27,243 bases of DNA, taken from positions 1 to 27,243 of IMG/VR virus record IMGVR_UViG_3300028831_000232; one strand, written 5' to 3'. The position numbers and the translations under genes were made by a program. This document shows, piece by piece, positions 1 to 27,243 of this stretch (positions within the stretch are counted from its first letter, which is position 1; the number at the start of each line of letters is the position of its first letter). Under the pieces are notes generated by a model. It did no database searches. It was not told the origin of the DNA and saw only the letters and a program-made list of their open reading frames with translations. The DNA is from a virus.

Positions 1-152
1 CCACGAAAGGAAGTCAGGCCGATGAGGATGAACACCCCGAGCAGTGAGACGACGCTGCGAACCCACGGTGCCGGCGGCCAGGGGAGCAGCTGCTTGAACA
101 GGTCGGTCAGCTTCATGGCGCCGAGCGCCAGCAGTACCAATTCAGGTCCCAA
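1..152 (-). CDS. Holin-like small membrane protein, 5' part (runs off the window)
   Basis: Not in the ORF track. Manual translation from TTG at 152 (GGAG RBS upstream): MGPELVLLALGAMKLTDLFKQLLPWPPAPWVRSVVSLLGVFILIGLTSFR... with two hydrophobic segments. It follows the last baseplate gene. Alternative in-frame starts TTG 140 and ATG 116. Confidence 0.55.
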   Translation of the reverse strand, partial: MGPELVLLALGAMKLTDLFKQLLPWPPAPWVRSVVSLLGVFILIGLTSFR

Positions 153-157
153 TTGAT

Positions 158-184
158 TCTCCGATCCCGAGGACGGGACCGAGA
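158..184 (-). promoter_or_regulatory. Hairpin overlapping the RBS of the holin-like gene
   Basis: Minus strand TCT-CGGTCCCG-TCCT-CGGGATCG-G-AGA; the GGAG SD lies at the base of the 3' arm. Confidence 0.45.
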
Positions 185-2341
185 CTAGACCGGCTGGGCG
201 TCGAGAATTCGGAGCGTCGAACCGGCCGGCAGGAAATCGACCAGGCGCACCCGCAGCCGGCTCTCCCGCACTGCCCGGCGGTGGTAGTAGTGCGAGCGCG
301 ACAGGTAGGGCGTGCCCTCCCAGAGGTAGTCCGACTGGGGCGAGCCGGTGGAGGCGTCGAAGTAGGGGTTCACCGTCAGCGACTGCTCGATGAGCACGGC
401 GTCGAGGTAATGCACCTCCCCCGTCGCCAGCGTCCCGGTGCCGGTGGCCTGTACGTAGGTGCTGAACAGGCAGCTCACGGCGCCGGCCGGCGGGATGACC
501 AGGAACGGGAACCGGGTCCAGCTGCCGGCGAGGTCGGTGGCCGCCGCCCGCGGATTGAGCAGCAGCGGCAGCTGGGCGTCGGGGTCGCTGGCGATGGAGC
601 TGATCACCCGGCCCCCGGCGTTGTACCAGTCCACTCTGTTGATCACTGGCCGCACCGTGGTGGCCGCCCGCCAGTAGGCCGAGAAGACCATCATCACGCC
701 GGCCGTCACCGGCACCACCTGGGCCGTAACCACGCCGAGCTGGCGCTGGCCGGCGGCGGCCGTGAGCTGGCCGCACCAGCTGCCGCTGTAGGCGGTCACG
801 GCGTTGCTGCGCGTGACCGTCCCGCCGATGGGCGTCCAGGTGGAGGCATCCGTCTCGAAGGACGGGTTGATGCAGCGGTTCACCCGGTCGGCCTTGAGCA
901 CGAGCTTGACCCCGCCCGGCGACTGCCAGGCCGTGGCCGTCGCCCCCGGCTCGAACTGCAGGGCGTCCACCTTGTGCTGCTCGCCGGCACCGGGCGCCAC
1001 CACCACCAGAGCGAAGCCGGCGTAGCGGGCGGTGGCCGGGGCCACGCCGGTCACCGTGGCCCGGACCACGTTGTTGGTGATCTCGGCCACCGGGGTCCCG
1101 TCGTAGGACCCCACGATGGCGTTGTTGGCGTTGAAGTAGATCAGCCGGACGAAGACGTTGCGGGCCGTGGTCACCGGCTGGAAGTAGGCCGAGAAGGTGT
1201 ACTGCTTCCCGCCGCCGACGCTGCCCAGCAGAAGGGGCAGAGAGGCCCCTGGAGCGGTCAGAGACGGGTCGGGGATCACGGCGCCGTAGAAGGACGGCAG
1301 GTACGTCTGGGTGGCGCTACCGGTCAACAGGAGGGGCAGGGCGGGCGGCCCGGCGAACGACGGGTAGACGGTGTTTAGCAGCAGCGGCAGGCTGGCGTCC
1401 GGGGTGGCCGGCAGCCGGGCCTCCATTTGTCCGGCGGCCACAGCCGTCATGATCAGCACCCCGCTGCCCGAATTCGCCAGCAGGCCCTGGATGGCCTGGG
1501 TGGACAGCACCACGTTGGTCTGCTCGGTCCAGTGGCCCACGCCGTTCTCGAAGCTGGCGTCGTCGCCCGACAGCATCATGTTGGCCTCGGCGCTGGCGTC
1601 GGCCGCCCAGCCCGAGAAGGCGTAGGCGGCGCCCTCAACGCCCAACTCGGTGCCCTTGATCTTGTAGAGGTGGACGATGCTGTTCAGGACCCGGCGGTTG
1701 ACGGCCCCGCCCAGTTCGGCCTCGTAGACCGTGCCCAATTGCTGGGCCATCAGGGGCAGCAGCCCGGCCGACATCTTGCCCGGCGTTGCCACCCACAGCA
1801 GGCTCTCCAGCTCGGAGCGCAGGTTGTCGCACTCAAAGCCGATCACGGCCGTGAAGGTCTGCAGCACGCCGTTGCCCTGGTCCGGGCCGGCGGCGATGGT
1901 GTTGTCGCCGTCTCCGTCGCGCAGGAACTGCGGCAGCAGGTCGTAGAGCCGGGTGGAGTAGCCGAAGTCGCCGGGTACGAGGCAGACCACATTGCCGGCC
2001 CGGATCCACGCCCCGTCCACGGTCTGGCGCAGGAAGAGCGTGTAGTAGTAGAACCGCATCTGCTCGACGGCGTTGTCGTTGTAGGAGTACGACCCCGGCG
2101 CCTGGGCCTGGGTGGCCTCCAGCATGATCTGGCCGTCGATCTCGTCAGTGGGGAAGCCGTACGAGCCACGCACCAGGCGCAGCGTGTCCCAACCGCCGGT
2201 CGGCTGGCCCCACTCCACCCGCACCGCCGAATAGCCGGCCGGCTCGGCCGAGAACTTCGACAGGTAGAGGTCGGAGATGGGCGGCCGGCCGTAGCGCGCC
2301 GTCCCGTAGAAGCTGACCCCGTAAATGGCGTAGTCCGGCAT
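185..2341 (-). CDS. Baseplate wedge / tail protein (P2 gpI / T4 gp7-like region) with carbohydrate-binding-like beta-sandwich domains
   Basis: 718 aa. Central RLYDLLPQFLR...LLPLMAQQLG...LYKIKGTELGV segment typical of wedge proteins; NPSFETDASTW and YTFSAYF...VDALQFE resemble CBM4/9-like modules; YFDAS...WEGTPYLSRS C-terminal motif. Lies downstream of baseplate J. Confidence 0.75.
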   Translation of the reverse strand: MPDYAIYGVSFYGTARYGRPPISDLYLSKFSAEPAGYSAVRVEWGQPTGGWDTLRLVRGSYGFPTDEIDGQIMLEATQAQAPGSYSYNDNAVEQMRFYYYTLFLRQTVDGAWIRAGNVVCLVPGDFGYSTRLYDLLPQFLRDGDGDNTIAAGPDQGNGVLQTFTAVIGFECDNLRSELESLLWVATPGKMSAGLLPLMAQQLGTVYEAELGGAVNRRVLNSIVHLYKIKGTELGVEGAAYAFSGWAADASAEANMMLSGDDASFENGVGHWTEQTNVVLSTQAIQGLLANSGSGVLIMTAVAAGQMEARLPATPDASLPLLLNTVYPSFAGPPALPLLLTGSATQTYLPSFYGAVIPDPSLTAPGASLPLLLGSVGGGKQYTFSAYFQPVTTARNVFVRLIYFNANNAIVGSYDGTPVAEITNNVVRATVTGVAPATARYAGFALVVVAPGAGEQHKVDALQFEPGATATAWQSPGGVKLVLKADRVNRCINPSFETDASTWTPIGGTVTRSNAVTAYSGSWCGQLTAAAGQRQLGVVTAQVVPVTAGVMMVFSAYWRAATTVRPVINRVDWYNAGGRVISSIASDPDAQLPLLLNPRAAATDLAGSWTRFPFLVIPPAGAVSCLFSTYVQATGTGTLATGEVHYLDAVLIEQSLTVNPYFDASTGSPQSDYLWEGTPYLSRSHYYHRRAVRESRLRVRLVDFLPAGSTLRILDAQPV

Positions 2342-2350
2342 TCGTCTACC

Positions 2351-3391
2351 TCAGAACTTGATGACGAAGTTGACCGTTTGGTAGGGCGGGAGGTTCTGGT
2401 CGGTGCCCGACACACCACCGTCGGCGCCGGTAATCGTCAGACCGTGGCCGTGATAGGCCCCGGTGTTGGTCGCACCATCGCTGTACCCCCGGTCACAGCT
2501 GTCGGTGTTGTGGTCATGGCCGCCGGTATAGCGGTGCTCGGTATAGGTGATACCGGCCGACCGGGGGTTGAAGGTCTGGGGGACCATGTAGTCGTTCTGC
2601 GTGCCGCCGATGCGGAAGGCGTAGTTGAACCCGAGGTCGTCCATGTGCCGGTGATCGCCGTTACCGCCGATATGGTGACCGTGGGACACCCAGTGCTGGT
2701 GGTCGGCGGAACCCCCTCCAACCGAAGAGCCAGCGTGGCCGTGAGCGACGACCACAGCATTGCGAGTCCCGCCCGCCACCACCGCCGCTGCAATCGATGC
2801 GCCGCCCATGGCGAAGCGGCCCAGCAGGTTGGGGACGTTGAAGTGGGTGCCATCCACGTTCCCGTACCGGGTCCCGATGGCGGCGAAGAGCTTGTCGTAG
2901 GGGGCGACGCGCACATAGCTCGCTCCGTCGCACCACACCCAGTTGCCCGGCGGCAGCGCTGTGCCGCCGTATTCCCAGATGACCCCCGCCGGGATGACCA
3001 TGTCGATGACAGCTGCCTGGTTCGGCACGGCGTGCTGGTGGTCCCCATGGGCCGGCGACGGATCCGTACCTACCACCGCCGCGGTACCAACCGCCCAGCT
3101 GGTGGGGTTGCCCGGCGTACCGAGCGCCGAACCATAGAGGTGGCGCGCCGGTACATCGTGGGCCACGTTGTCGAGCCGGTTGGTGTGATCGTGGCCGACA
3201 TCGGACTTCCCCGAAGTCAGGCCGTCGAGGCGCGTCCGCACCGAGGGGTAGGTGCCCTTGGGCGTGACCCCCAGCTCGGTCTGGACCGCCACCAGTTCGT
3301 CCTGCAGGTCGTTGACGTGCAGAGCGAAGACGTTCTCCGACAGGTCAACGTGCGTCGAGAACGTCCGTACGCTGTTCGGGTAGACGGCCAT
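2351..3391 (-). CDS. Tail fibre protein with tail-collar domain and HxH motifs
   Basis: 346 aa. IPAGVIWEYGG...WVWCDGASY...LFAAIGTRYG...FNVPNLLGRF is a tail collar domain; C-terminal NLPPYQTVNFVIK; many HxH motifs; N-terminal anchor HVNDLQDELVAVQTELG. Confidence 0.8.
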   Translation of the reverse strand: MAVYPNSVRTFSTHVDLSENVFALHVNDLQDELVAVQTELGVTPKGTYPSVRTRLDGLTSGKSDVGHDHTNRLDNVAHDVPARHLYGSALGTPGNPTSWAVGTAAVVGTDPSPAHGDHQHAVPNQAAVIDMVIPAGVIWEYGGTALPPGNWVWCDGASYVRVAPYDKLFAAIGTRYGNVDGTHFNVPNLLGRFAMGGASIAAAVVAGGTRNAVVVAHGHAGSSVGGGSADHQHWVSHGHHIGGNGDHRHMDDLGFNYAFRIGGTQNDYMVPQTFNPRSAGITYTEHRYTGGHDHNTDSCDRGYSDGATNTGAYHGHGLTITGADGGVSGTDQNLPPYQTVNFVIKF

Positions 3392-4827
3392 CAGACCACA
3401 CCTCCAGTTGCGGTGACCGTGATCGTGCCGGCCGTGGGGATCTGTGCTGCGGTGGCGGCCACGTCGGCCAGCCCGGTCGTTGAGGTCGAGAGGACAGACA
3501 CGTTGCCGTAGTCCACGCCCTCGGTGTTGTTGATCGCCCGGTAGATCTTCGACAGCGAGATGCGGGAGGCGAAGTCCACCACGTCATAGGCCAGCACCAT
3601 CTTGATGGCGGTGATCACGGCCTGGCGCACCGCTTCCTGGCGATAGGCCGGCAGCACGTTGATCGAAGCCGTGACGTTGACGGGCAGGTAGGTCGGATCG
3701 AGCAGGGTGATGGCCGTGCCGATCATCTTGCGGGCGTTGAGGTAGGTCAGGGCCGCCGTCTTCACCGCTGTCGAGCACGTCCCGCCCGGCGTGCCCGTCG
3801 GAGCCAGGTAGAGGTTGACCGCTGTAGCGACGACAGCGCTGGCCGATGCCTTGCCGACACCGCTCACCCGCAGTGCCAATGCCTCGTAATCCTCGAGTGT
3901 GACCGCCCGGTTGACACTGGAGAGGGACTTCGGTGCGTTGGTTCTGATGGAGTCCAGCGTCTCGGGGTCAGCCCCGCCGCTGCCGACCGTGGTGTTGCTG
4001 ACACCGGAGATCGGCTGCACGATCCCGTTTCGGATGATGGGGTTCGTGAGTTGGACGACGGTGCCTATACCGACGTTGCCGAGCGCACCAGCCCCAATGC
4101 GGTAGGTGACGTTGATCGCCGCTCCGTTAGCCGGGACCCGCCCGTTCACGTTGTCCCCGAAAAGAACCCAGGTGATGCCGCCCTCGTCCACTGCCACGGT
4201 GTAGGCGGCGTCGTAGGGGCCGGCATCGATTAGGTGGTCGTAGTACGTCCATTGCAGCGCCCCGTTGCCTTCGTCTACCGTCACCATTGGAGACCGGTCG
4301 ATGACGGGTGAGAGGAACAGAGCGAAGCTCTGGTCGAGCGTGCCGTCGGAGAGGCCCACCGTCTCGTCATTGATGGTCGTCCCCTGCACCGCCGCCACCA
4401 GACCGACACCCGCTGCACCGATGGTGAGATCGGCGGATGTCTCGAAGAGCACCGGCTGATCACCGGCACTGGCAACGGTCTGCACCTGCGTCCCCGCCGG
4501 AATGAACGCCGGCCCGGTGGTCGAGAACTGCAACGTCAGCGTGGCCGCCCCCAGACCGGTGGGTCGGTAGTCCAGCATGCCGGCGATAGCCAACACCGAG
4601 CTGCGAAGCACGGCCGTGCCGATGTACGCCTCGTTCGCCACTCGGTCGGCGTAGAAGCTCAGCATGTCCCCCACGTAGGCAAACAGCTCGATGAGCACGA
4701 TCCCGAAGTCGTTGGGGGAATCGCTAGTCCATTCCGGCATCCGCTGACGCGCTGCCGCCACGAGGTCGGTGCGGATAGCCAGCCAGTCCCTACTGCTGTA
4801 ATCGACGGCCGGCGTCGGCTCTGCCAT
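3391..4827 (-). CDS. Baseplate J-like wedge protein (T4 gp6 / P2 gpJ family)
   Basis: 478 aa. DYSSRDW...MPEWT...DFGIVLIELFAYVGDMLSFYADRVANEAY; FGDNVNGRVP; GGADPETLDSIR...RAVTLEDYEALA. Confidence 0.93.
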   Translation of the reverse strand: MAEPTPAVDYSSRDWLAIRTDLVAAARQRMPEWTSDSPNDFGIVLIELFAYVGDMLSFYADRVANEAYIGTAVLRSSVLAIAGMLDYRPTGLGAATLTLQFSTTGPAFIPAGTQVQTVASAGDQPVLFETSADLTIGAAGVGLVAAVQGTTINDETVGLSDGTLDQSFALFLSPVIDRSPMVTVDEGNGALQWTYYDHLIDAGPYDAAYTVAVDEGGITWVLFGDNVNGRVPANGAAINVTYRIGAGALGNVGIGTVVQLTNPIIRNGIVQPISGVSNTTVGSGGADPETLDSIRTNAPKSLSSVNRAVTLEDYEALALRVSGVGKASASAVVATAVNLYLAPTGTPGGTCSTAVKTAALTYLNARKMIGTAITLLDPTYLPVNVTASINVLPAYRQEAVRQAVITAIKMVLAYDVVDFASRISLSKIYRAINNTEGVDYGNVSVLSTSTTGLADVAATAAQIPTAGTITVTATGGVV

Positions 4828-5229
4828 TTATCCTCCTTCCGGCCATCCATAGCTGGCGGTGGAACCGACCGCCACGGTGAACTGTCGGGACGTGCCCTGA
4901 CCCGGCAGGTGATAGACGATCACCAGCTCGACCATGCCGCCGGCCGGGTCCTGTGAGACGACCTCGATATCGTCCAGCAGCACGTCGGGTTCCCAGACCC
5001 GGATGTTGTCCCGAATCGTCGTCACGAGGCTGCTGATATGCATCGAGTCATTCACGTCGAAGATCATGCTGCCGACTCCGGTGCCGTAGTCGTTCCGCAT
5101 GACCCGCTCGGCCGGCGCCGTCGCGATGAGATTCCGCAGCCGCAGCTCCAGCTGGCGGTTCGGATCGGTGGTGGACGCCACGCGGCCCGCCCCGTCGATG
5201 CGGAAGGGGATGTCGAGAGACAGGCCCAT
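4828..5229 (-). CDS. Baseplate wedge / sheath initiator, gp25 (GPW_gp25) family
   Basis: Start reassigned to ATG 5229 (TAATG overlap), 133 aa: MGLSLDIPFRID...LIATAPAERVMRNDYGTG...IRVWEPDV. Confidence 0.9.
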   Translation of the reverse strand: MGLSLDIPFRIDGAGRVASTTDPNRQLELRLRNLIATAPAERVMRNDYGTGVGSMIFDVNDSMHISSLVTTIRDNIRVWEPDVLLDDIEVVSQDPAGGMVELVIVYHLPGQGTSRQFTVAVGSTASYGWPEGG

Positions 5230-5780
5230 TAGGCGATGTCGTAGCCGGCGAGGTTGACGAACTGCAGGAGGTTGGTCACGAGTGCCGAGAACTCCAGTGT
5301 CATGGCCGTGGCCGCCGTACCGACGAAGGAGAGGTTGGGGACGTGGTAGTGGAACGGGGCGACGACAGCTGCCGCCAGAGTGAACTGCCAGGCCCACAGC
5401 ACAGTCCCGGCAGCGGTCGCACCGTCCCGCAGGTTCACGGTCACGGTGGTGATGCCGCCCAGGGCCGTGGTGGCCGAGAAGCCGAAACTCACGGCCGTGC
5501 AGACGTGGCGCACGCCAGCTGCACCGGCTGCCCTGGACGCCGTGGCCTGGTTGGAGACAGCCGGGCTGTGCTGGGCCGCCCAGGTCCCGATGTTCGCCAC
5601 CGGCAGTGCGCCGGCCCCCTGCGGCGAGGCCGTCATGATGGCAGCGCTGGCCGGCTGGAGGTCAACGGCTGAGCCGTCAGCGCCGATGCCCACCTTGACA
5701 CGCTGGTACTGGATGCCACCAACGTCGTCGGTGGCGATGGTCGCCCCGGTTCCGGGGGTGATCGCTACGTTGTCAGCCAT
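5229..5780 (-). CDS. Putative virion structural protein (beta-rich)
   Basis: 183 aa, GGAG RBS, Ala/Thr/Gly-rich; located within the baseplate/fibre cluster. No function recognised. Confidence 0.55.
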   Translation of the reverse strand: MADNVAITPGTGATIATDDVGGIQYQRVKVGIGADGSAVDLQPASAAIMTASPQGAGALPVANIGTWAAQHSPAVSNQATASRAAGAAGVRHVCTAVSFGFSATTALGGITTVTVNLRDGATAAGTVLWAWQFTLAAAVVAPFHYHVPNLSFVGTAATAMTLEFSALVTNLLQFVNLAGYDIA

Positions 5781-5794
5781 TGGTTATCGCTCCT

Positions 5795-6538
5795 TCAGTT
5801 TGCGGAATTGACCTTGGCCCGGCGCCCGTTGTCTCGATATGAGCCGGGGGCCAACCGGACGCCGTAGGGGGCATCGACACCACGGCCGAACAGTGCGTTG
5901 TAGGCGTCACCGCTGGTCGTCACCTTCAGGCCCATCGTGGGGCGCTTCACCGGGATGATGTGCAGCAGCGGCATGCCGGCCTTTAGGAGCGTCGCTTCAC
6001 CGATAGGCAGATGCCACTGGGCCACCACGGTGACGACGTGGAACCGGTCGCTCTCCATGATCCCCGGCGTGATCGTGAATCGGCGCTCCTTGTGGTACCA
6101 GGGAGCGCAGATGATGACGCTCCAACCGGGCGGCGTCTTCACCATCCACGGTGTCCCGATCTTGAGGATGTGGTCATGCTCATCCTCGGAGCGCGGCATG
6201 GTGGGCTGCAGCTCGGGTTCGAACGTCTTGACGTTGTCCATCTCGGGTGGCACAGCCGATTCCCAGCCGAACCCGTCGGGCGTGGCGGTGAAGATGTAGT
6301 CCGTCCACAGCGGCACGATCCAGCCCAGGTTGAGGTAGTCGCCCACGCCGGGGCAGCCCTTCATGGTGGACTCGGGCCGGATATGGAATTTCGGGTAGCG
6401 CCGCTTCTCGATGAAGGGGGGCATGTCCCGCATCCACTTCGGCGTCAGCCGGCCCGCCGGCACCGGAGGGAACATCTCTGCAATGGCGCTGGCCGGTGTC
6501 ACGAACTCAATCTCGTCTACTTGCTTGCGGAGTCTCAC
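5795..6538 (-). CDS. Conserved phage protein, DUF6065-like (possibly dUTPase-like fold)
   Basis: Start reassigned to GTG 6538 (GTGA overlap with upstream stop), 247 aa. Motifs PPVPA..PKW, TMKGCPGVGDY..GWIVP, PWMVKTPPGWS, PGIMESD, LKAGMPLLHIIPVKR. Confidence 0.6.
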   Translation of the reverse strand: MRLRKQVDEIEFVTPASAIAEMFPPVPAGRLTPKWMRDMPPFIEKRRYPKFHIRPESTMKGCPGVGDYLNLGWIVPLWTDYIFTATPDGFGWESAVPPEMDNVKTFEPELQPTMPRSEDEHDHILKIGTPWMVKTPPGWSVIICAPWYHKERRFTITPGIMESDRFHVVTVVAQWHLPIGEATLLKAGMPLLHIIPVKRPTMGLKVTTSGDAYNALFGRGVDAPYGVRLAPGSYRDNGRRAKVNSAN

Positions 6539-6726
6539 TGCGGCTCCAGCTTCGCCGTTGCGTAGTCGCGCACGCATTCCCACTTGTCGCAGTAGTCCGG
6601 GCCGCTCGGTGAACCGACGCCCCCGGAGTAGCCGATCATGATCCAGCCGTTGGGGATGATCTGGTTCGTGGACGGCTCCGACTCGGTACCGCACTGCACG
6701 CATTGATAGGTAAACAGGATCGGCAT
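6535..6726 (-). CDS. Small Cys-rich (Zn-ribbon-like) protein
   Basis: 63 aa, AAGGAG RBS; CVQC and CDKWEC; fills the gap between two genes. Confidence 0.65.
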   Translation of the reverse strand: MPILFTYQCVQCGTESEPSTNQIIPNGWIMIGYSGGVGSPSGPDYCDKWECVRDYATAKLEPQ

Positions 6727-6744
6727 GGATTCTCCTTGGTCTTG

Positions 6745-7572
6745 TCAGACCTTGATCACGTAATTCATGGTCAGATAGGGCTGAAGGTTCCCGCTGGTCA
6801 GTGCGGCACTGGATGCTCCGGTGATGTCGTTGTTCGGAACTGCGCTGGTGGCGCTGTGGGTGTGCGCCGCCATGGTGTGAGTGTGGCTCGACAGGCTGTG
6901 GGAGTGGTTCTTCATGCCATGGGTGTGGTTCTGCAGATCATGGAGGTGGTTGATATCCCGCCAGTCGGTAAAGCCGTGGTGGTAGTGGTTCGTGGCCCAG
7001 GCACCGCCGCCCCACGGCTGCTCCGATGTCGTACCACCGCCGCCCTGGTGGGAGTGGCTGGTGGAGGTCGTCCAGACCTGGGCGTAGATGTTTCCGTCGC
7101 TGTTGAACTCGTGCTGATGGGTGTTGTTGCGGTCCATCCAGCCGGTGTTGTTCGGTCCCGGCCAATCCGAGGTGTTGTCGCTCGGAGTACCGGAGGTGTT
7201 GTTGCTCGGACCATCCGAGGTGTTGTTGCTCGGAGAGCCGGTGGTCACACCGTGGGTGTGGGCGCTCAGGCTGTGGGAGTGCGGAGCCGTCGAGATCTTC
7301 GAGCCGCCGGCTGCGCCCAAGACGGCGAACTCGGTCTGGCCCACGTCCTGCTGGACGATGATCTTGCCCTTGAGATTGGGCAGGCGGAATTGGGTGGCGG
7401 ACTCGCCACCGATGTTGTAGCTCGTCCCGATGGCGGCGTAGAGCGCCGGATAGTCAACGATGTTGAGCAGCGACCCGTCGCACAGCAGCCAACCAGGCGG
7501 GGTGGTCGGGCCGGCGTAGGCCATGACCATGCCCGGCAGGAAGCCGACAGCGGGGAGGACAGAGACGCCCAT
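6745..7572 (-). CDS. Tail fibre with tail-collar domain and His-rich needle-like region
   Basis: 275 aa. PGMVMAYAG..PPGWLLCDGS...LYAAIGTSY...FRLPNLKGK; about 10 HxH motifs; C-terminal NLQPYLTMNYVIK. Confidence 0.82.
   Translation of the reverse strand: MGVSVLPAVGFLPGMVMAYAGPTTPPGWLLCDGSLLNIVDYPALYAAIGTSYNIGGESATQFRLPNLKGKIIVQQDVGQTEFAVLGAAGGSKISTAPHSHSLSAHTHGVTTGSPSNNTSDGPSNNTSGTPSDNTSDWPGPNNTGWMDRNNTHQHEFNSDGNIYAQVWTTSTSHSHQGGGGTTSEQPWGGGAWATNHYHHGFTDWRDINHLHDLQNHTHGMKNHSHSLSSHTHTMAAHTHSATSAVPNNDITGASSAALTSGNLQPYLTMNYVIKV
7142..7235 (-). repeat. Intragenic 24-nt tandem repeat (PS[N/D]NTS units)
   Basis: Plus-strand GAGGTGTTGTYGCTCGGA recurs three times at 24-nt spacing, plus one degenerate copy (GPNNTG). 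Confidence 0.85.
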
Positions 7573-8030
7573 CAGGCATCAGCCACGAAGATGATGTTGG
7601 CGAGGCTGATCCAGCCGTTGCTCTCTCCACTTCCGTTGATCGTCCCGGTCGGGTCCACGTCCACCCGACAGGCGACGTTGGGGTTCGTATAACAGGCGAA
7701 GAGCATGCGGATGCTGGGCCGGAACCCGGCCGGCAGCGTGAAGATCGTCGCTCCGACGGTGCCACTCCGCAGCAGCCCGCGGACGAACACGATGCCGTTG
7801 ATCCTGCGGTAGATGGCGGCATTGCCGTAGGTGGTGTCGTACTGCACCCAACCGTTCTGCAGCGTGGGGACGAGCCAGCCGGTATCGGGCATCGTGTACT
7901 TGTGGATGTGGTCCCCCGGCGCCGCCAGTGTCGATGCCCCCATGGCTGCCGCGATGAGCGACACATCGTTCGGCGGCGTCGAGTACACCGTCGGGACGGG
8001 AGCCACCGGGGTGAGGGCTGAGATGCCCAT
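7572..8030 (-). CDS. Minor tail / receptor-binding-like protein
   Basis: Start reassigned to ATG 8030 (TGATG), 152 aa. C-terminal DTGW..PTLQNGW...YRRINGIVFVRGLL...IFTLPAGFRP beta-domain typical of phage fibre tips. Confidence 0.72.
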   Translation of the reverse strand: MGISALTPVAPVPTVYSTPPNDVSLIAAAMGASTLAAPGDHIHKYTMPDTGWLVPTLQNGWVQYDTTYGNAAIYRRINGIVFVRGLLRSGTVGATIFTLPAGFRPSIRMLFACYTNPNVACRVDVDPTGTINGSGESNGWISLANIIFVADA

Positions 8031-8362
8031 CAGGACACCACCACTCCTGAAATCGTCACCGTGATGGCATTGTTGGCCCCTCCGAGCGCGGAAAGGAACA
8101 TGCCCGGTTCGAGAACCTGGGCCATGTCGATGGGAACCATCGTGTTGGCCGGGATCGTGGTGCCGGGCACGATCCGGTTGCTGTTCCCCGCCGTGCCGCT
8201 CGCCGGCACGATGGACAGGCTGAGCGCGACCGGAGCGGCCGAGGTGTTGGCGAGAATGATGTTCGTGACCATGACCCGCGTGGCCGCCGGTACGGCGGCG
8301 TAGACTGTCGTCTCCACCGTGGAGGCCACGAACTGGCACAGCTGGCGGGGGGTGGTCGTCAT
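8030..8362 (-). CDS. Small beta-sandwich virion protein (putative adaptor)
   Basis: 110 aa, TGATG-coupled on both sides; TTVYAAVP...VTNIILANTS...IPANT...QVLEPG...VTISGV pattern. Confidence 0.65.
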   Translation of the reverse strand: MTTTPRQLCQFVASTVETTVYAAVPAATRVMVTNIILANTSAAPVALSLSIVPASGTAGNSNRIVPGTTIPANTMVPIDMAQVLEPGMFLSALGGANNAITVTISGVVVS

Positions 8363-8673
8363 CAGCTCGTCACCCTCGTCATCCAGTGCAGGACGTTCGT
8401 GTCATCGAGCGCCGGCAACGAGTTGAGTGATTGGCTGGGCAAGGCCCAGGTCCCGAGCCAGATCGGGTGATCGAGATCGCCGCCCTCGAAGGCCACCCAC
8501 ACCGGGTCCCCGATGTCCAGCGGTGTGATGCCGGCGAGGTTCGGTGATACCGGCCAGGCCCACTCGGTCTGGATGGCGCCGAGCACCTGGGGAACCTGCA
8601 CCTTGAGCCGGCCGAGGCCCTCGGGGTCGGCCGTGTTGGTGACCACTCCTCGGTAGATGCCCTGGAAGTCCAT
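8362..8673 (-). CDS. Baseplate spike OB-fold protein (gp5/gpV N-terminal domain only)
   Basis: 103 aa. GIYRGVV...DPEGLGRLKVQVPQV...WAWP...P.IGDPVWVAFEGGDLDHPIWLG is the gp5/VgrG OB-fold signature. Confidence 0.88.
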   Translation of the reverse strand: MDFQGIYRGVVTNTADPEGLGRLKVQVPQVLGAIQTEWAWPVSPNLAGITPLDIGDPVWVAFEGGDLDHPIWLGTWALPSQSLNSLPALDDTNVLHWMTRVTS

Positions 8674-9815
8674 CAGGAGGCCCTCCTAGCCCAGCTGGAG
8701 CGCCACTGGCCGTTGACCAGCACGGCCGGCGGGGTGGCCCCCACAACGTCTCCTGCGGGCGTCTGGCGCAGACGGGGGGTGATGATGCCCGGCTGGGGGG
8801 CGGCGGCCAGAGCGCCCAGGGCGTCCCGGCGCAGATCGAGGTAGGTGATGTAGTCGCCCGTCCGCAGGTTGACATCGTGCTCGGCGCCCTGGATGTACCA
8901 GTGACCGTTCTGGGTGTTCTCCAGGCCGGCGAGGTAGGCCAGGGTGCCCGGTGCCAGGATCGTGTCGCCCAGGGCCTCGCCCCTGGCGGCGTAGGTGAAG
9001 CGCTCGGAGGAGGCCGTCCCGGCCAGCTTGGCCGCTGCGGTGCCAGGGGTGTCGGCCACCACCGGAGCCGGCGGGACCGTGGTCGTCGCCGGGATCTCGC
9101 TGCCCAGCCGGGCGAATACCGTGGGACCGTCGTCCTGCACGGCGAAGAGCCGGCCGCCCCGCTGATCGAGGCCGTACACCGTCCGCTGGGCTGACAGACC
9201 GCTATCCTCATCGTCGTTCTGCAGCCGGAACCTCGTCAGTTCACCGCCCATGTTCAGCGTCGGAGCGGTGGGATAGGCCATGGTGAAGAGCTTGGTCAGG
9301 GACCAGAACCGGACCTCGGTGCCGAGCGGACACAACCGGTAGCCGATCTTGTCGGCCAGGTTCTTGAGGAAGGCCCAGGCCGTGATGTTGGTCGCCGTCA
9401 GCACCGGCCAGACCTGGGAGTCCGGCTCGACATCGACCGACAGGTAGGCACTCTCCACGATGTCGCGCACCACGGCATCGGCCGTCTGGTTGGCCCAGCT
9501 CTGCTGTAGGGGTGCGCTGAGCGTAGAGCTGGCGCCGAGGCATACCAGCTTGACCGTGTTGTTTGTCAGCTTGTCGTAGTACGGCTCGGTGTGGTGGACG
9601 TAGCCGTAGTAGGTCCGGGTGTTGCCGGGGAAGTGCCCCCACCGCAGCCGGACGGGTAGCCCTTCTTCCCGCCCGTTGTAGGGCAGGTAGCGCACGTCGG
9701 CCACGATGGTCGCCAGCTCGTGAGCGGTGTCGGCCTGCTTCACCAGGACCGACAAAGGGCGCACCGCCTGCGGGCCGACCAGCAGGTCGATGAAGGGGAC
9801 GTTAACGAACGGCAC
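8673..9815 (-). CDS. Baseplate hub protein (gp27 / late control D-like)
   Basis: Start reassigned to GTG 9815 (380 aa), because the track ORF overlaps the LysM gene. AWAFLKNLADKIGY and ARGEALGDTILAPG...NGHWYIQGAEH motifs; position between LysM and spike. Confidence 0.8.
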   Translation of the reverse strand: MPFVNVPFIDLLVGPQAVRPLSVLVKQADTAHELATIVADVRYLPYNGREEGLPVRLRWGHFPGNTRTYYGYVHHTEPYYDKLTNNTVKLVCLGASSTLSAPLQQSWANQTADAVVRDIVESAYLSVDVEPDSQVWPVLTATNITAWAFLKNLADKIGYRLCPLGTEVRFWSLTKLFTMAYPTAPTLNMGGELTRFRLQNDDEDSGLSAQRTVYGLDQRGGRLFAVQDDGPTVFARLGSEIPATTTVPPAPVVADTPGTAAAKLAGTASSERFTYAARGEALGDTILAPGTLAYLAGLENTQNGHWYIQGAEHDVNLRTGDYITYLDLRRDALGALAAAPQPGIITPRLRQTPAGDVVGATPPAVLVNGQWRSSWARRAS

Positions 9816-10092
9816 TGGCGTTGGGAATCCGAATACCGGTACCGGGCGGGAAGTCGTCGGGATAGAACACCTCGGGGTTGGCGCGAGCGATGATCCACCA
9901 CAAGGTGGAATCGCCGTACGCCGACGCCGCAATGTGCTCCAGCCGCTCGCCTCCCACCATGAGGTGAGTGACGTACTCCATGGGCTGGACGAACACCTGC
10001 CGGCTGGCATAGAGCGCCACCGCCGATGAACCATCAGCGCGCTTGATCCGCACTGATGTCGCTGTCTCATAGCGTGAACCACGAACGATCAT
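9802..10092 (-). CDS. LysM / P2 gpX-like baseplate protein
   Basis: 96 aa. GERLEHIAASAYGDSTLWWIIARANP...PGTGIRIP. Confidence 0.88.
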   Translation of the reverse strand: MIVRGSRYETATSVRIKRADGSSAVALYASRQVFVQPMEYVTHLMVGGERLEHIAASAYGDSTLWWIIARANPEVFYPDDFPPGTGIRIPNASAVR

Positions 10093-10104
10093 GGGCAGTC
10101 TCTT

Positions 10105-11247
10105 TTACTGAGGTTTGTTCATGGCACTGAGCACATCGATGGACGATGGTGGCCCACCGGTCGGAGAGGACATCTGCGATGGCCCCTTTGTCGTAGTGGA
10201 CGACGAGGATGATGTGACTGGCTTAGCCAGCGGGTCGTCCTTGCCCAGGAACTGGTCTGCGCCCATCCGCAGCCCCTTCACGTCGATGATGCAGCGGAAG
10301 GGCACCATGGCCGAGTTGAAGTGCGTGTACTGCACGTCGAAGTTGGTGAGGTAGGCGTTCCAGGTCATGTCGAGCGGGTCACCGAACTGGATCTTCACCC
10401 GGTTGGGCAGCATGTAGGGAAATGCCGGCGTAATGCCGACAAGCCACTCGAAGCACTGGACATCGAGGAGCACGCCCAACTTGCTGCCACCGATGACCTC
10501 GTAGGTCCGGTCGAAGTAGAGCTGGAACGAGATCGAAGTGGACGTGCCTTGCGGCAGACCGACCTTCATCTGGGACAAATCCTGCTGCAGCGGATCCTTG
10601 ATGGCGGTGTCAACGCTGTAGCCGAACGAGATCGTCTGGGGGTTGTAGAGAAATTTCACCACATAGCCCACGGCCGGGTCAGTCTGGCCGATTATCTGTC
10701 CCTTGGTGGCCGAGGAGCGGTATGGCCCGCTGGCGTAGTTGGACCGCGGGTCAAATGGCTGCTGTACCGGACCCTTGCCCTTGGAATCGAACAGCGTGGT
10801 GACGGTCCACGCCCCGGAACCGTTGTTGATCGCGTCGATGGCCGTGGCTACCTGGGGGCCGAATATGCCGCTGGTGGCTGCCGTCTGCTGGCCGGTTAGG
10901 TACTTCCGGTAGGACCCGTCGTTGTAGGTGGCCCACGGTGTCCAGTCCACGCCGTGACCAGAGATCTGAAAGGCCGCTGCAGCGTTGTAATCGGGATCGG
11001 TCAGCAACCGATTGAAGTCGTTGAACTCGGGGTGCCACTTGTCGTTGATCTGCCACAGCCCACGGTCGATGCTGCCGTCGCCGTTCTTGTGCCAGTTGTT
11101 GACGATCCAGCTGCTCTCGGCCTTGGAAATGGCAACGGCGATGTCGATGTTCGAACCCTGCCAGTACTGGGCGGCGAGGTTGTACATCTCTGCCTGGCCC
11201 ATCGGCTTGTTGAGCGGCGGCCCCGTTGGGTTGCTGACGGCCATCAT
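10105..11247 (-). CDS. Lysozyme/transglycosylase-like domain fused to tube-initiator (CIS tube N-terminal-like) domain
   Basis: 380 aa (start 11247 or 11244). N-terminal AVAISKAESS...DRGLWQIN...DPDYNA...WTPWATY; C-terminal FLYNPQTIS...SISFQLYFDRTYE...YTHFNSAMVPFR. Confidence 0.8.
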   Translation of the reverse strand: MMAVSNPTGPPLNKPMGQAEMYNLAAQYWQGSNIDIAVAISKAESSWIVNNWHKNGDGSIDRGLWQINDKWHPEFNDFNRLLTDPDYNAAAAFQISGHGVDWTPWATYNDGSYRKYLTGQQTAATSGIFGPQVATAIDAINNGSGAWTVTTLFDSKGKGPVQQPFDPRSNYASGPYRSSATKGQIIGQTDPAVGYVVKFLYNPQTISFGYSVDTAIKDPLQQDLSQMKVGLPQGTSTSISFQLYFDRTYEVIGGSKLGVLLDVQCFEWLVGITPAFPYMLPNRVKIQFGDPLDMTWNAYLTNFDVQYTHFNSAMVPFRCIIDVKGLRMGADQFLGKDDPLAKPVTSSSSSTTTKGPSQMSSPTGGPPSSIDVLSAMNKPQ

Positions 11248-13724
11248 TTCCTCGCTAGGGCTTCGAGCTTGTCTCGATCACTGAAGATCTCCATGAGGTA
11301 CCGGGCGGCGCGCTCGGCCTCGTCGGGCGTTCCCTTGGCAATTTCCACCTTGAGCGTGAGGTTCTGGATGGAGACGCTCGTGCCACCCCCGCCCCGTCCG
11401 GCCCCGGTACCGAATGCTGAAGCCACCGGGTCACCCACATCGCTGTGGGCATTGCCGCCGGGGCCGGTGCTGGTCTTCAGAATCGTGGCTATCCAGTCGG
11501 CCTCGTTCTGGCTGGCGACATGCACCTTGCCCTTGGGCACAGCTGCCGGGCGGGCCTGGGCAGCCGGCGTCGAAGCCGCCGCCTTCTGGGCCGGCTTGGC
11601 CGACGGTGCCGACGGCGGCGGCTTGTAGCTGGAAGCGCCGGCCCCGGACAATTCCCAGTGCCACGGCTCACCGCCCACTGTCGCCTTGAGGCCGTACTTG
11701 CCGGCGTTATCGGCCAGCCACTTGTACTCGCTCGATGGCCCGATGTCGGCGGCATTTCCCGTCTCGTGGCGGCTCTGGCCGACGGCCGCTACTGGTTCGG
11801 GTTTGAGGCCGACGAGGTGCTTCCACCGCAGGTACGCCTGCTCCTGAGATGAGCGCCAACCCGAGGTCACCGAGAGCTTGGGGTTCTCCGCGAACATGGC
11901 CTTGAGCGCCTCGGTGAACGACGGGTTCAGGTTGGCCGAGTTGCCGGGACCGGGGAGTGGACCGCCGCCCGGCGTCGTTGCCGGCGGTGGCGGGTTCGCC
12001 AGCAACTCCTGATCTGTCTGGGCGTCACCGACACCATGCTGGAAGATGGCGTGCTGACCGGACCATGCCCTGGTAACCGGGTCACCAACAGCGCCGATTG
12101 CTCGAAGACCAAGATGTCCGAGGCCAGCAACACCGCCAATGGCAAGACCACCGAGCACTGATAGCCCAGCTGTGGGTCCGGCCGTAGCGAGGCCCGCAGC
12201 TAGTCCAGCGCCGAGGTACTTCGTCATCGTTCCGCCGGCCCGAGCGGCGGCATTCTTCTTGCCGTCTTTTGCGCCGATGTTCGAGATGGCACCCCCGGCG
12301 ATCTGCCCGCCGGCTATGGCGGCCAATGGCGGAATAAAACCAGCGAGGCCCAAGCCGGCTCCTTCTTCTGCCGCCCCCGCCCCTCCCCCCAGTTTGCCTG
12401 CTATCCCGCTCAGCCCCCCTGCGTTACTCCAGGCCATTTTGGCCGCCGTCGCCGCAGCGGCCAGACCCAGTACCACAATCGCTTTACCTGTCGTACCGAG
12501 GTCCGATGTCATGGAGGAGAAAGCGTTGAGCACCGGGGAGATGATGTTTGCCAGCCCGGTAAAAAGCGGCAGCAGTGACGTACTCAGCGAGTCGGTCAGC
12601 TTCGCCATGGACTCGTGGAACTTCCGCATGCTCTCCGAGGCGTTGCTGATGTTCTTGTCCACTGCCTTGCCGAACTGCTCGGGGTTCAACGCTTTGCCGG
12701 CCTGAGCGCGGATGGCCCCGAAGGCCATGAAGGCGTCGATGGTTTCGTCGCTCAGACCGAGGCCCTTCAGGCCCTCGCGGGTCATGGTGCCCTCGGCCTG
12801 ACCGGTCTGGAACATCTTCAGCGCAGTCTTCTTGTCGGTGGTGCCGCGGGTCATCCGTTGGTACAGCGACTCGAAGATGTCCGAAGGAGCGCGAGCCACA
12901 CCGCCCGGCGACACTTGCACGTTCGCCATTCGCAGCTGGTTGGCCGAAGCCTGCAGGTTCGAGATGATGCCAGCACCGCCCGCGAAATTCGTGCCCGACA
13001 GCCGGCCCAGCTGTCCGGCCTGCTGGGCCTGGAGGTAGGATGCCTGGTCAGTGCCCCGAATGACGCCGGCCCGGCCGAGAATGGCCCCGCCCTGGTAGAG
13101 ATCCTCCCGGCTCCAGTAGCCCCCAGCCTTCCGCAGCATGCCGCCGTAGGGACCGGCCGTACCCCCACCGCCAGGACCGATGCCCTGGAACGGCTGACCG
13201 GGCTGCTGATTCATCAGCGCCAGCCGGTTGGTGACGCCCCCCGCCTGCATCGTGCCGGACATGGCGTTCGACGCCATTTGGAACAGCCGCCGATAGATCT
13301 CGAACTCGACGCCACCCCGCACGATGTTGGCTGTCGTAGAACCCGGCGCGCCTGCGCCTCCACCAGGACCGCCGGCCGGCGTCATGGACGGCTGGAACCC
13401 CGGTACGCGAGGTTGCAGTCGCGGTTGAACACCAAAACGACTCGGAGGACCGCCCACGTTCGGATCTACCGTCATGTGGGGTTGGAATCCGGTGACCCGA
13501 GCGGTGCCGGTGGCCGCACCCGGAGCGGCGTTCTTGTAGCGCACCGCCTCGTCGGCCAAGCCCTTCATCTCGGCCTTCAGCGCCCGAACGGCGCCAGTGA
13601 TCCGGTTAATGGCGTTGCCAGCATTGGGGTCAACGCTGATGATCGGCTTGACGATGCGACCGACCGCACCCCGTACGCCGCCTCGATCCCGAGGCGTAGC
13701 CGAACCGAGCGGCGGCTCAGGCAT
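11244..13724 (-). CDS. Tape measure protein with M15 (D-Ala-D-Ala peptidase/VanY-like) domain
   Basis: 826 aa, Gly/Ala-rich, with hydrophobic segments; follows the chaperones. SGWRS..EQ, SRHETGNAAD (SxHxxGxAxD) and EPWH are Zn-peptidase M15 motifs (~11650-11950). Confidence 0.85.
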   Translation of the reverse strand: MPEPPLGSATPRDRGGVRGAVGRIVKPIISVDPNAGNAINRITGAVRALKAEMKGLADEAVRYKNAAPGAATGTARVTGFQPHMTVDPNVGGPPSRFGVQPRLQPRVPGFQPSMTPAGGPGGGAGAPGSTTANIVRGGVEFEIYRRLFQMASNAMSGTMQAGGVTNRLALMNQQPGQPFQGIGPGGGGTAGPYGGMLRKAGGYWSREDLYQGGAILGRAGVIRGTDQASYLQAQQAGQLGRLSGTNFAGGAGIISNLQASANQLRMANVQVSPGGVARAPSDIFESLYQRMTRGTTDKKTALKMFQTGQAEGTMTREGLKGLGLSDETIDAFMAFGAIRAQAGKALNPEQFGKAVDKNISNASESMRKFHESMAKLTDSLSTSLLPLFTGLANIISPVLNAFSSMTSDLGTTGKAIVVLGLAAAATAAKMAWSNAGGLSGIAGKLGGGAGAAEEGAGLGLAGFIPPLAAIAGGQIAGGAISNIGAKDGKKNAAARAGGTMTKYLGAGLAAGLATAGPTAGLSVLGGLAIGGVAGLGHLGLRAIGAVGDPVTRAWSGQHAIFQHGVGDAQTDQELLANPPPPATTPGGGPLPGPGNSANLNPSFTEALKAMFAENPKLSVTSGWRSSQEQAYLRWKHLVGLKPEPVAAVGQSRHETGNAADIGPSSEYKWLADNAGKYGLKATVGGEPWHWELSGAGASSYKPPPSAPSAKPAQKAAASTPAAQARPAAVPKGKVHVASQNEADWIATILKTSTGPGGNAHSDVGDPVASAFGTGAGRGGGGTSVSIQNLTLKVEIAKGTPDEAERAARYLMEIFSDRDKLEALARK

Positions 13725-13726
13725 GG

Positions 13727-13891
13727 TTACCGGCTATGAGCTGTCGAACCACTCGCCCTCTTCTCGGCCAGCCGGCACCAGAACCGGCGCTCTCGGGGGG
13801 TCAGTGCTGCTGCCTCGGAGTGGGACCAGTTGAACGCCGACACGAGGAGTCCGTACTGCAGCTGCCGCAATCGGTAGTGGTTCTCAGCGAA
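13727..13891 (-). CDS. Tail assembly chaperone partner ORF (DUF6760 / gp51-like), possibly made by +1 frameshift
   Basis: FAENHYRLRQLQYGLLVSAFNWSHSEAAALTPRERRFWCRL resembles the F.W...L...ERR.W motif of small CIS/myovirus proteins between chaperone and tape measure. No ATG; only TTG 13870 without an obvious SD. Confidence 0.65.
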   Translation of the reverse strand, partial: FAENHYRLRQLQYGLLVSAFNWSHSEAAALTPRERRFWCRLAEKRASGSTAHSR

Positions 13892-14702
13892 AGAGATCGA
13901 GCAGATCAACCCGCATGGGGAACTCCTTCGCGCAGGCTGCACAGGTCAGCTCGATCTTGGAGTACTGCGGGCCGGGCTGGCGGCCGGTAATCTCCTCCAG
14001 CAGCATGCGGCGGTCCTTGATGCCGAGCCGGCGCACGCCCTCCAGGCCCAGCGGCTTGCCGTCGAGCGTCATCACGCACCGAGCCAGCAGCATGCTGGAC
14101 AGCTCGGCGTTGTTCTTGGTGGTGGCATTGGAGAGGATGGCCTCCTGGTCTGACCCCACGGCCAGGAGGCACTTCACCTCCGACCCGTCCCGCAGCTGCA
14201 TGACGAACTCCCGCTCGGTGGGGTCGTCCATCTTCTTGATCGGCACCTCGGTCTTCAGGTCATGCTTGACCGTCAGGCTTTCGCCGCAGGCCGGGCAGGC
14301 CACCTCCATCTCCAGCATGTTGTCGTAGGTCATGCACCGGATCGCCAGCAGCAGCATGTCCCGGTCACCGAGCAGCAGCGAGCCGAGCTTGGTGTTGTCG
14401 GGATTCTCGTAGGGACCGATCCGGGTCACGCCCCGCTGGAGCAGGAGCTGGGTGAACCGGCCCATGTTCTTGATGACCTCGGGCTTGGCGAGCATCTCCT
14501 CGTCGGCCCCGTTCAGCTCCCGCACCGTGGCGTCGGTGTAGATGGTGCCGTCCAGGTCCCGGTAGCCCCCTGGGAGAGTCACAGAGCCGTCCGGCAGCGG
14601 TTCCGGCTCGGTGATGCCATCGGCCGCCGCAAAGGCCGCAGCGGCGATTGCAGCGGCCTTCTCAGGCTCCTCCAGAGCGCTGACGATTTGCAGGTTCTCC
14701 AT
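13884..14702 (-). CDS. Tail/baseplate hub assembly chaperone (T4 gp26-like)
   Basis: 272 aa. VRELNGADEE, LLLGDRDMLLLAIR, two CxxC motifs (CPAC, CAAC); located between tube and tape measure. Confidence 0.82.
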   Translation of the reverse strand: MENLQIVSALEEPEKAAAIAAAAFAAADGITEPEPLPDGSVTLPGGYRDLDGTIYTDATVRELNGADEEMLAKPEVIKNMGRFTQLLLQRGVTRIGPYENPDNTKLGSLLLGDRDMLLLAIRCMTYDNMLEMEVACPACGESLTVKHDLKTEVPIKKMDDPTEREFVMQLRDGSEVKCLLAVGSDQEAILSNATTKNNAELSSMLLARCVMTLDGKPLGLEGVRRLGIKDRRMLLEEITGRQPGPQYSKIELTCAACAKEFPMRVDLLDLFR

Positions 14703-14728
14703 ATGGTTCTCCGGTGGTGAGGAGTTAC

Positions 14729-15271
14729 TCAGGCGGCGGCCACGTTGGCCGAGAAGCCCTCGTACTCGATGGTCATCATCTGCATGAACAGGGCGTTGCC
14801 GCCGGCATCCACGTCCGAGAACTGCAGCGTGGTGGGCCAGCAGTTGAGCAGCTTGAAGCTCGCCAACACCGGGATGTCTCCGGTGGTGACGGGGTGGTCG
14901 AGGATGTCGAGCGTCATGTCGCAGCGGAAGGTCGGAGCGCCGGGATGGCTGCCGCTCTGGCCCGCCGGCCCCCGGCCGGGGTCACCGGAGATGACGGCGA
15001 AGATCTCCAGGTACCACTGCCACAGCTGGTTGCTGCCCACGGCCACGCCGCGCTGGCAGGTGATGGGCGGGAACTCGGACTGGCCCGGCATCTTCCTCGT
15101 GGTGGTGTTGTTCCCGCCCTCGCGGTAGTTGATGGCCGGCGTGTTGACCGACAGGCCGGACACCGACATGAAGCCCAGCTGCATGATGCCGGGGATGCCG
15201 GGCTTGTTGATGTTGAACTGAAACTTGAAGTTGCGGAGCGGGTCGGTCGCCAGGGTGGTGTAGGTCGCCAT
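14729..15271 (-). CDS. Tail tube protein (T4 gp19-like)
   Basis: 180 aa. DPLRNFKF...GFMSVSGL...YREGG...KMPG..EF.PIT.QRG...WPT.LQFSD. Confidence 0.93.
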   Translation of the reverse strand: MATYTTLATDPLRNFKFQFNINKPGIPGIMQLGFMSVSGLSVNTPAINYREGGNNTTTRKMPGQSEFPPITCQRGVAVGSNQLWQWYLEIFAVISGDPGRGPAGQSGSHPGAPTFRCDMTLDILDHPVTTGDIPVLASFKLLNCWPTTLQFSDVDAGGNALFMQMMTIEYEGFSANVAAA

Positions 15272-15280
15272 GTCGTCTCC

Positions 15281-16810
15281 TTACGCAGCCACGGTCACAG
15301 CGGCGCCGACTTCGCGCTGCGTCAGCTTGATCACCAGGAACTCGGCCGGGTACTGCAGGGCCACGCCGATCTCGATGTGGACTTCGCCGGCCGCAATCGA
15401 GCTGCCGGTGTTGTTCTCGTCGTTGCACTTCACGTAGAAGGCATCGCCCGGTGTATTGCCCCGCAGGCCGCCTGACGCCCAGAAGTCGAGCAGGAACCGC
15501 CCGATGACCGCCTGGAGCGTGTTCCAGAGCACCGAGTCGTTCGGCTCGAAGATGGCGAAGCGAGTGGACGTGACCAGCGAGCTGCGGATGTAGATCAGGG
15601 ACCGACGGATCGAGATGAACTTATCGGAGCCGTTGGGCTTGAGTGTGCGCCCACCCATGACCACCACGCCAGCCCCGACGATCTGCCGGATGGCGTTGAC
15701 GCCTGCGGCATTGAGCGTGCCGAGGTCGTTCTGCGTGAGCTGCAGTTCGGTGCTGATCGCCCCACCCAGACGCGTGCCCAACCCGGCCGGCGTCTTGTAC
15801 ACGCCCCGGCTGGTGTCGGTGGCGGCGTACTGTCCGAGCACCGCACCGCCGGGTGGGATGAGCCGGGTAGACCCGGTGCCGCCGGCCGGGTCGGCCACGT
15901 AGATCCAGGGGTAGTACAGAGCGCCGAAGCTCGTGGCCGTCAGGGTGGCAGCATAGGTCGCCATCTGAGACGCCGACTGCCCGACGGGAGGGTCGATGAC
16001 CACGAACATGTCGCCCCGCCCCGATGCGTAGGCTGTCGCCAAGTTCACGCTGGCCGCCGCCGACACGCCGGGGATGTTGAGGGACAGCGGCTGATCGATC
16101 TGGTCGAAAAGCAAGAGAGCGCCGCCTGGCGTGCCACTGCCGACCACGTCAGTGTCGGTGATGGCGGCGCCATCAGTACCGGTCGCCAGGGCTGTGGCCG
16201 TCTGCAGCGCTGGGCGGTCAGCCGGCGCTGCAGTCGGCGTCGGCGTCGCCAGGTTCGAGTCGAGGTCTGTGACCTTGATGTAGTTGGAGCCGGCCTGCTG
16301 GCTGTTGATGACGTTCTCGACGTAGCGGGCATCGGTGTCGTTCATCGACAGGTCGGTCCAGCGCTCCACGATGTAGGCATCGCTCGTCCCGCCCAGGCGA
16401 ACGACGAGGTTGAACCGGTCGGTGCCGGCATCGGTGATGTCGATGTACATCGTGTTGCCCCAGGCACCGGGGTTCGTGGCATCGACCCGCAGCGTCGGCA
16501 GCGGCGTACCGGCCCGGTCGTTCAGGGTCTTGGTGGCCGCCGCCGCACCGGAGCCGGCCACCCGGCAGACGTATGCCTCCCGGCCGCCGTTGCTGAAGTA
16601 CTGGAAGACGGCGTGGGGCAGCAGGTATCCACTGACGAATCCGCCGAAGAGCTGGAGGTACTGCGACCACGAATTGATGTAGGTGGGGACGACCGGCCCC
16701 CTGGGGTTGGACCCCAGGAACGCTGCAGCCGACAGGTTGGTGCCGGTGATGACAGCGGCCTGGTTGACCGTCTCCTCGTAATAGACGCCGGGGACTTTGT
16801 AGCTGGGCAT
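15281..16810 (-). CDS. Contractile tail sheath protein
   Basis: 509 aa. PGVYYEE, YFSNGG, NPGAWGN, ALYYPWI, RGVYKTPAG, FEPNDSVLW, AFYVKC...NN, PAEF. Confidence 0.96.
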   Translation of the reverse strand: MPSYKVPGVYYEETVNQAAVITGTNLSAAAFLGSNPRGPVVPTYINSWSQYLQLFGGFVSGYLLPHAVFQYFSNGGREAYVCRVAGSGAAAATKTLNDRAGTPLPTLRVDATNPGAWGNTMYIDITDAGTDRFNLVVRLGGTSDAYIVERWTDLSMNDTDARYVENVINSQQAGSNYIKVTDLDSNLATPTPTAAPADRPALQTATALATGTDGAAITDTDVVGSGTPGGALLLFDQIDQPLSLNIPGVSAAASVNLATAYASGRGDMFVVIDPPVGQSASQMATYAATLTATSFGALYYPWIYVADPAGGTGSTRLIPPGGAVLGQYAATDTSRGVYKTPAGLGTRLGGAISTELQLTQNDLGTLNAAGVNAIRQIVGAGVVVMGGRTLKPNGSDKFISIRRSLIYIRSSLVTSTRFAIFEPNDSVLWNTLQAVIGRFLLDFWASGGLRGNTPGDAFYVKCNDENNTGSSIAAGEVHIEIGVALQYPAEFLVIKLTQREVGAAVTVAA

Positions 16811-16873
16811 TGGCTCTCCTTGATCATGGGATTACAAGGGAGTCCGATTAGTGCCCCGAATGGTTTTCCGGTC

Positions 16874-17545
16874 CTACTCCATGCAGTTGATCACGCTGCC
16901 CCAGTTGTCTTCTGACCCGAACAGAGACGGCACTGAGATGTCGATGGTGCTGATCTGCACCACGTCTCGGATCTGCGCCGCCCACAGCTCGGAAAAGACC
17001 CGGATCGTGTACATCTTGCGGAATAGGCGCTTGCCGGCGTCGTCAATGCGGTCCCCCGGCGTCCAGCCCAACAGCTGGCAGGAGCGCGCCCGCACGAAGG
17101 GAGTGACACTGCCACCGATGGAGCCGTACCGGCCGGGGAATTTGACCCACAGCTGGCCGGTCATGGCCCGGTCATGGTGGATGTTGCGCGCCCAGGTGGT
17201 GACCTGATAATCGAGGTTCATGGCGATGGGCCACTCGGTCACCAGGACCCGGCCCGGTGCCGGATCGGTGAACTCGTCGTCGGGCGGGTGGTAGCTCGCC
17301 ACCGTGGGCCGCACCTGGCCGCCCCGGTGCGCCCGGTCGAGCGCCTCGGAAATCCCGATCAGGTCGATGGTGATGAAGGGGTAGGTGACCTCCCGCAGCT
17401 CGGCCTCGGGAAAGCGGAACCACACCTTGACCGGTCGGCCGGTGTCGGGGTCGGCCCGCTGGTCAGTCACGGTGATGCCGGCCAGCTTGGCCTTGAGCAT
17501 CTCGTCCTCTTCAAGGCCCCAGCCGTTCACCGACGGTGCTCCCAC
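16874..17545 (-). CDS. Tail terminator / sheath-stabiliser-like protein
   Basis: 223 aa directly upstream of the sheath; VTYPFITIDL, P.AMNLDYQVTTWAR...HDR, RLFRKMYTIRV. Confidence 0.7.
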   Translation of the reverse strand: MGAPSVNGWGLEEDEMLKAKLAGITVTDQRADPDTGRPVKVWFRFPEAELREVTYPFITIDLIGISEALDRAHRGGQVRPTVASYHPPDDEFTDPAPGRVLVTEWPIAMNLDYQVTTWARNIHHDRAMTGQLWVKFPGRYGSIGGSVTPFVRARSCQLLGWTPGDRIDDAGKRLFRKMYTIRVFSELWAAQIRDVVQISTIDISVPSLFGSEDNWGSVINCME

Positions 17546-17895
17546 ACCCGGTGCAGCAGCTGGGACCCGTAGACCCGGCCGGCCTCGGGGCCGTGCCGGG
17601 TGAGAGCGTTGCGGAGGAACCCGGTGGGGGCGATGTCCTCGGTCCCGTACTCCAGGTCGAAGTACTTCTGGTGGTCCGGGTGGTCCGGGGGCAGCCCGAC
17701 GTACTGCTCCCCGCCGTCGGCGTGGACACCGACCTCGTCAGCGAAGTCCTCCCACAGCGGCGTGACGGCGGCGTCCTCGCTCACGCTGTCGGCCAGATGC
17801 CCCAGCGCTTCCTCGCCGGCCTCCCGCTCGATCTCGGCCAGCTCCTCAGGACGAGGGGGCTGCCAGCCCTCCAGCGGATCGTTGACCTCGATCAC
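17527..17895 (-). CDS. Tail completion / neck protein (HK97 gp10-like)
   Basis: 122 aa, acidic, with the DLEYGT...P..FLR motif; lies between stopper and terminator. Confidence 0.6.
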   Translation of the reverse strand: MIEVNDPLEGWQPPRPEELAEIEREAGEEALGHLADSVSEDAAVTPLWEDFADEVGVHADGGEQYVGLPPDHPDHQKYFDLEYGTEDIAPTGFLRNALTRHGPEAGRVYGSQLLHRVWEHRR

Positions 17896-17929
17896 GAGGC
17901 CGCCATGGCGGCAGCAGAGAACATCCCGG

Positions 17930-17983
17930 TCCCCTCGTCTAGGCAGTTGAGGCCGGCCAGGGCGTCCTGACCGAACGAGGGGA
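17930..17983 (-). promoter_or_regulatory. Intergenic two-stem RNA hairpin
   Basis: Perfect 9-bp outer stem TCCCCTCGT/ACGAGGGGA and inner stem CGGTCAGG-ACGC-CCTGGCCG. Confidence 0.55.
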
Positions 17984-17985
17984 GG

Positions 17986-18222
17986 CTACCTCATGCTGTC
18001 GGGTCGCTGGTTGACCACCCATACGGCGAACGGCTTAGCCGGCGGAAGAACGAGGTCAGTCGAACCTTCGACCATCCAGAGCAGCCACGCCAGAAAAAGA
18101 ACCGGGGACAGGAGCACAAACAAGACCACCGCCACCGGCACGGCAAGAACCACGAGGAGAAGCCAGATGAACGGATGGCGATCCCAGAAGGTCGGTGCCT
18201 GCTGCTGCTGCCTGTCGGCCAT
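17986..18222 (-). CDS. Small membrane protein (moron-like)
   Basis: Start reassigned to ATG 18222 (AAGGAG RBS), 78 aa, with a long hydrophobic stretch FIWLLLVVLAVPVAVVLFVLLSPVLFLAWLLWMV. Confidence 0.65.
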   Translation of the reverse strand: MADRQQQQAPTFWDRHPFIWLLLVVLAVPVAVVLFVLLSPVLFLAWLLWMVEGSTDLVLPPAKPFAVWVVNQRPDSMR

Positions 18223-18258
18223 GGCCGGCTCCTTTAAACGCAAGACTTTACCGACACC

Positions 18259-18264
18259 ATCTTA
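18259..18264 (-). promoter_or_regulatory. Possible -10 element for the membrane gene
   Basis: TAAGAT (TANNNT) in a ~100-nt, relatively AT-rich intergenic gap; no good -35. Confidence 0.25.
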
Positions 18265-18324
18265 CGTCTTCGACAGCGGCAGGAACAGCCCGGCACCTGT
18301 CCGAAGTGGGACAAATCGGGGCAT

Positions 18325-18807
18325 TTAGTGTCCGGGCGTCGGCGGGAAGTTCGGGTAGTTGACCAGCTCCTCGACGGCGATGCGGGTGGCGTCCACGCCG
18401 ATGATGACCTCCTGGCGGATCAGGCGCCCGGAGATCTGGAAGCTGTTGACGCTCCAGTACTCCCCGTCCCAGAAAAACCGGTCCCGCAGGTGTCGGCGGG
18501 AATCGTGGGGGTCGGTCATGCCAGCGCGGGCCGCCTGGTCGGCCGAGAAGGCGACGTGCATGTTGCCGAAGGTGTAGAGGCCCTCCTCCCTCGGCTGCTC
18601 CCGGTCCTCGTCACGCACCACCGAGAGGACCGGCAGCTCGAAACCGTCCTTGAAGGCAACGTGGGTGGCCTCGTCGTAGATGTCGTCCGGCGCCGAATTC
18701 GCCGGATCGAATTCCCACCATGTCACGGTGGTACCGACGCGGCGCTGGTATTTGGTGTAAGAGCGCCGGACCTGATTCAGGTACTGCTTGACGATGGGGT
18801 ACGGCAT
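18325..18807 (-). CDS. Head-to-tail stopper / neck protein
   Basis: 160 aa following the adaptor; DDIYDE, EGLYT, HLRDRFFWDG, EELVN motifs. Confidence 0.65.
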   Translation of the reverse strand: MPYPIVKQYLNQVRRSYTKYQRRVGTTVTWWEFDPANSAPDDIYDEATHVAFKDGFELPVLSVVRDEDREQPREEGLYTFGNMHVAFSADQAARAGMTDPHDSRRHLRDRFFWDGEYWSVNSFQISGRLIRQEVIIGVDATRIAVEELVNYPNFPPTPGH

Positions 18808-19556
18808 CAGGGGGTCACCGGAGCTACCGGGCCGCCGGGGTTGATCGGCGGCTTGATTCGGATCGGCGGGCTGTGGTCATCGAATTCCTGGGCAATGTAG
18901 ATCGGCACCAGGCGGTTGGTGGTGCGGCTCACCCGGCGCAGCGTGAACATCTCCACGGCGTAGAGGCCCACGCCCAGCAGGGCGCTCAGCTCCTTGTAGT
19001 GAGCGTCGAGCTGCTGGATCAGCCCGAGCAGCTGCTGGTAGCGCTGGCCGGCGGGGATGTGCATCCCCTCGGGCGTGTCCACGTTGACTTCCTGGGCCGC
19101 CTCGGCCACCTGGGACCACAGGGCCTCGCGCACGGCCAGGATGGCGACGAGGTACTCCTCCATCGGCGGCAGCTGGTCGATGGTGACGGCCGGATACCGG
19201 TCGGCGGTGTGCATGTCGAAGGCGATCTCGATGAACTGGCCGAGATCGTCGGGGACGGTCGCCAGCGAGCCGGTGCCCTCGGCCACAAGGTCGATGCCGT
19301 CAGCCAGCGGCGTGCCGAGAGTGACCACCCCCTGACGGGCGTCGAGCCAGTACTCCCCCGAGCCGGGCGGGAAGGAGGCGGCCGGCGTCAGGGTGACCGG
19401 CGTGGTGCTCTCGACGGTGACCGAGGAGAGCGCCACGTTGGCCTTGGGCAGGTCGAAGCGCATCGTGGTGCCGTCACCGGTCACCCGCGCCTGGAATTCC
19501 TCCCCGAAATCCCGCGGGACGAGCTGGGCCTTGGCGGTGATCGTGGCAAGAGACAT
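18807..19556 (-). CDS. Head-to-tail adaptor protein
   Basis: Start reassigned to ATG 19556 (GAAGGG RBS), 249 aa. LPPMEEY.VAILA...TPEGMHIP..QRYQQL...FTLRRVSRTTNRLVPIY motif; position ahead of the neck/tail genes. Confidence 0.7.
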   Translation of the reverse strand: MSLATITAKAQLVPRDFGEEFQARVTGDGTTMRFDLPKANVALSSVTVESTTPVTLTPAASFPPGSGEYWLDARQGVVTLGTPLADGIDLVAEGTGSLATVPDDLGQFIEIAFDMHTADRYPAVTIDQLPPMEEYLVAILAVREALWSQVAEAAQEVNVDTPEGMHIPAGQRYQQLLGLIQQLDAHYKELSALLGVGLYAVEMFTLRRVSRTTNRLVPIYIAQEFDDHSPPIRIKPPINPGGPVAPVTP

Positions 19557-19558
19557 GG

Positions 19559-22500
19559 CTATCCCTTCGTCATCAGCCGGTCGTCCTCGGTCATCTCCAG
19601 CCTGCCATCTCCGTTCATCGGCCGGCCGTACGTCTCGGTCATGGCCGAGGTGGGGGTGACCGTCGTCGCGACCGGTGGCGACGGTCGCAGACCTGTCCAC
19701 ACCCGCACGCTGGCCTCACCCCCGGTCACGATCAGCTCGTCACCGGCCACCGTCAACCCCAGCGGCAGCTCGGCCAGCTCAGCCAGGGTCAGGCCCAGCT
19801 GGTCGGCGGCACCGAAGATCGCCTGGACGGCGCTCTGTGCCACCAGGGAGGCCACCAGCGTGTCCGAGGTGCCCACGACCACCTGGAGCACGAACGCCTC
19901 GGAGACGGCAACAGAGAGGCTGTCGGAAGCCGTCAGGGTCACGGCCAAAGTGACACCGCCGGCCACGGCCAGCTGGAGGCTGTCAGAGGCCCCGAAAACG
20001 ACGGTCGTAGCGGTGGCTTCGGTGACCGCCACGGCCAGCGTGTCCACGGCGTCCTTGGGTGTGATCCCGAGCAGATCCCTGACCAGGCCGATGTCGCTGA
20101 CAGCCAAGGCCAGAGCGTCCGATACCGCCAGTGAGGCCAGGATCGTGGACAGCTCCCCGAGCACCAGGCCGGCAGCATCGACCGCCGCCAGCGTCACCTG
20201 GATGTCCATGTCCTCGGTGAGCACGGCAGCCAGCTGATCGCTGGTGGACACCACCACGGCCATGCTCACCGCGGCGTCGTCGCCGGCCAGCGCCAGTTGG
20301 TCACTGGCCGCCACCATGGCGAACAGGGTCGAGCTGTCGGCCACGATCAGGCCCAGGGTGTCTGCTACCGCCACGGCGGCCAGGATGGTCGAGCTGTCAC
20401 TGGCGCCGGCCACCAGGATGTCGGTGGTGGTCACCGTCACGGTCACGGCCCGGCCCTCGGTGGCGCCGATGGTGAGGGCGTCGGTCGAGCTGAACAGCAC
20501 CAGCGGGGCCGAGGCGTCGGTGATTCCCAGGGTCAGGGCATCGGTGGTCGTCCGCTGGGCCTGGGTGGCCGACACCTCGGTGATGGCGGCGGTCAGCTGG
20601 TCGGTGGTCCCGACTGAGGCGGCGATGGCCCGGCCCTCGGTGAGCGCCGCCGCCAGGGTGTCGGTCGTCCCGAAGACCGCCAGGACGGCCGAGGCGTCAG
20701 TCACCCCGGCGGTCAAGGTGTCGGTGGTAGTGACCACGCCGGCCACTGTCACCGTGGCGTCGGTCACGCCGGCCACGAGGGCGTCGGTACGGGCCACCGT
20801 CACCACCGTGGCCGAAGCGTCCCCCAGGATGGCCTGGAGGGCGTCTGTGGCGCTCGCAGCGGCCAGGATGGCGCTGGCGTCAGCCAGGGTGACGGCGAGG
20901 ATGTCGGTGGCCGTTACAAAGGTCACGATGACCACCACCGAGGCATCGGTGACCGTGACGGCCAGCGTGTCGGTCGAGCTGAAGGTGACGAGGGGCGACG
21001 ACGCCTCGGTGATGCCAGCAGTGAGCGAGTCGGTGGTGGAGCGCTGGGCCTGGATGGCCGAGTTGTCGGCCATCGTGGCGGCCAGGGTGTCGGAGGTGCT
21101 CACGAAGACGGCCGGCGAGCTGGCGTCGGAGACGGTCACGGTCAGCGAATCGGTGGTGGTGCGCTGAGCCTGCACGGCCGAAGACTCGGTAATTCCAACA
21201 GTCGGTGTGTCCACCGTCGTAATGACGGTCGCCACCGCCGACGTGTCCGTAATTCCCGCCGTGAGCGTGTCGGTGGAAGACAAGGCGTTCATCACGGCCG
21301 ATGTGTCGGTGACCCCCACCGTTCCAATGTCCCCGGTAACGAGCGAGACGGCGAGGGCCGGCGACGCCTCCGTAATTGCTGCCGTCAAGGTGTCAGCCGT
21401 GGAAACGGAAGCGGCCACCGCCGATGTGCCTTCGGTGACGGCGGCTGTGACGGTGTCGGTGGTGGACACCACAACCTGCGGCGACGAGTTGTCGGTCACA
21501 CCGGCAGTCACCGCGTCAGCGGTGGAGACGACGACCACCGGAGCGGACGTATCGGTGATCCCTGCCGTCAGGGTGTCCGTCGTCGTTCGCTGGGCCTGTA
21601 CCGCCGAAGACTCAGTGGCACCGACGGTCGCCGTGTCACCAGTCGAAGAGAAGACCACGATGACCGACGCGCCTTCTATGAGAGTCACGGTCAGAGTGTC
21701 GTTGGCCGTCTGCTGTGCCTGCACTGCTGACGTGTCGGTAATCCCGGTGGTGACGGTATCGGCGGTGTTGACGACCACCACGATGCTGCTGGTTTCGGTT
21801 ATGCCCAGCGTCGGCGTATCCAGGCTCATCGGAGCCGTGTAATTGCCGGCCGTCTCGTATGTACCAGTGGCGAACGTACCCGTCGCCGGAACGATGGGAG
21901 CGGTGAAGATGGCGATGCTCGACACTTCGCCCAGCGTCAAGGCCAACGTGTCGGTGGTGGTCGGCTTGCCGAGGACCGCTGAACTGTCGGTGATACCAAC
22001 CGTGGGCGTGTCGGTGGTCGAAACAGTGGCAGCAACACTGCTTGATTCGACGATGCCGATAGTCGGAGCATCGACAGCGCCCGGCGCCGTGCTCTGGGCG
22101 GCGATCTCGTAGGTACCAATAGCGAACGTGCCGATGGCCGGAATCGGGGCCGGCGTAGACGCAACCAGAGCAGAGCTGTCGGTGACCCCAGCTGTCAGCG
22201 TGTCGGTGGTTCCGACTACCACCTTGACGGCGCTCGACTCGCCAAGGGTCAGCGCCAGCGTGTCAGTGGTACTGACCGGTGTGACGGTGACTGCCGACTC
22301 CCAGGTATTCCACTCGACAGCGCCGATGTCCATGCCGCTGTCGGTCGAGATCCGCAGCTCGACATTGGCCCCGGAGATAGCGGCCAACGTGGCGGCGTCC
22401 CAGGTGAAGGAGTAGACACCGTCGGTAGGGACAGGAACGGTGCCCAGCGTGGAGATCTTGGTGCCGTTCTCCCACAGTTCGACGGTGGCGGTAGGCCCGG

Positions 22501-23212
22501 ACGGTCCAGCCAGAATCTCGAACATGGCGAAGTCGCCACAGTTCTGGCTGCTACCGAGGTTCATCTGGACGGCGCCAGCGTTCACCGTGCCGTTGCGCCG
22601 CCAGATCATTCCCTCGTAGTTGCCGCTGTAGAAGTCGTCAAAGACAATCGTCTCGTTGGCGGCCTGACTACCGGTGTTCGTCAACTGCGCCGCACCGGAC
22701 CAGTTGGCAACGACGGCAACAACAAGCGAACCGTTGCCGACAGCGGTGATCTGACCGGCAGGGGCGGCACCGCCAGTGTTATTGGCGAGCAGCAGGTTCC
22801 CGGTCGTACTCCAGTAGGGAGTACCCCCCGACGTTGCCGTGCCTGCGTTGAGCGTCGGGGTACCGATCTCCCCGCCGGTCACAACGAGGACAGTGAGCAT
22901 GGCACCGGGGTAGTTCGGCAGTACCTGCGGAGTGACCTGGATGTAGCCAGTCCATCCCGTTGACGGCACGTTGGCCCACCAGACCGTCAGGTCACCGCCG
23001 ACGACGTTATTCGGCTCAGCGATCTTGGTGAAGGTCAGGGCGCCTTGGCTATCCAGTACGTCAACGACGGCGCCGTTGGAGTCCCAGGTGGTGAAGATCC
23101 AGAGCCGGCTGCCAGCTGGCGGCGTGAAGACCGCCGACTGAAGATAGGCGTAGACCGAGCCGGTATGAGGAGCGGCGAAATACTGACTGGTGGCATCGAT
23201 GGCGACAGCCAT
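19559..23212 (-). CDS. Long repetitive fibre protein (putative head/neck fibre)
   Basis: 1217 aa: ~235-aa N-terminal beta-domain, a half-domain (aa ~239-301), roughly 40 copies of a ~20-aa repeat, and a short C-terminal tail. Confidence 0.75.
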   Translation of the reverse strand: MAVAIDATSQYFAAPHTGSVYAYLQSAVFTPPAGSRLWIFTTWDSNGAVVDVLDSQGALTFTKIAEPNNVVGGDLTVWWANVPSTGWTGYIQVTPQVLPNYPGAMLTVLVVTGGEIGTPTLNAGTATSGGTPYWSTTGNLLLANNTGGAAPAGQITAVGNGSLVVAVVANWSGAAQLTNTGSQAANETIVFDDFYSGNYEGMIWRRNGTVNAGAVQMNLGSSQNCGDFAMFEILAGPSGPTATVELWENGTKISTLGTVPVPTDGVYSFTWDAATLAAISGANVELRISTDSGMDIGAVEWNTWESAVTVTPVSTTDTLALTLGESSAVKVVVGTTDTLTAGVTDSSALVASTPAPIPAIGTFAIGTYEIAAQSTAPGAVDAPTIGIVESSSVAATVSTTDTPTVGITDSSAVLGKPTTTDTLALTLGEVSSIAIFTAPIVPATGTFATGTYETAGNYTAPMSLDTPTLGITETSSIVVVVNTADTVTTGITDTSAVQAQQTANDTLTVTLIEGASVIVVFSSTGDTATVGATESSAVQAQRTTTDTLTAGITDTSAPVVVVSTADAVTAGVTDNSSPQVVVSTTDTVTAAVTEGTSAVAASVSTADTLTAAITEASPALAVSLVTGDIGTVGVTDTSAVMNALSSTDTLTAGITDTSAVATVITTVDTPTVGITESSAVQAQRTTTDSLTVTVSDASSPAVFVSTSDTLAATMADNSAIQAQRSTTDSLTAGITEASSPLVTFSSTDTLAVTVTDASVVVIVTFVTATDILAVTLADASAILAAASATDALQAILGDASATVVTVARTDALVAGVTDATVTVAGVVTTTDTLTAGVTDASAVLAVFGTTDTLAAALTEGRAIAASVGTTDQLTAAITEVSATQAQRTTTDALTLGITDASAPLVLFSSTDALTIGATEGRAVTVTVTTTDILVAGASDSSTILAAVAVADTLGLIVADSSTLFAMVAASDQLALAGDDAAVSMAVVVSTSDQLAAVLTEDMDIQVTLAAVDAAGLVLGELSTILASLAVSDALALAVSDIGLVRDLLGITPKDAVDTLAVAVTEATATTVVFGASDSLQLAVAGGVTLAVTLTASDSLSVAVSEAFVLQVVVGTSDTLVASLVAQSAVQAIFGAADQLGLTLAELAELPLGLTVAGDELIVTGGEASVRVWTGLRPSPPVATTVTPTSAMTETYGRPMNGDGRLEMTEDDRLMTKG
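19715..22273 (-). repeat. ~60-nt/20-aa degenerate coding repeat array
   Basis: Consensus (S/T)TDTL(T/A)xG(I/V)T(D/E)xSxVxVxV, e.g. TTDTLTAGITDTSAPVVVVS; degenerates toward the C-terminus. Confidence 0.9.
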
Positions 23213-24039
23213 CAGGACCCCGGCCGGGCGCGAATGCGGAACTCCTGCTTGAAGCCGGACATGAGGTTGGCCGCCGGGGTCGGGAACGATACCCGGAGCA
23301 CCACGGCGCCGGCACTGGTCATCCAGTTGGCATCAGGTGCATCAGGGTCGTCCTGAATGACCGACAGAGCGCCAGTCAGATTGGTCTGGGTGAGGGCGCC
23401 GTCAGGGACCAGTCGGTTCGTGACCGCCTTGACGGTGCTGGAGGCATCGGCCATGGTGGCCGCCAGGGTGTCGATGGTGGTGACGGAGAGAATCGGGACC
23501 AGTGAACTGGCATCGGTAATCCCGCTCGTCAGGGTGTCGGTTGTTGATTTGGCAATGGGATCGGCCTCTGACGCGACCCACCGCACCGCTCCGACTTCAA
23601 TGGTCGCCCGCTGACCACCGGAGCCGCCGACCGTGCCGGTTATACGGCACTCGACGTTGACACCTGATACCGCCGTGAGCAGTGACGCATCCCAGGTGCC
23701 AGTGAGCATCTGACCGGTAGCCGAGGTGACGCTGGTCGCCGCCAGCACGGTGGCCTTGAGGACACCGCTCTCCCACAATTCCAGCGTGGCAGTTGGAGAA
23801 CCGGTCCCGCCATTCTTTCGCACCCACGCCTTGAAGGTCTGAAGTCCCGCTCCGGTGTTGAGCGTACCGATGGTCGGGCTGGGAAATGACACCCGTAGCA
23901 CCGAGGCAGTGATGGTCGAAGATGCCGTCAGCCAGGTGGCGTCGGGGCTGGAGGGATCATCCTGAATGGCCGAGAGGGCGCCAACGAGGTTCGTCTGGAG
24001 CAGCAGTGCATCGGGAGCGATCTGCTCGGTGGTCGCCAT
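23212..24039 (-). CDS. Fibre-associated protein: one full domain, two 20-aa repeats, and the N-terminal half of a second domain copy
   Basis: 275 aa, GAGG RBS; internal duplication QTNLVGALSAIQDDP...VLRVSFP versus QTNLTGALSVIQDDP...VLRVSFP. Confidence 0.75.
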   Translation of the reverse strand: MATTEQIAPDALLLQTNLVGALSAIQDDPSSPDATWLTASSTITASVLRVSFPSPTIGTLNTGAGLQTFKAWVRKNGGTGSPTATLELWESGVLKATVLAATSVTSATGQMLTGTWDASLLTAVSGVNVECRITGTVGGSGGQRATIEVGAVRWVASEADPIAKSTTDTLTSGITDASSLVPILSVTTIDTLAATMADASSTVKAVTNRLVPDGALTQTNLTGALSVIQDDPDAPDANWMTSAGAVVLRVSFPTPAANLMSGFKQEFRIRARPGS

Positions 24040-24054
24040 GGCCTCGTCCTGGGA

Positions 24055-24294
24055 CTACGCGACCTGCGTAATGGTGAAGTTATTGGGGTTGAGGCCGATG
24101 TTGATCAGCATGCTCTGAAGCTCACCACGGCTGCCGCCGACGATCCGGTACATGGGAAAGCCGTTCGGCCCCGTCGTTCCAAGGCTGACCACCTTGGTGC
24201 CGAGCGGCGCAGCAGCGGCGAGAAGCTGCTGATAGCTGTCGGTGGACGGGTCCATCTCGAAGTCGGCCTGATAGGTGCTGCCGTGCGCTCCCAT
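24055..24294 (-). CDS. Hypothetical protein
   Basis: 79 aa, strong AGGAGG RBS, fills the gap between two genes. Confidence 0.65.
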   Translation of the reverse strand: MGAHGSTYQADFEMDPSTDSYQQLLAAAAPLGTKVVSLGTTGPNGFPMYRIVGGSRGELQSMLINIGLNPNNFTITQVA

Positions 24295-24343
24295 GAAACC
24301 TCCTATTCAGGTTGACACTCATACCCCGCCGCCCCCATGCGGC

Positions 24344-24363
24344 AGGCGGCAACCATGCCGCCT
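24344..24363 (-). terminator. GC-rich hairpin after gene 24369..25130
   Basis: AGGCGGCA-TGGT-TGCCGCCT, 8-bp stem with a 4-nt loop, a few nt after the stop; no U-tract. Confidence 0.4.
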
Positions 24364-24368
24364 CCAAG

Positions 24369-25130
24369 CTAGAACCCGTAGGCCATCCAGTTACATCGAA
24401 CCAATGAGTTTGCCAAAGCACCGGCTGTGTTTAAGCACCTAAGTTGGAACGATGACAGCGATCCCGCAGCATCGGTGACGATGGCCCACCATGTTCCGGC
24501 ACCCCCGGACGCTGCCACCACGAACGCTGCGATCAGTCCGTTCGGGAATGCCGTAGGAAACGTGACCGTCTGGTAGCCGTTGGCATCACTGGTGAACACG
24601 ATGGTGCCAACCTGCAAAAGGAAGGGCAGCGATCCGGTGTCCACAGCAGGCGGTGAACCCACATAGGCCGAACCGATATTGAGCACCTTCAAGTTGCGCT
24701 CGGTGACCCAGTTCGAACCGTTCCACGACTTCAGCAGTCCGGTGTCGGTTTCCCGCAGCAGCATGTCCTGCGTAGGCGAGGCCGGCCGCGCCGACGAAGT
24801 GCCAAGCAGTGTTTTCTCGTAGGCCGAGGCCGCCGTCTCGGCCAGGATCCAGGGGATGCCCTGGGCGTGCTGGCGAGCGGCGCCTCCACCGAGGGCCGTC
24901 TCCTGTCCCCGCAATGCCGTGACCGACGTGGCCGCAGCGGTGTGGGCCGTGACATAGACAATCTCGGGTGTCCCAGCCGTCCCCAGCGGGTCGAGAACCA
25001 GAGCGATGATGTCGGGCGACGCCACCACCGGGAGGTTGGCGAAATTGGCACTGTTGATCGTGGTCGCACCGATCAACAGCGGGTTGTCGGTGATCGTTCC
25101 CGACATGAAGTTGCGGCGCAACCGTGCCAT
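24369..25130 (-). CDS. Fibre/decoration protein paralogue B with a lectin-like (gp53-like) C-terminal domain
   Basis: 253 aa. N-terminal 101 aa shared with 25140..25793; SARPASP...LLRETDTG..WNGSNW linker; QVG...VTFPTAFPN...SSF...NWMAYG tip. Confidence 0.7.
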   Translation of the reverse strand: MARLRRNFMSGTITDNPLLIGATTINSANFANLPVVASPDIIALVLDPLGTAGTPEIVYVTAHTAAATSVTALRGQETALGGGAARQHAQGIPWILAETAASAYEKTLLGTSSARPASPTQDMLLRETDTGLLKSWNGSNWVTERNLKVLNIGSAYVGSPPAVDTGSLPFLLQVGTIVFTSDANGYQTVTFPTAFPNGLIAAFVVAASGGAGTWWAIVTDAAGSLSSFQLRCLNTAGALANSLVRCNWMAYGF

Positions 25131-25139
25131 CTCACCCCC

Positions 25140-25793
25140 CTAGTTGTCTATGCGGAACGAGACACCGTCGAGCGAGAACCAGGCATTGCCGCCGACGCCC
25201 GCGCGCACGCCGCCGTCCGACCCGATGATCTCGATCTGGGTGGCAACGGCCGTCGTCCCGTTGTTGGAGATGCCGGGGATCTGCAGGAATTGCGCCGGTC
25301 GATAGCCAGCGGCCAGCGTGAAGATGTAGGCCGTCGTCCCAGCACCGATGGTGCCCAGCTTCACCAATCCCTTGAGATAGACCACCTGGCCGACGCGCTT
25401 GTACCCCGCCGTGGGGTAATTGACGGCGTCGTAGTTCACCCAGGAATTCAACAGGGTCGGTGTCTGCCAGCCGGTGTCGTCCAGGCCATTGGCCGCCGTG
25501 TCGGCCACGATCCAGGGGACCCCCTGGGCATGCTGGCGGGCACCACTTCCGCCGTACGTAGACTCCTGGCCTCGCACGACGGTGACCGCCGTCGCTGCCG
25601 CCGTATGGGCCGTCACGTAGGCCACTTCAGGAATGCCGCCCGTGCCTAACGGATCGAGCACGAGCGTCATGATGTCCGGCGCCGCGACGACCGGCAGACC
25701 GGAGAACCCGGCCGAGTTGATCGTGGTCGCGCCAGCGGTCAGCGGGTTGTCAGTGATCGTCCCGCTGGCGAAATTCCGGCGCAGCCGGGCCAT
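25140..25793 (-). CDS. Fibre/decoration protein paralogue A with DTGW-type tip domain
   Basis: 217 aa; C-terminal DTGWQTPTLLNSW...YKRVGQVVYLKGLV...IFTLAAGYRP...WFSLDGVSF. Confidence 0.72.
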   Translation of the reverse strand: MARLRRNFASGTITDNPLTAGATTINSAGFSGLPVVAAPDIMTLVLDPLGTGGIPEVAYVTAHTAAATAVTVVRGQESTYGGSGARQHAQGVPWIVADTAANGLDDTGWQTPTLLNSWVNYDAVNYPTAGYKRVGQVVYLKGLVKLGTIGAGTTAYIFTLAAGYRPAQFLQIPGISNNGTTAVATQIEIIGSDGGVRAGVGGNAWFSLDGVSFRIDN

Positions 25794-25796
25794 GGA

Positions 25797-26183
25797 TTAC
25801 GCCGCAGTCAGCGTAAGCGTGACCGTAAATTGCCAAGACTGGGTGGACGCCTTGGTCCCGAGGGCCTCCTGCTTACGGTTGAGCATCGTGCCGGCGGCTG
25901 CAGCGTTGAACACGCCCCACTCGTTCCAGGCGTAGTTGGCGTCGGCCAGGGCGAAGGTGGACCGGAAGGTGAGGACGTTGGTCGCCTGCTGAGGGTACGT
26001 GGCGTCCATCGCCTTGCGGAACTTGTTCGTCGCCGCCACGAGGTCGGTCTGAGTGTTGGCGTAGGCCGTCACGCCGTCGCCCACGCCGATGTAGCTGTTG
26101 GCGTTATTGAACGTCGTCACACCCAGCGTGCCGGTGACAATGGCGGTGGCAATGCCGTCCCGAGCTGCGTTGGTCAGCCCCAT
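25797..26183 (-). CDS. Virion structural protein (fibre-base / tail-collar-fibre N-terminal-like)
   Basis: 128 aa. YIGVGDG...QTDL, F...DANYAWNEWGVFNAAAAGTMLNRK pattern seen in phage fibre-attachment proteins. Confidence 0.6.
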   Translation of the reverse strand: MGLTNAARDGIATAIVTGTLGVTTFNNANSYIGVGDGVTAYANTQTDLVAATNKFRKAMDATYPQQATNVLTFRSTFALADANYAWNEWGVFNAAAAGTMLNRKQEALGTKASTQSWQFTVTLTLTAA

Positions 26184-26184
26184 A

Positions 26185-26418
26185 TCACTCGGCCTCCTTG
26201 GCAGACAGGAGAAGGAGCGTCACGTCGCCGCTCTCGGTGTAGGCATCCATGTGCTCCTGGCAGAGCTTGAACTCGGCCCGGTGCGTCTTGGTGTGACCGC
26301 AGGCGTCGCACGTCTCTTCGCCGGCATCCAGGTGAACCGAGGCCACCGCCTCGTTCTCGCAGTTGGGCCGGCTCCAGCCGCAGACGACAACGTCAGCGTC
26401 AGCCTTCTGGCGGGCCAT
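26185..26418 (-). CDS. Small Cys/His-rich hypothetical protein
   Basis: ATG 26418 with GGAG RBS, 77 aa; C-x6-C, CDAC, CQEH. Confidence 0.55.
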   Translation of the reverse strand: MARQKADADVVVCGWSRPNCENEAVASVHLDAGEETCDACGHTKTHRAEFKLCQEHMDAYTESGDVTLLLLSAKEAE

Positions 26419-26668
26419 GCTCACTCTCCCCTCTGATCCAGTGCTCGGTGATCTCGCCGTCGTCGGTGATGATGACCTCGGCCAGCGCAGCTGCCGCCTC
26501 CTCCTCGGTCATCTCGCTGACCTCGCCATCGAATTTCTTCACTACACAGCGGGTGTGCTCGATGCCGTACTGGAGGCCGTCCGGGGCGATGAAGAGCTGC
26601 TTGACCTCGCCGCTCTCGATGAGGCCCATCTGCCCGCCGTCGAACCGCTCCTCCTCAGTGCCAGACAT
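26399..26668 (-). CDS. Hypothetical acidic protein
   Basis: 89 aa, overlapping both neighbours in the operon. Confidence 0.55.
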   Translation of the reverse strand: MSGTEEERFDGGQMGLIESGEVKQLFIAPDGLQYGIEHTRCVVKKFDGEVSEMTEEEAAAALAEVIITDDGEITEHWIRGESEHGPPEG

Positions 26669-27011
26669 AGCCCAGCTCTTCGAGGTGGTCGGCCACGCCG
26701 GCCGGCACCCGCACCAGCTGGCCCTCCTTGAAGGTGTAGTTGTTGCCGACGCCGAGGGTCATCTCGATGTCGCTGTTCACGCGGATCGTCCGGGCCTCGG
26801 GTTCGACGTAGACGACCTCACCCTGCTCGTTGGTCTGCGTGGTCGGCGTGTCGTCGCGGACGTAGTCGGTGACCTCGTCGCTCAGCTCGCCCGATGCCTG
26901 ATTCACCATCGCCAGCTCGTGCTCGCGAGCGGCGATTGCCTCGGCGTTCTCTCGCGCCAGGCGTGCTCGCTGCCGCCCGGTGTAGTCGGACGGCTTGACC
27001 TGCTGCGCCAT
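26655..27011 (-). CDS. Conserved protein downstream of major capsid
   Basis: Start reassigned to ATG 27011 (GAGGAG RBS), 118 aa; IRVNSDIEMTLG.GN.YTFKEG...VP..VADHLEELGY. Confidence 0.75.
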   Translation of the reverse strand: MAQQVKPSDYTGRQRARLARENAEAIAAREHELAMVNQASGELSDEVTDYVRDDTPTTQTNEQGEVVYVEPEARTIRVNSDIEMTLGVGNNYTFKEGQLVRVPAGVADHLEELGYVWH

Positions 27012-27028
27012 TTTTATTCTCCTCGTGG

Positions 27029-27062
27029 TCCCGTTGCGACGGGAGAGCCTGCCCCTCCCGTC
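27029..27062 (-). terminator. Hairpin(s) directly after the capsid stop codon
   Basis: GACGGGAG...CTCCCGTC stem (27038-27062) and an alternative TCCCGT-CGCA-ACGGGA stem (27029-27044); no U-tract. Confidence 0.45.
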
Positions 27063-27243
27063 AGTTCGTCTCGATGCGGACGACGCTGTTGTCGGTGATC
27101 CGGCCGAAGCCCCAGATCGAGTACCACGCCAGGGCATGTTCCCGACCGAAGTCGAGGATGCCGCCGTCGCGCAGCTCCACCGGAAGGCTGATGGCGTGCC
27201 CGAAAGCGTTGTCACCGATCATGAGGGCGTCGTAGCGGTCACG
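27061..27243 (-). CDS. Major capsid protein, N4-gp56 family, C-terminal end (partial)
   Basis: Not in the ORF track. Manual translation: RDRYDALMIGDNAFGHAISLPVELRDGGILDFGREHALAWYSIWGFGRITDNSVVRIETN*. Confidence 0.85.
   Translation of the reverse strand, partial: RDRYDALMIGDNAFGHAISLPVELRDGGILDFGREHALAWYSIWGFGRITDNSVVRIETN

Follow-up and report, generated by a model that had tools for sequence, protein, structure and literature searches.

A conserved split of a jelly-roll domain between two adjacent phage genes as a probable fibre joint

Introduction

In the chaperone-usher pili (Fim, Pap, Caf1), pilins that lack one strand of an Ig fold are assembled by donor-strand complementation and exchange, a process that needs a periplasmic chaperone and an usher. 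To our knowledge, the sole solved phage joint of this general kind is that of Tuc2009, which is a two-strand hairpin. In the baseplate tripod of this Lactococcus phage, the C-terminal β-hairpin of BppU completes a sheet of domain 2 of BppA, as revealed by the crystal structure (PMC4742702).

The locus described here lies in a stretch of 27,243 nucleotides (the window) from the 105.6-kb virus record of an uncultured 105-kb phage. Alignments and half-domain HMMs place one part of a domain (D) at the end of the product of one gene (A) and the complementary part in the product of the next (B). Around the pair lie phage genes for capsid, fibre and tail proteins, and because the A/B module is located between capsid and neck genes it probably encodes a head or neck fibre, the position in the virion being inferred. 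In the literature searched, no description of this domain family and no split jelly-roll fibre joint was found.

Anatomy of the gene pair

The two genes and their parts are as follows (positions in the window).

23212-24039, minus strand: gene A, 275 aa, made up of D1, two TTDTL repeats and the first half of a second D; stop codon TGA at 23212-23214
23566-24039, minus strand: D1, an intact domain D, A residues 1-158, modelled as a galactose-binding-like β jelly roll (pLDDT 96.5, pTM 0.91)
23419-23565, minus strand: linker of two TTDTL-type repeats, A residues 159-207, assigned from sequence
23215-23418, minus strand: D2N, the first half (five strands) of a second D, A residues 208-275, ending ..QEFRIRARPGS
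23210-23214, minus strand: TGATG overlap of the A stop and B start, read from the sequence
19559-23212, minus strand: gene B, 1217 aa
22505-23212, minus strand: X, the all-β N-terminal domain of B, 236 aa, sitting where the central loop of D would be
22304-22504, minus strand: D2C, the second half (five strands) of the second D, B residues 237-303
19559-22303, minus strand: remainder of B, as seen in the translation, with a shaft of about 40 TTDTL-type repeats of 20 aa and a C-terminal region without repeats

A preliminary description had proposed that A carries an intact D, two TTDTL repeats and half of another D, with the missing half in B behind an unrelated N-terminal domain, and this anatomy, with an intact D of about 155 aa, is established by BLASTP and half-domain HMMs. 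D1 (taken as A residues 1-165) aligns across its first half with A 195-275 (49% identity, E 3e-20) and across its second half with B 200-330 (40% identity, E 2e-12). Separate HMMs for the first and the second half, derived from unsplit homologues, match A 208-275 (3e-23, profile positions 3-72 of 74) and B 240-302 (2e-13, profile positions 2-75 of 75), with no further match in the window, and protein A has no match in the whole 105.6-kb virus record beyond these two places in A and B. D2N can also be aligned with 11 other C-terminal half-domains, and the N-terminus of A, MATTEQIAPDA, is the customary start among D proteins. The unrelated domain in front of the B half is X, which is all-β and 236 aa in length.

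The TGATG overlap of A and B was likewise borne out, and the ATG of B is preceded, at a distance of 5-12 nt, by G-rich RPG codons. A and B would be made as separate polypeptides, with translation probably coupled via the overlap. Removal of the 716 nt at 22499-23214 joins ..RARPGS to GPTATVELWE in frame, as had been claimed. The 716-nt 'insert' cannot be upheld as a recent event, the split being old and monophyletic, and is one variant of an exchangeable N-terminal domain in B-type proteins. A GTCC shared by both junctions had also been pointed out; it is only 4 nt long in G+C-rich DNA, and junctions at other loci differ in sequence, so that this microhomology was dropped as an insertion scar and is no evidence of an insertion site.

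A host domain broken by an insert with its own start, sometimes with an extra gene between the pieces, bears a superficial likeness to the 'fractured gene' arrangement (PMC2677866), in which split-intein halves at the break would ligate A and B by protein trans-splicing. Against this, A stops directly inside D and lacks an N-intein (about 100 aa), neither a Hint nor an intein match was obtained for X (B has no Pfam match at E ≤ 1), and the end of X, ..FEILAGPS/GPTAT, is not the His-Asn followed by Cys, Ser or Thr of a C-intein. The pair does not qualify as a split intein or fractured gene, and ligation of A to B in this manner is barely conceivable.

Folds of D and X

The model of D1 is a 10-strand jelly roll in which both sheets draw strands from both halves of the domain. 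It resembles IFT25, allantoicase and CBM32/35 with VIA Z scores of 9-11 (9.1-10.8) and an rmsd of about 3 Å over 120-130 of 160 residues, and the Foldseek matches of D are to CBM35/6/4/22 (E 6e-5 to 1e-3, TM 0.43-0.53). On the basis of this model, D can confidently be assigned to the galactose-binding-domain-like β jelly rolls (CBM6/35/32/4/22-type), at the level of fold only and without a ligand-site comparison. Neither A nor B matches a Pfam family at E ≤ 0.1 or has a usable PHROG match, and membership in a curated CBM sequence family is not met; a profile of D has no match below E 0.15 among PDB sequences. No match to the region was obtained by megablast or tblastn in 50,697 GenBank phage records. 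The first half of D is nevertheless matched by 876 cluster representatives, even though the family is without a Pfam or PHROG match in these searches.

X is modelled with less confidence (pLDDT 73, pTM 0.77) and has no PDB match at E ≤ 0.001 by Foldseek and no Pfam or PHROG match; in the ESM Atlas it matches only unnamed viral clusters of about 185-190 aa. Its start, MAVAIDATSQ, is common to P0204 and other B-type proteins. The shaft and non-repeat remainder of B has no family match in Pfam or PHROGs.

Recurrence of the split in other phages

The split was verified at the DNA level in 11 A/B pairs on 10 contigs (the window, L003, L004 with two pairs, L005, L006, L007, L011, L050, L057 and L058); all relatives are metagenomic contigs, and none has a studied virion. 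The cut is demonstrably conserved, since in every one of the 11 pairs the upstream gene stops within the central loop of D and a downstream gene carries X and the second half. Wherever the flanking DNA is readable, which again holds for 11/11 pairs, a first-half tail is accompanied by a second half further downstream on the same contig. Among 199 collected proteins, 37 complete Met-starting ones end at the loop with ..EFR[IV]R[VA]RPG[ST]. At least 25 proteins contain X and a second half with no first half; X invariably sits directly before the second half. A single protein of L004 bears both a second half and a first half.

The preliminary description had pointed to unsplit or differently filled homologues as a means of evaluating the split, and both kinds exist. 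There are 205 contiguous first-half/second-half pairs for comparison with the split clade, and 16 D-in-D proteins in which a whole domain is accepted in cis at the same loop. P0076 was considered as an unsplit, X-filled version and rejected, because its 240-aa insert lies in another loop of D, between ..SFPTP.. and ..QEFRV... With unsplit homologues, conservation of both pieces and synteny in 11/11 pairs, the arrangement meets the definition of gene fission within a domain.

Two further loci are represented by gene tables only, and the second half could not be checked; in both, a long gene begins right after an A-type gene. In L028, D stops earlier, after SFPTPAFNLL, and no recognisable partner was found.

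It could be argued that A and B are fused into one chain by recoding, through programmed -1 frameshifting or read-through of the stop, with X being an ordinary loop insertion. In the window, B lies in the -1 frame at the TGATG overlap, the next gene shares the frame of the stop in L005, L006 and L011, and cis insertions are known at the same loop. Across the pairs, however, stop-to-start spacing is -4, -1, +1, +2, +3 or +9 nt, frame offsets of 0, +1 and +2 are all represented among homologous junctions, and the stop codons vary between TGA and TAG (other junction types are TGA-C-GTG, TAG-CG-ATG, TAG-ACC-ATG, TAG-GCCGTC-GTG, ATGA and TAG-GCC-ATG). No X XXY YYZ heptamer was seen at the window junction, B-type proteins have a conserved Met start (MA[VL]AI), and in L004 and L058 an unrelated gene of 104 or 124 aa lies between the partners. 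The conserved frame relation and slippery site that would mark frameshifting or read-through are not met, and A and B are encoded in separate reading frames. The -1 recoding fusion that had been listed as an alternative is rejected on account of the range of offsets and the two pairs separated by another gene, and recoding in general is very unlikely.

Phylogeny and selection on the halves

All of the split D's in the tree (10/10) form one clade inside the unsplit family (support 98/91), recovered in 97% of the bootstrap trees; the terminal branches range in length from 0.05 to 0.66. Pairwise dN/dS, the computation of which had been suggested for both halves, ranges from 0.08 to 0.75 and is below 1 for each of them, although the values are rough since dS is mostly saturated. 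The identity matrices of the two halves are correlated (Mantel r 0.62, p 0.015), which is partly expected from shared ancestry; when the L004 partners are swapped, r falls to -0.18. The split is neither local nor recent, with one ancestral split inferred to have been inherited, and selection on both halves is evidently purifying, within the limits set by saturation of dS.

These data also bear on the other alternative of the preliminary description, in which a single gene was disrupted by a recent insertion, or by an indel of assembly origin, and the halves are decaying relics. Nothing except the local appearance of the window speaks for this, and the cut recurs at the same place in 10 independent assemblies and dozens of protein clusters, the split D's are monophyletic with long branches, and dN/dS is <1 for both halves. 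A split that is old and monophyletic is incompatible with recent relics, and this explanation is exceedingly unlikely. The varied frames across the 11 pairs and the intervening genes in two of them are taken to exclude frameshifting, read-through, assembly error and relic halves.

Modelling of the paired halves

A co-fold model of D2N and D2C, which had been proposed as a check, passes its controls, with a score of 0.72 as compared with 0.01 for the best of three controls, and remains a prediction only. The 0.72 mark is reached by 58/80 solved complexes and 2/110 mismatched pairs, a calibration that is rough here as own alignments were used. Runs share at least 96% of contacts (approximately 245), and partner pLDDT is at least 76. 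In the model, EFRIR of A is positioned against YSFTW and IGAVEW of B, and VLRVS of A against VELRI of B, with a strand interleaving that is that of the intact fold. It should be noted that the predictor may merely recognise halves of a familiar fold, and a pass implies compatibility, not binding.

The halves may also remain unpaired, with the gene boundary being a module-exchange point, the half in A binding some other partner (such as a capsid or neck protein) or acting as an assembly tag, and the half in B being stabilised by X. Binding has not been shown, the partners are non-adjacent in L004 and L058, and the invariable position of X directly before the second half would suit such a role. 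This reading must contend with the absence of a hydrophobic core in either half, because strands of both halves alternate in both jelly-roll sheets, with the location of a second half downstream of the first-half tail in 11/11 readable pairs, and with the divergence of the halves in step, the match being lost when L004 partners are swapped. Unpaired halves are accordingly considered unlikely.

A fold-complementation joint

Given that many distant phages retain this cut, A and B most likely join by rebuilding D. The originally inferred re-formation of D in trans from two chains is supported by the conserved cut, the varied frames, the intervening genes, selection and the two-chain model, binding being predicted. 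A conserved, non-covalent A-B joint formed by fold complementation is thus a well-supported, likely explanation, drawn from sequence and modelling; binding and co-folding are inferred, with no experimental data and no reads.

According to this proposal, the 68 C-terminal residues of A and the 237-303 segment of B, with five strands each, would be unable to fold alone and together would form one jelly-roll D, with strands of both chains alternating in both sheets. A, with its intact D1 on a short stalk, would be held by this tight non-covalent joint at the point where the long repeat fibre B begins, and X would project from the reconstituted D at its central loop. A 'cap' on the fibre is a plausible description of the 275-aa protein, although the virion-facing end is not determined. 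The joint would be an inherited modular connector, with one ancestral split being kept while the flanking parts (the N-terminal part of A, X and the shaft of B) were exchanged.

If the halves co-fold, they would represent a natural, evolutionarily stable half-and-half jelly-roll split that serves as a protein-protein joint. Fibre modules would then be exchangeable by whole genes, with recombination at the gene boundary swapping a domain without breaking the fold. Gene callers and annotators will misread such half-domains, single-chain structure prediction will miss the split domain, and matched halves might serve protein engineering as natural split tags. It is possible, though doubtful, that the split jelly roll serves phage head or neck fibres as a general, programmable connector, such that any first-half protein would plug onto a matching second half, with specificity residing in the co-evolving halves and a display domain always at the joint. 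Exchangeable genes might then specify branched appendages or chains of defined order (A to B to C, the arrangement encoded in L004).

Comparison with known systems

As in chaperone-usher pili, an incomplete fold of one subunit would be completed by the next, which would allow head-to-tail chains as in L004. The A/B pair differs in that half a jelly roll is missing, assembly would be cytoplasmic, and no chaperone or usher is present; with a jelly roll cut 5+5 in phage gene surroundings, it does not fall within donor-strand complementation pili. The fission of fungal FAS is similar in that two genes encode one domain and both pieces are retained, there are relatives without the split, and the topology of the single chain is restored on assembly. 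That case concerns an enzyme domain in a eukaryotic megasynthase, the break holds no inserted domain, and partners are not exchanged as modules.

In Tuc2009, as proposed here, two phage adhesion-device proteins are joined by one supplying strands missing from the β-sandwich of the other, and the attached protein bears a carbohydrate-binding-type domain. Complementary parts of one β domain on two chains, a defining feature of such a joint, are seen in A and B from the half-domain HMM matches and alignments, and physical co-folding rests on the model alone. In the Tuc2009 joint, an Ig/titin-like domain gains a 25-residue hairpin (two strands) at a protein terminus. In A/B, by contrast, the domain is a galactose-binding-like jelly roll broken centrally into 5+5 strands, a 236-aa domain precedes the second half within B, and this cut is a trait conserved in the family.

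Genomic setting of genes A and B

The IMG/VR virus record is 105.6 kb long; the window covers its initial 27 kb, and the minus strand carries every gene of the stretch around two adjoining fibre genes, A and B.

23212-24039, minus strand: gene A, 275 aa, N-terminus MATTEQIAPDA
19559-23212, minus strand: gene B, 1217 aa, N-terminus MAVAIDATS
23210-23214, minus strand: overlap of A and B, TGATG

On the coding strand the order begins with terminase, portal and major head protein (contig L049, continuing into the top end of the window), followed by small genes, one of which encodes a phrog_23653 protein of 128 aa, then a pair of fibre-like paralogues (217 and 253 aa), a 79-aa gene, A and B. Located 3′ of B are several genes without matches and then tail sheath, baseplate-hub-like, tape-measure-like and lysozyme/tube protein genes. 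Given this order from capsid genes through A and B to neck and tail genes, A and B are assigned, by gene content, to a fibre module of a contractile-tailed phage.

The adjacent paralogues (24369-25793, minus strand) have a common N-terminus, MARLRRNF.SGTITDNPL, and unlike C-terminal domains, one with a Gp53-like_C match (2e-9) and the other with minor-tail PHROG matches. The phrog_23653 protein (127-128 aa, unknown function) is repeatedly found upstream of the fibre module (window 25797-26183, minus strand; L005:2375-2758), and a PF23140 Gp80/phrog_240 head protein gene directly precedes the A-type gene (one ending in a first half-domain) on contigs L004 and L057 and on two others. The 826-aa tape-measure-like protein (11244-13724, minus strand) contains a VanY D-Ala-D-Ala carboxypeptidase domain (Pfam 4e-7), and the neighbouring gene (10105-11247) encodes both a lysozyme-like SLT_3 domain and a CIS tube domain. 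The gene for the major head protein leaves the window at 27061-27243; a 186-aa ORF (26655-27215, minus strand) overlaps its 3′ part in another frame, has no family match and is probably not a real gene.

A beta domain divided between two genes

The preliminary description had recognized an intact domain, D, in the 275-aa protein, the first half of a second copy at its end, and the missing half in the next gene, all of which are borne out. A residues 1-158 form a complete D (D1), whose first half aligns to A 205-272 (BLASTP, 49% identity, E 3e-20) and whose second half aligns to B 236-301 (40%, E 2e-12). Half-domain HMMs built from unsplit homologues match A 208-275 and B 240-302, with no further match anywhere in the window, and protein A matches the whole virus record in these two places only. 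Removal of 22499-23214 gives a single reading frame again, as claimed; the GTCC common to both junctions proved uninformative.

The D1 model (alignment of 38 homologues) is a ten-strand all-beta domain with pLDDT 96.5 and pTM 0.91. It resembles IFT25, allantoicase, the XRCC1 N-terminal domain and CBM32/35/6 modules (VIA-align, Z 9-11, rmsd about 3 Å over 120-130 residues), and Foldseek matches it to CBM35, CBM6, CBM4 and CBM22; on these model-based matches D is a galactose-binding-domain-like jelly roll. The cut falls within the loop that connects strand 5 to strand 6 (D1: ..FKAWVRK / NGGTGS / PTATLELWE). In the jelly-roll fold, each of the two sheets is built from alternating strands of the two halves, which leaves neither half of D with its own core.

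No Pfam or PHROG family covers D. Despite this absence D is common as judged by profile searches, with 876 cluster representatives matching its first half (E<=0.001), and the metagenome-assembled genomes that contain it carry the labels of several bacterial phyla. Searches of GenBank phage records found the module absent from cultured phages.

Conservation and age of the split

The DNA was read for 11 A/B pairs on 10 contigs, including two pairs in L004 and one in L050, from a Gemmatimonadales MAG. In 11 of 11 the upstream gene ends in the same loop of D, mostly as ..EFR[IV]R[VA]RPG[ST] and stop, and a downstream gene opens with an unrelated domain (155-450 aa) ahead of the second half.

Table. 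Junctions between upstream and downstream genes
TGATG: window, L050, L057
ATGA: L007, L058
TGA-C-GTG: L003
TAG-CG-ATG: L004, both junctions
TAG-ACC-ATG: L005
TAG-GCC-ATG: L011
TAG-GCCGTC-GTG: L006

Given this variety all three frame offsets occur, and in L004 and L058 the partners are separated by an unrelated gene of 104 or 124 aa. The offsets and intervening genes at these homologous junctions exclude two earlier alternatives: that a frameshift (such as a -1 recoding fusion) or read-through product is the general answer, and that an assembly error or indel produced the split. The start codon of B is confirmed by the N-terminus MA[VL]AI common to B-type proteins (domain X followed by a second half), and P0204 has the same first ten residues as B. 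Complete proteins ending at this loop made up 37 of 199 proteins compared, and at least 25 proteins have X and a second half without a first half.

Maximum-likelihood analysis of 52 D domains, with split copies entered as concatenated halves, places the 10 split D's in a single group (support 98/91; one group in 97% of bootstrap trees) with terminal branches of 0.05-0.66. This grouping indicates, at the level of sequence, one ancient split that was retained while flanking domains were exchanged. A different cut occurs in L044:4492-7264, where D is interrupted at its first loop instead: the upstream gene stops after ..DSPDGNWLLLS, and a small ORF precedes a gene with about 170 aa before the remainder of D.

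In L004:2947-6205, gene B has a second half close to its N-terminal end and finishes in a first half (..RVRPGS and stop). The 104-aa gene comes next, and after it gene C, which holds another second half; a three-protein chain is possible. The 124-aa gene of L058 is comparable.

Insertions at the central loop

The suggested search for unsplit or differently filled homologues returned contiguous and cis-inserted versions, and by these comparisons the central loop is an insertion hot spot. Among 222 pairs of first and second halves, 205 are contiguous, 16 contain an entire D, or two nested ones, as a cis insertion in this loop (for example L008 and P0012), and one carries an 89-aa insert. Such 'Russian-doll' proteins, with a complete D inside the central loop of another, include L008:2-3004, P0012, P0068 and P0069, the last two with two nested levels. 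L007 has a hybrid form in which A ends in a first half and B opens with a complete D and then an orphan second half. Other loops of D also receive cis inserts (P0060, P0065, P0066, P0076). Domain X (B residues 1-236) is modelled as all-beta (pLDDT 73, pTM 0.77) without a convincing PDB match; its closest clusters in the Atlas consist of unnamed viral proteins about 185-190 aa long.

Predicted association and co-divergence of the halves

A single prediction modelled A 203-275 and B 228-310 as two chains, both supported by alignments of split relatives; it scored 0.72, the best of 3 controls reaching 0.01. Of 80 solved complexes 58 met this mark, as did 2 of 110 mismatched pairs, rates that apply only roughly because own alignments were used. 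Contacts agree at >=96% across three runs, with partner pLDDT >=76. The model has about 245 contacts between the half-domains, pairing VLRVS of A with VELRI of B and placing EFRIR of A against YSFTW and IGAVEW of B, and these strand neighbours match intact D1 (strands 46-51/129-135 and 67-77/110-116/145-158). Binding of the halves is supported by prediction and not demonstrated; the predictor may merely be recognizing two halves of a familiar fold.

Pairwise NG86 dN/dS, a check proposed at the outset, is 0.08-0.75 for first halves and 0.13-0.66 for second halves; the ratios are rough since dS is mostly >1, and none reaches 1. Across seven pairs, the identity matrices of first halves are correlated with those of second halves (Mantel r 0.62, permutation p 0.015), a correlation that owes something to shared ancestry. 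Swapping partners between the two L004 pairs lowers r to -0.18, in agreement with A-to-B and B-to-C gene order.

A putative split joint and known systems

The account of a split joint rests throughout on sequence comparison and models. One message would carry A and B, with translation probably coupled; the start codon is 0-9 nt from the stop codon, behind G-rich RPG codons. The half-domains would co-fold into a single jelly roll, so that D1 and the stalk of A would be anchored where the long TTDTL-repeat shaft of B begins and X would stand out from the joint. The module of relatives adjoins head-decoration, Gp80 head-protein and head-tail adaptor genes, making a head or neck fibre more likely than a baseplate fibre.

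Short B-type proteins (P0200-P0224) mostly end ..PP..VE[SM]WGxxxI and stop, and many A-type proteins (P0036, P0038, P0044, P0052, P0065) start M..W..W.PP....SDTL. These motifs could form a putative second joint; A and B of the window have neither.

By analogy, the nearest solved case is phage Tuc2009, in which a C-terminal 25-residue hairpin of BppU completes a sheet in BppA domain 2 (PMC4742702). Pilus donor-strand complementation has the principle in common with the proposed A/B joint but differs in fold, extent of the missing part and machinery. Fungal FAS illustrates that within-domain gene fission can be stable (10.1101/336578). The arrangement does not match split inteins or fractured genes (PMC2677866). 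The proposed A/B joint is distinguished from known joints of this kind by another fold, by its 5+5 cut, by the domain nested at the break and by the large uncharacterized family to which it belongs.
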